Positions 1-64,000 of a stretch of 64,000 nt of DNA are shown here, piece after piece. This DNA comes from Promethearchaeota archaeon (GTDB lineage Archaea; Asgardarchaeota; Lokiarchaeia; Sigyniarchaeales; SOKP01): the NCBI GenBank assembly GCA_019057795.1, contig JAHLWS010000070.1, positions 1-64,000 of the forward strand, given 5' to 3'. The notes under the pieces were generated by a model that was not told the DNA's origin, searched no databases, and saw only the letters and a list, made by a program, of their open reading frames with translations. How positions within the stretch are numbered: the first letter of the stretch is position 1; every line of letters begins with the position of its first letter. The position numbers and the translations under genes were made by a program.

Positions 1-2
1 CC

Positions 3-551
3 TTTAAATCAAGGGTTTATCGAGCGTGGAGAGCAATTATCCGTTCTTTTCGCAAGGAATTAGAAGATTTAAAATCTGGTTTCCAAGACGCAAAATACTT
101 GGTTTTAATGAACCCAATAAACATGGAGCGATTCGAAAAGAAAGCATTAAGAAAAGCACTGGTAAAATTTCCGTGGCTTCGCTCAATCCGTAGAATCGTG
201 ACTAAATTTTATTATCAATTTCGCCTCTCCCCTGCAAAACGATGTTCTTTAAACTTCTTATTAGGGCTTGTTTCACAACGTTGTCATTCTTGGCTTAAAA
301 GTGCCGTAGATACGCTAATAAGGTATGAGGAACAAATCTTTCGTTTCCAAGTGCTAATTGAGAAATATCCGGCGTTAAAGAACGTTAAGTCGATAAAAGT
401 AGTCGATGAATCGACCATGAGAAAGATTAACAAACTGTATCAAACGCAGTTCGGGATGCGAACGGTTGAAACTCTGGAGATGAGACTTAAACACTATCTT
501 GAGTGTCCTTTCATCATAGTTCCAAGCGTTTTGGAAGAATTAAAAAGTTAG
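3..551 (+). mobile_element. ISL3-family-like transposase, C-terminal part (5'-truncated by window edge)
   Basis: Frame is open from position 3 (FKSRVYRAWRAIIR...). AKYLVLMNPINM resembles ISL3 'RYxLLKNPENL', and ESTMRKINKLYQTQFGMRT resembles 'EGxNNKIKxIKRxAYGFRN'. Visibly less AT-rich than the downstream flank. Confidence 0.5.
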
Positions 552-616
552 CTATTATTCAAAGATCATACTCAAAAAATAAAGAAAAATAATGAAAAAA
601 TCTTTCAAAATATTAA

Positions 617-1510
617 TTAATTTGATGGAGCAAAATTAAAACTGATATTTTTAAGGAGTTCTTTATACCTTGAGCGTAATGTGACTTCCGTAACGGAAAT
701 TACACGCGAAATATCTTTCTGACTCACTTTAACATTTCTCAACTTCGCAACAAGATATATGGCGCCCGCACACAATCCTTTAGGATCCTTGCCAGATATA
801 GATGTAGTTTTAATAAAATTTTGAAGTACGCGCATCGCCTCTTTTTCGACCTCAATCCCTAAACTCAAATCTGCGCAATAACGTGGAATGAGTGTAACTG
901 GATCGATATGCGATATTTTTAAATTTAACTCCCGAACCAATATTTTATAGCACTTTTTTACGATATTATCATTAATAGAGGCTTCCGCTAAAATCTCTTG
1001 AAGAGTAATAGGTACTTTTTCGTCTTTACACGCGTAATAAGCACACGCCGCAACCATACCATTAATTGACCTGCCTCTTAATAGTTGTCTTTTGAAAACT
1101 TCTTTATACAATCGTACTGCTGATTTTTTTACTCTTTCAGGAAAATTTAAGTTGCCACCAATTCTTTTTAATTCGGTTATAGCCATCAACATGTTGCGTT
1201 TCTCCCAAGATAAGTGCGTATTCCACTTAGCAGCCCGTCTTAAATCTGGGTTTTTGATTTTTGTCCTATCAATAACAGTACTTAAGCCAATATCTGGCAT
1301 CAAAATCGACATAGGGGATCCAGTACGCTCCTTTCTATCTTTTTCGTGTTTAGAATAAGCTCTAATTCCGCTATGATTAAGGTCTAAATTTCTCTCACCT
1401 ACAACCAAACCACATTGTTGGCAGACGGTTTCCCCTCTTTCTAGAACATTGATAGTACTTCCCCCGCATTCGGGGCATAAATTTGATATCACATCTATTT
1501 CTACGACCAT
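617..1510 (-). CDS. tfb: Transcription initiation factor IIB (TFB)
   Basis: Zn ribbon CPECG...CQQCG, ERTGSP, two cyclin repeats (GRSINGMVAAC; GKDPKGLCAG), VTEVTLRSRYKEL. Confidence 0.97.
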   Translation of the reverse strand: MVVEIDVISNLCPECGGSTINVLERGETVCQQCGLVVGERNLDLNHSGIRAYSKHEKDRKERTGSPMSILMPDIGLSTVIDRTKIKNPDLRRAAKWNTHLSWEKRNMLMAITELKRIGGNLNFPERVKKSAVRLYKEVFKRQLLRGRSINGMVAACAYYACKDEKVPITLQEILAEASINDNIVKKCYKILVRELNLKISHIDPVTLIPRYCADLSLGIEVEKEAMRVLQNFIKTTSISGKDPKGLCAGAIYLVAKLRNVKVSQKDISRVISVTEVTLRSRYKELLKNISFNFAPSN

Positions 1511-2175
1511 TTTAACATACCTCTTTCCTATCCATGTAAAAATTATCTTTTTTATCTTTTTTTTTTTTTAATTTTCCTAATTTTCATAGGAATTAATTGA
1601 TAACAAAAATTACTTTTTGAACACACACAATTTTGATTGTTACACAAATTAGTCTTCATGCATATTTAAACATTACTATTTTAAATCAAAAATTTACAAA
1701 TTCTAGCAACAAAACTTTTTTTTGATAACTAATTCAATATTTTTCTGTGAAAAAAATGAATTTGAATATAAATATTTTTAATGGGATTAAAAAGCAATAT
1801 AATATCGATATATACCATAAGTAAAGATTCTTTTTTGTCGAGATTGGATTATTCGATTCATAACAAGGAATTATTTTAGAATGTGGAAATCTGTTAAAAT
1901 TTCATTTTTTTCGTAAGTTGGCACGACTTAAATTACCCAAAAAAAATTAGTTGCTTAAGTGTGAGCAAAAAATTTCTATTTAGATAATATTAAATAATAC
2001 TTCTTTCACTAATTTTTTGGTAAAAATCGTGTGTTAAGGTGAAATACTGATCATAGAAGAACGGAGAAAATCGGAAGATAAGTCAAAAAAAGGAGACCAT
2101 AATTCAAAAAAGGAGAAAGAGCAAATTAAAATTAAGAAGGGGGGAAAAACTGAAAAAAGCGGCGATAGTGCTCGA

Positions 2176-3084
2176 ATGACAGAAAAAGAAATTAAAAACC
2201 TTGATTTGGACGATGAAAAAATTAAACTTCGCATGAAGAAATACGAGAGAGAAACGGGTAAATACGCGATTTGGCGGGGAGCTATAACAGAGGGATTTAA
2301 GAAATGGCTGAAAGGCGAAAAAATATATAAGCGAGATAAAGAAAGAATTTCTTTATATGTAGCTGACGACACTAAGGATGAGTGGCAAGAATTCATCAAC
2401 ACAAACAAAGGAGAGTTTCCTACTTTTTCTGAGCTAATAAGACAGAGCGTCAAGTCATTTATTGAAGACTCTAGTAAAGTTTCGAACGAATTATCAAAAC
2501 TTAACCCGAAAACAATATCCAACATATCTCACGCGTTAAAAGAACCGTTAACTTCTATTAAAGGGTACTCTCAATTATTGCTTGAGAGCGAAGAATATAA
2601 AGGTAAATTGAGTACTCATGTAAAAGAAACTGTGAAAAATATCTTTGATCAAAGCAATATGTTAGAGAATATTATAAAGAATTTCTTAGACAACATCAAA
2701 CCCGAAACTTCTCCATGCGACATTTTATTAATTGAAGACGATTTAGCGACAATTAGATTGATTACCAGTTATTTTGAAAGTAAAAAGTTCACTTGTAAGG
2801 GTGTAGTTAGCGGAGCGAAAGGATTAGAAGAACTACGAAGAACCACACCTAAAGTCATTTTATTAGACATAATTTTGCCAGATTTAAGTGGTTACGATAT
2901 TTGTAAAACCATAAAAACTGATAACTCTTATAAAAAAATTCCTGTGTACTTTCTTACGGCCATTGCGGCGTCTGAGGTAAAAAAACACCTGGAAGAAACA
3001 AAAGTAGATGGGTTTATTCTTAAACCTTTTAACTTTTCTGATTTTGATGTTATTTTTGAAATATTAAACGGAAGAGCAAAATAA
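2176..3084 (+). CDS. RHH-like + HisKA(DHp) + receiver domain signalling protein, paralog 1; frame is open upstream to 2038
   Basis: RISLYV...TFSELIRQSV (RHH-like), H-box SHALKEPLTSIKG, REC motifs ILLIEDD, LLDIILPD, KPF. No HATPase domain. Confidence 0.8.
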   Translation: MTEKEIKNLDLDDEKIKLRMKKYERETGKYAIWRGAITEGFKKWLKGEKIYKRDKERISLYVADDTKDEWQEFINTNKGEFPTFSELIRQSVKSFIEDSSKVSNELSKLNPKTISNISHALKEPLTSIKGYSQLLLESEEYKGKLSTHVKETVKNIFDQSNMLENIIKNFLDNIKPETSPCDILLIEDDLATIRLITSYFESKKFTCKGVVSGAKGLEELRRTTPKVILLDIILPDLSGYDICKTIKTDNSYKKIPVYFLTAIAASEVKKHLEETKVDGFILKPFNFSDFDVIFEILNGRAK

Positions 3085-3281
3085 TTAAATTCAGATTTTC
3101 TTATAAAAATTCTTTACTATAAGAGAAAGAGATGCTTACATTTAAAGATAATATATTATAGATTAATCACTTATTATTAAAATAAACAATATTTATTTTT
3201 TGTAAAAAATTACTTTTATATAATATTTGACATAACAAAGATAGATTTTTTTATAAAATAAGTAAATATTTACATTAAATT

Positions 3282-4286
3282 TTGAACGGTAAAAAACAAT
3301 TAAATCACAAAATAAAAATAAAGGTGTTAAAAATTCCTGACGAAAAGAAACGCAATAGTAATTTGAACGATAAAAATAACTATTCTATGCCTAAAGTGAC
3401 TGAAAATGAAATAAAAAATCTTGATTTGAAGAGTGAAAAAACTAAAGAACTAATGAAAGAATACGAAGCGGAAACCGATAAATACGCTATCTGGCGCGGC
3501 TCTATAACCGAAGGCTTTATTAAATGGTTGAAAGGAGAAAAAATTTATGATCGCGAAAAAGAGCGAATTTCGTTGTATGTAGCCGATGAAACTAAAGCTA
3601 ACTGGCAGGATTTTATAAATACTCATAAAGATAAATACAAAACCGTATCAAAACTCATAAGAGAAAGCGTAAATTACTTTATTAAGCAGAAATCGGGTTT
3701 AATCGGTGAAGATTTGCATAAACTAGACAAGAAAACTCTTACGAACATATCCCACGCGTTGAAAGAGCCATTAACATCAATTAAGGGGTTTTCACAACTA
3801 TTAATTGAGAATTATAGGGAGGAATTGGTGGATGATGTATTTAATACAATTCAAAATATCTTCGATCAATCTTTACTTCTCGAGAATAGAATTATTAATA
3901 TACTAGACAATATAAAAACGGAAAGCTCTCATTACGATATTTTGCTAATCGAAGATGATTTAGCTACCATTCGTTTATTAACGAGCTATTTTGATAGCAA
4001 AGGTTTTTCTTGTAAGGGTGTCGTAAGTGGAACAAAGGGATTGCAAGAATTAGCCAATAACCCTTGTAAATTAGTTCTTCTCGATATTATTTTGCCAGAT
4101 TATAGTGGTTACGACATCTGTAAAAAAATTAAATCAAATAAAAATCTTAAAGACATAAAAGTCTTTTTACTAACAGCTATCCCGGGTTCTGAAGTAAAAA
4201 AAAATTTTGAGGATAGTCAAGCCAATGGCTACATCTTAAAACCTTTTGATTTCTCTGATTTTGAAGTGATATTTCAATATTTATAA
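3282..4286 (+). CDS. RHH-like + HisKA(DHp) + receiver domain signalling protein, paralog 2; true start probably 3324, 3333 or 3387
   Basis: Same architecture and high similarity to 2176..3084 (KYAIWRG, SHALKEPLTSIKG, ILLIEDDLATIRL). Confidence 0.8.
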   Translation: MNGKKQLNHKIKIKVLKIPDEKKRNSNLNDKNNYSMPKVTENEIKNLDLKSEKTKELMKEYEAETDKYAIWRGSITEGFIKWLKGEKIYDREKERISLYVADETKANWQDFINTHKDKYKTVSKLIRESVNYFIKQKSGLIGEDLHKLDKKTLTNISHALKEPLTSIKGFSQLLIENYREELVDDVFNTIQNIFDQSLLLENRIINILDNIKTESSHYDILLIEDDLATIRLLTSYFDSKGFSCKGVVSGTKGLQELANNPCKLVLLDIILPDYSGYDICKKIKSNKNLKDIKVFLLTAIPGSEVKKNFEDSQANGYILKPFDFSDFEVIFQYL

Positions 4287-4323
4287 AGAGATAAATCTTT
4301 TTTCTTTTATTTTAAAAAATAAG

Positions 4324-4397
4324 CGGGCTATGAGGGAATCGAACCCCCGACCTGCCGGTTAAGAGCCGGATGCGCTACCTGCCTGCGCTAATAGCCC
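4324..4397 (-). tRNA. tRNA-Lys(CTT)
   Basis: Acceptor stem GGGCTAT/ATAGCCC, anticodon loop CT-CTT-AA, T arm GGGGG-TTCGATT-CCCTC. Confidence 0.95.
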
Positions 4398-4422
4398 CGT
4401 TTACTAAAAACATCATCGAAAA

Positions 4423-4527
4423 CGCACCTGGAGGGATTTGAACCCCCGAGCGCTTACGCGCACTGGCTTACTTGATAGTTTCTATTGTACGCTCAAGGCC
4501 AGCGTCTTACCACTAGGCTACAGGTGC
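4423..4527 (-). tRNA. tRNA-Ser(TGA) with 23-nt canonical intron (4469-4491, position 37/38)
   Basis: Acceptor stem GCACCTG/CAGGTGC, anticodon arm CTGGC-CTTGAG^A-GCCAG, long variable arm. BHB helix CTTG/CAAG with bulges AG|C and TA|A. Confidence 0.93.
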
Positions 4528-4764
4528 TCTGGAATTACGATTTTTCGACAAAGTGGTATTAGTATCACACTCCACCGAATTATCCATGTTTAATGGATGA
4601 TCTATATTTTATTTTTTTTGATTATGATATAGGTATTAAAATAGATTATATTTAATAAAATAAATTTTTTTTTATTTTACTCTCGTAATTCATACTTTAA
4701 GGAACACTTAAAAGAAAAATATAAATTTTATGTTTAATTTTTAATAATTGAGATGATATAAAAA

Positions 4765-5253
4765 ATGAGCGGGGCAAAAGATTTTAGGTATTTAATACCA
4801 GAGCGAATTTTTAAACAAATCACTGACCGAGCCACAGAAGTTTATCCTAACATCGAAAATTACTGGATTTTTGCGGATCGTAAAGAAAACTTCGGAATAG
4901 TAAATAAATTTATTATCAATCCAGATTTGAGAAAAACCAAAACTCACGTAAAACCTAGAAGTTGGATGCGATATAAGAAATCGAAAATCTACAATATGCG
5001 GAAGTTTAAACAAGAGCTTGGAATAGATATAATCTGGCAGGCTCATACACACCCTTCAGGAAACGATAAATTACACGCAATCGATAAAAAAATTTTAAAA
5101 TATCTCTCAAATGGTGTAATGATAATCGTAATTCCCAATCTTCCCGAAAATGATCCTCCTTTAAAAGCTCATTTAGTTGGTTGGTATTACGATAAGCGAT
5201 ACACGAAGAAGCCAATCATCGAGAAAATGGTGTTTGAGATAATCCAAGAGTGA
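4765..5253 (+). CDS. JAB/MPN (JAMM) domain protein
   Basis: YPNIE and HTHPSGNDKLHAID (HxH-x7-[S replaced by H]-xxD). Confidence 0.75.
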   Translation: MSGAKDFRYLIPERIFKQITDRATEVYPNIENYWIFADRKENFGIVNKFIINPDLRKTKTHVKPRSWMRYKKSKIYNMRKFKQELGIDIIWQAHTHPSGNDKLHAIDKKILKYLSNGVMIIVIPNLPENDPPLKAHLVGWYYDKRYTKKPIIEKMVFEIIQE

Positions 5254-5453
5254 TTTTGAGCTTAAATTTCTCTCTTTTCTTTTTAAAATTTAACTTTTTC
5301 TAATTTAGTTTCACAATGATTTTTTTTTTCTTTGTTTCATTTCAATACAGATCCAATACGCGATACAATGAAAAAGTATTAAAATTTTAAATCGTTATAA
5401 TGAAAAAAGAAACACACCTAAAAAAATTGTATTTATGCTCGGGACTATAAAGA

Positions 5454-5567
5454 GCTCAGCTCATTAGCCTCTTCGTGCTAGTGAAAGTTCGTCGCTTAGC
5501 CTGGTAGAGCGCTGGATTGCTAATCCAGTGTCCATCGGATGCGTGGGTTCGAATCCCACCCTGAGCG
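5454..5567 (+). tRNA. tRNA-Ser(GCT) with 31-nt non-canonical intron in the acceptor stem (5460-5490, position 6/7)
   Basis: The 3' acceptor strand CCTGAGC-G needs GCTCAGG, which forms only by joining GCTCAG (5454-5459) to G5491. Anticodon arm CTGGA-TTGCTAA-TCCAG, long variable arm, T arm GTGGG-TTCGAAT-CCCAC. Confidence 0.88.
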
Positions 5568-5615
5568 TATCTATTTTTAAAATTTTGATTGTTAATTAAT
5601 AGTTTTTCTTTGTTT

Positions 5616-6968
5616 TTAACCTAAAAAATTGTCTAAACCTCCCTTTTTCAGCTTCAAAGAATCTGTAAAAGGATCATAATCTAAATCATAATTAAACGGA
5701 CATTTTATACCCGTCTGCTCGTTAAATTGTTTTAATATTTCTGTTTGGAATGTATTTATAGTCTTTTTATTAAATCCATTAATTTCCTTTAACCTTATTA
5801 CAACTGTATTGTAATCAGAAAGACCAGCTATAACATTCTTCTTTTGATCATTTTCCTGTTGTTTTTTAAAATCTTCCCAAGATTTATGAATCCAATTTGG
5901 CCATCTATCGTGTTGAAGACCATCATATTCAAATGAAATCTTAAAAATCTCTCCTTTCACAGAAACCTTATTATTATAACCATCCCATCTTAACTGCCCT
6001 CCTTCCTCTGCAGAGAGCCCATATGCATTTTTTAACGAAGTTTCTGAAAATTCTGCATCAAATATTGCTTCCATATATAAACGTGTAATTTTTTGACAGA
6101 AATATTCTTTACATGTAGGACACCATTGATTATGGTATAAAATGTGAAGGATTTGAGGTGAAAAAGTATGGTTTTCTTCACAGACAATTTCAATGTGTTG
6201 TTGACTAGGAAATTTCATAGAATCGAACTGCTCTTTTGATGTTAATAAGGTCCCTCTTCTATTTCTAATAAAGTTTTGTAATTTTTCATACTTTAATCTT
6301 ACATCTTGACCACCCTGTCTATTAGTCCAAATTTCTTTAAATCTTATTGCAGACTCTTCTGACCCAAATTCCCTCAATAAGTATTTTTCTATCCAATTTG
6401 TGATGGTGTTTCTTTCAACATTTATCATATCTGCAAAATCTTGTAATGAAGGAATCTTTGAAATATCATTAGGATAATTTTTAATGTATTCATGTAAGAT
6501 TTGGTAAAATTTTTCTCTTTTAATTTTGTTTACTAAAGAACCTTGAGGCCATAGATCTTTCTTAATTCTCATCATTTCCTGTTTAGTATATCTTAGTTTA
6601 ATATATTTATTAAGAAAATCTATAACAAACGGTTTTGAAACATCAAATTTATTTGCAAGTTTATTCATACTTAATATTTTATCTTCTCTGATATTCTCGG
6701 GATAATTTTTTAAAATAGAATCAAGATACTCATTTAATTCTTTTCTAACATTATGATAATGGGATTTGCCTCTTCTTGATTTCTTTAGTGATCTATATTC
6801 TCTTTCATCTCTGGGTTCAAACTCAAATTCGGAATCACTTTCGTCTAATCTAATTTCATCTTCTGGTTCAAAATCGTTTTCAAGATAATAGTTTTCAATT
6901 ACATCTTCATTATTGATATCAAACTTATTTTCTTCATCCTTATATTCATTATCATTATGTTCTTTCAT
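5616..6968 (-). CDS. Hypothetical protein: acidic N-terminus, HTH-like segments, Zn ribbon and C-terminal PD-(D/E)XK/Vsr-like endonuclease domain
   Basis: CEENH...WCPTC; LRWDGY...FEYDGLQH; HTH-like SMNKLANKFDVSKPFV and SLQDFADMINVERNTI. Confidence 0.6.
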   Translation of the reverse strand: MKEHNDNEYKDEENKFDINNEDVIENYYLENDFEPEDEIRLDESDSEFEFEPRDEREYRSLKKSRRGKSHYHNVRKELNEYLDSILKNYPENIREDKILSMNKLANKFDVSKPFVIDFLNKYIKLRYTKQEMMRIKKDLWPQGSLVNKIKREKFYQILHEYIKNYPNDISKIPSLQDFADMINVERNTITNWIEKYLLREFGSEESAIRFKEIWTNRQGGQDVRLKYEKLQNFIRNRRGTLLTSKEQFDSMKFPSQQHIEIVCEENHTFSPQILHILYHNQWCPTCKEYFCQKITRLYMEAIFDAEFSETSLKNAYGLSAEEGGQLRWDGYNNKVSVKGEIFKISFEYDGLQHDRWPNWIHKSWEDFKKQQENDQKKNVIAGLSDYNTVVIRLKEINGFNKKTINTFQTEILKQFNEQTGIKCPFNYDLDYDPFTDSLKLKKGGLDNFLG

Positions 6969-7175
6969 TGCTTAACACTTATTGATAAAAATTTGATTAA
7001 AGGCATTGTCGTTAGAAAATATTCTGAATGAAATTATAAAAAACTATATAATTTTTGATCGTTGAGATATTAACCATCCTTATAAGTAAAAATATCCTCA
7101 AATCGCTTTAAAAAAATATTAAAGTATTAAATTACTATCTTATATCTAAATAATTAGATATAATAAGCACTAATA

Positions 7176-7278
7176 GGGCCCATGGTTTAGTGGTTATGAT
7201 TTAATTTTTAGGAATTGAATAATATACGTCTCGCTTACACCGAGAAGATCGGGAGTTCAAACCTCCCTGGGCCCACCA
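7176..7278 (+). tRNA. tRNA-Val(TAC) with 27-nt non-canonical D-stem intron (7199-7225, position 23/24), CCA encoded
   Basis: Acceptor stem GGGCCCA/TGGGCCC-ACCA, anticodon arm TCTCG-CTTACAC-CGAGA. The D-stem 3' strand TG|AC is interrupted; BHB helix GTTA/TAAT with bulges TG|A and AT|A. Confidence 0.92.
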
Positions 7279-7288
7279 TTTTTCCATT

Positions 7289-8074
7289 CTATACAAATAA
7301 TTTTCTAATTCTTTCAGGTCTAATTGCGCTCAACTTACAATTCTTAAGGTATTTGCCAATATCTGCAATAATTCCTGGAGCGTTTGTGTTTTGTCTTAGA
7401 ATTACAACATTCTCAAGAAATCCGAATCGCTCTATTGATGCGATGTCTCGATAATGACCGGTCCTTATAAGAGCTTTTTTGAACTGCCCTTTTGTTTCAC
7501 CGCTTACAAAAACGCCTTCGAGATTTTCCACAATTAATTTACCGTAAAGTTCTAAAGTCTTCTGATCTAGATTGCCTTGGATTTGTTCTTTTTCTTTATC
7601 GATTGAAGTAATTTTTATATAAACAGGATAATGATCGATAAAATCGTAAGCTTTAATAATTTCTGTTAGCGAAACATCTCTTCCTTTACACAATTGTTTT
7701 CTAAGAGCGTGAAGATTAAGCAAAACATCCGTTTTAGGGTTTAAAATAGCGCAATCCACAAAAATTCCAAACCCTACCTTTCCTACATCTAAAAAGACTC
7801 CTTTATACGTTTGATTTATTTCGACCTCATTGAACTCAACGATAGCTCCAACTTCTTTCTTAAATAAATTAAGAAGGAAGATTTCTTCTGGTCCCGATAT
7901 TAGAATCTCAACTCTATCGTCAAATTGTCTTACTTTTTTTATTTGAACTTTTGTATTTGGAAAGCTTTGAGCTAATTCGTTCAAATACTTTCGATATCTT
8001 ATTGAAATTTCTATTTTATCTTTTTCTGTATAGACATTATAAATTTTATCGTATAGGACTAAATTTTTTACCAT
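7289..8074 (-). CDS. DUF2110-like conserved archaeal protein (OB-fold)
   Basis: DVGKVGFGIFVD and IERFGFLE...APGIIADIG recall DUF2110. Confidence 0.7.
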   Translation of the reverse strand: MVKNLVLYDKIYNVYTEKDKIEISIRYRKYLNELAQSFPNTKVQIKKVRQFDDRVEILISGPEEIFLLNLFKKEVGAIVEFNEVEINQTYKGVFLDVGKVGFGIFVDCAILNPKTDVLLNLHALRKQLCKGRDVSLTEIIKAYDFIDHYPVYIKITSIDKEKEQIQGNLDQKTLELYGKLIVENLEGVFVSGETKGQFKKALIRTGHYRDIASIERFGFLENVVILRQNTNAPGIIADIGKYLKNCKLSAIRPERIRKLFV

Positions 8075-8260
8075 AAAAATTCCTAAATATAGAAATATGA
8101 ATCATAAAAATAATTATTATAATAGTAAGTAAAACGTAATATTTCTTATTTTCTCTTATTATATTATTTAATTTTAACTTAATTTCGTTCTAATAAAATT
8201 TAAATTGATGAACTTTTATGATAGTTTAAAGAAAAGCATAAGAATTTGTTGATGTGAGTT

Positions 8261-8632
8261 ATGGAACAACAACGATTTAATTATTTAGTTGAAGAACTAA
8301 GAAAATACGAAGGTACGGAAGAAATTTTCTTGTTGGATTCTAACGGCGAGATTCTTTTTAAATCTGAAGAATTCTCATTATCAAACGAAGAAGCTAAAGC
8401 TATGCTTGTAGCGTGGAAACAAAAGGAACCAGCTCTTAGCTTTCAAAACTATAGATTTGCGATATTAAAAAATGATGACATTCAATTAGCGGCAAAAAAT
8501 ATAGCTGGGGGGAAGGGTAATATAGTTGGATCGATAACAAAAGACGGAGATTACCTCATAGCACATACTCGAGACGAAGGTTTGATTTTACTTGAGTGGT
8601 CAATTTTTATCAATAAGGTTGCTTGGAGTTAA
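8261..8632 (+). CDS. Asgard profilin-like protein
   Basis: 123 aa. LLDSNGEILFKSEEFSLSNE and LSFQNYRFAILKNDDIQLAAKNIAGGKGNIVG match the Loki profilin pattern as recalled. Confidence 0.65.
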   Translation: MEQQRFNYLVEELRKYEGTEEIFLLDSNGEILFKSEEFSLSNEEAKAMLVAWKQKEPALSFQNYRFAILKNDDIQLAAKNIAGGKGNIVGSITKDGDYLIAHTRDEGLILLEWSIFINKVAWS

Positions 8633-8859
8633 ACTATTTGGAGAATTCACCTAATTATAATCAAGTCTTGTAAAATTACGTTTTATTTTTTTTTATATAT
8701 CCCGAATTTAAGCAAATAGATTTTATTTTTTATTATGAATTTGTGTTCAAAAGCTAATACTTTATTTAGACAAAATATAAATTTTATTAAAAATTTCAAT
8801 ATTTTAATAGTAAAAAAAAAATAAGATAATTAATTAAAAATTAAAAAGGGATAAATATC

Positions 8860-9576
8860 ATGTTCCAGCAAGCAGGACGAGGGTACGACATGGCTATAAC
8901 TCAGTTTTCTCCAGAGGGGAGGCTGTTTCAGGTTGAGTACGCTATAGAAGCCGTGAGAAGAGGAACAACGGCTATTGTCTGTAGGAATAGTCATTCCGTT
9001 GTTTTTGCCGTTGAAAAAAAGAGTTCTGAACTTCAAGAAATTATAGGCTCGGAAAAAATATTTAAAGTTGACGACCACATTGGCGCGGCTATCGCTGGGC
9101 TTACTGCTGATGCTAGAGTGCTTATAGATAGAGCAAGAGTTCAGGCACAAGTTAATATTTTAAATTACGACGAGAGAATTTCGATTAAAGATAGTACGCT
9201 TAATATCTGCGAATATCTTCAACTTTTCACGCAGAACGCAGGTGTGAGACCTTTTGGAGTGAGTTTCCTCATAGCTGGAGTTGATCCAAATGGAGAAGCT
9301 TCGTTGTATTTGACAGACCCATCGGGTGCTATGTGGGGCTATAAAGCTTTTGCGATAGGTGCAGGTGCAACTGAGGCGCGGGTTTACCTTGAAGAAAATT
9401 ATAAAGAAGATATTATTGATGATGAATTAAAATTATTACCTTTAAGGGCTTTGAAAGAATTAATGGGTGATAAATTGAATAAAGAAACCTGTGATGTAGC
9501 TTTCATTATGAAAGACGATATTAAATTTAAATTATTGAGTAATGAAGAAAAGGAAGATTTATTGAACAAATTATAA
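8860..9576 (+). CDS. psmA: Proteasome subunit alpha
   Basis: GYDMAITQFSPEGRLFQVEYA, RPFGVS, TDPSG. Confidence 0.98.
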   Translation: MFQQAGRGYDMAITQFSPEGRLFQVEYAIEAVRRGTTAIVCRNSHSVVFAVEKKSSELQEIIGSEKIFKVDDHIGAAIAGLTADARVLIDRARVQAQVNILNYDERISIKDSTLNICEYLQLFTQNAGVRPFGVSFLIAGVDPNGEASLYLTDPSGAMWGYKAFAIGAGATEARVYLEENYKEDIIDDELKLLPLRALKELMGDKLNKETCDVAFIMKDDIKFKLLSNEEKEDLLNKL

Positions 9577-9692
9577 TCTTCTATAAAATATTTAAGGTTC
9601 AAAGTTAACCCTCATTAACATTTATCAATTAATATAAGGCAAATAATAGTAAAAAGCGAGATCATTCAAAAAGTAGTTAGTGAAAAATTTAA

Positions 9693-10484
9693 ATGATAGG
9701 TAGAGCAAGAATAGATTTAGGTGGTTTCATTGTTGGGCGCATAATTAAAGAGGGGCGCACCTTTGAGATGTTATTAGCCCCGGACAAAGCATGGGAAGCC
9801 AAAAAAATCATTCGAGAAGAAATAAACAAACGTCTTATGGAAGGAAGCAAAAAATCTCGTATTTCTGCCGAAGAACTCTTGAAAAACCCTAAAATTTCAA
9901 TTGAATTAATTTTTGAAAGTTTTACCGTGTTTGAAGATTTGAGAAGGGGAAAAAAAGCAACTGACGGCGATATGGAAGCTGTATTTAATACTAAAGACGG
10001 AAGAATTATCGCAAGTACCATTTTATTAGAAGGAGAAATACAATGGACTCGAACCCAACGAGATGATGAAAGAGATAAAAAATTAAAGCAGATAATTACA
10101 ATTATCACTAAAAACGCGATAAATCCTCAAAATAAAAAACCACATCCTTATCAAAGAATTGAAAAAGCTATAGAGGAAGCAAAAGTTAAAGTTGACTTAA
10201 TGAGAAGCGCGGAAGAACAAGTGGACGATGTACTTAAACAGATACGCGCAATTATACCTATTCGAATGGAGCAAGTGGAAATTGCGATAAAAATACCTTC
10301 GGTCTTTACTGCAAAGGGATATAATGTTGTTGCGCAATTAGCACAAATTAAGAAGGAGGAATGGCAATCGGATGGATCTTGGGTTTCAGTGGTGAGTTTG
10401 CCTGCAGGATTGCAAATGGAATTGATTGATAAATTGAATAAGTTAACTCACGGAAGAGTTCAAATTAAATTAATGAAATCCTAA
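9693..10484 (+). CDS. sbds: Ribosome maturation factor SBDS/Sdo1
   Basis: FEMLL..PDKA, NAINPQNKKPHPYQRIEKA, EEWQSDGSW; lies between psmA and rrp4. Confidence 0.95.
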   Translation: MIGRARIDLGGFIVGRIIKEGRTFEMLLAPDKAWEAKKIIREEINKRLMEGSKKSRISAEELLKNPKISIELIFESFTVFEDLRRGKKATDGDMEAVFNTKDGRIIASTILLEGEIQWTRTQRDDERDKKLKQIITIITKNAINPQNKKPHPYQRIEKAIEEAKVKVDLMRSAEEQVDDVLKQIRAIIPIRMEQVEIAIKIPSVFTAKGYNVVAQLAQIKKEEWQSDGSWVSVVSLPAGLQMELIDKLNKLTHGRVQIKLMKS

Positions 10485-10573
10485 CCAGATAATTTTTAAC
10501 TAATTTTCATTAATGGTTTTTTACGATAATTAATCAAATGTATAAATTATAAATAGAGAGTGATTAAAAATAA

Positions 10574-11383
10574 ATGGAAAATGAAGAAGATGAATCAAAG
10601 GAAGAAACTATAACAGATAATGATGAAGCTGAAGAAGTAGCTGAATTCGAGAGTGAGGAGATTTCTCGGGAAGTTGTCGTGCCAGGAGAGGTATTGACAG
10701 AAGATACAAAAAATTTCTTACCCGGAAGAGGTACAATTTTAAATAAAGAAAGAACAAAAATAATATCGTTAAACATTGGTTTAAAGCAGATTAATAAAAA
10801 TTACATTAACGTTATCCCTCTTAAAGGGTTTTATACGCCTCGAGCAGGAGATAAGGTTATTGCTTTAGTTACAGATAAAAACCCAGTCAAATATAGATTA
10901 GACATTAACGCTAAAGATGATGGGATTTTAAAACCTAGGAATACAGTAAAAAGAGGAAAAACCAGGGGATTTAGAGGGGGAGGTTCAGATTCTGCAGATC
11001 TTTCAACTGATAAGTATCAAATTGGAGATATATTAATTGTAAAAGTACTTTCTGCAGATCGTCTAAATCAACCTGAATTAACAACCGTGGGTCAATATTT
11101 AGGCAAAAGAAGAGATGGCATAGTTATCTCAATTAATCCTCCAAAAATTCCACGAGTTATTGGACGTAATGGTTCTATGATTAAAATGTTAAAAAATTTG
11201 ACTAAAAGTAATATATTTGTAACGCAAAATGGGCGTATTTGGTTAAAAGGTGAAAATATTGCTTATGAAAGGTTATTAATTGACGCAATAAAGAAAATTG
11301 AAAGAGAAGCCCATACGGTTGGGTTAACAGACCGAATTTCAGAATATATTGATAATGAAAAAAAGATAAGAGGTATAAATTAA
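10574..11383 (+). CDS. rrp4: Exosome RNA-binding subunit Rrp4
   Basis: VVVPGE, S1 domain (YTPRAGDKVIA), KH domain (KIPRVIGRNGSMI, QNGRIW). Confidence 0.95.
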   Translation: MENEEDESKEETITDNDEAEEVAEFESEEISREVVVPGEVLTEDTKNFLPGRGTILNKERTKIISLNIGLKQINKNYINVIPLKGFYTPRAGDKVIALVTDKNPVKYRLDINAKDDGILKPRNTVKRGKTRGFRGGGSDSADLSTDKYQIGDILIVKVLSADRLNQPELTTVGQYLGKRRDGIVISINPPKIPRVIGRNGSMIKMLKNLTKSNIFVTQNGRIWLKGENIAYERLLIDAIKKIEREAHTVGLTDRISEYIDNEKKIRGIN

Positions 11384-12151
11384 ATGCCACTAATTATTAA
11401 AGATGAGTACCCAGAAAAATTATTTCGTGAAGATGGGAAGAGACTTGATGGTCGAGACAAACATGAGTTAAGACCTATAAAAATGGAAGTAGGAGTACTA
11501 AAAAATGCAGATGGTTCAGCATATTTAGAATGGGGTAATAACAAAATTTTTTGCGCTGTTTACGGACCTAGAGATGTTCATCCTCATTATTTAGCGAAAC
11601 CAGATAGAGGAATTCTGAGAGTTTTTTATAGAATGGCAACCTTTTCGGTGTTTGATAGAAAACGCCCAGCTCCAGGACGTCGAGAAAAAGAAATTTCAAT
11701 GGTATTAGCAGATTGCTTAGAACCTTTGCTTTTTCTTGAACTTTATCCGGGTAATTCGTTTGAGGTTTTTATTAACGTGATGGATGCTGATGGCGGAACA
11801 CGGTGTGCATGTGTCACGGCTGCTGCTTTAGCGCTTGCTGATGCGGGGGTTCCAATGAGGAGTCTAGTAACAGCTGTTGCCGTTGGAAAAATTGATGGAG
11901 AATTAGTAACAGACTTATCAGGAATTGAAGATAAATCAGGTGATGCAGATTTACCGTGTGCGATAACATGGTTTAATGAGGAAATTTCATTACTCCAATT
12001 CGATGGCAGTATGAATTTAGAAGAGTTTGACGAGGTTTTAACTCTTGCTAAAAATGCTCTAATAAAGATCCATGAAATACAGTTAAACACGCTAAAAAAT
12101 AAATATATTGCAATTCAAGAAGAATATTCTGGAGGAGAGAATAAAAAATGA
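11384..12151 (+). CDS. rrp41: Exosome exonuclease Rrp41
   Basis: RLDGR..ELRP, ADGSAYLEWG, VYGPR, ADGGTR. Confidence 0.97.
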   Translation: MPLIIKDEYPEKLFREDGKRLDGRDKHELRPIKMEVGVLKNADGSAYLEWGNNKIFCAVYGPRDVHPHYLAKPDRGILRVFYRMATFSVFDRKRPAPGRREKEISMVLADCLEPLLFLELYPGNSFEVFINVMDADGGTRCACVTAAALALADAGVPMRSLVTAVAVGKIDGELVTDLSGIEDKSGDADLPCAITWFNEEISLLQFDGSMNLEEFDEVLTLAKNALIKIHEIQLNTLKNKYIAIQEEYSGGENKK

Positions 12152-12972
12152 TGAATACAAAACGCGTAATCTCGACAATAGAAAAAAATTACATTCTCAA
12201 TAATTTGAGGAAAGAAGAAAGAATTGACGGTAGAGGACTTTGGGAATATCGAGATTGGACTATAAAACCAGATGTTATTACTTCAGCAGAAGGATCTGCT
12301 GACGTAACATTAGGAGATACAAGAATAATTACGGGGTTAAAATACGATGTAGGAACACCCTTTCCTGACATTCCTGAAGAGGGCGTTTGTACTTTTATGG
12401 CGGAACTGCTACCTTTAGCATCTCCTATATTTGAAAGAGGGCCTCCAAGCGAGCAATCAATTGAGCTTGCACGTGTTGTTGATAGAGGGATTCGACATGC
12501 TGACTGCGTCCAAACAAAAAAACTATGTATAAAAGCAAATAAAGCTGTGTATATTTTATTTGTAGATCTATATGTTATCAATTATTCGGGGAATTTAATT
12601 GATGCAGGTGGTATAAGTTCGTTAACTACATTAATCTCGAGTCACATTCCCGAAGGAAAATGGGTGGACGATCAAATTGAATGGACGGGCAAATATTTAA
12701 CCGGAGAAACTATTGTAAATGAACTACCAATTGTTACAACATATGGAAAAATCGGCGATGTCATCTTTTTGGACCCTACTTTACCAGAAGAACTAGTGAG
12801 TGATGGAAAAATCTCCATTTCTGTTACCGAAGATAAAATAGTATCTATTCAAAAAAGTGGTCTTGCTACATTTTCTATAGAAGAAATAAATATGTTGACC
12901 AAGAAATCTATGGAGATGGGTAAAAAACTTAGGAAGGAATTAAATCTTTGGCAATATAAAGTTAAAATTTAA
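12148..12972 (+). CDS. rrp42: Exosome subunit Rrp42
   Basis: RIDGR, AEGSA, ELARVVDRGIR, GNLIDA. Confidence 0.97.
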   Translation: MMNTKRVISTIEKNYILNNLRKEERIDGRGLWEYRDWTIKPDVITSAEGSADVTLGDTRIITGLKYDVGTPFPDIPEEGVCTFMAELLPLASPIFERGPPSEQSIELARVVDRGIRHADCVQTKKLCIKANKAVYILFVDLYVINYSGNLIDAGGISSLTTLISSHIPEGKWVDDQIEWTGKYLTGETIVNELPIVTTYGKIGDVIFLDPTLPEELVSDGKISISVTEDKIVSIQKSGLATFSIEEINMLTKKSMEMGKKLRKELNLWQYKVKI

Positions 12973-13058
12973 AACTTTTATTTAATTGTATTTTTTTTAA
13001 AATTTTATTTTTTATTTGTTTTAAACATTTTTTTTTAAGATTAATTAATAAATCAAAA

Positions 13059-14030
13059 TTATTGTTTTCTAACTTTTCTTAGAGTTTCAAACGTACCATA
13101 TCCTCCCGAAATTCCATCAAGTTCAAAAGTTCCAAATGCTTGTACCAAGATTGCTTGATTACCTTCATCATCTTGAAAATTTACGGGGATAATTGAGCCT
13201 ACATTAGCTTTGAGTATGTGTCGATCACCGAGATTATCGATCAATTCTAACTCTGAACTTATAGGTAAAATACCATCCGGTTGAAATTTTTGATTTATTA
13301 TTCGTAGAGTCTTTAAAGGAATATTTTTTCCATCTTTATATAAAAAACCACCCGTAGATAACCTGCCATCATCAGTAACAATCGCAGCAGGATTAATTGC
13401 TAAATTTTCGTTAAACCAAACTACGTAGTAAAACCAATCTCCAATACCAGTCCAATCTCTTACCCCATAAGTGTGATCTCGTTGTCCTAAAACCCGTTCA
13501 ATATTAAAAATTTCATCACCTACTATTAATTCCCCAGAAACAAGTCCTATTTGTTCCCAATGTTTATCTCCTGATTTTTTACCGATCTCTAGTGATTCTG
13601 GAGTCATATATTCGCTATATTCGTACGGTTCGTTGATAGGATTAAATGATAAATTCATTTCAATAGATTGGACTTTTAAAATGAGTTTTGGGTTTTCACG
13701 CACTTTTGGTAAATCTAACGAGTTCTTTACAAAAACCATATTACCTTTAAATTTATAATTCCAATTTCCATCTGATTGCCAACCATGTACCATTCCTTTT
13801 ACTTTAAGGGCATCTGAATAATCGTTTATTTTAATCTGTTGGTGATATCCTGCTACGGAACCATCAGGCAGAAAAAGAAAGAAAAAAGTCATGCCCTCCT
13901 GTTTATTTGGTTTAAAACCAATTCTAGACATGCCCCCCAATTTGTCCTTTTTACTATAAAAAACAAAATAATAACTTTCGTTCCATTCAGGATGTTTGGT
14001 TGATTTATCTATATGAGTTATTTTTTCCAT
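13059..14030 (-). CDS. Hypothetical beta-rich AttH/lipocalin-like (DUF7064/7065-like) protein
   Basis: WNESYYF, HWEQ.G, GQRDHTYGVRDW motifs. Confidence 0.55.
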   Translation of the reverse strand: MEKITHIDKSTKHPEWNESYYFVFYSKKDKLGGMSRIGFKPNKQEGMTFFFLFLPDGSVAGYHQQIKINDYSDALKVKGMVHGWQSDGNWNYKFKGNMVFVKNSLDLPKVRENPKLILKVQSIEMNLSFNPINEPYEYSEYMTPESLEIGKKSGDKHWEQIGLVSGELIVGDEIFNIERVLGQRDHTYGVRDWTGIGDWFYYVVWFNENLAINPAAIVTDDGRLSTGGFLYKDGKNIPLKTLRIINQKFQPDGILPISSELELIDNLGDRHILKANVGSIIPVNFQDDEGNQAILVQAFGTFELDGISGGYGTFETLRKVRKQ

Positions 14031-14048
14031 TTTTATTTTAAACCTTTA

Positions 14049-16778
14049 TTAATCTTTAATTTTAATAATTCCATTATAGCCATTAATATTTACAATTTGA
14101 CCGTTTTTAAAGAGTTTACAGGCGTTTGGAACGTTAGTAACTGCGGGTATACCATATTCTCGAGAAACTACGGCACCATGGCTAAGTACGCCTCCCGTTT
14201 CAGTGATAAGACCGCCTATTTTTGAAAATACAGGAGTCCATCCTGGATCTGTTCGAGGTACTACAAGGATCTCGTTTGCTTTAACTGTAGAGATTTGATT
14301 AATAGTTCGAATTATATGAATTTTTCCAGTAAATATTCCATGGCTGGCTGGTATCCCTTGGAAAATTGAACTATCTTTTGAGTATTTTAAAACATCGTTA
14401 AATTCGTGGGAACCTAAAAGAAATTTTGGAGGAACTTCATTCTCAAATTTTAGAAAATCTCTTTTTCTATTACTGATTTCAATCTGTAATTTGGATATTT
14501 GTTTCTCATTAAATTTATGATGTAATAAATCTTCAATCTCTCTTTTTTTTAGAAAAAATATATCATTTGACTCCTTTAGAATTCCTTCATTAGTTAACAG
14601 TTTCCCTATTTCTAAAAAAACCCTTCGATTTCTTGTAATCCAGCGATCCAAGATAAATCTCTGATTTTCTCTAAAGATTATGTATAATCGGCTTAGTTTT
14701 AAAATAACACTTAAGATTTTCCATTTTATAAAACCAAATCGCTGTGATCTAATTTTATATTCAACAATTTTCTCAGTTTTTTCTTGGATCTCACAACTGG
14801 AAAAGTTTTTACTAATTTTTTCATGTGTTGTTTCCGTGGTTAATGGTTTTAAGATATTAAATACGTGAGTCATTGGTTTTTCGCTCCAACGGGGATAGTA
14901 TGGCTCTCTAGTGAATCCACGATCGCCAAATTTCTTTAAAAAATTATCAAATTCTATTAGAAAATTGTGAATTTGTGAATTTTTTTCATGTTTTAGCAGG
15001 TCATAAATGTTTTCAGATTTATTATCGAGTATTATTGACTTTAAGTTAGAATTATCTTGAATTAAGGCCGCTAATGAATGAATTCCTTCATTTGTTTCAG
15101 TTAACTTATTTTTTATGCCCGATATTAAAACAGGATAATATAGTAGTGATTCGTTTTTCCCTAGAAAACGAGTTAGAAGATATTGTGTCATTAAATTCAT
15201 TCCAATATTGTGAACGGGGATCCCATATCTTACTAGACTGAAATGAGGAACCATTACACGATTGAGATCTTCTACAAGTGAAAATAAAACTAGTCCATCG
15301 CTTGTATCTTCGATTTTTTTGAATTTTAAATCAAAATTTATGCAAAACGGATTAAATATCTTATTAGTCCACTCATCGTATTTTACTGCAGTTTTAGTAA
15401 TACTACCATCAGGATCGTAAATCATTATTCGAATTTCTGCAATTACACGATTCTTAATATGGAAAGGAAGGTTTGTAATTGTTTCCTTACCGTAGTATCC
15501 AGAACCATCTGGAAAGTAATTTAAAATATCTTCATTTCGCAGCATTTTTGGAATTTCATTTTCTACTTTAAGTTTAAGAACTTTTAAATTAAAATACACA
15601 TGACCATTATAAAGCTTTAAAAGCTTATTATCTATATTTTCATAGCCTAAAATACTATTAAGCTCGATATTAACAATTTTGGTTAAATTTTCGCCTAATA
15701 ATTCGAAAAAGAGAGGACTAACAGGATCATTCCAATAATCATCGCTATAGCCTCGACTCCACATTTTTTTTTCTTTGATTTTTTGGGGACTCATTGAGGT
15801 TATAGGCCGCGATTGAAGAAGATAGATGAGATCGTCTTGATCTATAGCCCATTCGATATCTTGAGGCTTTCCTCCAAAGATATTCTCAATTTTGTTCCCA
15901 ATTCTAGCAAGTTTAATAATAACTTTGTCTGAGAGGGAAGATTCCGTGCTTTTTTGTTCGGAGAGGAGTTTTTGCTCTATACCACTATCGCCATTAGTCT
16001 CTTTTGAAAAAATGGCAAATTTTTTTTTTCCTATTCGTTTGTCAATGACTCTAAATACTTTTTTTCCTTTTTTAAGTATTTTTTGAACTATGTATTGATC
16101 TGGATTAATCTCGCCAGACATTAAGGATTCTCCCAATCCAAAATTGGATTCAATAAGAATTTCTGAAATATCCGAAGTAATTGGATTAGCTGTAAATAAT
16201 ACTCCTGCAGATTTTGGTGAAATCATTTTTTGAACAATGGTTGCAATCTTAACGCTGTTATGAGGTATCTTGTTCTTTATCCTATAAGATATTGCTCTAC
16301 CCGTCCAAAGAGAGGTATAACACTGTTTAATGTGATGAAAAATCTGCTTGAAACCTTTAAGATTTAAATAAGTATCGTACTGACCCGCAAATGAAGCTTC
16401 AGGTAAATCTTCTGCCGTAGCCGACGATCTTACGGCAACATAATAAGAATCATAATGAGGATATATAGCAGAGATTTCATTGGTGAGTTCAATAGGAAGT
16501 AGGCTCCCCTCAAAAGCGTTTTTAATTGATTTCGCTGCTGCTTCAATAGAGTCATAATCATCATCTTTGATTTTATTTAATGAATCTTGGATAATATTAT
16601 CAAGCTTATTACGCATTAGAAATAAAGTATAAGCCGAAGTTTTTATGACGTATCCTTCTGGAACAAAAAAATCTTTTGTCATTAGAAAGCTCAGATTAGC
16701 AGATTTGTTGCCGATCTCTTTAACATCATCAGTTGAAATATCAGTTAATTTTACTGTAAAAGGACCTTCTACAACCAA
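14049..16778 (-). CDS. PEP-utilising enzyme with rifampin phosphotransferase-like architecture (ATP-grasp, central substrate domain, C-terminal His swivel)
   Basis: AVRSSATAEDLPEASFAGQY, PQDIEWA, LQSRPIT; C-terminal TDPGWTP...GGVLSHGAVVSREYGIPAV. No PEP/pyruvate TIM barrel. Confidence 0.85.
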   Translation of the reverse strand: MVVEGPFTVKLTDISTDDVKEIGNKSANLSFLMTKDFFVPEGYVIKTSAYTLFLMRNKLDNIIQDSLNKIKDDDYDSIEAAAKSIKNAFEGSLLPIELTNEISAIYPHYDSYYVAVRSSATAEDLPEASFAGQYDTYLNLKGFKQIFHHIKQCYTSLWTGRAISYRIKNKIPHNSVKIATIVQKMISPKSAGVLFTANPITSDISEILIESNFGLGESLMSGEINPDQYIVQKILKKGKKVFRVIDKRIGKKKFAIFSKETNGDSGIEQKLLSEQKSTESSLSDKVIIKLARIGNKIENIFGGKPQDIEWAIDQDDLIYLLQSRPITSMSPQKIKEKKMWSRGYSDDYWNDPVSPLFFELLGENLTKIVNIELNSILGYENIDNKLLKLYNGHVYFNLKVLKLKVENEIPKMLRNEDILNYFPDGSGYYGKETITNLPFHIKNRVIAEIRIMIYDPDGSITKTAVKYDEWTNKIFNPFCINFDLKFKKIEDTSDGLVLFSLVEDLNRVMVPHFSLVRYGIPVHNIGMNLMTQYLLTRFLGKNESLLYYPVLISGIKNKLTETNEGIHSLAALIQDNSNLKSIILDNKSENIYDLLKHEKNSQIHNFLIEFDNFLKKFGDRGFTREPYYPRWSEKPMTHVFNILKPLTTETTHEKISKNFSSCEIQEKTEKIVEYKIRSQRFGFIKWKILSVILKLSRLYIIFRENQRFILDRWITRNRRVFLEIGKLLTNEGILKESNDIFFLKKREIEDLLHHKFNEKQISKLQIEISNRKRDFLKFENEVPPKFLLGSHEFNDVLKYSKDSSIFQGIPASHGIFTGKIHIIRTINQISTVKANEILVVPRTDPGWTPVFSKIGGLITETGGVLSHGAVVSREYGIPAVTNVPNACKLFKNGQIVNINGYNGIIKIKD

Positions 16779-16987
16779 ATAAATCCACCATTTAATTTTG
16801 ACTATAATTTTAAATTTAAATAAAAATCTTTAATACATCTTTGTTTAAATTTGTTTATAAAAGTTAATTTAACTTAAACTAGAAATTTACGGATTTAAGG
16901 GAAATTGATTATTCTTAATTGGAAAAATTTAAAGTTTATAGTAGTTTTTATTTAAACACAACATATTAAAAGAAATTAGTGATATTA

Positions 16988-17278
16988 ATGGGTAAAACGA
17001 AAAAAACCGGTCTTTCTGCCACTTTTGGAGCTCGCTATGGCTCTAATGTTCGTAAAAAATGGAGACTAGTCATGGAAAAACAAAAAAGTGGAAATTTAAA
17101 ATGCCCTCGATGCGAAACAGGAGGCTCGATCCGTAGAATTTCGACCGGTATATGGCATTGTAAAAAATGTAATGCTAAATTTACAGGAGGGGCATATTAC
17201 ACACAAACGCCTCGAGGCGCAGAGTCCTTTAGAATAGCGAAGCGAAAACAAAGAGAATTAGAAGTAATCGAAGAATAA
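16988..17278 (+). CDS. rpl37ae: 50S ribosomal protein L37Ae (eL43)
   Basis: FGARYG..VRK, CPRC...GIWHCKKC..KFTGGAY. Confidence 0.97.
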   Translation: MGKTKKTGLSATFGARYGSNVRKKWRLVMEKQKSGNLKCPRCETGGSIRRISTGIWHCKKCNAKFTGGAYYTQTPRGAESFRIAKRKQRELEVIEE

Positions 17279-17547
17279 TGAATAAAAATAATTTTTATAC
17301 AATAAAATCTACTTTAGAGCTTAAATTTAAAACTTCTAAACTATGCGATATTTCATATAACTCATTTTTGCCAGAGTTTAATATAGTGAAATCGAAAAGA
17401 TCTACAATATCGATGAAAAAAGAGGAATATTCGTTAATATTCCAAATCGATAGCAACGATATCACTGCTTTCAGGGCAAGTATTAATGAGATAATCAGTT
17501 TCGGAAAGGTTATTGATAATACGCTAAAAATTGTTGAAATTCCGTAA
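17278..17547 (+). CDS. pcc1: KEOPS subunit Pcc1
   Basis: SNDITAFRASIN motif, size and superoperon position. Confidence 0.85.
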   Translation: MNKNNFYTIKSTLELKFKTSKLCDISYNSFLPEFNIVKSKRSTISMKKEEYSLIFQIDSNDITAFRASINEIISFGKVIDNTLKIVEIP

Positions 17548-17600
17548 ATTTCATATTAGAAATTTCATTTACTAATATAAAAAATATTATGTGATTATCA

Positions 17601-17957
17601 TTGACAATTAATTTCGACCAATTAAATGAAGAAACAAAGAAGAAATTTCAAACTTTAACTCAATTTGGTCAAACTTTAGAGATCCTTACACAACAGAAGT
17701 TACAAATTGATAGTAATATTAGAGAAACAGAACTAGCAATAGAAAGCCTAACTGAAGCTACTCCAGATACACCTGTTTACAAGAGTATTGGTGGCGTGAT
17801 GGTAAAAAGCACTCGAGACAAACTACTTGACGAGAAAAAATCTAATAAAGAAACTCTAACCATGCAATCTAAAACGCTTGCTCAAAAAATAGAAAGAACC
17901 AAGAGCACTTTTGATAACATGCAGAGATCTCTTCAAGAAGATTTACAAAATCAGTAA
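17601..17957 (+). CDS. pfdB: Prefoldin beta subunit
   Basis: Coiled coils flanking VYKSIGGVMVK. Confidence 0.92.
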   Translation: MTINFDQLNEETKKKFQTLTQFGQTLEILTQQKLQIDSNIRETELAIESLTEATPDTPVYKSIGGVMVKSTRDKLLDEKKSNKETLTMQSKTLAQKIERTKSTFDNMQRSLQEDLQNQ

Positions 17958-17973
17958 TATATTCAATATTTTT

Positions 17974-18981
17974 ATGCTTAATTCTAAAAAAGAAGATTTT
18001 TTAAATTATTTAAAGGGAAAAAATCTCTTAATTGTCACTCATGATTCAGCTGATCTTGACGGGTTTGTGTCTGCTTTAGTTTTAAAATTCTTTTTAGAGA
18101 ATTTTTTTACAAATCAAAATATATTTTTAATGTTCTCAAAATTATCTAAATATACTAAAAACTTCGTGGTAAAATTTCTCCAAAAATTTCCAGATTTTAA
18201 TTTCCCTTCTAAAAATGACGAAAACTTCTCAAATATTGACGTGATAGTAATAGTCGACTCAAATAATTTAGAACAAATAAAATTGTCAAGCATGCTAAAT
18301 TTAGATGTCCCCTTTATTTTTGTAGATCATCATTTAGATTTAAAAAAGAATCATGAAGGAAATATAACATCATTAAATTTAATATTTGAAAATTATTCTT
18401 CGACAGCAGAAATAATATTAGAGTTAATTGATAATTATAACTTTGATCTTCCAATCCCATACAAATATCTTTTAATATCGGCAATATTAACCGATTCAGG
18501 GTTTCTTAAATATGGAAATACCGAGACTATCAAGCATATATTAAATATTTTGGAAGATGAAATAGAATTTCAAGATGTTCTACTTTTATTAGAGAACGAA
18601 ACTGATATCTCTAAAAAAATTGCAAGTATTAAAGGGTTGCAAAGAACTAAACTAATTCGAGTTGACAGTTGGTTAATTGGTATTTCACATGTTAGTAGTT
18701 TTGGCGCTTCCGTTGCATCAACCTTAATAAAAGTTGGATTTGATGTTGGAATTGTTTATACAAAAGAAAAATCTAAATATAGAATCAGCGCTCGAGCAAA
18801 AAAAAATGTATGTTTAAAAACTGGGTTGCATCTTGGGAAAATTTTAAATGGTATAAGTAATGCAGATGGTGGCGGGCATGATGGCGCTGCGACTTTAAAC
18901 GGTGAGAATGATTTAGAGCGTAATCTTAACGAAATAGTAGATAATATAAAGCGAACTTTAATTAATTATCAACCGTTATAA
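17974..18981 (+). CDS. DHH family phosphoesterase (NrnA-like, DHHA1)
   Basis: THDSADLDG, VDHH, ILTDSG, ISARA, GGGHDGAA; ATG at 17974. Confidence 0.9.
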   Translation: MLNSKKEDFLNYLKGKNLLIVTHDSADLDGFVSALVLKFFLENFFTNQNIFLMFSKLSKYTKNFVVKFLQKFPDFNFPSKNDENFSNIDVIVIVDSNNLEQIKLSSMLNLDVPFIFVDHHLDLKKNHEGNITSLNLIFENYSSTAEIILELIDNYNFDLPIPYKYLLISAILTDSGFLKYGNTETIKHILNILEDEIEFQDVLLLLENETDISKKIASIKGLQRTKLIRVDSWLIGISHVSSFGASVASTLIKVGFDVGIVYTKEKSKYRISARAKKNVCLKTGLHLGKILNGISNADGGGHDGAATLNGENDLERNLNEIVDNIKRTLINYQPL

Positions 18982-19011
18982 AGCAAAAAGATATGTAGAT
19001 ATCCTTATATA

Positions 19012-19851
19012 ATGAGCTTAATTAAATTTAGCAATTTTCATTTTCGATACAAAGGAAACGAAGAATATGCTTTAAATAATATTAATTTAAAAATTGAATC
19101 TAATAAATTTATTTTGTTAGCCGGAGAGACTGGATCTGGAAAAACTTCGCTAATCAGATGCATGAATGGGTTAATCCCCCAATTTTATGCGGGTTATTAT
19201 AAGGGATCTGTGGAAATCTCAGGAAAAAATACTATTGAAACACCTATATCAAATTTATCTAAAGATATTGGAATTGTATTTCAAAATCCTGAAAACCAAT
19301 TAATTGCAATGAATGTAGAATACGAAATTGCTTTTGGCTTGGAAAACCTTGGATTTCCGAGGGAAGTTATTAAAGAAAGAATTGAAGAAGTTGTAGAAAT
19401 AACTGAAATTGAAAACATAATGGATAAAGCACCTTTTGAGATCAGTGGCGGTGAGCAACAACGAGTTGCTATTGCTTCAATTTTAGTATTAGAGCCTAAA
19501 ATTATCGTTCTAGACGAGCCTACCGCAAATTTAGACCCTTTTTTTGCTCAAAAAATAATTACTTTATTGAAAAAAATCCAAATTGAAAAGAAAATTACTG
19601 TTATAATTAGCGAACATCGAATGGACTTACTTGTCCCAATTGTGGATGATATAATCTTGATGAAAGAAGGTGAGGTTATCGCTTACGACGATAAAGATAA
19701 GATAATTAGTGATGACATTTTTGAGAATTTAAATATCAATAAACCAAAAATATATTCAATTTTTAATAAATTGAAAAAAAGAAATTTATTTGGACAAAAT
19801 ATTCCAATATCGATTCAAGGTGCTATTAATTTATTAAAAACTATCAATTAA
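19012..19851 (+). CDS. ecfA1: ECF transporter ATPase A
   Basis: GETGSGKT, FQNPENQ, SGGEQQR, LDEP. Confidence 0.9.
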   Translation: MSLIKFSNFHFRYKGNEEYALNNINLKIESNKFILLAGETGSGKTSLIRCMNGLIPQFYAGYYKGSVEISGKNTIETPISNLSKDIGIVFQNPENQLIAMNVEYEIAFGLENLGFPREVIKERIEEVVEITEIENIMDKAPFEISGGEQQRVAIASILVLEPKIIVLDEPTANLDPFFAQKIITLLKKIQIEKKITVIISEHRMDLLVPIVDDIILMKEGEVIAYDDKDKIISDDIFENLNINKPKIYSIFNKLKKRNLFGQNIPISIQGAINLLKTIN

Positions 19852-19863
19852 ATTAGAAAGGCT

Positions 19864-20739
19864 ATGAAGGAAAATAACTCGTTACCTTTAATAATGATGC
19901 ATGATGTTGAATATGTTTATTCAAATGGGACGGTAGCATTAAAAAAAGTCTCTCTCAATATCAATAAAGGCGAGTTTGTAGCAATAATGGGACAAAACGG
20001 AGCGGGAAAAACGACATTAATTCGAACTATTAATGGCTTAATCCGTCCTACTAAGGGAGAAATTTTTTTAGAGGGTGAAAATATCGACTCTAAAACTATT
20101 GCTACTTTATCTAAAAAAGTAGGAATTATTTTTCAAAATCCTTCACATCAACTATTTTCTAATACAGTTGAAGATGAAATTAAATTTTCGTTGAAAAATC
20201 TTAATTTGGACAAAGAAGAAATTCAGATAAAAGTTGATAAAGTATTAAAAGAATTTAATCTAGAAAAGTATCGAAAGAGATCGCCATTAAACCTATCTGG
20301 TGGAGAATCAAAAAAAATAGCTATTGCTTCAATTATATGCCGCGACCCCGAAATTTTAGTTTTTGACGAGCCAACATTGGGTCAGGATGCAAAAGAAATT
20401 AGATTTTTTGTTAAATTAATACATAATGAATTGAAAAAGGGGAAAACAATAATTATAGTAACTCATAGTGTAGAATTTACTATAGAGCACTCCCAAAGGA
20501 CTGTTTTAATGAGCGGAGGAAGAATTATTGCTGATGGCCCAACAAAAAATATTCTTACTAATGAATTTTTAGTAGAAAACTCATCGCTAATTATGCCACA
20601 AGTTTATCAACTTAGAATAGAACTTCAAAAAATTGGAATTGATGTCCCTAAAGAAGTTGTAAAGGAGCAAGAAATGATAAATTTTCTAAACAATTATTTG
20701 GAAAATAAAACAACAACTATTCCCGAGGGTCGTCTATAA
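19864..20739 (+). CDS. ecfA2: ECF transporter ATPase A'
   Basis: GQNGAGKT, FQNP, LSGGE, FDEPT. Confidence 0.9.
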   Translation: MKENNSLPLIMMHDVEYVYSNGTVALKKVSLNINKGEFVAIMGQNGAGKTTLIRTINGLIRPTKGEIFLEGENIDSKTIATLSKKVGIIFQNPSHQLFSNTVEDEIKFSLKNLNLDKEEIQIKVDKVLKEFNLEKYRKRSPLNLSGGESKKIAIASIICRDPEILVFDEPTLGQDAKEIRFFVKLIHNELKKGKTIIIVTHSVEFTIEHSQRTVLMSGGRIIADGPTKNILTNEFLVENSSLIMPQVYQLRIELQKIGIDVPKEVVKEQEMINFLNNYLENKTTTIPEGRL

Positions 20740-21516
20740 ATGTCTTTAGAATTTCTCAGTGCATTCAAATTTTTGAAAAAAGATACTTTTTTACATAATC
20801 TAGATCCAAGAGCTAAATTATTGTTAGCAATAACATACACTATTAACGCCTTGTTGTTCCAAGAAATTGTCCCTTTAATATTAATTTTAATAACTTTACT
20901 ACCCATAATACTTCTAGGACGCTTATTTAAACAATGGTTAACAAGTATCAAGGGAATGTCCTTTCTCTATATTTTTATAATTATTTTGAACACCCTATTT
21001 ATCAAAGACAGGGGGTTATCATTTGCAATTGCCATGATTTTAAGAATCTCCATAATGATTTCAGCATTTTCATTGTTTTTCTTGACTGTCGACCCAAATG
21101 ATTTAACTCTTTCTTTGATTTCTATGAAGATTTCCTATGAATATGCATTTGCCTTTTCATTAGCTTTTAGATTCGTGCCAACGATTGCAATAGAGGCTCA
21201 AAATATTATGGACGCTCAACAAAGTCGAGGTTATGAAATGCAAAAAAAAGGCATTATTAATCAAATAAAAAACCTATTTCCTCTCTTAGTCCCTCTAATA
21301 ATAAGCTCTATAAAAAGAGCTTTTAGCGTCGCAGAGGCTCTAGAATCAAGGGGTTTTGGAAGTATAAAGGAGCGTACTTTTTATTTTACTATTAAATATT
21401 CAATCAAAGATTGGATATTTACGATATATTTGATTTTGTTGTCGATTACTCTAATTTTTATCAAGATCCACTTTATTTCAATGCCATTATGGTTTAGATG
21501 GGGTTTACCTGTATGA
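20740..21516 (+). CDS. ecfT: ECF transporter transmembrane T component
   Basis: LDPRAK, LAFRFVP, AQQSRG, ALESRGF. Confidence 0.92.
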   Translation: MSLEFLSAFKFLKKDTFLHNLDPRAKLLLAITYTINALLFQEIVPLILILITLLPIILLGRLFKQWLTSIKGMSFLYIFIIILNTLFIKDRGLSFAIAMILRISIMISAFSLFFLTVDPNDLTLSLISMKISYEYAFAFSLAFRFVPTIAIEAQNIMDAQQSRGYEMQKKGIINQIKNLFPLLVPLIISSIKRAFSVAEALESRGFGSIKERTFYFTIKYSIKDWIFTIYLILLSITLIFIKIHFISMPLWFRWGLPV

Positions 21517-22169
21517 TCATAAATTCTTTTAAAGGTTTAACCGAAAATCTTAAGTATTGCGTAGGAATTAATCAAATTGAGGTTGATCCAGAAGAATTAT
21601 CTCTAGAAAATTTATTAAAATTAATTGAAGTTATACAAAAAAATCACATAGACACTGTATTACAATTTTTCAACGAAAAGTATGTTCTAAATAAAGAACA
21701 CATATTTCACGCTTGTTATTTCGTTCAAAGCGCTTTTTTTAATAAAACTAATATTTCAAATAAAAAAAATATTGAATTTTTTTTATATTTGGCTGCTAAA
21801 AGGCAAATTAAGTTAGGTCTCGAAGATTTTGGGATAGATAATTATAATATTAATAATCGTAGAATTAGTTTTTGTATAATCTCCTCGAAAAATAACATTA
21901 AGCAAATTAATTTGGAAGTAAATAAGTATTTAGGTTCTAAAGATATGAGTTTAAATTTAGAAGAGACATCTATAGAAAAATATAAAATCGTTAAAAATTA
22001 TTTTAATTTTTCTAATAAGCAAATTTTAACTGTGTTAAAGTCTTATGGAATTAAATTAAATTACATAGAACCGAACGAGAAAAATATCGTGAATCTGTTT
22101 AGAGCTTTAAACGATTTAGTATGTGAAGAAATGGCTTTGTTAAGTTTAGAGAAAACAAGATCTAATTAG
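21513..22169 (+). CDS. cgi121: KEOPS subunit Cgi121
   Basis: QFFN..YV..EHI, EFFLYLAAKRQIK.GLEDFG, EEMALL. Confidence 0.85.
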   Translation: MIINSFKGLTENLKYCVGINQIEVDPEELSLENLLKLIEVIQKNHIDTVLQFFNEKYVLNKEHIFHACYFVQSAFFNKTNISNKKNIEFFLYLAAKRQIKLGLEDFGIDNYNINNRRISFCIISSKNNIKQINLEVNKYLGSKDMSLNLEETSIEKYKIVKNYFNFSNKQILTVLKSYGIKLNYIEPNEKNIVNLFRALNDLVCEEMALLSLEKTRSN

Positions 22170-22696
22170 AGCCTATTGAACTTATTACTAATTCTAATTA
22201 TATCGTCTGGGTTTAAAAAAGAAATTCCAGTAACATTTCCCAGAATTTCTATCCTTATAATTTTATCTGGATTATCCAAATTAACTTTATTATTAACAAT
22301 TTTAGCAATCGATTCAATAACAGTGTCCCTTTCTACTAACTCATTTTTCCTACGTATTAACTCAATCTTAAACGACTGATTTTCATTAATATAGATACGA
22401 TAATATTTATCTATGAATTCTTTGATAGTTTTTATATTAGTTTCACAAACATATTCAATTGGAGTAATTTTTAAAATGAACTGAAAAAAATTAAAATCAT
22501 TTTCTATTATCTTTTTAATTTTATATATAACTTCTTTACGATCAATAATAGTTACTGCTGTTATCAATCCAGGATACTTTATCCCCGAAATAATGGGGTA
22601 TTTATCGCCACACATTAACAGAGTAAACCAGATTTCTGCCTTTGCGTTTGTCTCGTTATATCTTGAGGTTGAGATCAATAAATTAAAGTTGTTCAA
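22166..22696 (-). CDS. THUMP domain protein
   Basis: SFKIELIRR, KVNLDNPDKIIRIEILG. Confidence 0.85.
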   Translation of the reverse strand: MNNFNLLISTSRYNETNAKAEIWFTLLMCGDKYPIISGIKYPGLITAVTIIDRKEVIYKIKKIIENDFNFFQFILKITPIEYVCETNIKTIKEFIDKYYRIYINENQSFKIELIRRKNELVERDTVIESIAKIVNNKVNLDNPDKIIRIEILGNVTGISFLNPDDIIRISNKFNRL

Positions 22697-22712
22697 ATTA
22701 TACTCCCCACAC

Positions 22713-23381
22713 TTAATCTTCCTTTATTTCTAAAATGCTTTCGATATCTTCTTCTTTTATCAACCCAATTCGCAATAATTTTAACTTTTCTGAGCTACAA
22801 TCAACGATTGTTGTAGGAACTTTCGATTGTGATTTTCCTCCATCAATTATTAAGTCTATAGGTGTTAAAAATTTTTTCGCAACTTCGCTTCCACTAATAG
22901 ATGCAGTCTCTCCAGAATAGTTTGCTGAAGTTCCAATTATCCCACCAAAACACCCTTTTAATTTCAGCTTTTTTAAAATATGTAAAACGATCTCGTTTTC
23001 AGGAACACGGATACCAATAGTATTTTGAAAAGCAGTAACTTCTGGAGGAATGATATTTGGTTCTTTTTTTTTTAAAATTAAGGTTAATTGGCCAGGCCAA
23101 AAATGATCTGCTAGTTTTCTACCTAAAATGTTAAACTCAGCAATTTTAGAAGCTTCCTCAACATCAGCTACTAACAATAATAATCCTTTAGATCGTTCTC
23201 GAAATTTTATTTCGTAAATTTTTTCTATCACATCGAGATTTAGTGGATCTCCTCCAAGCCCATAGACAGAATTGGTAGGAAAAGCGATAACTTTTCCTTC
23301 TATTATGTTTTCCACTACAATATCTAGAAAATATTCAATTTCTTCTATTTTTTTTCCCGCTAATTTAATTAAAAAACCCAT
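22713..23381 (-). CDS. sua5: Threonylcarbamoyl-AMP synthase (Sua5/TsaC, YrdC domain only)
   Basis: AFPTNSVYGL, FWPGQLT, GIRVP, TSANYSG, PTTIVD; ATG at 23381. Confidence 0.92.
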   Translation of the reverse strand: MGFLIKLAGKKIEEIEYFLDIVVENIIEGKVIAFPTNSVYGLGGDPLNLDVIEKIYEIKFRERSKGLLLLVADVEEASKIAEFNILGRKLADHFWPGQLTLILKKKEPNIIPPEVTAFQNTIGIRVPENEIVLHILKKLKLKGCFGGIIGTSANYSGETASISGSEVAKKFLTPIDLIIDGGKSQSKVPTTIVDCSSEKLKLLRIGLIKEEDIESILEIKED

Positions 23382-23440
23382 AATATTCGGATAAAAATAT
23401 AAATTGATAATAGAAAATGAAGATAGTAATAATTTAAAGA

Positions 23441-24382
23441 TTATTTTTGGTAATTTTCTTGACAACTTAACTCAGCAGCAATTCGTTCCCAATTGCGATC
23501 GAGGCGTTCTTGTAGTTCAATTAAATCCTTTTCTGAAAGTTTTGAGAATCTTTTTTGATTCGAAAGATAGTCGATCAAAGGCGTCCTCTTAGAAGGGTCT
23601 AATAGTGGTTGGCTCTTTTTTGAAAGTTTCATTATACCATTTTCAATCTCATATAATATCCAAGAACCCGTTTTAACGGCCAAACGCGATAGTTCAATTG
23701 TATTTTCGGATTGATACCCCCATCCTGGTGGACATGGTGCTAGAATGTGAATATATCTACATCCCTTAATAGATTTTGCTTTCTTAAATTTGTCGTAAAG
23801 ATCAAGCGGTTCACTAACACTGCACGTGGCAACATATGGAATCTCGTGAGCTGCCATTATAGCAGGAAGATTTTTTTTGTACCTTTCTTTTCCCAATGTT
23901 GTCGTCGTTGTAACAGCCCCGTGAGGCGTGCTTGATGATCTCTGGATACCCGTATTCATGTAAGCCTCGTTATCGTAACAGCAATAAATAAAATCAGAAT
24001 TCCTTTCAGCAGCTCCACTTAGACCTTGAATACCGATGTCTGTCGTACCTCCATCTCCAGCAAAAACTAGTGTTGTCATTTCCCCCCATACTTTACCTGG
24101 AAATCGATAATCCTTTGCTTTGAAGGCTGCAGACATCCCAGTTGCTGCCGCTGCTGCCGCTGCAAATGCCATGTTTGTAAAGGGAAAGGTTGGTGCAGCT
24201 TTAGGCCATAATCCTACAACTACATTTAAACAACTAGCTGGCGTTACTAACGCTGTATTAGGCCCTAATGCTTTCATTGCCCATCTTAGGGCAATTTCGA
24301 GACCACACCCAGCACAACAAGAATTGCCTGGAAGAAAAAATTCTTCTTGACAAGATTCTAATACTTCTTTTAATTTTACCAT
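23441..24382 (-). CDS. porB: Pyruvate/2-oxoacid:ferredoxin oxidoreductase beta subunit
   Basis: CAGCG, GDGG..DIG, YDNEAYMNTGIQRS, PCPPGW. Confidence 0.93.
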   Translation of the reverse strand: MVKLKEVLESCQEEFFLPGNSCCAGCGLEIALRWAMKALGPNTALVTPASCLNVVVGLWPKAAPTFPFTNMAFAAAAAAATGMSAAFKAKDYRFPGKVWGEMTTLVFAGDGGTTDIGIQGLSGAAERNSDFIYCCYDNEAYMNTGIQRSSSTPHGAVTTTTTLGKERYKKNLPAIMAAHEIPYVATCSVSEPLDLYDKFKKAKSIKGCRYIHILAPCPPGWGYQSENTIELSRLAVKTGSWILYEIENGIMKLSKKSQPLLDPSKRTPLIDYLSNQKRFSKLSEKDLIELQERLDRNWERIAAELSCQENYQK

Positions 24383-24385
24383 TAC

Positions 24386-25642
24386 CTATTTCACCTCTAA
24401 TAGTCCGTCCCAATAAGTGCCATAAAGCATATCTTTTGGGAACTCTCCGGTTTCGTTTAGTTTTATTAACATTTTTAATTGATTTTTTTGTTGTTCTAAA
24501 GTAACTTCTCTTCCGCCTAAACCGTTTATCATTGGCAATATTCTAGCGGTCCCCTTAACATCGTGTAAAGCCGTTTTTACCTCGGAGCTCACGGGTCCTC
24601 CCGTTGGACTTCCAAACGCCGTTGCTCTATCAACTACTCCAAGAAGTGGGACTTTTTTAGCAATTTCAATAATATCTTCAACTGGAAAAGGTCTTAAATA
24701 CCTTAATTTAACCATACCAACTTTATATCCTTCTTCTCTCAAATCATCAACTGCTTGTTCCATTTGTAGAGCTAGGTCTCCATAAATTACCATTCCTATA
24801 TCTGCCCCATCCATTTTATATTCTTGAATTAAACCATTTCCGTAATTCCTACCAAAGACTTTTTCAAAATCTTTTGCTACACTCTTGATTTTCTCTTTAG
24901 CTCTAACCATGGCATCGTGGATCTTCATTCTGAATTCGTAATAGAATCCCGAAGGCATGATAAGATTTCCAAACATTAGAGGCCTTTCCGGATCAATCCA
25001 CATATGAGGCCATCCCTTTTCATCTGGCAAAGGTGGTAAAAATGAATCAACAAGATCTTGATCTTCAATTATTACAGGTTTAGACGTGTGGGATAATATA
25101 AATCCTCCATAAGCGACGAACTTAGGCAATAAAACATCGTAATCTTCACATATGTTATAGGACATTAATACTTCGTCGTAAATTTCTTGGTGAGTCGCAC
25201 AAAACGCAGTCATCCATCCAGTGTCCCTGCAACTAATAACATCTGTAAAATCGGCCCATATATTCCATGGCGGTGCAGCTCCCCTTGATGCGATGGTGGT
25301 GACTATTGGTAATCTGGACCCACTCGCCCAATGAAGCATTTCAAACATGTAAAAAAGGCCTTGACCTGCCGTTGCTGTAAAAGTTCGAGTTCCAGCCATA
25401 CTCGCGGTAATCATTGATGCCATTACAGAATGCTCAGACTCCACTTTTATATACTGAGTCCCTGGCATTAATCCATTATCGACAAACTCAGATAATTTTT
25501 CTACTACTGTTGTTTGAGGCGTAATTGGATAAGCGCTTATTACTTGAACTCTAGCAGATTTAGCGGCGTAAGCAGCAGAGATGTTTCCTTTTATTACTAT
25601 TGTTTCTTTTTCTTGAACAAAATCATTTGTGGCTTCAACCAT
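24386..25642 (-). CDS. porA: Pyruvate/2-oxoacid:ferredoxin oxidoreductase alpha subunit
   Basis: AYPITPQT, ESEHS, FTAT.GQG, RPFP, GLGGR. Confidence 0.93.
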   Translation of the reverse strand: MVEATNDFVQEKETIVIKGNISAAYAAKSARVQVISAYPITPQTTVVEKLSEFVDNGLMPGTQYIKVESEHSVMASMITASMAGTRTFTATAGQGLFYMFEMLHWASGSRLPIVTTIASRGAAPPWNIWADFTDVISCRDTGWMTAFCATHQEIYDEVLMSYNICEDYDVLLPKFVAYGGFILSHTSKPVIIEDQDLVDSFLPPLPDEKGWPHMWIDPERPLMFGNLIMPSGFYYEFRMKIHDAMVRAKEKIKSVAKDFEKVFGRNYGNGLIQEYKMDGADIGMVIYGDLALQMEQAVDDLREEGYKVGMVKLRYLRPFPVEDIIEIAKKVPLLGVVDRATAFGSPTGGPVSSEVKTALHDVKGTARILPMINGLGGREVTLEQQKNQLKMLIKLNETGEFPKDMLYGTYWDGLLEVK

Positions 25643-25985
25643 CTATTATATCACTCTCTCTAACCATTTCAATATTTTTCGTAGGACATTCTTTTGCGCA
25701 TATTCCACATCCTTTACAATACAATAAATCAATTTCAAAATGCCCATCTTCTTTCTTTTCAATAACACCTTCGGGGCAGTACATCCAACAAAATCCGCAT
25801 TTATTACAATTTTCTTGATCTATTACAGGTCTAAATGTTCTCCAATCTCCAGTCTCTCCCATGTTTCCTTCTATTGGTAGGGAAATAGGAATTGGAGATA
25901 GTTCTTTCCAATTTTTATATTCTTGAACTTTAGGACGTTCTTCTTTGGATTTATTAATCTTCTTCCATTTTTCAGATTCGGACAT
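25635..25985 (-). CDS. porD: 2-oxoacid:ferredoxin oxidoreductase delta subunit
   Basis: TGDWRTFRP, two CxxCxxCxxxCP motifs. Confidence 0.93.
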   Translation of the reverse strand: MSESEKWKKINKSKEERPKVQEYKNWKELSPIPISLPIEGNMGETGDWRTFRPVIDQENCNKCGFCWMYCPEGVIEKKEDGHFEIDLLYCKGCGICAKECPTKNIEMVRESDIIDG

Positions 25986-25987
25986 GT

Positions 25988-26563
25988 TTATACCTCCCTT
26001 ACAGACTCGTAAGCATCGTTTGCCACAGTCATGTTTTTTTCTAACCTATTTTCTCCAAATTCTTTTTTTAGAACTTTTTCCATAATCTTAAGATCGTAAT
26101 ACCCTGTAATTTTACCAAAAGCCCCTAACATAGGAATATTTAGAATTGGTCCACTAGAATGCATGAATCCTCTATTAATGCAAATTCCAGTTGCATCTAC
26201 TAAATAGATCTTTAGGTTTTTTGGAAATAAACTTAAATCGATCGGTTTAGCGCTATTGATTAAAAGTGTAACTCCTTCTTTAATCGTTTCTTTCACTCTT
26301 GGAATCTCTAACAAAGAAGTATCAAAAACCATGATGTAATCCGGATTGACTACACTATCGTAAGTTTTTATAGGTTTATTCCTTGAAATTTTAGTGAATG
26401 CTTGAATTGGAGCTCCTCTTCGTTCAGCACCGATAATTGGGATCGCAATAGCATCTTTAAAGCCTTTTTCAAAAGCTAATTGTGCTAATAATTGACTGGC
26501 AGTAATAGCAGTCTGGCCACCCCGACCATGGTAGGATATTTCTATAATTTTATTATCTATCAA
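25988..26563 (-). CDS. porC: 2-oxoacid:ferredoxin oxidoreductase gamma subunit
   Basis: HGRGGQ, GAERRGAP, N..MLGA. Confidence 0.93.
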   Translation of the reverse strand: MIDNKIIEISYHGRGGQTAITASQLLAQLAFEKGFKDAIAIPIIGAERRGAPIQAFTKISRNKPIKTYDSVVNPDYIMVFDTSLLEIPRVKETIKEGVTLLINSAKPIDLSLFPKNLKIYLVDATGICINRGFMHSSGPILNIPMLGAFGKITGYYDLKIMEKVLKKEFGENRLEKNMTVANDAYESVREV

Positions 26564-26774
26564 AATTTTTTTTCACTTATTCGTTATACAAAATAAACAT
26601 TAAATATATACTATTACGGTTATCTTGCGATTTTCACATATAATTATAGTTATACTATTAAAGATAAAATTATTTCCAATACATTAAAAATTTCTGGAAA
26701 AGATTTATAAGTAAGCTGTTTAATAAACAATAGGCTATTTTAGTAAATAATAAACAAGAAAAAAATTAACACCT

Positions 26775-27344
26775 ATGTCAGAGAAGGCTAAAAAAACCAA
26801 AATTAATTTTTCCTTTAAATGCCCAATTTGTAGCGAAGGAAAAATTGAAATCAGTAAGGTGATATATGATGTACCAGACGGAGATAAAATATTAATTATT
26901 AAATTTGAATGTAACATATGTAATTATTCCAATAATGATATAATCCCCTTAACAACTAATTTTACTCCAGGTATTATGAAATTAAAGGTTACGAATGAAG
27001 ACGACCTAAAATCTAAAATATATCGTTCCCCAGTAGGGTCATTAGAAATTCCAGAATTGGAATTAGTTGTTAACCCAGGTCCTAGAGCTGATTTTTATTT
27101 AACAAATGTTGAGGGTATTTTGTTTCGATTTGAAAACGCAGTTTCAATATATCGTAAAAACCTCGAAGAAGATGACGCTCAAATAGAAGAAATTGATAAA
27201 ATTTTACAAGACTTGGGAAAGGCAATAAACGGAGAATTTAAGTTCACTTTAATTATAACTGATACTGGAGGGGGAAGTTATATTATTCCTAACGATAAAT
27301 CAAAATATTCATTCGAAAAATTTGAGCCTAAAGAATTAAATTAA
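26775..27344 (+). CDS. ZPR1-related zinc finger protein
   Basis: CPIC...CNICNY, IPELEL...PG, TNVEG, D..G.SYI. Confidence 0.88.
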   Translation: MSEKAKKTKINFSFKCPICSEGKIEISKVIYDVPDGDKILIIKFECNICNYSNNDIIPLTTNFTPGIMKLKVTNEDDLKSKIYRSPVGSLEIPELELVVNPGPRADFYLTNVEGILFRFENAVSIYRKNLEEDDAQIEEIDKILQDLGKAINGEFKFTLIITDTGGGSYIIPNDKSKYSFEKFEPKELN

Positions 27345-27421
27345 AAATAATAAAGGAAATCATCATTATTTTTTAATAAGTATTAATGAAAAAAATAAAA
27401 TTATTAAAAATGTGAAATCAA

Positions 27422-28631
27422 ATGGTAATTAAAAAAGTTGGAATTTTAACGGGCGGCGGAGCCATGTTCAAGACTTTTCTTGACTGCCGTACACTGCCCC
27501 GGGTTAAATAGTGTAATTTATGGGATAATGTTAAAAGCCTACGATGCCGGTATAGAATGTGTTGGGATTCTTAAAGGTTGGAAAGGATTTGTGGAGAACT
27601 TAACTATCCCTCTAAATATCGCCGAACATGATGATTTACACACAGTTGGAGGTACAATATTATATACCAGTAGAACCAATCCTTTTAAAGGAGTTGATTC
27701 GAAAGAAGAAAAAGCAAAAGAATTAGCAAAGAAATTTGATGAATTAGGTATTGATGCACTTATCGCTATCGGTGGAGATTTAAAACGGTTTACATTTTAA
27801 ACCTAAAACGATACTTTAAGTGTTGCGGATGCTATGTGCAAATACTCAAAAGCGAATGTAATTGGCTGTCCAAAAACGATAGACAATGACTTGTTTGGGA
27901 CCCATTACACGTTCGGATTTTGGAGTTCGACGCAATTAGCTTCTAATGCAATGGACAATCTCACCACAACAGCTCGTTCGCATCAGCGGGTTTTTATAGT
28001 TGAAATAATGGGGAGAGATGCAGGATTTCTTACAATGTATAGTGGAATTTCTGCTGGTGCCGATATAATATTAATTCCTGAAACACCGTTTAGTTTAGAA
28101 AAGGATGTTATTGACGTGCTTAAAAAAAGAGTCAATGCAGGGTACAAATATCACATAATTGCCACCTCAGAAGGAGCTTATCCAAATTCAGAGTCGTTGA
28201 ACAAGGATTTTAAAACGATATCAAAAGAAACGATAGATAAATTACCTAAGGATACATACGGAAACCCGTTGCTTGTAAAATTGAATATATCCAAAATAAT
28301 TGTTGAAGAACTCAACTTAAGAGAAGATTTGAAAAAGGAATTTCAGAATAATGGTGTGGATTTTGAGTGTAGAAGCGTAGTCCTGGGCCACACAATGCGA
28401 GCAGGAACTCCTAATTGTTTTGATCGTATATTAGGATTAAGGTTTGGTTTAGCTGCAATGAAATTGGTTTTAAACAAAGACTTTGGTTATATGGTTTCGC
28501 TCCAAGGAACTAAAATAGAGAAGGTTCCCTTAGCTGAAGGTGTTAAAAAGAAGTATATAACATTTGATAATGATAAAATGGAATTACGAGACCTATTAGT
28601 GAAAATTAGATATTTATCGAAACAAAATTAA
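27422..28631 (+). CDS. pfkA: PfkA-family 6-phosphofructokinase (PPi-type signature), spliced: join(27422..27461,27493..27777,27808..28631), 382 aa
   Basis: Spliced product reads MVIKKVGILTGGG-D-CPGLN ... GGTILYTSR ... IGG-D-DTL ... PKTIDND ... EIMGRDAG ... LGHTMRAG. The two inserts fold as BHB or relaxed BHB. Confidence 0.88.
27462..27492 (+). other. BHB pre-mRNA intron 1 in pfk (31 nt)
   Basis: Central helix GCGG/CCGT, bulges AG|C and AC|A, inner stem CA/TG plus TCAAGA/TCTTGA. Removal restores GGA GAC TGC CCC GGG. Confidence 0.85.
27778..27807 (+). other. Relaxed BHB pre-mRNA intron 2 in pfk (30 nt, contains in-frame stops)
   Basis: Outer stem ATCG/CGAT, inner stem TTTAAAA/TTTTAAA, central GTGG/CCTA (2 of 4 paired), bulges AG|A and AA|A. 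Removal restores GGA GAC GAT ACT. Confidence 0.75.
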
Positions 28632-28678
28632 TTTCAGTGTTTTTTTTTATTTGTTGTATTTAAAAAAAGAAATTTAAA

Positions 28679-29917
28679 TTAACCGTAGTGTTTTTCTTCC
28701 TCGTGTTCAGCGTCAATTGCGTCTTGCTCTACATCGCGACCAAGCCATTTTTCGCTTAAAATTTCCTTGTAATACTCGTGTTGGATAATTAAATTCATTA
28801 TTTCTGTTGTGCCGGTCCAAATCTCTCCTAAACGGGCGTCCCTCATTAATCTTTCTATAGGATAGACGGTTGTGTATCCAATTCCACCCATGATTTGCAT
28901 CGATTTATTGATTACTTTCCAACACATTTTTGTTGAAAACTTTTTGGATTCAGAAACTAATCTTCTTTGGAGAGCGGGTGGCGCACCTGCATCTATTGTT
29001 TTCGCAGTGTTAAAGACAATTGCTCTTACTGCGTCTAAATATGTAATACAATCAGCGATCATGAAGTTAACAGCTTGAAAATTCTTAATTACTTGTCCAA
29101 ACGCTTTTCGTTTAGTGCTATATTTGGTAGCAATGTGTAGACAAGCACGTGCTAATCCAATAAAGCCAGAAGCTGTAGACAACCTCTCTGGAACCATCAT
29201 TTGATAGAATATTTTACCTCCCTTTCCCTCTCCCAGAATTAAATTTTCTTTTGGGATTTCTGCATCTTTAAAAATTATTCTACCCGCTCCGCCGCCTCTA
29301 GTACCTAACAAACCATATATATATGCTGCCTCTACTGCATCACTTTTATCAACAATAAATAAGCTTAAAGAATCACGAGGGGGGGCTTTAGGATTCGTTT
29401 TAGCGTAAACCAAAAAGAAATCAGCACCTTCAGCGCCAACAACGAATCGTTTTTCTCCATTTAATATATAGTAATCTCCTTCTTTTACAGCAGTAGATGT
29501 GGCTCCAAAAAAATCCGAACCTCCTCTTGGTTCAGTTAACGCTTCAGCAGTGAATTTCTTACCCTCACACATAGGCTTTAAATAATTTAACTTTTGGTCT
29601 TCTGTGCCAAATTTATTAAGCGCTTCCCCACATATACTCGGTAATGAAAATAAACAAGCTAGAGAACTTCCTAGTACGCCAACTTCTTCTTGGGCAATAA
29701 TTTCGCTTTCCCAATTTAATCCACGACCCCCATATTTCTTTGGAAACCTTATTCCAATCAAATTTTGTTTAGCTAATGCCTCCATCCACTCACTTGGATA
29801 TTGAATCTCGTCTTTATCCATTTGTTTTAATAATGAAGGTGGTACAGCATTTTTAACGAACTCTCGAACTTCTTCTCTAAATTTTTTATTTTCTTCGTTT
29901 AATAAATAATCATACAT
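28679..29917 (-). CDS. Acyl-CoA dehydrogenase
   Basis: [45 protein letters not shown]. Confidence 0.95.
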
Positions 29918-30069
29918 TTTCGATTCTCCTTAGATGATTTATACTACAATTAAGTAATGATGGGTCTAATAAAAATAATAGATAAATTTAGCTTTATTAG
30001 TTTAGAATTATTTAAATTGATCATTAGATATTGGATATATTTTTGAATTCATAAATTAGTGATCTAATT

Positions 30070-31307
30070 ATGCTTACAAAAATTAAAAATGGTTATAAAG
30101 AATATCCTAATGCGTTTAAAGTGTTGGTCCTCTCCACTTTCATTGACAGATTGGGATTTTTTTTATTATTTCCTTTTTTTGCATTGTATATAACCGCACA
30201 TTTTAATGTAGGAATGACCCAGGTAGGATTTCTATTTGCGATATTTTCGGCAGGAAATATAATCGGTGGTATAATCGGAGGTGCGTTAGCCGATAAATAT
30301 GGGCGTCGTGCTATGCTACTTGTTGGCTTGATTTCTAGCGGTGTAAACAGCATCTTCATGGGATTAGTTGATGATTTGAATATTTTTTACATCCTCGCTG
30401 CGTTTATGTGTTTAATGGGAAATTTTGGAGGTCCTGCGAGACAAGCAATGGTAGCAGATTTGCTTCCAAAAGAGAAATAAGCAGAGGGATTTGGGATTCT
30501 ACGGGTGGCTGTTAATCTTTCAGCAGCGATCGGTCCTATCTTTGGTGGAATTATAGCGACTCAATCTTATCTGCTTTTATTTATTGCAGATGCTGTAAGT
30601 AGTTTAATTACAGGTATTATTGTATTTTTGTCATTCCAGAAACGAAACCTGAAAAAAAAGAAGGCGAAGCAGAAGAAACAGTTGTGAAAACCGTGATAGG
30701 ATACAAAGAAGTTTTAAAAGATTGGAGATATATGTTGTTTCTCTCTGTATCTGCTATAACAGTGATTGTATACATGCAAATGAATGCCACCTTGTCGGTA
30801 TTTTTGCGTGATGTCCATGGATTTCCTACATTGTATTTTGGTTTTTTGTTAAGTATGAACGCGGTGATGGTGATATTTCAATTATGGATAACCAGGAAGA
30901 TGTCAAAATATTCTCCTATGAAAGTGATGGCTATAGGAACGCTGTTTTATATGGTTGGATTTGGTATGTACGGTTTTGTTTCAGAGTCATACCTATTTTT
31001 TATCGCTATGATAATTATTACTATAGGGGAGATGATTGAGATGCCTATTGGGCAAACTGCGGCAGCATCTTTTGCTCCTGAAGATAAACGAGGACGGTAT
31101 ATGGCAGTATTTGGCTTCCATTGGGCGATCCCTAATTTATTCGCTATTTTACTCGCGGGATTAGTAATGGAACATATTGGACCAAACTGGGTTTGGTATT
31201 TCGCATGTATTCTATCACTCTTTGCGGCGATAGGATTCTGGCTACTTCATGGAATTACAAAAGCTCGATTTTCTATAGAGAAGGAGTTACTCATTGAAGA
31301 AGTGTAA
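30070..31307 (+). pseudogene. MFS transporter pseudogene (MdtH-like)
   Basis: Motif A (GALADKYGRR). In-frame TAA at 30478-30480 followed by AEGFG; a 1-nt loss in the T run at 30625-30629 breaks ...VIPETKPE... No inserted hairpin at either lesion. Confidence 0.8.
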
Positions 31308-31442
31308 GAAATATGATTTTTAAAAAAATATTTATCTCTCACCGTTCTGGTTAAAATTGAATAATCAATTTTTTTTTAAACGTAAAAATAGGGCAAAACA
31401 AAAAGATTGGATATAAATTTTATACTTAATTAGTTTAATGAA

Positions 31443-32975
31443 ATGCAGTGGAAAAGAATTTTATTACTAGTCGCAAATTTTAAAACGACTGGTTATGATT
31501 TTTACGATTCGGCTTTTCCTCCCTTGGCACTTGAATATATAGCTGCGTATGTAGAGGATTTGGTTAAAGTAAAAATATTAGATTCTAAAGCAGCTAATTT
31601 AAATTTTTTTCAAGTAAAAAAAAAAATTGAAAAATTTAAGCCTGATTTAGTTGGTCTATCAGTTCCAGTCACAAGCTCTATAGATATTGTTTTAGAATAC
31701 GCAAAAATTGCTAAATTATATGGTGCAACAACAGTTATAGGCGGGTGGCATCCAACTTTAGCAGTTGAACAAACCTTATCTTCTCCATGGGTAGATATTT
31801 TAGTTAGAGGAGAGGGTGAATTTACTTTTCGTGAATTAATCAAAAAGGGTTCCCCAAAGTCTGTTAATGGTTTGTCATATAAAATAAATGGAAAAATGAT
31901 ACATAATCCAGATAGACAATTTTTAAAAAACTTGAATGAGTTAAAGCTTCCCTCTCGCCATCTTGTAGAAAAATATAAGTATAAAATATTTAATATGAAT
32001 TGCGACGCGATAGAAACATCTCGCGGATGCCCACAAGCATGTAAATTCTGTAGTACTAATGTGGTTTATAAGCAAACTTGGAGAGCTAGATCGGTAGAAA
32101 ATATAATAAAAGAATTGGAAATAGTATCAAAAAATAAAAGAGTCAAAGATGTTTTTTTTGTAGATGATAATATTCTTGTTAATATGAAACGGGTTGGGAG
32201 ATTATGTATTGAAATTATAAAAGGTAAAAGAGAAGGAAGAATTAAAAAAAAAATGTATTTTTTCTTTCAAGGACGCTTAGATTCCATGGCAAAACGACCA
32301 GGAGTTGTTAAATTAATGGCTGAAGCGGGCTTTTGGCTTGTTTTAGTAGGTGTTGAAGCAACCGATAATAGCCGATTAAAGAGTATTAAAAAAGGATGTA
32401 ATATAGAGCAAATTAAGAGAGGTATAGAGGTTTTACATCAAAACGGAATAGTAGTTATGGGAAATGTCATTCTTGGAATAAATCTAGATGATACATTGGA
32501 TGATGTTCTAATTACAATTAATAGAACTAGAGATTTAACTTTAGATTTACCTAGTTTTACATTGTTAACACCATTTCCAGCTACTGGTTTTTATGAAGAA
32601 ATGAAAGAGAAAGGTTTACTACTCACAGAAGATTATAGTAAATTCAATTGGTTAAATCCTGTAATAAAAACTCCAAATTTCAATTCGGAAGTTCTAAAAA
32701 AGTTATTATTTCTTGGATTTTATGCTAATGGTTTTTACGCTGGAAATTTAAGGAATAAAATTACTTTACTTCGTAGAACTATTAAATTAAGAGGATATTT
32801 TTATATTCTCCTTCCTACGAGAATATATCTAACAATTATTGCATATTTTAAATGGAAAAAAATTGTCCTCAATAACTTAAAAGGAATTAAAAAAAAAGAA
32901 ATAAAACAGATAAAATTAGGAAACCTGAATCAAATGAAGAATTTAAAAAATGAAATTTTAAAGCTAATGGATTAA
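31443..32975 (+). CDS. B12-binding domain radical SAM protein, paralog 1
   Basis: PPLALEYIA, GGWHPT, RGEGE, TSRGCPQACKFC, VDDN. Confidence 0.92.
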   Translation: MQWKRILLLVANFKTTGYDFYDSAFPPLALEYIAAYVEDLVKVKILDSKAANLNFFQVKKKIEKFKPDLVGLSVPVTSSIDIVLEYAKIAKLYGATTVIGGWHPTLAVEQTLSSPWVDILVRGEGEFTFRELIKKGSPKSVNGLSYKINGKMIHNPDRQFLKNLNELKLPSRHLVEKYKYKIFNMNCDAIETSRGCPQACKFCSTNVVYKQTWRARSVENIIKELEIVSKNKRVKDVFFVDDNILVNMKRVGRLCIEIIKGKREGRIKKKMYFFFQGRLDSMAKRPGVVKLMAEAGFWLVLVGVEATDNSRLKSIKKGCNIEQIKRGIEVLHQNGIVVMGNVILGINLDDTLDDVLITINRTRDLTLDLPSFTLLTPFPATGFYEEMKEKGLLLTEDYSKFNWLNPVIKTPNFNSEVLKKLLFLGFYANGFYAGNLRNKITLLRRTIKLRGYFYILLPTRIYLTIIAYFKWKKIVLNNLKGIKKKEIKQIKLGNLNQMKNLKNEILKLMD

Positions 32976-32979
32976 ATAA

Positions 32980-34449
32980 ATGGACGATGAAAAATTAAAA
33001 AATCAGAATTTTAATTGGGAGAAAATTCTATTAATTAAACCTAATTATAGAGCGACTGGTTGGGACTACTACAATATGGATTTTCCTCCAATCAATTTAA
33101 CATATATAGCTAGTTATTTAACTGACTTAGATGTTGAAATTGAAATTCTTGATGCAAAAGTAAAGAATTTAAATTATAACCAAATAAAGAAAAGGATTAA
33201 AAAATATAATCCAGATTTAGTAGGAATTTCCGTTTTTGTTTCTGCTGCGTTAGAAGTCTCAAATTCTATAGCGAAAATTGTAAAAGAAGTCAATTCAAAA
33301 TGCACTGTGGTATATGGGGGACGACACCCTACCTTTGAGCCCGATTCAACAATTAAATCTAATGAAGTCGATATTATAGTTAGAGGAGAAGGAGAGTTAA
33401 CATTTCGAGAATTAATTATTAAAGGTACTCCTAAAGACATAAAAGGTATTTCGTATAAATCTAATGGAAAAATAATTCATAATCCAGATAGGCCATTAAT
33501 TAAAAATTTTAAAGATATTAGATTTCCCGTAAGAAAATTTACAAAGAATAATAAATATAAGATGTTTACGGTGAGATTAGAAACAGTAGAAACTTCAAGA
33601 GGATGCCCATATACTTGTAAATTTTGTACAACACATATTTTCAATAATAATTTATGGAGACCACGACCAGTTGAAAAAATAATAGCAGAATTAAAAATCA
33701 TTTCTCAGAACAAGAAAATCACAGATATTTTTTTTGTAGACGATAATTTAACTGCTAATACTAAAAGAATTGAAAATTTATGCGAAAGAATAATTGAATG
33801 CAAAAAAAAGAAAGAAATTAATGATTTTAAATTTTTTGCGCAGATTAGAGTAGATTCTCTAGTTAAAGCGCCACAAATGGTAAATAAAATGTCCAAAGCA
33901 GGGTTTTGGGCTATTTTTATAGGAATTGAGAGCGTTAACGAGGACACTCTTAAAGAAATGAGAAAAGGATTCCAATTTAATAAGGTAATTGAAGCGTTAA
34001 GAATTTTGCATGATAATAATATAATAGCTATTGGAAATTTGATAATAGGGGTTGATTTAAATGAAACAGAAGAAGAAGTTATTAAAGAAATTAAATTTAT
34101 GAAAACTATTGATGTAGATATAGTTAGTTTTGTATTGTTAACTCCGTTTCCCGGAAGTGATACTATGAAAGAATTAGATGAGCAAGGTCTTGTTGTCTCT
34201 AAAGATTGGTCTAAATATACTGTCTTTGAACCTGTTATAAAAACTCATCAATTAAGCCCAAAGCAATTATATGATCTTTTATACTTTTCTTTCAGAGAGC
34301 TTAAGTATATTAATGATTGGAAAGGTTTAAGTTATCGCGTTCTTAAAACTCGAGGATTACTATTTTTACTTAACCCAAGACGTTTATTATCCTTAATAAA
34401 TTCCTTTTTAAAAGTGAGAACTTTATTCAAAGATTTTAAAAAAAGTTAG
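32980..34449 (+). CDS. B12-binding domain radical SAM protein, paralog 2
   Basis: GGRHPT, RGEGE, TSRGCPYTCKFC, VDDN, GIES, TPFPG. Confidence 0.92.
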   Translation: MDDEKLKNQNFNWEKILLIKPNYRATGWDYYNMDFPPINLTYIASYLTDLDVEIEILDAKVKNLNYNQIKKRIKKYNPDLVGISVFVSAALEVSNSIAKIVKEVNSKCTVVYGGRHPTFEPDSTIKSNEVDIIVRGEGELTFRELIIKGTPKDIKGISYKSNGKIIHNPDRPLIKNFKDIRFPVRKFTKNNKYKMFTVRLETVETSRGCPYTCKFCTTHIFNNNLWRPRPVEKIIAELKIISQNKKITDIFFVDDNLTANTKRIENLCERIIECKKKKEINDFKFFAQIRVDSLVKAPQMVNKMSKAGFWAIFIGIESVNEDTLKEMRKGFQFNKVIEALRILHDNNIIAIGNLIIGVDLNETEEEVIKEIKFMKTIDVDIVSFVLLTPFPGSDTMKELDEQGLVVSKDWSKYTVFEPVIKTHQLSPKQLYDLLYFSFRELKYINDWKGLSYRVLKTRGLLFLLNPRRLLSLINSFLKVRTLFKDFKKS

Positions 34450-34536
34450 GAAATTTATTTTACCATATCTTATAAATACATTATAATTCTTTTAATCGAC
34501 CATGCCCATTCAAATAATAAAAGGGAGTATAGAAAG

Positions 34537-34980
34537 ATGGAAGACGTAGAAAAAGAGGATAAGAAAGAAATTCCAAAATTTACTTGGGTTGTCCTAATTA
34601 TTCTGGGATGCATTGACCTATTTTGGGGTATAATGCACACCATATTTATTGATGAAGCTATTGCTCTTTTTGCCCACTTTGATTTAAGCGGTCCAATGGC
34701 AGGAGACCTAATGTTACAAATGACTGCGTTTGGAATTTCTAATTTAATCACCGGTGCAATGTTTATAATGATTGCATTAAAAGCAAGACAACTGGCAGAA
34801 ATAGTGTTAATATGCATTCCTGTTGCATATTTAATCGGAATAATTGCAATTAAGATAAAAAATATTGTTCCGCAGTCCGATCTTCTTGGGCAATATGGAA
34901 TGATGGTCTATCTTGTTGTCTGTATTATTACATTTATCGCAACGAGAGTGAAAATATGGCATGAAAATAAAAAGAAATGA
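34537..34980 (+). CDS. Hypothetical membrane protein (about 4 TM)
   Basis: Four hydrophobic segments; purine-rich sequence upstream of the ATG. Confidence 0.7.
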   Translation: MEDVEKEDKKEIPKFTWVVLIILGCIDLFWGIMHTIFIDEAIALFAHFDLSGPMAGDLMLQMTAFGISNLITGAMFIMIALKARQLAEIVLICIPVAYLIGIIAIKIKNIVPQSDLLGQYGMMVYLVVCIITFIATRVKIWHENKKK

Positions 34981-35002
34981 TATTTTTTTTTGAGTTTTTT
35001 AA

Positions 35003-36154
35003 TTATTGTTCAATTTCGAATATAACCTTAAGATATTCGTATTTAGAATTAAGTAATTTTAGTATATTTTTCGCAATTTTTCTTAGGTTTTGTGCGTGCA
35101 ATGGTTTCTCTTCTGCTTGTTCATCGTAGAAATCATGAATCATCCTTCTTGTTTTATCTACTCCGTTAGCATCCCAAAATTTTTCCCAATGAGTTGAGAT
35201 TCTACAGAGTGATTTTATCTTCTCGTCGGGATATTTAGGTTTATCTAAAATAATATCTTTGTATTTTTTAATAGCTTCGCCAACTTTTTCAAGGTGGTCC
35301 GCAATAGCAAAAGAATAACGATAAATGCTTATTAGATTTGATGTAGTTCTAGTATTTCGTGTATTGGCTGCCTGTTCAAAAGAATTCCATGCATCTAACC
35401 ATTCATTTTTGTGAATACCATCAATGTCATTGTTCACCATTGCTACATTTATAATATCGCTCAAATCTACATCATGACCTCTTTTAATTTTTTTATCAAA
35501 TATTTCCTTAAGACTTGACCCTTCAAGATAGCTCCCCGCCCCAAAATCAAGTAATTGATTAAGATTGTTTGCAGCAAATAATGTTTCGCGTCTAAATTCT
35601 TTAGTGTTAGGATTATTCCATTCAATTGTTTTTTCCCATTCTCCTGTATTTTTATTTTTTATGAAGCTACAATCTCTCAATGTTGAATCCAACAAATTTA
35701 TCTGAAACATCCAAAAATCAATGTCGTCTGTGAATCTTTTCCTTCTCCAATCTCTCGTAGTATACTTACCTAAATAGAGTTTCAATGTACCCCTAACTAA
35801 AGAAAATTTACCATGTTTTAACGCGTCGCGGGCTAATTCACAATAATGGTGATTAGGATCATTTGAACATTCTTCTAGTTTCTTAAGAATTTTACGAGCT
35901 TCTTCAGCTATAATATCACATGGGATACTTCCATCGGAAGGATAAGCTCTTGACCCTCCTTCAATAAAATTTTCAAAAAGTTCAAAATTGTTTTCTGGAA
36001 TCGAATACCAAGGATTATTAAAAGCAGCTTTACTAAAAATGTAATGAGTAAAACCGCTATCGTCTTTCCATGTTTTATCTAGTAGGGGTGAAACATCTCT
36101 GAGGTTATCTCCTTTTTTTACTGCGTCGGCTTTTATATCCCAAATTCCGTTCAT
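35003..36154 (-). CDS. Hypothetical protein with nucleotidyltransferase-like (AbiEii/pol-beta-like) motifs
   Basis: LVRGT.....R.RFTDDIDF and KK..RGHDVDLSDI. Confidence 0.45.
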   Translation of the reverse strand: MNGIWDIKADAVKKGDNLRDVSPLLDKTWKDDSGFTHYIFSKAAFNNPWYSIPENNFELFENFIEGGSRAYPSDGSIPCDIIAEEARKILKKLEECSNDPNHHYCELARDALKHGKFSLVRGTLKLYLGKYTTRDWRRKRFTDDIDFWMFQINLLDSTLRDCSFIKNKNTGEWEKTIEWNNPNTKEFRRETLFAANNLNQLLDFGAGSYLEGSSLKEIFDKKIKRGHDVDLSDIINVAMVNNDIDGIHKNEWLDAWNSFEQAANTRNTRTTSNLISIYRYSFAIADHLEKVGEAIKKYKDIILDKPKYPDEKIKSLCRISTHWEKFWDANGVDKTRRMIHDFYDEQAEEKPLHAQNLRKIAKNILKLLNSKYEYLKVIFEIEQ

Positions 36155-36301
36155 TGAAGAATCCTGCTTAATATTTAATAAAAATAAGAAATTTTTGAAA
36201 TTATTATTAAATTAAACTTTGCTATTATTAAAAAGGTAAAAATTATTTTTAAAAATTCTTTTATAATATAATATAAATAATATAACCATTTTTGCAAGAA
36301 T

Positions 36302-36979
36302 ATGAATAATTTCTTTTCAGTTTTTACATATACTCCTTGGGATAATCTTAATACAAAGTTGTTAGCTGAAGTCAAGTTATTATCACTTAAAAGTATAACC
36401 AAAAAGTTTCCCGTAATTGAACCAGAATTTTTTGATGACTTACTTTCAAACTTATATAATTTCAAGCATTATTCATGGGTTCAATGTATTAAAAGAATTA
36501 TCGGTCCTAATAATGAAGATTACGATATAGCCCCCTGGAATTTCATATGGGCAATGGATAATGAAGGAAGAATTTTTCAATTCTTAATTCAAAAAGAGAA
36601 AAAAGAATTTAAAGACTCACAAGCAACATTAGTAGCTTTAGCCCCTCCAGAATTAGGTAAATTATTTAATCAATATAAAGAAGGAGCCATATTACGAACT
36701 TTATCTTTACTAAATAATCCGAAAAAGATGAAATTTTTAATAGTTTTAGCACCTAAAGGTAAATCAATCGCTGAGGAACAACAATTAATTCAAGTTGATA
36801 AAAAGGCTTTAGAAAAATTAAAACTTATTAATAAACTAAGGCAATTGCCTAACATACAGGGCCAATGGTTCCCTACATCTGAAGTAAAATGTCCAATTTG
36901 TAAGGGACCATTAACAGAGATAAGTGATTATAAAGTTGGATTCGTGTGTCCACGATGTGGATTTAAAAAAGTGAAGTAA
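36302..36979 (+). CDS. Hypothetical protein with C-terminal zinc ribbon
   Basis: CPIC...CPRCG at the C-terminus. Confidence 0.7.
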   Translation: MNNFFSVFTYTPWDNLNTKLLAEVKLLSLKSITKKFPVIEPEFFDDLLSNLYNFKHYSWVQCIKRIIGPNNEDYDIAPWNFIWAMDNEGRIFQFLIQKEKKEFKDSQATLVALAPPELGKLFNQYKEGAILRTLSLLNNPKKMKFLIVLAPKGKSIAEEQQLIQVDKKALEKLKLINKLRQLPNIQGQWFPTSEVKCPICKGPLTEISDYKVGFVCPRCGFKKVK

Positions 36980-37078
36980 AACTAATTTTTTATTAAAACC
37001 TTTAATAATGATTTTTATTACATGATGTGATCTATAACTTATTATTGAACCGAAATATAAAAGGAGAATTTTCCAACT

Positions 37079-38617
37079 ATGTTTGTTGCAGCTTTAGACT
37101 TAGGAACTACGGGATGTAGGACATTTATTTTTGATATAACCGGATCTATTTTATCAAGTGATTATCAAGAGTGGGAGAGTTTTTATCCAGTACCTTCATA
37201 TGTGGAGCAAGATGCAAATTTATGGTGGGAGTCAATTAAAAAAACCATCGAAGTAGCCATAAAAAAGAGTGGAATCGACAAATCAGAAATTGTTAGTCTT
37301 TCCGTAACAAATCAACGAGAAACAATCGTACCTGTTGATAAGGAAGGAACCCTATTACATAACGCATTAGTTTGGCAAGATAGACGGACAACTGAACAAG
37401 TAGACTTTATAAAAAATAAAATAGGAATAGAAAAAATTTATAGTACTACGGGTTTAACAATAGATCCGTATTTTTCAGCTACAAAGATTCTTTGGTTCAA
37501 AGATAAGAAGCCGAACATCTACCAGAAGACTCATAAATTTTTATTGGTATCTGATTACATAATTTATAAACTAACAGGACAATATGTTAGTGATTTTAGT
37601 AATTTAAGTAGAACGATGTTATTTGATATAAATAAACTCAAATATTCAGAAGATATTGCCTCTGAGTTAGAAATAGATTTGGATAAAATGCCAGATGCTA
37701 TTGAAAGCGGAGTTGATATAGGGGAGATCGTTACAGAAGAGACTTTATTCGATAAAAAAACCTTGGTTATTACGGGTGCCGGGGATCAACAAGCAGCAGC
37801 CCTCGGAGTGGGTGTCGTCTCTCCGGGGAGAATAAAATTAACGACCGGAACTGGAAGTTTTATTTTAGCTTATTTGGAAAAACCCAATTTCGATCCCCAA
37901 AAGCGAGTATTATGTAGTTGTCACGCAATCCCGGGAGCTTGGATCCAAGAAGCAAGTATTTTTACAAGTGGGGCTTTTCTAAGGTGGTTTAGGGATCAAC
38001 TCGGAAAAGAAGAAAGCATATTAGCTGAAGAACAAAATCAAGATCCTTACGTAATTCTAACGGAAGAAGCTGAAAAGTCTCCTATTGGTGCTAATGGGCT
38101 ATTAGCAATCCCCCACTTAGTTGGTGCTGGAGCACCACATTGGAATCCATATGCGAGAGGTATAATTTATGGTTTATCTTTAGGTCATAAAAGAAGAGAT
38201 ATCGTTAGAGCGATTCTTGAAGGAGTAGCATTTGAAGTCAAAAAGAATATTGAAGTTTTTAGAAAGCTAGGGATTGAAACAAAAGAATTAAGACTAACTG
38301 GAGGGGGTTCTCGCTCAGATTTTTGGAATCAAATTTTTTCCGATGTATTAGGTGTAACATGCGTCAGAAATGTTATTGAAGAGGCTACATCGTTGGGAGC
38401 AGCAATATTAGCGGCTACGGGAGCGGGATTGTTTTCAGATATCGCCAAAGCTGCCGAAAATGTGTGTAAAGTAGATAATAGATGGAATCCTGATTTAAAC
38501 CGACAGGAGTTTTATCAAGATATTTACAAATTATCGAATGATTTATACAAGATTTTGAATGAGAAAAATTTTTACAGAACTTACTTTAATATGCTTCAAT
38601 ATAAAAAATCTGATTAA
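37079..38617 (+). CDS. FGGY-family carbohydrate kinase (xylulokinase/glycerol kinase-like)
   Basis: DLGTTG, TNQRET, WQDRR, GDQQAA, EGVAF, GGGSRS. Confidence 0.92.
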   Translation: MFVAALDLGTTGCRTFIFDITGSILSSDYQEWESFYPVPSYVEQDANLWWESIKKTIEVAIKKSGIDKSEIVSLSVTNQRETIVPVDKEGTLLHNALVWQDRRTTEQVDFIKNKIGIEKIYSTTGLTIDPYFSATKILWFKDKKPNIYQKTHKFLLVSDYIIYKLTGQYVSDFSNLSRTMLFDINKLKYSEDIASELEIDLDKMPDAIESGVDIGEIVTEETLFDKKTLVITGAGDQQAAALGVGVVSPGRIKLTTGTGSFILAYLEKPNFDPQKRVLCSCHAIPGAWIQEASIFTSGAFLRWFRDQLGKEESILAEEQNQDPYVILTEEAEKSPIGANGLLAIPHLVGAGAPHWNPYARGIIYGLSLGHKRRDIVRAILEGVAFEVKKNIEVFRKLGIETKELRLTGGGSRSDFWNQIFSDVLGVTCVRNVIEEATSLGAAILAATGAGLFSDIAKAAENVCKVDNRWNPDLNRQEFYQDIYKLSNDLYKILNEKNFYRTYFNMLQYKKSD

Positions 38618-38720
38618 AGCTTTTACTTCTTTATATTTTCCCTAAAAGTATGCTATAATAATCAATTTTAAATATTTAGAATGCTATAAATCTTTTAAAT
38701 AAAATAATTTAGTGAAAAAA

Positions 38721-39347
38721 ATGGAAGAATATCAACCTAGTCCAATGATTGAACCTAGACCAAAAGTTGAATATAATAAAGCTCAAAGAATTACTGCTAC
38801 AGTATTTTATGTTTTAATCGTTGCATCATGTTTAGTAATTATTGGAGGTGCAGTTTATTCGCTTGGAGATTTTGTCACTCCTACTGGTAAAATGGAAGCA
38901 TTTTTAGCATTAAATCTCGGTTACCAAATAGCTATTATAGGGGCATTCTTAGCAGGTTTATTTTTTCTTCTGATTTTCTTTTTTGGGTTGTTTAAAAAAG
39001 GACGGAAATGGATATTAAGAATCGCATTTAAGAGAAGGGAAGTCGAAGAACAATATAAGAATAGAATAAATGTAAAAATTGTTGCTGGTGGGTTATTATT
39101 AAGTATAATTGCAATTATTATTGGAATAGTATATGCTGTTATTGAAGAAATTTTATTGGGTTCTCCTAGTGGTTCACCACTTTCAGGTCTATTGAGTTCC
39201 TTTTCAATTGGGAATTGGGTGTTATTTATAGGAATTTCACTATTATCTATTTCGTTTACTGGACTTTTTCTGATTTACTTTTGGAAAAATGGGTATATCA
39301 TGATACTTAAAATTATGGGGACATTAGAAAAAGAAGAAAATGAATAA
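38721..39347 (+). CDS. Hypothetical membrane protein (4 TM, internal duplication)
   Basis: Two TM-hairpin repeats ending FKKGRKWILRI and WKNGYIMILKI. Confidence 0.7.
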   Translation: MEEYQPSPMIEPRPKVEYNKAQRITATVFYVLIVASCLVIIGGAVYSLGDFVTPTGKMEAFLALNLGYQIAIIGAFLAGLFFLLIFFFGLFKKGRKWILRIAFKRREVEEQYKNRINVKIVAGGLLLSIIAIIIGIVYAVIEEILLGSPSGSPLSGLLSSFSIGNWVLFIGISLLSISFTGLFLIYFWKNGYIMILKIMGTLEKEENE

Positions 39348-39452
39348 ACTTCATGAAATTGAAAAATTTTTTCTTTATTTTTACAGTTATTTAAATCAGT
39401 AAATTCACCCTCTTATCTTATTTTTATTAATTAGGCGTCATATCTAAAATCA

Positions 39453-40979
39453 ATGCTCTTTAAGGTTGGTATTGTTTTTAATTTTCTTCAATTGCCTGAT
39501 GTTTCTAAATATCCATTCGTAATTAACAAACGAAATGACCATATAATTGTTAAAAAGGGATTGTTTGTATCCACTAAAACAATTGAGGGTTATTTAATCG
39601 GCATAATTGAGAAAATTGTTTTAGTAAACGAATATTTCTCGGATGCCTTAACAATAAAATCTTATAACAGCGAAAACAATCCCAATATTCTCAAAGGGCT
39701 ATTTCCTAGTGATGATTTTGAATATGCTATTGCTATCGTTAGGAATTTAGGGATAATAGAGTTTAAAGAGGATAGCGAAGAAGAAATTAGATTAATATCA
39801 AGGATGACATATCCTGCGAGTCCCGGTAAAGAAGTTTATTTGGTAGAAGAAGACATTCTCAATAATTTTATAGGTTTAGATAAAGAGCATGGTTTAAATT
39901 TAGGAAAATTAAAGGTATCAAATGTCGATGCTTATATAAACATGAATCGATTATTGAATAAACACCTTGCTATTCTTTCGATATCGGGAGGTGGTAAAAG
40001 TTATCTTACTTCTATTATTATTGAAGAATTATTAACAAGAAATAAAACTTTTGGAACACCCGCAATTATAATGATTGATGTCCATGGAGAATACAAGTAT
40101 CTAAGTGCAACCTCTACGATAAAAAATAAAGTTAAGGTTATAGACACTTCATATTTTCAAATTTCTGTACCTAGATTGAGTGCTTATTCTTTTAAAAAAT
40201 ACCAAGAGCAAATATCTAATGTCCAAATAAGAGAATTATCTAAGTACATTAAAAAGTTAAGAAAAAATAAAGATATAAAGAATAATTATAATCTAAATAA
40301 CATTATAGATGTAATTGAAAAAGAAACTGACGGTAATAAAAGTACAAAGCAAGCATTAGTGGGGTGGCTTTCTGAATTAGAACATTTAACCCTTTTTGGT
40401 TCGCAAGAAAATCCAATTTTAAAAAAAGTCATAAATCAAGGAGAAATTACTATTTTTAATCTTCAAAACGAAATTTCGATTCGCAAAAAACAAATTATAG
40501 TTGATTATATTTGTAGTCGTTTGTTTTATCTAAGAAGAATGAATGAAATTCCCCCTTTTTTATTAATTATTGAAGAGGCTCACCAATTTTCTCCTGAAGC
40601 TGCTCATTCTAAGGCACTATCTAAATCTATAATTGAAACTATCGCCAGAGAGGGAAGGAAATTCATGGCGTGTTTATGTTTAATAAGCCAAAGACCCAAA
40701 AAGTTAAGCACAACGGCTCTATCCCAAATTAACTCAAAGTTAATTCTAAATATTAAGAACCCATACGATTTAAAGCATTTAATGGATAGTTCAGAATCTA
40801 TCACTAAAGAATACGCTGACATGATTTCAAGTTTAGGAGTAGGTGAAATGTTATTGATGGGTAATGCTGTAAATTATCCAATATTTTTAAAAATAAGGGA
40901 GAGAAAATTTATATCTCAAACTGAAAATATATCTTTAACTCAAGTGTGTTTAAATTGGAAAAAATTCCAATCAATTTAA
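39453..40979 (+). CDS. HerA/DUF87-family ATPase
   Basis: HLAILSISGGGKS, IDVHGEY, IEEAH, IAREGRKF, ISQRP. Confidence 0.88.
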   Translation: MLFKVGIVFNFLQLPDVSKYPFVINKRNDHIIVKKGLFVSTKTIEGYLIGIIEKIVLVNEYFSDALTIKSYNSENNPNILKGLFPSDDFEYAIAIVRNLGIIEFKEDSEEEIRLISRMTYPASPGKEVYLVEEDILNNFIGLDKEHGLNLGKLKVSNVDAYINMNRLLNKHLAILSISGGGKSYLTSIIIEELLTRNKTFGTPAIIMIDVHGEYKYLSATSTIKNKVKVIDTSYFQISVPRLSAYSFKKYQEQISNVQIRELSKYIKKLRKNKDIKNNYNLNNIIDVIEKETDGNKSTKQALVGWLSELEHLTLFGSQENPILKKVINQGEITIFNLQNEISIRKKQIIVDYICSRLFYLRRMNEIPPFLLIIEEAHQFSPEAAHSKALSKSIIETIAREGRKFMACLCLISQRPKKLSTTALSQINSKLILNIKNPYDLKHLMDSSESITKEYADMISSLGVGEMLLMGNAVNYPIFLKIRERKFISQTENISLTQVCLNWKKFQSI

Positions 40980-41243
40980 GCCTTGCAGAATTTCTTCTCT
41001 AATTCTTTGAGATTTTTTGTTAAGCACAATCATCTTTTTGGTTTTTGAGACTCGGAAGACATTAATAATAGTTCGGCTTTCTAATTTCATCAATAATTCT
41101 TCTAACATCAATGGGTTAATGTAAGGGAATTCCTTTTTAAGTAGTTCTTCCAATCGTTTATTTAATACTTCTCCTTTATTTTTAATCAGAATATCGATTA
41201 AAGAATTTACTACAGGCTTTTGATTCCAACGTTGTGTTTCGAT
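40971..41243 (-). CDS. Small hypothetical (winged-helix-like) protein downstream of cdc48; start uncertain (TTG 41153, or ATC 41243 / ATA 41246)
   Basis: Frame is open 30 codons upstream of the TTG, up to an AGGTGA motif at 41250-41255. Confidence 0.6.
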   Translation of the reverse strand: METQRWNQKPVVNSLIDILIKNKGEVLNKRLEELLKKEFPYINPLMLEELLMKLESRTIINVFRVSKTKKMIVLNKKSQRIREEILQGLN

Positions 41244-41317
41244 TATTGATCACCTTTTAATTAATTTCAAATAAAAAAAAGTATATTGCAATTAAAATGA
41301 TTTTTCCCAAATTAACT

Positions 41318-43552
41318 TTATGCAACCATTCGATCTTCTTTAGATTGTTCAATGATTCTACTTTTAAATTTTTCTCCAAACTTTTCATACCATTTAATTA
41401 CTTCGGGTAATATACTAGGATTTATTAATTCCGTTGCCTGCTTAAAATGCTCTTTCGTAATTTTTCTTGCTCTTATATTTTCTCTAAGAGCAATCATACC
41501 CGCCTCGCGACATAATGTCTCAATATCCGCACCAGAGAAACCATTTAATAGCTTATTTAAGACATCTAAGTCTATATTACTCGCAAGTGGCATATCTTTA
41601 GTAAATATTTTTAATATTTCAAGTCTACCTATTTCATCAGGCGGGGGTACAAGTAGCATCCTATCAATTCTTCCAGGGCGGATTAAGGCTGGGTCTAAAA
41701 TATCAGGGCGGTTGGTAGCTGCAATCACCACGATGTCTTTCTTAACTTCTAAACCATCTAATTCAGTTAAAAATTGTGATAGAACTTTTTCGGATACTCC
41801 CGAATCTGTAGTATGCCTACCTCTACTTGGAGCTATTGAATCAAATTCATCAAAAAAGATAATACATGGTGCCGCCATTTTTGCTTTTCGAAAAATTTCG
41901 CGAATTGCTTTTTCGCTTTCTCCTACGTATTTAGATAGCAATTCAGGTCCTTTAATAGAGATAAAATTAGCTTTACTTTCGTGTGCAACTGCTCTTGCCA
42001 AAAGCGTTTTTCCACACCCAGGTGCCCCATATAATAAGATTCCTCTAGGAGGATTTATTCCCATACGCTCAAAAATTTTAGGATGCGATAAAGGCCAATC
42101 TACAGCCTCTATTAGGCTCTGTTTTAATTCCTCTAATCCACCTATCTGATCCCAAGAGACATTTGGTATTTCAACGAATACTTCTCTTATTCCAGATGGC
42201 ATTACTTCCTTTAAAGCCTCCTCAAAATCAGCTTTAGTTACCTCTATTTGTTCAAGTAATTCAGGATCTATCGTATCAGAATCTAAATCAATCTTTGGTA
42301 AATACCTTCTAAGAGCTGCCATCGCAGCTTCTCTACACACTGCCATAATATCCGCACCAACGAATCCATGAGTAATGTTAGCATAATCTTTTAAAGATAT
42401 TTTTTTATCGAGAGGCATATTTCTTGTGTGAATTTGAAAAACTTCTCTTCTTCCTTTTTCATTTGGAACTTTTATCTCAATTTCGCGATCAAATCGGCCT
42501 GGACGCCTTAACGCGGGATCTAAACTATTAGGTCTATTTGTTGCACCAATAACGATAACTTTTCCTCTACTATGTAGCCCATCCATCAAGGCTAATAATT
42601 GAGCAACAACCCTTCGCTCTACTTCACCAGTTACAGTTTCTCTTTTTGGGGCAATTGCATCTATCTCATCAATAAATATTATTGATGGGCTCTTTTCTTC
42701 AGCTTCAATAAATATTTTCCGTAATTTTTTCTCTGATTCGCCATAAAATTTGCTCATAATTTCTGGACCGTTTATTGAAATAAAATAAGCTTCGCTTTCA
42801 TTAGCTACAGCTCTCGCTAACAAAGTTTTTCCGCAACCAGGAGGACCCCTTAGTAAAATTCCTTTTGGGGGATCAATACCTAGACGTTTAAATAAAGAGG
42901 GGTGTCTTAGTGGGAGTTCAACCATTTCTCTAACCCTTTGTATCTCGCGATCTAATCCACCAACAACTTCATAAGTAACATAATCAGCTCCCCTTTCTTC
43001 GTCTTCAGTAATATGTTCGCTAATATGTAGAGCTGTTTCGGGTTTGATCATACAAACTCCACTTGGTCTTATGCTTATAACTTTAAACGTAATCTCTCGA
43101 CTTATTCCTATTGAGATAAATATAAAATCATCGATCGTAACAGGATAATTATTTAATTTTCGTTTAACGAAAGTTTCAAATCTAGGATTGGACTTTATTT
43201 TTACACTTATTGGCGCTAAAACAATATTTTGAGCGGGGTGAGCGTTGACCTTCCGAATTTGGATTGTTTCATCTATACTTGCTCCCGTATTTTTTTTTAA
43301 TCTAGAATCGATGCGAATAATGCCTAATCCACTATCTTGGGGATAACTTGGCCAAGCGATTCCCGCACTTTCTTTCTTTCCAGAAAGAGCGATGACATCG
43401 CCAGTTTGAATATTTAACTTTTCCATAGTTTCTTGATCAATTCTAGCAATATTACGCCCAATATCTCTTTTTTTAGCTTCTTGCACCCGCAGTGCAACTA
43501 TTTGTGAATCTTTACTATTTGGTCCCTTTTTTTCGTTCTCTTTAGTTGACAT
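41318..43552 (-). CDS. cdc48: Cdc48/VCP AAA+ ATPase
   Basis: N-domain plus two AAA modules ([21 protein letters not shown] and [20 protein letters not shown]). Confidence 0.97.
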
Positions 43553-43645
43553 TTTAGATCGAATAAACAAAGTATAATTTTTAATATATATGAAGTAATA
43601 ATTTTGTAAAAATTTTTCCTTTTTTGCTAACTTTTAGTTTTAATT

Positions 43646-44695
43646 TTATTTGAAGAAGCTGTCCAAAGACACCTGTCTTTTAGAAGAGTCTTGCTTTTTC
43701 AACCGTTCAATTGCGTTTTCAACCCTGATTTTTGAAAAATTGTGTTGCTCTATCAGTAATTCTTCAACTTTCTCGTAATTAATTTTTTCCCAGATTATCT
43801 TTGGATATTTTTTTTTTACATCTGGATATAAAAATATATCTTTTATTTGGTCAATTAATTCTTTTTCTAGTTGAATTTCTATGTTACCAACTTTTACATT
43901 ATTTTTTAAAATATTTTCTAACGAACCATATTTCTTGATTAGGTTATAAGCCTTATGTTGACCGATTCCCTTAATTCCAGGGAAAAAATCAGTTCCTATT
44001 AAAATCCCCATCTCTATCAACTGTTCTCGAGTAATATTTAAATTTTCAAGAAATTTAGATAATGAAATGTATTCTATATCTAAAGTGACTGTAGTATCTC
44101 TAACCTTTTTACTTCTGCTTATTGCGAAATTTCTAATTAACCTTTTTCCTCCAAATAATAATGTGTCATAATCCTGGGATGCACACGCCCAAGCATCACC
44201 AGCTTCAACTAGAAGGGCAGATTGAGCTTCGCCTTCAGAGCTCGCCTCTACAATTGGAATCCCCAGATATCTTAATAATTTTTTACTATCTTCAATCATG
44301 TTCGTATCTAATTTAGATGTCATCTGAGCGAATTTTTTTGCTTCTCTAAAATCTTCCTTCTCCTGAGCTTTTATCATTTTTTCCTTAGCATCTTCTTTAA
44401 TTCTCCTTCGTTCTTTTATTGTTTCTAATTTTAATTCAGAAGGAGTCCCATCAAACACATAAATTGGTTTGATATTATGCTCTAAAAAATTTATTGTTCG
44501 ATAAAATAATCCAGATAGATGAGAAGTCACATTACCATTATAATCTTTTAAAGGAGTGCCATCTCTTTGCCTAATAATTGCTAAAAATTGATAAATCGTG
44601 TTAAATGCATCAATGGCAATGCGTTTATTTAATAGGTTATCAAATGTAATAGTCCTTTTTACTTCTTTCACTAATTCATTTATTTTAGTACCCAT
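43646..44695 (-). CDS. fen: Flap endonuclease 1
   Basis: IDAFNTIYQFL, EGEAQ, SQDYD, GTDF; PIP box QVSLDSFF. Confidence 0.97.
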   Translation of the reverse strand: MGTKINELVKEVKRTITFDNLLNKRIAIDAFNTIYQFLAIIRQRDGTPLKDYNGNVTSHLSGLFYRTINFLEHNIKPIYVFDGTPSELKLETIKERRRIKEDAKEKMIKAQEKEDFREAKKFAQMTSKLDTNMIEDSKKLLRYLGIPIVEASSEGEAQSALLVEAGDAWACASQDYDTLLFGGKRLIRNFAISRSKKVRDTTVTLDIEYISLSKFLENLNITREQLIEMGILIGTDFFPGIKGIGQHKAYNLIKKYGSLENILKNNVKVGNIEIQLEKELIDQIKDIFLYPDVKKKYPKIIWEKINYEKVEELLIEQHNFSKIRVENAIERLKKQDSSKRQVSLDSFFK

Positions 44696-44753
44696 GGTTT
44701 ATCTTTTTTATTTTTTCCAATATTTGTTTACATTTTTTCCTATATATTTTGCA

Positions 44754-45311
44754 CTATATTTTTTCCTTTTTTAGTGGTCGTCTTTTTAATTTAGATCCAC
44801 CACACATTTCACAAATTTTATTAAAATCTTTAGGTTTGAAAATTGTTTTACAATAGGGGCAATATATCTCAAAAAATATCTTTTCTTTTATACCCTCCTT
44901 AAACATAGGCATAAATTTTATCTTTAATTCACTACATAAATTTTCCATGGAATAATCATTTGTATAGAGAATAATCTCTTGGTTATATGTGTCCATCAAT
45001 TCTAAAGCTAATGCTATTAAATTCACATCAGCATTAGATAACGCATTTATATCTCCCGTTAGTTTAGATTTTGCGTTTACTATGTTAATGTAATTTTCAT
45101 TAGCTTTTTTTATAATTAATTTTCCTAGTTCAACTGCCACTTCTATCCTATGAATAATATTTCTATTCTTATCTTTATATCTTTTAACTTGAATCTCATC
45201 GATAATTTCTGGAGTGGTGAAAATTGTCTCCTTAAAAAAATTGAAATCGATACCTTTTAAAAAAATGTTAGTATCAAAAACTAGAATTGAACTCTTCTTC
45301 AGGACTGTCAT
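44754..45311 (-). CDS. nob1: Nob1-like PIN endonuclease with Zn ribbon
   Basis: VFDTN, LSNAD..LIALA, TNDYSMEN, CPYC...CEMCG. Confidence 0.9.
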   Translation of the reverse strand: MTVLKKSSILVFDTNIFLKGIDFNFFKETIFTTPEIIDEIQVKRYKDKNRNIIHRIEVAVELGKLIIKKANENYINIVNAKSKLTGDINALSNADVNLIALALELMDTYNQEIILYTNDYSMENLCSELKIKFMPMFKEGIKEKIFFEIYCPYCKTIFKPKDFNKICEMCGGSKLKRRPLKKEKI

Positions 45312-46200
45312 CTCTCGGAACCTTTATAGTTCCAATAATTTTTTTCCTTAACCGTCTAATATAATTATCGCTTATGCTTCTGGAAAGACGGATAAATTTA
45401 GTATGGGAATTTGCTTTACGGACTTTGATAACTGTATTTGGTTGGATATTTTTAAAAGTTCTCTGGCCGTCAATTATAATTTTTGCACTTAGTCTTGGTC
45501 TTAGAAGTTGAATTTCAACTTCGCTATCAATAGGAAGCACTAGTGGTTTCAATCCTGATCTTGCAAAACTATTTAATGGGGTTATTTGCATAATATCCAT
45601 CGTAGGTTTTACGATAGCTCCTCCCGCACTTAGATTATACCCCGTAGAGCCTACTGAAGTTGAAATAATAATACCATCTAAATAACTTCGATTTAGAAAA
45701 CAACCATCTATTTTAACTGATGTTAATAATACTTTAGAGCTTTTTGATGAAATTATTAGAACTTCGTTCAATGCATTATTTAATTTAATTTCTTCAGAAG
45801 CTTTAATTACATATGGGGTTAATTTAGAGCATTTTTCAATTATATATTCGCCTTTTAATACACGATCTATGTCATTAAAAACGTTTCTTTCATTAGTTTC
45901 GTCTAGAAAGCCGATAGACCCAATATTTACGCCCAAAATGGGTGGAGCGTTGCGTTGTGATAGGCCACTTGCCACTCTCAGAATAGTTCCGTCTCCACCA
46001 ACGGATATGAGAAATTTAGTATTCTCTGCTGTCATCTCTTTAAGATCCATATCATTGTGAGGTAAGATTTTAGGTGCGATTCTGGTTTCCAATTGAACAA
46101 TTTCGCCTTTTTTCACTAAATAATCAAAAAGTCTCTTAGTTAAATTTATCGCTCTCTCAGAATCCATTCTGCAAGCTAATGAAACTGCCTTTTTTTCCAT
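45274..46200 (-). CDS. nadK: NAD kinase
   Basis: GGDGT, G.IGFL, LNE, DG.IIST..GSTGYNLSAGG. Confidence 0.93.
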   Translation of the reverse strand: MEKKAVSLACRMDSERAINLTKRLFDYLVKKGEIVQLETRIAPKILPHNDMDLKEMTAENTKFLISVGGDGTILRVASGLSQRNAPPILGVNIGSIGFLDETNERNVFNDIDRVLKGEYIIEKCSKLTPYVIKASEEIKLNNALNEVLIISSKSSKVLLTSVKIDGCFLNRSYLDGIIISTSVGSTGYNLSAGGAIVKPTMDIMQITPLNSFARSGLKPLVLPIDSEVEIQLLRPRLSAKIIIDGQRTFKNIQPNTVIKVRKANSHTKFIRLSRSISDNYIRRLRKKIIGTIKVPRDDSPEEEFNSSF

Positions 46201-46313
46201 CGAACTCAGACTTCTTTTATATTTTTCTTTACTTTTATTGATAGATTACAAAAATGAATAAATTTTAAGAAAATAATATTCTAATTCTGCTCAAAAAAGA
46301 TTATAATAACATT

Positions 46314-46742
46314 CTAATTAATAATTACTCTATTTATTAACGTTTTTCCTGCAAGCTGCCAATATTCTACTTGTGCCATTGACATTTTTCCGGGATCGGC
46401 TTGTAAATCCTTTATCTTTGCTTTTAAATTTTCCTCGTCCGGCCAAGCAACATCCACTGATTCATAGGATTCAAGATCCATAATGTTAATTAATGTATCT
46501 TCAATAAAGTTAATCTGTGCAGCACCCTTGATTATCTCGGGAATAGAAACCATATGACCCGATGGTATAGTTAGAGATCTCTTGTTATTATCGAATACAC
46601 CAACACATACGACCCTAACTTTGGCGTGTCCATGTTTTCCTGACTTACTTCTTTCAGTAGCTTTTATAACGCACGGTTCATCATCAACCATAATGTATTG
46701 ACCAGTTTTAAGCTTTTGGACTTCTGTTCTTCTTATGCTCAT
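46314..46742 (-). CDS. eif5a: Translation factor aIF5A
   Basis: SKSGKHGHAK hypusine motif. Confidence 0.96.
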   Translation of the reverse strand: MSIRRTEVQKLKTGQYIMVDDEPCVIKATERSKSGKHGHAKVRVVCVGVFDNNKRSLTIPSGHMVSIPEIIKGAAQINFIEDTLINIMDLESYESVDVAWPDEENLKAKIKDLQADPGKMSMAQVEYWQLAGKTLINRVIIN

Positions 46743-46898
46743 AAATCATTTTCTCCTTTTTTTTTCAATATTAGGTTTATATGAAATATTTTTTATTTTC
46801 AAATTTCTTTTTTTATATAATATTATCATTATTTAAAAAAAAATATTAGTTTTTGTTAATATTATTTATTAAAACATAAAAGTAAAAATAGATTTGTT

Positions 46899-48275
46899 AT
46901 GGCGTTTAAGAAACTAGGGAAAGATCTAGAGAACATAATGCGAAAATTACGAGGTTTACCAAAGATTGATAAGAATGTAATTAACGCAATCATTCAAGAT
47001 TTGCAAAGAGCATTACTAAGTGCTGATGTTAAAGTTGAATTAGTTTTCCAGATGACTGAAAATATTAAAAAAGAGTCAATGAACACTGATCTTAAAAGAG
47101 CCAGAAGAAAAGATTTCATAATTAAACTTGTTCATGACGAATTGGTTAAAACTATCGGAGGGAAATCTGCTCCTATTAGAATAAAACCAGGGAAAAGTAA
47201 CATAATTTTACTTGTCGGAATTCAGGGATCAGGTAAAACTACTACTGTTGGTAAGTTAGCACGCTTTTATAATAATAAAGGGTATAAAGTAGCTACTGTC
47301 ACAACGGATACATGGCGTCCAGGGGCTTATGAGCAACTTGTTCAATTAACAGATCAAATAGGGGTGAAATGCTATGGAAATCCTAATGAAAAAAATGCAA
47401 TTAAACTTGCCGTAAGAGAAACTAAAAAAGCGATAAATGATGGACACAAGATAATTATTGTTGATACTGCTGGGCGCCATAAGGAAGAGAAAGAATTAAT
47501 GAAAGAGATGGAAAAAATTGAGAGCAATTTAAAGCCTAACGAAGTAATCCTCGTAATTGACGGAAGTATAGGTCAACAAGCTTATTCACAAGCAGAAGAA
47601 TTCGCAAAATCCACAAAAATTGGTAGTATAATAGTAACTAAATTAGATGGAACCGCTAAAGGGGGTGGTGCTCTTTCTGCTTGTGCTGCGACTAATCAAT
47701 CCATAAGATTTATTGGTGTTGGGGAAAAACTGGATGATTTTGAAGAATTCAATTCAAGTACTTTTGTAGGCACTTTATTAGGTATACCAGATATAGAAGG
47801 CTTAGTAAAAAAAGTTGAGGAAGCTGAAATTGAAGTGGATCCGGATATGGTTAAAAGAATGATGAAGGGTAAGTTTACTCTAGATGACCTTTATCTACAA
47901 TTAAAAAGCATAAAAAAGGTAGGTAAGATGAAAAATATTTTAGCCATGATTGGAGGAGGTAATATTCCTGACGCATTAACTGATGACGCTGAGAAGAATT
48001 TAGAAAAATGGCGTGTGGTTTTAGATTCTATGACTTCGGAAGAAAAGTTCGACCCAAAAATTATCAAAAAAACCAGAAAAAGAAGGATTGCTCTCGGAAG
48101 CGGTACAGATTATGCTACAATAAATCGAATGCTCGATCAATATAACCAAATGAAAAAGTTCTTCAAAAAAGCCTTACAAATGCAAAAGAAAGGTAAAGGA
48201 ATGCCAGGTATTCCAGGAATGGGAAAGCAAGGAGCACAATTTATGAATAAATTGGGAAAGGATTTTAAATTTTAA
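46899..48275 (+). CDS. srp54: Signal recognition particle protein SRP54
   Basis: GIQGSGKTT, DTAGR, TKLD, Met-rich M domain. Confidence 0.97.
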   Translation: MAFKKLGKDLENIMRKLRGLPKIDKNVINAIIQDLQRALLSADVKVELVFQMTENIKKESMNTDLKRARRKDFIIKLVHDELVKTIGGKSAPIRIKPGKSNIILLVGIQGSGKTTTVGKLARFYNNKGYKVATVTTDTWRPGAYEQLVQLTDQIGVKCYGNPNEKNAIKLAVRETKKAINDGHKIIIVDTAGRHKEEKELMKEMEKIESNLKPNEVILVIDGSIGQQAYSQAEEFAKSTKIGSIIVTKLDGTAKGGGALSACAATNQSIRFIGVGEKLDDFEEFNSSTFVGTLLGIPDIEGLVKKVEEAEIEVDPDMVKRMMKGKFTLDDLYLQLKSIKKVGKMKNILAMIGGGNIPDALTDDAEKNLEKWRVVLDSMTSEEKFDPKIIKKTRKRRIALGSGTDYATINRMLDQYNQMKKFFKKALQMQKKGKGMPGIPGMGKQGAQFMNKLGKDFKF

Positions 48276-48288
48276 ATATAATTAGAAT

Positions 48289-48936
48289 TTGATAAATTTG
48301 GTTAATTTTCTAATACTAATTGAGAAATTCCCTAAATTTTCTAAAAGCGATATAGATGTAGGAAAAACTCCTATTTATGTGTATAATTTATGTTCTATAA
48401 TACGGGAATCATTTTGTTTATCTTATTCAATCAGAAAAAATAATAACTTATATCTATATTTTGAATCACTTCAACTTCTAATAAAATATGAGGGTAAAAA
48501 ATTGAGATTTCTAGGTTCTGATGAGAGATCTCAAGCATTACTTTTAAAAAGAGCATTAGCGAAAATAAATGGAGATGAAAAAGTAAAAACTCAAGAATGG
48601 GAAAAATCTACTCCGGGTATTTTTATTAAGAGATTACCAAATTCGGGTTCTATTTTAGAAAATATTAATAATATTCTTCATAACAAAATAGTATTTATTA
48701 CCGAATTTGAAAATAAGAATCTTTATCCTGATGTCATCAATTTAGATGATTTAGACGATATAAGCGAATATTGTTGTATTTTTCCTTATTCTCAGAATTC
48801 ACAGAGTTCATTGAGATTTTTACAAGTAATTAAAGAAAACTACAATTTAAAATACATTAATCTTTCAAACATTAAAGGGATTGAAAATAAAATCTTATAT
48901 ATTAATTTTCGAATTGACCAAAGTAAGAATTTTTAA
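48289..48936 (+). CDS. Divergent TrmY/DUF358-like SPOUT-family protein
   Basis: SFCLSYSIRKN, G..LRFLGSDERS, STPGI; C-terminal SAM-knot motifs not recognisable. Confidence 0.55.
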   Translation: MINLVNFLILIEKFPKFSKSDIDVGKTPIYVYNLCSIIRESFCLSYSIRKNNNLYLYFESLQLLIKYEGKKLRFLGSDERSQALLLKRALAKINGDEKVKTQEWEKSTPGIFIKRLPNSGSILENINNILHNKIVFITEFENKNLYPDVINLDDLDDISEYCCIFPYSQNSQSSLRFLQVIKENYNLKYINLSNIKGIENKILYINFRIDQSKNF

Positions 48937-48951
48937 TAAGGAAATAGAAAA

Positions 48952-50355
48952 ATGATTTTAAAAAATGCGCTCATATATATTGATGGTTCACTTCGGAAGG
49001 GAGCCCTATTAATTCATAATGGAACGATTAAATCAGTTGTAAATGAAAAATCGAAGGAAGATTTAAAGAAAATTCGAAGTCATAACGAAGATGGAATAGA
49101 GATAGATTGCGGAAAGAGAATGGTTTTACCGGGTATTATTGATATTCACTCTCATTTAAGAGATATGGGGCAGAGCGAAAAAGAAACTTTTTTAACAGGA
49201 ACATTAGCAGCAGCTTTTTCTGGAATAACAACAGTATTTAATATGCCGAATACAATACCTCCTGCTATAAATGCTTATCAAGTTAAAAAATGGATGGAAA
49301 AAGCACAAAATAACATTTATGTGAATGTGGGGTTTATTGCTGGAGTTCCAAGAGAATTTAATTTCGATGAAGTTATTTCGATTATAGATTTAGGCGTTAT
49401 TGGATTCAAAATTTATCCGATAGGTTCATTAAATGAGATCGATTGGTTAAATTACTTAAATGTTCAAAAGATTCTTAATATTTCATCTAAATTACAAATT
49501 CCTATATTTATACATCCAGATTGGCCTCTTTCTTTTGAAGAAAAAAATGAAATTTACGAGAATTACACGCTGGAACAATTTCCAACCTTAGAATTGCATA
49601 ATAATCTTTACCCCGTTTCTATGGAAGCTAAATACGTGAATTTTGTTCTTGAAAATTATTATAAGATTATAGTAGATCTAGATTTAAGCCCGAAAGATTA
49701 TCCTATCGTCCATTTCTGTCATATAAGTTGCAAGAATAGTTATTCTCTAATACAAAATGCTTTAAAGATGAATAATAACTTAAAAATATCCTTCGAAATA
49801 ACACCACATCATTTATTTTTAACTAATAAAATAAAATTAAGCAATCCAAATTATGGTAAAGTCTTACCTCCTTTAAGAGATGAAGAACATTCCTTATATT
49901 TATTTAAGGAACTTAAAGAAGGGCATATAAGCCTTATAGGTACAGATCATGCACCGCACACATTGGAAGATAAAGGACAAGGATATCTTGATGCACCTTC
50001 AGGATTTCCCGGATTTGAAACATATCCGTTAACGCTATTAGACAAAGTTTGTAGATCTGAACTCTCTCTTGAAAGATTTGTTAAAATTACTTCAGAAAAC
50101 CCGGCAAAGATCTTTAACTTAAAGAATAAAGGATTTATCAAAGAGGGATATGATGCCGATTTAATTATAGTTGATAAAATTCCAGAATACCCTATTAAAT
50201 CAAAAAAATTCAAAACAAAAGCAAAATTTTCCCCCTACGAAGATTACAAAACCACTGTTAAGATTTGGAAAGTTTTTCTAAGAGGCAATGAGGTTAATAC
50301 CGAAAAATCTGAACCAATGGGTAAAATCATTAGAATGAAAAATATAAATGTATGA
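48952..50355 (+). CDS. pyrC: Dihydroorotase (amidohydrolase family)
   Basis: PGIIDIHSHLR, MPNT.P, EITPHHL, PPLR, TDHAPH. Confidence 0.88.
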   Translation: MILKNALIYIDGSLRKGALLIHNGTIKSVVNEKSKEDLKKIRSHNEDGIEIDCGKRMVLPGIIDIHSHLRDMGQSEKETFLTGTLAAAFSGITTVFNMPNTIPPAINAYQVKKWMEKAQNNIYVNVGFIAGVPREFNFDEVISIIDLGVIGFKIYPIGSLNEIDWLNYLNVQKILNISSKLQIPIFIHPDWPLSFEEKNEIYENYTLEQFPTLELHNNLYPVSMEAKYVNFVLENYYKIIVDLDLSPKDYPIVHFCHISCKNSYSLIQNALKMNNNLKISFEITPHHLFLTNKIKLSNPNYGKVLPPLRDEEHSLYLFKELKEGHISLIGTDHAPHTLEDKGQGYLDAPSGFPGFETYPLTLLDKVCRSELSLERFVKITSENPAKIFNLKNKGFIKEGYDADLIIVDKIPEYPIKSKKFKTKAKFSPYEDYKTTVKIWKVFLRGNEVNTEKSEPMGKIIRMKNINV

Positions 50356-50399
50356 AGAATATAATTATATAATAATAATTCTGTCTTGAAGTGGAAATT

Positions 50400-51038
50400 A
50401 TGACTGATGAGAATTCTTTTACTTTAGAAGATGGTATATCATTAATAAGATTTGCTCGAGAAAATATTGAATTTTTTCTTAAAAACGATCGAAGGATACC
50501 CGTTCCAGATGACATTAAAAATAAATTTTCAGAGAAATATGGAGCATTTGTCACTTTAAATATAGTAAATGCGCCAAGCAACTCTTTACGAGGTTGTATA
50601 GGTTATATTGAACCAACTTATCCATTATATGATGTAATTCATAGAGTTTCAATTAGTTCAGCAATTGAGGATCCGCGTTTTCCATCTGTTTCACTCGAGG
50701 AAATGAACGATATTATTATAGAGCTTTCTATATTAACGCCTCCTAAATTAATCAAAGTAAATCATCCAAAAGAATATCTTGATAAAATTGTTATCGGGAG
50801 AGATGGACTTATAGCTGAAAAAGGTATGAGGAGAGGATTGCTTCTTCCTCAAGTACCAATTGATCATGGGAGAGAATGGGATGTAGAAACATTCTTAGGT
50901 CATACTTGCGTTAAAGCATGGCTCTCAAATGACGATTGGAAAGATAATAAAACAAAAATTTTTTCATTTCAAGCAATTCTTTTTGAAGAAAAAGAACCAA
51001 GGGGAGAAGTTGTTCGGAAATATCTTACTTCATCCTAA
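50400..51038 (+). CDS. AMMECR1 domain protein (TIGR00296)
   Basis: GAFVTL, LRGCIG, DPRF, GRDGL, LLLPQV. Confidence 0.92.
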   Translation: MTDENSFTLEDGISLIRFARENIEFFLKNDRRIPVPDDIKNKFSEKYGAFVTLNIVNAPSNSLRGCIGYIEPTYPLYDVIHRVSISSAIEDPRFPSVSLEEMNDIIIELSILTPPKLIKVNHPKEYLDKIVIGRDGLIAEKGMRRGLLLPQVPIDHGREWDVETFLGHTCVKAWLSNDDWKDNKTKIFSFQAILFEEKEPRGEVVRKYLTSS

Positions 51039-51307
51039 TTTTGCCATAATCCGTTATTAAATTCGTTTTTATGTATTTTTTAGTAATTTCATTATAAAAA
51101 AAATTTATTAACTTTATTAATCTGAAACTCATAATTAAAAATATATCATTTGATGTTACTTTAAGAGAAAAATTGTAAAATTACAGGGACTACAATTAAC
51201 TTTTAATACAGAGGGAATTGAGAAATTCAATATGATTATATACATTAAATCAGTATAAATTAAAAAATTTACAATTTCAAATTATTTTTCGAAATGAGGA
51301 TATCAGT

Positions 51308-53389
51308 ATGACTAAAATCCGTGGTGTTATTGTTCCATCACTCACATTTTTTAATAAAGATTTAGAGGTTAATACTGAGCTTCATTCTTTACTAACTCGT
51401 CATCTACTCGTAAACGGAGCGGATTCAATTTATTTATTTGGGACTAAAGGTGCTGGGTTTTATTTTTCAGATAAACTAAAAGAAAAAATTAAATTGATAA
51501 ATTTAACATTAGAAGTCACTGGTAAAAAAACTCCGCTAATTGTAGGAATATTTGGAAATAACAAGGATCGAATAATCGACCAATTAGAGGAGTTAGGAAA
51601 AAAATTTGGTACCATTAATTTTATAATAGCCCCACCTTATTTAGAAAAAATTAAAGATGTAAATTCGTATTTAGATTACATTTTAGGAACTGTTAACATC
51701 GATAACCATATTTATATCCATAACAATCGTGAGAAATTTGCCGGAAATGAAATTAACCCTTCTATAGTTAAGGAATTGATTGGTTATGAAAATCTTTCTG
51801 GATTTATTGACTCTTGTGATAACATAAATTATTGTAAATCATATATAAAACTAATAAATGAAAATTTTTCTTTATTGTGTGAGAACGAGGAGACTTTTCA
51901 GAAATTCCTTCAACTAGTTCCTTTAAACCTAAGAAAATATGTTGGAATTGTTCCCTGTGTTAGCAACTTAGTTAATTTAAGTTCAAAGTTATATTTTTGT
52001 GCAATTGAGGAAAAGATTTTAGAGTTACACCAACTTCAAGAACAAATAAATGATATTAGAAATAAATTATATGATAATAAAGCTCAAGATGGAATAGAAC
52101 AACGAGGCTTGAAGTATGCGTTTTTATATTTATACAAAAGTTTTTCACCAAATTTAATAGAAGATTTAAATATTTTAAGTCCAAATTTAAAAGGGACCCT
52201 CGATGAAATCACAAAAGAAAGAATAGAAGCATATGTGAACTATTTAAAAAACCAAAAGCATATTTATCAATTATTTTCCTTAGGGAAAGATAATATATAT
52301 CAATTAGATGATATGATAAACATATTTTCTAATGTAGAAGTCCTCCTTTCTCAAGGCAACATAAAGAAGGTTATTGGTCCCTTCGATGCTGATATAAACA
52401 CAATATACAGAGTAAATTTTGAAAAGAGTCAGTTAATCTTCAAATTCCGGACTTTAAAATCTTTTCAATATGAAGATATTGTAAAAGAAAAACTTCTATT
52501 TCCTTTCCTAGACGGGTCGCTAAATTCCAATTCCTTTGATCTTAGAGAAAAAATAAAAAAAATCGTTTCGATCAAGAAAGGAGACTACCAATTTAGTAAC
52601 GATAAACCCCCTATTATACCAGTAGCAAATTTAGTTTATTTTGATGAAACTAAAGAAGTTATTCCATATATTTTTACTATCCAAGAATATGTCCACGGCA
52701 AGTCTTTAAAAGATTTGTTTAATCAATATAGTAAAGAGGATTTAAGCTTTTCTAAGTCCAAATTCTTAACTTTGTTTAATGATTTAGGAGAACTTTTAGG
52801 GAAATTACATACAATATCTTTTGATTCGTTTCAAGAGCACATTTATAATATAGGTAAAATATCAAAAATTAATTGGTTAGAACTTATTAATTCAGAATTT
52901 AAAATAGAGAGCCAAGAAGCAAGAAGAAAAAAACTTGGTTATGATAATGAAATAAAAACATTTTTAAAGGATAATATTTCTTTATTAGAAGAAGAAAACG
53001 AACCAGTTGTACTTCATAATGATTTTCAATGGACAAATCTAATAGTCAAAGATTCCCCTAACAAAATCCAGATAAATGGGATTATAGATTTTGATGATTG
53101 GCGAGTTGGTGCTAGGGCACAAGATTTTGTAAAAATGGAATTTTATACCTTAAAACCTATAAATAACATTGATATTAGAGAATCTTTTTATAATGGGTAT
53201 AAGAAATATTGTAATGTTGGGCAAGATTTTTTCAAAAAACTTGATATTTATTCATTATTATGGTTTTTAAAGTTTTATAATTCATTATATGGTAATTTAG
53301 CCAATCTAAAAGGTTCTAATTCAATTAATGAAAGAGATAAATTATGGAATTCATATATTAAAGAAATAGAAAGAATTATTAATTCCTAA
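51308..53389 (+). CDS. DHDPS/NAL-like TIM barrel fused to an APH/choline-kinase-like phosphotransferase
   Basis: N-terminus GVIVP.LTFF, NGAD...GTKG, PLIVG, PPY; C-terminus LGKLH, LHNDFQWTN, GIIDFDD. Confidence 0.75.
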   Translation: MTKIRGVIVPSLTFFNKDLEVNTELHSLLTRHLLVNGADSIYLFGTKGAGFYFSDKLKEKIKLINLTLEVTGKKTPLIVGIFGNNKDRIIDQLEELGKKFGTINFIIAPPYLEKIKDVNSYLDYILGTVNIDNHIYIHNNREKFAGNEINPSIVKELIGYENLSGFIDSCDNINYCKSYIKLINENFSLLCENEETFQKFLQLVPLNLRKYVGIVPCVSNLVNLSSKLYFCAIEEKILELHQLQEQINDIRNKLYDNKAQDGIEQRGLKYAFLYLYKSFSPNLIEDLNILSPNLKGTLDEITKERIEAYVNYLKNQKHIYQLFSLGKDNIYQLDDMINIFSNVEVLLSQGNIKKVIGPFDADINTIYRVNFEKSQLIFKFRTLKSFQYEDIVKEKLLFPFLDGSLNSNSFDLREKIKKIVSIKKGDYQFSNDKPPIIPVANLVYFDETKEVIPYIFTIQEYVHGKSLKDLFNQYSKEDLSFSKSKFLTLFNDLGELLGKLHTISFDSFQEHIYNIGKISKINWLELINSEFKIESQEARRKKLGYDNEIKTFLKDNISLLEEENEPVVLHNDFQWTNLIVKDSPNKIQINGIIDFDDWRVGARAQDFVKMEFYTLKPINNIDIRESFYNGYKKYCNVGQDFFKKLDIYSLLWFLKFYNSLYGNLANLKGSNSINERDKLWNSYIKEIERIINS

Positions 53390-53745
53390 ACTTGTTCATA
53401 GAGAACACATGCCATTAAAGTAAATTTCCAAGGTGCTTTATCACTACTGTAAACTAGTGATTTAACTTCCTCAGAAGATTCGATTCCTGAATAATCACTA
53501 AATACTTTCCAAGCAATTTTACCAATAGCGTCATGATCTTCTAGAATTGTTTTAAAATTTTGTTTAATTCCCGCCCAATATATTTTTCTTGAATCCATAA
53601 TTTCCTTCAGTTTTGGCAACTCAACTAAACCTTCTAGTACGAGGTTTTCAGAAACAAATGAGAAAAATTCACTAAATTTTTTTGAGACGTCATCTGGAGC
53701 TCCTAAATTTCTATCGTATAAAAACACAAGACCAATTGATTTCAT
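53386..53745 (-). CDS. Hypothetical protein
   Basis: 119-aa ORF with an upstream GGTGA motif. Confidence 0.65.
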   Translation of the reverse strand: MKSIGLVFLYDRNLGAPDDVSKKFSEFFSFVSENLVLEGLVELPKLKEIMDSRKIYWAGIKQNFKTILEDHDAIGKIAWKVFSDYSGIESSEEVKSLVYSSDKAPWKFTLMACVLYEQV

Positions 53746-53907
53746 TTTTTTAAATTCACCAATTCATCGAGTTAATTATCTTTATTATAAGTTTAGATTA
53801 TATTCCATAAAAGATTAAACATATTCGCATTATAATTATAAATTATGGAAGAATTAATAAATAGATATAATTAAAGTTATTCGAAAGAGAAGCTATTATA
53901 AAATTGC

Positions 53908-54321
53908 TCACCAAAAAGCATCTTGGAATTTTTTAATCGTTTCTTCTAAGCTATCTTCAATTTCTTTTTCAAAATTCATAAAAACGCTTACATCATTATC
54001 CCAGTTAAGCAAAATGTCCTCTGAGTATAGGTCGAAAAATTTGTTAGCAATAAATAACATTTCTTGCATAACTTTTTTTTCTTTTACTTTTTTCGCTGAA
54101 TTTGCTATAAATAGTATACTATTTTTTTTTAACAGAGTATAACGTTTATCTTGTAATTCAAAATTAGATAACCCTTTATGAACAAGTTCTTCAGCAAATG
54201 AATTTAACGCGGCCATTAACCCACCAAAAAGTTGATCATCCATATTTTCGTCAAATCTACGATGATAAAGAACGATTCCCGATTCTATGAGAATCCAAAT
54301 ATCTTGTAGTACTTTAGACAT
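53908..54321 (-). CDS. Longin-like domain protein (Asgard type)
   Basis: IWILIESGIVLY...QLFGGLMAALNSFAEE...F...Y pattern. Confidence 0.65.
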   Translation of the reverse strand: MSKVLQDIWILIESGIVLYHRRFDENMDDQLFGGLMAALNSFAEELVHKGLSNFELQDKRYTLLKKNSILFIANSAKKVKEKKVMQEMLFIANKFFDLYSEDILLNWDNDVSVFMNFEKEIEDSLEETIKKFQDAFW

Positions 54322-54407
54322 TTTTTTTACTGCTCCAAAAAAGACTCTAACTTCTTTTTAATTAGTCTTTATACTATATTATAAGAAAAAAAAGGTTTAA
54401 ATTTAAT

Positions 54408-55151
54408 CTATTTTTCACTTTTTGGTCTAATGTATCCAAAGTAAGCACCTAAAATGGCAAAAATAACAAAAATCCAGGCTAAAAAGTAGAACAACGAAAA
54501 TCCCGGTCCTCCTGCTAAAATAAGTACTCGATCAATTAAAAAACTTAATGGTACAAGGATAAAGAATATAGCCATTATTGCTAATGATAAAAAGGCTGTT
54601 TTAAAAACCTTATTATCTGTATCTTTATACGATTGAAAGGATTCAATGAAAAAGGGTATGTAAATTAATGCCATAAATACGAAAATAAATAGAAAAGCAA
54701 AAACATCGTATAGCGTATTTCCTCTCTGATATACAAATAAAGCAAATCCTGCGGTAAAAATCGCATAAAGTGTTACGATAATTCTCAAAACCTTATTGAA
54801 TCCTTTTCCGAAAACTTTTACTTTGAAAACGTATGAGAGATAGATACCAATAGATAAGAAGACAAAACTTATTCTAAAATCAGTTATTCTAAGTATAATC
54901 CAGGACAATAACGTACCAGGATCTGGAAGGATGGCGTTATACACATAATCGATTCCAGAATATAGCACAAAAATCTTCGATAACCAAGAAAATATAATTG
55001 CAATTACGTAACTTAGGAAAATTAAGAAGAGATACAAAGTTAACTGGTGTTTCTTTTCGTAATATTTCATTAGGATTAAGACTAGAAAAATCATTGCTAC
55101 TAAGATAATAAAAGTTTCAAAGACCATCCCAACGAATTGTAAGTCAGCCAT
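54408..55151 (-). CDS. Hypothetical 7-TM membrane protein
   Basis: About seven hydrophobic helices ending YFGYIRP. Confidence 0.7.
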   Translation of the reverse strand: MADLQFVGMVFETFIILVAMIFLVLILMKYYEKKHQLTLYLFLIFLSYVIAIIFSWLSKIFVLYSGIDYVYNAILPDPGTLLSWIILRITDFRISFVFLSIGIYLSYVFKVKVFGKGFNKVLRIIVTLYAIFTAGFALFVYQRGNTLYDVFAFLFIFVFMALIYIPFFIESFQSYKDTDNKVFKTAFLSLAIMAIFFILVPLSFLIDRVLILAGGPGFSLFYFLAWIFVIFAILGAYFGYIRPKSEK

Positions 55152-55370
55152 ATAAATTATTAAAAAGTAGAAGTATTTATATTTTAAGTTTCTAAGAAAT
55201 AAATCTGATTGATGAAAATGATAATTTTATTCTCAGGGAACTGCCAAATCTTTGAATATATTTAACTAAAATTTAATTTCTTAATAACATATAATAATTT
55301 AACTTTCTGTTTTTAATGTTTTCTAATAAAAGAGAGAGAGAATACAATTTGCACAGATGGTTTAATTTTT

Positions 55371-56303
55371 ATGTCGAACTTTAATAAAGAATTATCCTTA
55401 GCAATTAAATTGGTTAAAGAAGCTTCAGAAATTACAGAATGGTTTAGAAAAAAAAAAGTTTTATCATTTAAGAAAGAAGATGAATCGCCTGTAACTTTAG
55501 CAGATTTTGCTTCCCAAATCTTTATTATATCTAAAATAAAGGAGCTTTTTCCCGAAGACCAAATTATTGCGGAAGAAGATAGTGGAGCTTTTCTAAATCT
55601 AAATGCTGAAGATATTATAAAAAAGTGTTACAATTCGTTGAATCTAGTGATTGAGGATGACTTTAAAGACACTTTAAATTACCGAGGTTCTAATTCTAAA
55701 CGCCAATGGACAATAGATCCCATCGATGGTACAAAAGGATTCCAAAAACATTTAGCATATGCTATTGGGATTGGATTTATGGTTCAATCCGAACCAACAG
55801 TTTGCGCAATATCTGTACCAAACTATAATGAACAGAATCTAACGATTTTTTCTGCGGAAAAAAACCACGGAGCCAAAGTTTCGTATGGAAACCAAAACTT
55901 TAATCTAATTAAGGTAAGTGAAAATAAAATAATTAAGAATTTTCGTATGTGTCATTCGTTGCATTACGATAAACCTTGGGTAATAAATTTCGCTCGTTCA
56001 CTTGGTATAACCTACTTTGTTCAAATGGACAGTATGGCGAAGTTTTGCATGGTTGCTGATAGTACAGCCGATCTTTACGTTAAACCTTTGAATATAAAAC
56101 GTTCATTTACATGGGATTTTTTACCGGGAGATTTACTGGTTAAAGAAGCGGGAGGGATCATTACAGATCTAAATGGGAATTTAATTAAATATTTAAACGA
56201 GAAATGTATAATTACCGCTCCGGGTCTTATTGCTTCCAATGGGGTTTTGCATAAGGATTTATTAAACGCATTAAAATCAAGCAAAATCATAAAAAGTAGT
56301 TAA
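55371..56303 (+). CDS. 3'(2'),5'-bisphosphate nucleotidase / inositol monophosphatase family (HAL2-like)
   Basis: K.DESPVTLADF, IAEE, DPIDGTKGF, DS.AK, WD...G..LVKEAGG. Confidence 0.88.
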   Translation: MSNFNKELSLAIKLVKEASEITEWFRKKKVLSFKKEDESPVTLADFASQIFIISKIKELFPEDQIIAEEDSGAFLNLNAEDIIKKCYNSLNLVIEDDFKDTLNYRGSNSKRQWTIDPIDGTKGFQKHLAYAIGIGFMVQSEPTVCAISVPNYNEQNLTIFSAEKNHGAKVSYGNQNFNLIKVSENKIIKNFRMCHSLHYDKPWVINFARSLGITYFVQMDSMAKFCMVADSTADLYVKPLNIKRSFTWDFLPGDLLVKEAGGIITDLNGNLIKYLNEKCIITAPGLIASNGVLHKDLLNALKSSKIIKSS

Positions 56304-56313
56304 AAAATCCGAA

Positions 56314-57402
56314 TTAAACTGCTAAATAATTTATTAATGTAGTTTGCATTGCACTTGGAGCTTTTTCTATATTTGACAATTTAATGCCAACGAGTCTAAC
56401 TTTCTTGTTCATTATAGAAAATTGATTTAATAAATCAACAATTACTCTCAATACTTTATTCTTATCTTGAATATGATGAGCAAAAGATTTTGAGCGAGTG
56501 TATGTTAAAAATCCTTCAAGTCTTATTTTTAAAGTTACCGTCCGATAAAATATTTTATTTTTAATTACTTTTTTATGAATTTTATTATTTAATTCTTCAA
56601 GTTTAGTTAAAATTACTTTGAAATCATCCGTATCCTCATAAAAGGTTCGTTCCTTGCTAATAGATTTTCTATCACCGTCAAATTCTTTCACTTCTCTATC
56701 ATCAAAACCCATAGCAATTTCCCAGGCCCATTTTCCATTTTTACCAAACAATTGAATCATTTTATGGAGCGGAGTATTAATAATGTCACCAATCGTATTA
56801 ATGCCTTTTTTGTTGTAATACAATTTAGATTTTTTTCCAATACCTGGAATAGTAGTTATATCTAAATCTTTTAAAAAAAATTTTATTTTTTCAGGTTCAA
56901 CTACGGTAATTCCATTAGGTTTATTACAATCAGAAGCGATTTTTGCTATAGATTTAGTCGATGCACATCCAATCGAGATTGTAATACCTATTTTTTTTTG
57001 GACTTCGTCTTTTAATTTTTCAGCTAAATCTCTAACTTCTTTATAATTTATACACTTATCTGATATGTCTAGATATGCCTCGTCAATACTTACCTGTTGA
57101 AACATATCTGAATAGGAATTAACAATCTCCATTACTTCTTTTGAGGCTTTATGGTATTTCTCAAAATTGGGATGAAGATAGATACCATGAGGACATCTTT
57201 TATAAGCGCGGGATATAGGCATCGCAGAATGAAGTCCGAATTTTCGAGCCTCGTAGTTACAGGTACTGACTACACCTCTTCCTTTTCCCTCTTTTGGGTC
57301 TGCTCCTATTACTATAGGTTTTCCTATATATATTGGGTTATCTCGTTCCTCAACAGCAGCAAAAAAGCAATCTAAGTCGCAATGTAAGATAAAATGGCTC
57401 AT
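56314..57402 (-). CDS. dinB: DNA polymerase IV (Y family)
   Basis: HCDLDCFFAAVE, CNYEAR, SIDEAYLD, KPNG; PIP-like QTTLINYL. Confidence 0.95.
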   Translation of the reverse strand: MSHFILHCDLDCFFAAVEERDNPIYIGKPIVIGADPKEGKGRGVVSTCNYEARKFGLHSAMPISRAYKRCPHGIYLHPNFEKYHKASKEVMEIVNSYSDMFQQVSIDEAYLDISDKCINYKEVRDLAEKLKDEVQKKIGITISIGCASTKSIAKIASDCNKPNGITVVEPEKIKFFLKDLDITTIPGIGKKSKLYYNKKGINTIGDIINTPLHKMIQLFGKNGKWAWEIAMGFDDREVKEFDGDRKSISKERTFYEDTDDFKVILTKLEELNNKIHKKVIKNKIFYRTVTLKIRLEGFLTYTRSKSFAHHIQDKNKVLRVIVDLLNQFSIMNKKVRLVGIKLSNIEKAPSAMQTTLINYLAV

Positions 57403-57580
57403 TTTTAATCGTTTTTAATAAATTCCATTAATTTAGACATTGTTAGTATTTCCAAATAAATTAAAAAAAGTTAGACTATGTTGAATTATTAATTTAAAAT
57501 TACATAATCGCATAATTCATCTCTAATGGATGTCTAATTCTATGAAATACATTTTTAATCAATCTTTAATTTAAAATCAT

Positions 57581-58267
57581 ATGGAAACGGATAAGTTAGA
57601 ACAACTTCGAAAAACGGTTGTAAGAGGAGCTCAAGAGATATATAGTAAAGGGTTAGTTGAGGATGGAGAAGGTAATGTTAGTGTAAGAATCGATAAAAAT
57701 GAAATATTATGTACTCCCACTTCAACAAAATATAAATTATTAAGTCCTGAGCTAATTGTCCATATGGATTTAGATGGAAATGTATTAGGCTCGGGTAAAA
57801 TTCCTTCCACGGAAGTTAAAATGCATCTAGCCGTTTATAAAGATAGACCTAAAGTTAAATGTGTTATCCACAATCATTCATCCTATATTACTATGCTTTC
57901 AGTTCTAAGAAGAGGCATTCCAATTATAATGGAACAACAATTGATTTTCCTTGGTGGAGAAATTCGATGTACTGAAATTACTGAAGCCCACACAGAAGAA
58001 ATGGGATTAAATGCGTTGAAAGCGCTAGATAGAAATAACGCAGCGATACTCGCAAATCATGGGGCTATCATATGCGGAAAATCTGTTGATCACGCAGTTC
58101 GGTTTGCTGTAATATTAGAAAAATTGGCAAAAGTGTATTGGGGCGCACTGCAAATTGGAGTCCCATTAACGATCCCTGAGGAAAACCTTGAAGAACACGA
58201 GAAGATGTTTAACGGATTATTTGCTTGTTATCCACGAAGAATGAGGAGTAAAAAGTCAAATAGTTGA
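57581..58267 (+). CDS. Class II aldolase/adducin family (FucA-like)
   Basis: GNVSVR, PSTE..MH, IHNHS, LANHG. Confidence 0.9.
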   Translation: METDKLEQLRKTVVRGAQEIYSKGLVEDGEGNVSVRIDKNEILCTPTSTKYKLLSPELIVHMDLDGNVLGSGKIPSTEVKMHLAVYKDRPKVKCVIHNHSSYITMLSVLRRGIPIIMEQQLIFLGGEIRCTEITEAHTEEMGLNALKALDRNNAAILANHGAIICGKSVDHAVRFAVILEKLAKVYWGALQIGVPLTIPEENLEEHEKMFNGLFACYPRRMRSKKSNS

Positions 58268-58272
58268 TTTTT

Positions 58273-59103
58273 ATGGAATTAGGTATCAGTTCCTTAGGAG
58301 ATATTATCGATTTTGGACTTAGTAACAAGTGGAAGAATGTTAATGATTTGTTGTCTAAATCCACAGAAGCATGTCTTAATTTTGCCGAAAAACAAGACAT
58401 TGCTACAGTAGAAATAGTTATAGATCCACAAAATATATTTATAGACGCGATTAAACAAAAATTCGTTGACTTGATGAGTTCTTATTCTATGAAAAAGCAA
58501 GTTCATGGTCCTTTTATAGATGTAAATTTATGTTCCCACAATGATTTGATTTCTCAAGCTTCTGTAGAAGCCTATATTGAAACATCTAAACTTTGTGAAG
58601 AAGTAAATGTTGATATGATGACAATACATCCCGGTTTAGCGAACTTTATGATAGAATCAATTAGAGAATATAACAAAATTCAGTTAACCAAGGCGATTGA
58701 GACTTTATTAGATTTCACAAAAAACCTTAATTTAACGATTTGTTTAGAAAATATGCCCAAAAATACTAATATCATGTTAGATGAAAATAATATTTCCGAA
58801 ATATTAAGGAAAATTAATAGAACTGATCTTTTTCTTACCTACGATACGAGTCATTTTTATACTAACAACGGAAATGTAGAGGATTTATGGGAAACATCTC
58901 ATAACATTATCAAGAACATACATCTAGTTGATAATTTCACTAAAGAAACCGATACACACCCTCCTCTAGGCAGTGGAAAAGTCAAATTTAAAGAAATCTT
59001 AGAGATTATCAACAGTTACAACTATAAAGGAGCTCTAATTATAGAACTATCCTCTAATAAGAAATTACAAGAGAGCATCGATTATATTAACCGGTTTTTA
59101 TAA
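58273..59103 (+). CDS. Sugar phosphate isomerase/epimerase TIM barrel
   Basis: HGPF, TIHPG, LENM, DTSH, IHLVDN, DTH.P.G.G, IIE. Confidence 0.85.
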   Translation: MELGISSLGDIIDFGLSNKWKNVNDLLSKSTEACLNFAEKQDIATVEIVIDPQNIFIDAIKQKFVDLMSSYSMKKQVHGPFIDVNLCSHNDLISQASVEAYIETSKLCEEVNVDMMTIHPGLANFMIESIREYNKIQLTKAIETLLDFTKNLNLTICLENMPKNTNIMLDENNISEILRKINRTDLFLTYDTSHFYTNNGNVEDLWETSHNIIKNIHLVDNFTKETDTHPPLGSGKVKFKEILEIINSYNYKGALIIELSSNKKLQESIDYINRFL

Positions 59104-59179
59104 ACAAATTTCTCTGAAATTATTTTGTTTAATAGAAATTTTATACACTTATTTATGAAATAGTCTTATAAAATATATA

Positions 59180-59572
59180 ATGAAAATCATATCTCTTCAA
59201 ATTAGCGATGACTTGTTAGATAGGTTTGAAAAAGTTCGAAATCAGAGCGGATTTAATTCAAAAAGCGAAGCATTAAGAGATTCAATAATAAAATTCATTG
59301 AAAACTATGAAAAATTTGAAAATTTAGAAGGATATCGAATTATGAATATAAATCTTGTCTATCCATTTAAAGAACCTATTGCGGATGAAATTTCTGAACT
59401 TTATCACCAATTCCACGCCATAATCAAGGCCGTTACTGATTGGAGAATTGCAGAAAAAAAAATTGAAATTGTTTTAGTAGTAGGAGAATTCGGAATTATT
59501 AAGGATCTTTACAAAGCGATTGTTAAGATTAAAGACATAATAAGCTCAATCCACGAAGTTATAATCGATTAA
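59180..59572 (+). CDS. CopG/NikR-like RHH transcription regulator
   Basis: IISLQISDDLL...SKSEALRDSI plus an ACT-like C-terminal domain. Confidence 0.8.
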   Translation: MKIISLQISDDLLDRFEKVRNQSGFNSKSEALRDSIIKFIENYEKFENLEGYRIMNINLVYPFKEPIADEISELYHQFHAIIKAVTDWRIAEKKIEIVLVVGEFGIIKDLYKAIVKIKDIISSIHEVIID

Positions 59573-59583
59573 TTAATTCACAT

Positions 59584-60438
59584 TTAATCAAATCGAAGTG
59601 AAAAATCTACAAATTCAGTAGGTTTTTGCGTAAGCACGCTTGTACTTATTATATCGGGCTCGGAAATTAAATAATCAACTATGTTATCTTGCGTAATATT
59701 TCCCGAAACTTCAATAGTGACATTTTCGCGTAAATCATGTTTTTTTAGTAAGTTAATCGCATCTTGTACGCTATCAGGATTCATATTATCTAACATTATT
59801 ATATCTGCTCCGTTTTGTACAGCAATTAAAACATCCTCAACTTTTTCCACTTCAACTTCTATCTTTTTTGTAAAACTAACGTTGTTTTTCACATTTTTGA
59901 GAAGTTCTGCGACATTTCCGTTATAAAATTTTAAGTGTGTTGACTTTAAAAGCACCATATCATCTAAGTTAAAACGATGCGTATCTCCTTTTCCAAAATC
60001 TACAGCTTTTTTTTCAAATAATCGTAAACCGGGAAGGGTCTTTCTAGTACATGCTATTTTAACTATTTTTCCGGATTTTTCAATTATCTTAACAAATTTA
60101 CGCGTTGTTGAGGTAATTGCGCTCATATGGCTCATAAGATTTAAACCCACTCTTTCGCCTAACAAGATATCTTTAGTTTTTCCACGTAATTCTACTATTA
60201 CATCTCCATTTTGGATTTGATCGCCATCTTCTTTCTTGAGAGTAACGGCAATACCTAAAACATGAAATAATATCTCGATTTCTTCGATACCCGATAAATA
60301 CCCGTCACTTTTAGCAATAATCTTGGCGGACGAAATCGAATCCTTAGGGATTGATTTTGAGCTAATATCAATAAACATACAATCTTCGTGCAAAAACTCC
60401 CTTATTTTTTTTTCAATTAAAATGCGATTAAAACTCAT
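59584..60438 (-). CDS. nadC: Nicotinate-nucleotide pyrophosphorylase (QPRTase)
   Basis: ER..LN, TRKTLPGLR..EK.AV, HR, EVEV, IMLDNM, E.SG. Confidence 0.95.
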   Translation of the reverse strand: MSFNRILIEKKIREFLHEDCMFIDISSKSIPKDSISSAKIIAKSDGYLSGIEEIEILFHVLGIAVTLKKEDGDQIQNGDVIVELRGKTKDILLGERVGLNLMSHMSAITSTTRKFVKIIEKSGKIVKIACTRKTLPGLRLFEKKAVDFGKGDTHRFNLDDMVLLKSTHLKFYNGNVAELLKNVKNNVSFTKKIEVEVEKVEDVLIAVQNGADIIMLDNMNPDSVQDAINLLKKHDLRENVTIEVSGNITQDNIVDYLISEPDIISTSVLTQKPTEFVDFSLRFD

Positions 60439-60494
60439 TTTTACCAGATTCTTTAAGCAGTATTATTATTATAGATTAAACACTAATTAAAATT

Positions 60495-61169
60495 ATGCAT
60501 GGCATTGATAAAATAATTATTGAAACTAATGAAATTAGGCTTGAAGCCGAGTTTTTTCAGTTGAGTACAAATATTTCTCAGTCAGTTGTTTTAATTTGTC
60601 ACCCACATCCTCAATTTTTCTGGGTTTAAAGCCCTAAAAAGGGAAAATATGGGGGCAATCTGTATAACAATGTCGTATCTGGCGTTTTTAATATGTGCGT
60701 TCAAAATAAGATTTCATGTTTGCGGTTTAATTTCAGGGGAGTAGGAAGTTCGACTGGAAGTCATACTAGTGGAAATGGCGAGTTAAGCGATGTGAAAGCT
60801 TGTATTGATTTTTTAATAAACGAGAAAAACATTGAAAAAATAATAATCTGTGGTTATTCCTACGGCGCCGCTATCGGGTGTTCTGTTGTAAATTTTTCTG
60901 AGAAAATAATTGGCTATTGTGCGATTTCTTTTCCTTGGGATTTCATGGGCTCAAAATATAAGAAACTTTCTCAAACTAAAAAACCAAAATTGTTTATTCA
61001 AGGGAATCGAGATACTATTGCGCTCTATGAAAATTTTGAAAACCATTATAATTTCTATTTCGAACCAAAAAAATATAAGATTATTAATGGAGCTGACCAC
61101 TTTTACTCGGGATTTGAAGAAAATATCGCACAAGAAGTAAGCGAATTCTACAATTCGATTACAAAATAA
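60495..61169 (+). CDS. Alpha/beta hydrolase, spliced: join(60495..60613,60647..61169), 213 aa
   Basis: Spliced product reads VLICHPHPQ-YGGNLYNNVV, RFNFRGVG.S, GYSYG, QG.RD, GADHF. Confidence 0.88.
60614..60646 (+). other. BHB pre-mRNA intron (33 nt, contains in-frame TAA)
   Basis: Central helix TCCT/GGGA, bulges CA|A and AA|A, inner stem TTTTT/AAAAA plus GGGT/GCCC, outer stem CCCACA/TATGGG. Confidence 0.87.
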
Positions 61170-61173
61170 GATA

Positions 61174-62211
61174 TTATGAGATTTTTAATAAAACTTTTCC
61201 AAATTGTTTTCCTTCATTCAAATAGTTCTCAGCGTCTACAACCAGTTCTAGTGGAAATATTTTATCTACAATTGGTTTTAATTTGTTTTCAAAAATTAAT
61301 TTCATTACTTCCCTAAACTCTCTTTGGTTACTCATAGTAGAACCTATAACTTTTAGTTGTTTCCAAAAGATTTGGCGAATGTCAATTTCAGTTATTGGGC
61401 CTGTTGTGGCTCCTGGAGTAACTAAACGCCCTCCAGGCTTTAACAAGCGTAAACTGTTTTGAAACGTAAGTTTTCCAATACTATCAACTACGACATCAAC
61501 TCCATGTCTTTTCGTTATTTCAGTAAAGACATATTTACCGAAGTTGGGATTATCTCTATAGTTGATTACATAATCAGCACCTAACTCTTTTGCTTTTTTA
61601 ATTTTTTCAGAATTACTAGTAGTAGTTATGACCGTTGCTCCTAAAAACTTAGCAATCTGAATTGCCGCAGTAGACACACCACCACCAGCTCCATGGATAA
61701 GGATAAATTCTCCATGAAGTAGATTAGCTTGGGTAGTTAAAAGCCTCCACGCAGTTAGAAAGGTCAAAGGAGCTGCTGCAGCTAACATAAGAGATAAATT
61801 ATCTGGTATTTTTATTACATTTTCTTCTGGAACCTTAAAAAATTCGCAATAAGTCCCCCATTGATGTTCCCCCATTATTGAAAAACTCTTGCAAAAGTTT
61901 TGATTTCCGGACAAACAAAACTGACATTTTCCACAGCTTAATCCAGGGTTAATAGTTACTCTCTCTCCTTCGCTTACAGTCGTTACAGCAGACCCAACTT
62001 CTTTTATTATTCCACTTCCGTCGCTTCCTAAAATATGGGGCATTTTTATATTTAAACCTGTCCAACCTTTAATTAGAAAAACATCAATATGGTTTAAAGC
62101 TCCAAATTTTGTTTGAATTAATACTTCGTTTGGTTTTAATTTAGGAATATCAAGATTTCCAATTATTAATTGGTCTAAATCACCGTGATTTTTAATGAAG
62201 GCTGCTTTCAT
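61174..62211 (-). CDS. Zinc-binding alcohol dehydrogenase / quinone oxidoreductase family
   Basis: PHILGSDGSG, CGKCQFC....C, GAGGGV, FGKV; likely start at MKAAFI. Confidence 0.9.
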   Translation of the reverse strand: MKAAFIKNHGDLDQLIIGNLDIPKLKPNEVLIQTKFGALNHIDVFLIKGWTGLNIKMPHILGSDGSGIIKEVGSAVTTVSEGERVTINPGLSCGKCQFCLSGNQNFCKSFSIMGEHQWGTYCEFFKVPEENVIKIPDNLSLMLAAAAPLTFLTAWRLLTTQANLLHGEFILIHGAGGGVSTAAIQIAKFLGATVITTTSNSEKIKKAKELGADYVINYRDNPNFGKYVFTEITKRHGVDVVVDSIGKLTFQNSLRLLKPGGRLVTPGATTGPITEIDIRQIFWKQLKVIGSTMSNQREFREVMKLIFENKLKPIVDKIFPLELVVDAENYLNEGKQFGKVLLKIS

Positions 62212-62325
62212 AATTTCTGAATTAAAATTATAATTATTAAACATTTCATTTCTAAATTATAAAATAAGCCAAAAAAAACTTTATGATCTATAAGAAAAGA
62301 GAAGTATTAGAAAGACTGATGTTCC

Positions 62326-62724
62326 TTAAATGGAAGATAACTTTTCTAAATCTGGTGTAGCGTTTTCAACAGCCCAATCGATGAGTTGGTCGTAATAAGA
62401 TTCAATTTCATTAGATTCCGGACTTTTTGATAGGACCGCTAAAATGAATTGCGTTTTTTTATCTGCCATAATTATATTTCGACAAATAATAAAATCTTCT
62501 GAATATTTAATCTTTATACTAGAAAGTTTAGATAAATTCATTTCCTCAGACGCATTTGATGCAGCATCACTTAATAATGAGCCCATTGCCGCAACAACCC
62601 GTTCATCAATGTCTTCTGATTTTTGCGATGCTAAAACTAGTCCTGCATTTGTAGCTAGAAGAGAAGCTCTAAAATTACCGTTATCATTTAATTCTTTGAG
62701 AACTTGGTCAAGTCTGCTTACCAT
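62326..62724 (-). CDS. Roadblock/LC7 domain protein
   Basis: L..LN....ASLLAT..GLVLAS....DERVVAAM. Confidence 0.8.
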   Translation of the reverse strand: MVSRLDQVLKELNDNGNFRASLLATNAGLVLASQKSEDIDERVVAAMGSLLSDAASNASEEMNLSKLSSIKIKYSEDFIICRNIIMADKKTQFILAVLSKSPESNEIESYYDQLIDWAVENATPDLEKLSSI

Positions 62725-62815
62725 AAGAAATATTCACTCATTAAGTATTATTACATAATTGTAAAAAATTCTCGCTTAACTTTACTATGTATAAATATTA
62801 TAAACGATTTAATAT

Positions 62816-63352
62816 TTAATTTTTCCTTATTGTCTTTTTTATGTTTATTATAAATGTAGATAAAATGTTATCTTCATCAATTTTTAGCGTTATAACGCTT
62901 GGTCTCGATATAGGTTTTTCAAAGCCTCTTTTTGGAATAGGTGCTTTAGGTTTTGTAGGACTTCCCGGATTAATTATTAAAGTATTGTACGGTGTACCTG
63001 CTATGAGTGGCTGATGTGTATGTCCAAAAATAAGGATGTGGAGGTTTTTTCGCTTAAAAAAGTCTTCTAAATTATCAGGTTTCTTGTGAATTACGCCAAT
63101 GTTATAATTTTCAACATGAAATTTAATAAATGTCTCTAATCCCGTTATTTCATCTAAATCGCTTTTTACACATCTGATTGGAGCGATTTTTTTCAAATCT
63201 TCTAAGAAAAAAGGTTCACATACATCTCCAGCATGTATGATTTCGTCAACATCTTCGAAGACTTCTTTTAATTGATTAATTAAAGTTTCAACTAAATTAG
63301 GCTCATCATTCTTTGTTATGTGAGTATCTGAAATAATCCCTAATTTTACCAT
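62816..63352 (-). CDS. YfcE/MJ0936/Vps29-family metallophosphoesterase
   Basis: ISDTH, HAGD, FGHTH, NPGS. Confidence 0.88.
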   Translation of the reverse strand: MVKLGIISDTHITKNDEPNLVETLINQLKEVFEDVDEIIHAGDVCEPFFLEDLKKIAPIRCVKSDLDEITGLETFIKFHVENYNIGVIHKKPDNLEDFFKRKNLHILIFGHTHQPLIAGTPYNTLIINPGSPTKPKAPIPKRGFEKPISRPSVITLKIDEDNILSTFIINIKKTIRKN

Positions 63353-63364
63353 TTTTTTTTTTCG

Positions 63365-64000
63365 CTATAATATAATTATTACCATAATAAAAATAATCAA
63401 ACCGAATAAAAAATCCATCATTATCCTAACAATTTTTTTTAACCAACCCTCTCCCATCTCATTATCTTTTTTGAAATATGAAATAAATTCTTTAAAACCT
63501 AATGATAAACTTTCTTTGATTCGAGAGAATTGCCAAACAAACAAAATTATACTGATAATTAATAATGGAACGTAAACAATAAAGCTCATGAATGAAAAAT
63601 CGTTACCATGTATAAAATTCCAAATTGAATGGGCTGTAATAATATTATTTACTGCATGAGCAAAAATTACTGGAAATATCCAATGTCGTCTTAAAACCAG
63701 CATCGCAAGAATAATTCCTACTAAAAAAGTTTGTAAAAACCATATAATAGGAAAAATTATTGGTAACCCGATACTAGATATCGTAAAAATATAACTAAAA
63801 TGTCCTAAACCAAAAACAAAGGAAGTAATAATTACGGCAGACATTTTTTTAAAGTAATCACTTCCTCTATTAGCTAAAAAACCTCTAAATAATGTTTCCT
63901 CAAATATAGCGACAGAAATTTGTATTATAATAACAGATAGAAGAAACACGTAATAACTCTCCATAAAGTAAGAGTTGAAAGATAATTCATCCATTGGGTT
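63365..64000 (-). CDS. CPBP (CAAX/Abi) intramembrane metalloprotease, probably 5'-truncated by window edge
   Basis: EETLFRG, FGLGH, HAVNN; frame is open to the window end. Confidence 0.85.
   Translation of the reverse strand, partial: NPMDELSFNSYFMESYYVFLLSVIIIQISVAIFEETLFRGFLANRGSDYFKKMSAVIITSFVFGLGHFSYIFTISSIGLPIIFPIIWFLQTFLVGIILAMLVLRRHWIFPVIFAHAVNNIITAHSIWNFIHGNDFSFMSFIVYVPLLIISIILFVWQFSRIKESLSLGFKEFISYFKKDNEMGEGWLKKIVRIMMDFLFGLIIFIMVIIIL

What the first reader, a model, noticed from the sequence alone, without database searches (positions are those of the whole stretch)
60614..60646. Near-canonical BHB intron in an alpha/beta-hydrolase mRNA
The 33-nt insert in HPHPQ|YGG has all four central pairs (TCCT/GGGA), two 3-nt bulges, a 5-bp inner stem and an exon-exon outer stem. 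It carries an in-frame TAA, so the ORF caller missed the 40-codon first exon (ATG 60495). It lies 33 kb from pfk and has an unrelated sequence, so it is an independent example of the same phenomenon.
Basis: partly seen in the sequence, partly recalled or inferred. Interest (0 to 1): 0.85.

Follow-up and report, generated by a model that had tools for sequence, protein, structure and literature searches.

The report
tRNA-type mini-intron in Asgard hydrolase mRNA
A 33-base insert that breaks an alpha/beta-hydrolase gene of a Loki-type Asgard archaeon has the shape, cut sites and evolutionary behaviour of an intron removed from the mRNA by the tRNA-splicing enzyme. In the papers I could search, that kind of splicing is documented for only two archaeal protein genes.

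Summary
Bases 60614-60646 (33 nt, in-frame TAA) sit between HPHPQ and YGG of an Abhydrolase_11 gene. More than 100 homologues read HPHPQYGGNMYNNVV without a break.

The RNA can fold as a strict bulge-helix-bulge: a 4-bp helix UCCU/GGGA, 3-nt bulges CAA and AAA, an inner hairpin and an exon-exon outer helix. Cutting after the second base of each bulge restores a 213-aa protein.

The same site is interrupted in 25 of 39 species of the genus and in 45 distinct sequence variants, 30-34 nt long.
- Eight variants have frame-breaking lengths.
- All 37 in-frame-length variants carry a stop.
- Every variant restores the motif when cut at the predicted sites.

Compensatory changes occur in the inner stem and at synonymous exon sites of the outer helix. 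Exon 1 is as constrained as in intron-free relatives.

The genome encodes an alpha/beta EndA pair and RtcB. No RNA data cover the junction, so splicing is inferred, not seen.

This is a new member of a known kind (cbf5-type pre-mRNA BHB intron) in a new lineage and gene. The scan had already noted the same insert in another genome, and similar introns elsewhere in this one.

The parts
60495..60613 (+). Exon 1 of the alpha/beta-hydrolase gene (39 codons plus 2 nt, ending ...CHPHP + CA of Gln)
   Evidence: It aligns to the N-termini of 212-aa homologues. The frame is open, with an ATG, in every interrupted orthologue for which the spliced CDS was built. dN/dS is 0.34 against 0.29 for the same region in intron-free relatives.
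60614..60646 (+). 33-nt BHB intron: third base of bulge 1, inner hairpin, 3' strand of the central helix, first two bases of bulge 2
   Evidence: Sequence reading and fold. It coincides with the alignment gap. It is conserved at the same site in 25 species and 45 sequence variants.
60627..60629 (+). In-frame TAA inside the intron (hairpin loop)
   Evidence: All 37 variants of in-frame length carry an in-frame stop.
60647..61169 (+). Exon 2 (A of the Gln codon, YGGNLYNNVV..., GYSYG nucleophile motif, Asp and His motifs, stop 61167-61169)
   Evidence: Pfam Abhydrolase_11 and Abhydrolase_1 hits. Alignment A1. dN/dS is 0.15.
60608..60611 (+). Central helix, 5' strand UCCU (in exon 1)
   Evidence: Pairs with 60641-60644. 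Invariant in all 22 variants that were not selected by this motif.
60612..60614 (+). Bulge 1 (CAA); predicted 5' cut after 60613
   Evidence: BHB geometry. The first bulge base is G in one species, giving HPHPEYGG after splicing.
60615..60640 (+). Inner helix and loop (h'): UUUUU/AAAAA plus GGGUU/AGCCC
   Evidence: Covariation: inner pair 4 is UA 19, UG 9, CG 17 with none unpaired among 45 variants. 0 of 500 shuffles reach the observed covariation score.
60641..60644 (+). Central helix, 3' strand GGGA (in the intron)
   Evidence: Invariant non-coding bases, although synonymous sites are saturated between clades.
60645..60647 (+). Bulge 2 (AAA); predicted 3' cut after 60646
   Evidence: BHB geometry. 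The third base is A or G, giving CAA or CAG (both Gln) after splicing.
60596..60607 (+). Outer helix, 5' strand (exon 1)
   Evidence: Pairs with 60648-60658. Synonymous-site covariation: Pro CCA/CCG with Tyr UAU/UAC, and His CAC/CAU with Gly GGG/GGA.
60648..60658 (+). Outer helix, 3' strand (exon 2)
   Evidence: As for the 5' strand.

Best explanation
The gene 60495-61169 encodes one 213-aa alpha/beta hydrolase (Abhydrolase_11 family). Its pre-mRNA carries a 33-nt archaeal bulge-helix-bulge intron at 60614-60646.

Proposed mechanism, all inferred rather than observed:
1. The transcript folds locally into an hBHBh' motif built partly from exon sequence.
2. The genome's heterotetramer-type splicing endonuclease (a catalytic alpha subunit plus a beta subunit that lacks the catalytic His) cuts after the second base of each 3-nt bulge.
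3. RtcB joins the exons, giving CAU CCU CA|A UAU GGG, that is HPHPQYGG.
4. Only the spliced mRNA can be translated into the enzyme.

The intron was probably gained once within this Asgard genus and lost precisely several times.

Shown here: the anatomy, the exact fit to the alignment gap, conservation and covariation, selection on both exons, and the presence of the enzymes. Inferred: that cleavage and ligation actually occur, and which enzymes perform them.
For: 1. Position. The 11-codon gap falls exactly between HPHP(Q) and YGG against more than 100 uninterrupted 212-aa homologues.

2. Shape. All 22 variants taken from genomes fold as strict hBHBh', 2-5 kcal/mol above the minimum-energy fold.

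3. Frame.
- Variants are 30, 31, 32, 33 and 34 nt long.
- 8 of the 45 variants have frame-breaking lengths.
- All 37 variants of in-frame length carry a stop.
- Cutting at the BHB sites restores Q(Y/F)GGxMxNNV in every variant, and gives 208-225-aa proteins in the orthologues whose CDS was built.

4. Covariation.
- 91% of cells are paired.
- 5 pairs show double changes, in 17-19 cells.
- 0 of 500 shuffles reach the observed score, and the true register beats all slid registers.
- Synonymous exon sites covary across the intron.

5. Selection on the intron. The intronic GGGA and AA are invariant, while dS between clades exceeds 1.

6. Selection on the exons. Exon 1 dN/dS is 0.34 (0.29 in intron-free relatives). 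Exon 2 is 0.15 (0.17 in intron-free relatives).

7. No start codon for exon 2. The window's own copy has CTG where relatives have the Met of GGNMYNN, so exon 2 has no conserved start.

8. Machinery.
- There are two EndA paralogues.
- One keeps the catalytic His and the K-P-R of the specificity loop, and is nearest to the A. pernix alpha subunit 3p1z_B.
- The other lacks the His.
- RtcB is encoded on the same contig.
- Asgard EndA is reported as the (alpha-beta)2 type with the L1 loop (PMC5829648), and that loop confers broad substrate specificity (PMC3241643).

9. Distribution. 25 of 39 species of the genus carry the intron and 14 lack it. Their junctions match the predicted spliced sequence, and the gene tree needs at least 3 changes.
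Against: - No RNA evidence. The only RNA-like runs that hold part of the locus do not cover the junction, and are probably DNA.
- The minimum-energy fold is not the exact BHB; the BHB conformer is 2.1 kcal/mol higher.
- One central pair is a G-U wobble, and the outer helix has a C-A mismatch next to its closing pair.
- BHB-like motifs of this quality are common in this AT-rich genome: about 12,500 per strand against about 10,000 in shuffled sequence. The motif alone therefore proves little; the weight rests on position, frame and covariation.
- The 23 variants fetched with a motif pattern cannot test conservation of the core, because the pattern required it.
Confidence: 0.86

Rival explanations
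1. The gene is dead or split. An old 33-nt insertion with a stop inactivated the hydrolase, or left two separately translated pieces, and nothing is spliced.
For: Gene callers split it into a 44-aa and a 158-179-aa ORF. No transcript data are available.
Against: - Every interrupted orthologue examined, down to 58% identity with dS above 1, keeps both exons open, with no other visible lesion.
- dN/dS of exon 1 and exon 2 equals that of intron-free relatives.
- The chance that 39 random codons stay open at this base composition is 0.04 per lineage.
- Exon 2 has no conserved start codon: CTG in the window and ATG in relatives.
- The break lies inside the most conserved motif of the family.
- Intronic bases and exon synonymous sites covary to keep an RNA structure, which a dead insertion would not do.
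Confidence: 0.05
2. The insert is skipped or read by the ribosome: translational bypassing of the T4 gene 60 type, or stop-codon read-through that yields an 11-aa loop.
For: A hairpin follows the last exon-1 codon, and the mature protein sequence would be the same after a hop.
Against: - Read-through is excluded as a general explanation. The stops are TAA, TGA or TAG in different species, and 8 variants (31, 32 and 34 nt) shift the frame.
- Bypassing needs matched take-off and landing codons. Take-off would be CAA, but the landing triplet is AAA or AAG, and no stop directly follows the take-off codon.
- Hopping does not explain the invariant GGGA-AA core, the two 3-nt bulges, or the exon-exon covariation.
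Confidence: 0.03
3. The RNA is processed at this structure, but not by EndA and RtcB, or the cut is not followed by ligation. Examples are regulated mRNA decay, as with yeast TSEN targets, or another nuclease.
For: Enzyme identity is inferred only. Eukaryotic TSEN cleaves some mRNAs without splicing them (PMC10485636).
Against: Cleavage without ligation would leave no way to make the conserved protein, yet both exons are under purifying selection. The geometry is the strict EndA substrate, and both enzymes are encoded.
Confidence: 0.05

Closest known systems
BHB intron in the cbf5 (pseudouridine synthase) pre-mRNA of Crenarchaeota (Watanabe 2002; Yoshinari 2006; Yokobori 2009, PMC2738675)
   Same: A short BHB-type intron inside a protein-coding gene. 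The host has a hetero-oligomeric (alpha-beta)2 splicing endonuclease. Gain and secondary losses are lineage-specific. Gene callers miss or truncate the gene.
   Different: The gene is a metabolic alpha/beta hydrolase, not an RNA-modification enzyme. The lineage is Asgard, not Crenarchaeota. The motif here is a strict hBHBh', whereas the cbf5 motif is described as more relaxed (PMC10485636). Splicing of cbf5 was shown experimentally; here it is inferred.
EndA-processed mRNA HVO_1309 of Haloferax volcanii (PMC7714728, as summarised in PMC10485636)
   Same: An mRNA that carries a BHB cut by the tRNA splicing endonuclease, with the spliced product seen in RNA-seq.
   Different: The host is a euryarchaeon with an alpha2-type enzyme, and the gene is unrelated. 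I did not read the details of where that intron sits relative to the coding frame.
BHB introns of Asgard tRNA genes (bioRxiv 10.64898/2026.10.13.758758; PMC5829648)
   Same: The same motif and presumably the same enzymes. Repeated gains and losses occur within Asgard lineages, and the enzyme is the (alpha-beta)2 EndA with the L1/CSL loop.
   Different: Here the host RNA is an mRNA, and the outer helix is made of coding sequence, so it is constrained at synonymous sites. That preprint does not mention mRNA at all; it uses 'protein-coding' only for genes neighbouring tRNA loci.
IRE1/RtcB unconventional splicing of HAC1/XBP1 mRNA in eukaryotes
   Same: Protein-enzyme (not spliceosomal) removal of a short structured intron from an mRNA, which changes what is translated. 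In animals the ligation is by RtcB.
   Different: The nuclease (IRE1) and its recognition motif differ. A regulated, stress-dependent role is shown there; nothing is known about regulation here.

Membership tests
Archaeal bulge-helix-bulge (EndA-type) intron | 4-bp central helix flanked by two 3-nt bulges on opposite strands | tested here: met
   UCCU/GGGA (one G-U) with bulges CAA and AAA. The core is invariant in 22 variants that were not selected by the motif.
Archaeal bulge-helix-bulge (EndA-type) intron | Flanking helices h (outer) and h' (inner) complete the strict hBHBh' form | tested here: met
   The inner helix is 5 bp plus 5 bp. The outer exon-exon helix has 10 pairs with two interruptions. 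Both helices show compensatory changes.
Archaeal bulge-helix-bulge (EndA-type) intron | Cutting after the second base of each bulge yields the functional mature sequence | tested here: met
   It restores HPHPQYGG and a 213-aa protein, and does so in all variants of 30-34 nt. The cut position is not resolvable closer than +/-1 nt from the mature sequence.
Archaeal bulge-helix-bulge (EndA-type) intron | Host encodes the splicing endonuclease and an RtcB-type ligase | tested here: met
   Two PF01974 genes: an alpha subunit with His and K-P-R, and a beta subunit without His. One PF01139 RtcB gene.
Archaeal bulge-helix-bulge (EndA-type) intron | Spliced RNA, excised or circular intron, or in vitro cleavage observed | not testable with these tools
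   No listed run is on record as RNA, and the two RNA-like runs do not cover 60436-60741.
Functional interrupted gene (pre-mRNA intron rather than pseudogene) | Both exons under purifying selection and free of other lesions across species | tested here: met
   dN/dS is 0.34 and 0.15, equal to intron-free relatives at 0.29 and 0.17. Open frames in every orthologue whose CDS was built.
Programmed translational bypassing (T4 gene 60 type) | Matched take-off and landing codons, with a stop directly after take-off | tested here: not met
   Take-off would be CAA and landing AAA or AAG. The next codon is UUU, not a stop.
Abhydrolase_11 / COG2945-like alpha/beta hydrolases (PF20408) | Pfam match above the curated cut-off, plus the HPHPxxGG, G-x-S-x-G, Asp and His motifs | tested here: met
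   PF20408 scores 34.4 bits against a cut-off of 27. GYSYG, QGNRD and GADHF are conserved. The nearest solved structure is 3trd, E 1e-29, found with the intron-free homologue P0004. The substrate is unknown.

The most novel reading that the evidence does not exclude
This intron may be one of a population of EndA/RtcB-spliced introns in ordinary protein-coding genes of Loki-type Asgard archaea. That would mean routine enzymatic mRNA splicing, with ongoing intron gain and precise loss, in the closest archaeal relatives of eukaryotes.

No unspliced variant can be translated through: each has either a stop or a frame-breaking length. Splicing could therefore act as an obligatory, possibly regulated, gate on expression.

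What I checked myself is limited to two further inserts, in pfk in this window, and only at the level of sequence. The other cases come from unchecked notes of the scan.
Probability: 0.55. Interest if true: 0.9.

Novelty: new member of a known kind. Interest (0 to 1): 0.75.

Why it matters
In the papers I could search, tRNA-type splicing of archaeal mRNAs is documented for two genes only: cbf5 in Crenarchaeota and HVO_1309 in Haloferax. A 2023 review expects more to be found (PMC10485636).

This case matters for four reasons.
- It is comparatively well supported: 25 species and 45 sequence variants.
- It lies in an ordinary metabolic gene of an Asgard archaeon.
- It shows presence and absence within one genus, and precise losses that match the predicted spliced junction.
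- It shows that standard gene callers truncate such genes. The nearest database proteins are 169-179 aa instead of about 212 aa.

It also offers a small, well-defined substrate for testing whether Asgard EndA and RtcB splice mRNAs.

Tried and rejected
- **RNA evidence.** The look-up of sequencing runs listed no holder on record as RNA. The two RNA-like cold-seep runs (X19, X20) cover only the flanks, not 60436-60741, and are flagged as probably DNA. Nothing can be said on expression.
- **Exact spliced junction in metagenome contigs.** A 27-mer search found 0 hits. So there is no cDNA-like or intron-free allele of this clade in that collection.
- **De novo genome-wide scan.** I searched for a BHB motif plus an 'ORF-restoring' excision.
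  - The motif is common: about 12,500 hits per strand against about 10,000 in shuffled sequence.
  - 1.2% of hits are ORF-restoring, the same as random segments.
  - This crude test cannot count mRNA introns. A homology-based scan is needed.
- **Rfam.** Nothing meaningful in 60300-61300.
- **Intron as a repeated or mobile element.** No second copy exists in the genome.
- **Rival readings.** Read-through, bypassing and pseudogene readings were rejected for the reasons given under the rival explanations.
- **Literature.** Five searches for Asgard mRNA BHB introns found none. The library lacks most subscription journals, so this is not proof of absence.

Full report
**What is there**

The window is contig C70:1-64000 of a 4.95-Mb, 87-contig, 31% GC genome. 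The nearest named proteins come from Promethearchaeota, Hodarchaeota and other Asgard MAGs.

From ATG 60495 a frame runs to a TAA at 60627-60629. It continues in the same frame to the stop at 61167-61169. Read through, the product matches Abhydrolase_11 (PF20408, 34.4 bits against a cut-off of 27) and Abhydrolase_1. The nearest solved relative, found with the intron-free homologue P0004, is the uncharacterised hydrolase 3trd.

More than 100 homologues of about 212 aa read CHPHPQYGGNMYNNVV without interruption. The window has 11 extra codons exactly between HPHPQ and YGG. The closest database proteins (93-76% identity) are called as N-terminally truncated ORFs of 169-179 aa. Their contigs carry the same insert.

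**Anatomy**

| Element | Coordinates | Sequence |
|---|---|---|
| Outer helix | 60596-60607 with 60648-60658 | exon-exon pairing, two mismatches |
| Central helix | 60608-11 with 60641-44 | UCCU / GGGA (U-A, C-G, C-G, U-G) |
| Bulge 1 | 60612-14 | CAA |
| Bulge 2 | 60645-47 | AAA |
| Inner hairpin | 60615-60640 | UUUUU/AAAAA plus GGGUU/AGCCC |

The two bulges lie on opposite strands, as a BHB requires.

The position of the cut follows from the canonical tRNA case. An intron at 37/38 with the anticodon stem as outer helix puts the cut after the second base of each bulge; this is my reasoning from the standard tRNA numbering. The intron is then 60614-60646, and the junction reads CAU CCU CA|A UAU GGG, that is HPHPQYGG. 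Exon 1 (119 nt) plus exon 2 (520 nt) give 213 codons.

Because the bulges are CAA and AAA, a cut shifted by one base on both sides gives the same mRNA. The mature sequence therefore does not fix the cut more closely than that.

RNAfold's minimum-energy structure has the same topology but pairs only CC/GG of the central helix. The exact BHB conformer is 2.1 kcal/mol higher.

**Is it more than chance?**

BHB-like motifs are frequent in this AT-rich genome: about 12,500 per strand against about 10,000 in shuffled sequence. That is about 4e-5 per position and length. The motif alone therefore proves little. A fit exactly at the two edges of an independently defined alignment gap has a chance of roughly 1e-4.

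**Comparative evidence**

Distribution within the genus:
- 39 of the 42 species genomes held for the genus have the orthologue.
- 25 carry an insert at exactly this site; I read each one.
- 14 do not. I read eight of these and inferred the other six from match span and the absence of stops.
- Order-level relatives are all uninterrupted.

A motif search of metagenome contigs added 45 contigs from many samples. Together these give 45 distinct sequence variants of the 53-57-nt BHB block.

| Intron length | Variants |
|---|---|
| 30 nt | 4 |
| 31 nt | 5 |
| 32 nt | 2 |
| 33 nt | 33 |
| 34 nt | 1 |

- The eight variants of 31, 32 or 34 nt would shift the frame.
- All 37 variants of 30 or 33 nt contain an in-frame TAA, TGA or TAG.
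- So no variant can be translated through. Yet every one gives Q(Y/F)GGxMxNNV when cut at the BHB sites.
- Every orthologue whose full CDS I built gives a 208-225-aa protein.

This excludes read-through and a tolerated loop insertion.

**Covariation**

The analysis used the 22 variants obtained without any motif filter.
- 91% of cells pair.
- Five pairs show changes on both sides, in 19 cells.
- No shuffle of 500 reaches the observed covariation score or paired fraction.
- The true register beats all slid registers.

The clearest pair is inner pair 4: UA 19, UG 9, CG 17, none unpaired, over 45 variants.

The outer helix is coding sequence on both strands, and it covaries at synonymous sites.
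- Pro CCA/CCG pairs with Tyr UAU/UAC, giving A-U, G-U or G-C.
- His CAC/CAU pairs with Gly GGG/GGA, giving C-G or U-A.
- This helix is not perfect in all species.

The intronic GGGA and the two bulge A's never change, although synonymous divergence between clades is saturated (dS above 1). Non-coding bases are thus under selection for the BHB core. The 23 variants fetched by pattern cannot be used for that last point, because the pattern required the core.

**The gene is alive and exon 1 belongs to it**

| Region | dN/dS, intron-bearing orthologues | dN/dS, intron-free genus members |
|---|---|---|
| Exon 1 | 0.34 | 0.29 |
| Exon 2 | 0.15 | 0.17 |

- A 39-codon frame stays open by chance with probability 0.04 at this base composition. 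It is open, with an ATG, in all orthologues built.
- In the window the Met of GGNMYNN is CTG (Leu). A free-standing exon-2 protein would therefore have to start at 60693, and would lose the invariant NNVVS block.

**History**

- On a maximum-likelihood tree of the spliced proteins, intron presence needs five changes. Well-supported branches force at least three.
- All introns share the core and similar stems. One gain in the genus followed by several precise losses is therefore the simplest reading.
- The intron-free junctions match the predicted spliced sequence: CCU CAA UUU GG in G018, sister to the 30-nt-intron species.
- This is a gene tree, not a species tree.

**Machinery**

The genome has two EndA-family genes of about 200 aa.
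- The C69 protein is most similar to the catalytic alpha subunit of the A. pernix heterotetramer (3p1z_B, E 4e-34). It keeps the catalytic His, which aligns with the residue mutated in 3ajv_B. It also keeps the K-P-R that aligns with K44/R46 of the Crenarchaea-specific loop.
- That loop confers broad substrate specificity (PMC3241643).
- The C74 protein keeps the Tyr and Lys but has no His at the catalytic position, as expected for a structural beta subunit.
- Published work places (alpha-beta)2 EndA with this L1 loop in Asgard archaea (PMC5829648).
- RtcB lies on the same contig at 112485-113792.

**What is missing**

There is no transcript evidence. No listed run is on record as RNA, and the two RNA-like runs do not cover the site. 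The DNA runs confirm the insert in the source sample and in an independent study. Splicing, and the identity of the enzymes, are therefore inferences.

**Rivals**

- Pseudogene or split gene: contradicted by selection on both exons, the missing start codon for exon 2, and selection on the RNA structure.
- Read-through: contradicted by three different stop codons and by frame-breaking lengths.
- Ribosomal bypassing: no matched take-off and landing codons, and it does not explain the BHB core.
- Cleavage without ligation: would leave the conserved protein unmade.

**Comparison with what is known**

This works like the cbf5 pre-mRNA intron of Crenarchaeota, including lineage-specific gain and loss (PMC2738675) and a host with a hetero-oligomeric EndA. 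It meets every sequence-level criterion of a BHB intron that I could test.

A 2023 review counts two archaeal genes spliced this way, cbf5 and HVO_1309, and expects more (PMC10485636). Five literature searches found no report of BHB introns in Asgard protein-coding genes. The October 2026 preprint on Asgard tRNA introns does not mention mRNA.

I class the finding as a new member of a known kind, in a new lineage and a new type of gene.

**Context from the scan**

Earlier notes list the same 33-nt insert in the orthologue of another genome, and further candidate mRNA BHB introns in this genome: rpl11, a membrane protein, pfk, thiolase, cobO, fwdB, elf1 and GH38. These are unchecked AI notes.

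I looked only at pfk in this window. There, a 31-nt insert splits GGG|DCPGLN and a 30-nt insert splits IGGD|DTL. My own crude genome-wide scan could not count such introns.

Noticed in passing
window 27462-27492 and 27778-27807: The phosphofructokinase gene (ATG 27422, main ORF to 28631) is broken twice. A 31-nt frame-shifting insert lies between GILTGGG and DCPGLN. A 30-nt insert with an in-frame TAA lies between AIGGD and DTLSVA. Removing them restores both PFK motifs. I did not check BHB structure or orthologues.
   Followed up: partly
whole genome G000 (aragorn): ARAGORN finds only 18 tRNA genes in a 4.95-Mb genome estimated 100% complete, and 10 of them have introns. Some calls are odd (Pyl, Stop). 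Most tRNA genes are probably too interrupted to be detected, in line with the 2026 preprint on Asgard tRNA introns.
   Followed up: no
45 intron variants (L001-L092): Every one of the 37 intron variants whose length is a multiple of three carries an in-frame stop (TAA, TGA or TAG, at different codons). This is more than AT-richness alone would suggest. It may reflect selection against translating unspliced mRNA, or shared descent; I did not test this statistically.
   Followed up: partly
window 60665-60667: The window's own copy has CTG (Leu) where all relatives have the Met of GGNMYNNVV. Gene callers use that ATG as the false start of the truncated ORF in relatives. Here the called ORF starts still later, at 60693.
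   Followed up: yes
G010 (C12:524-1153 and C72:11827-12438): One species of the genus has two intron-free copies of the hydrolase. Paralogy could confuse the gain and loss count on the gene tree.
   Followed up: no
window 59180-60438 and loci L001-L003: The neighbourhood is conserved: a NikR/RHH-like gene, then nadC (quinolinate phosphoribosyltransferase, minus strand), then the hydrolase. The hydrolase is a single-gene unit, sitting between a divergent and a convergent neighbour. An AT-rich TATA-like stretch lies about 20-35 nt before ATG 60495, which would suggest a short or absent leader.
   Followed up: no
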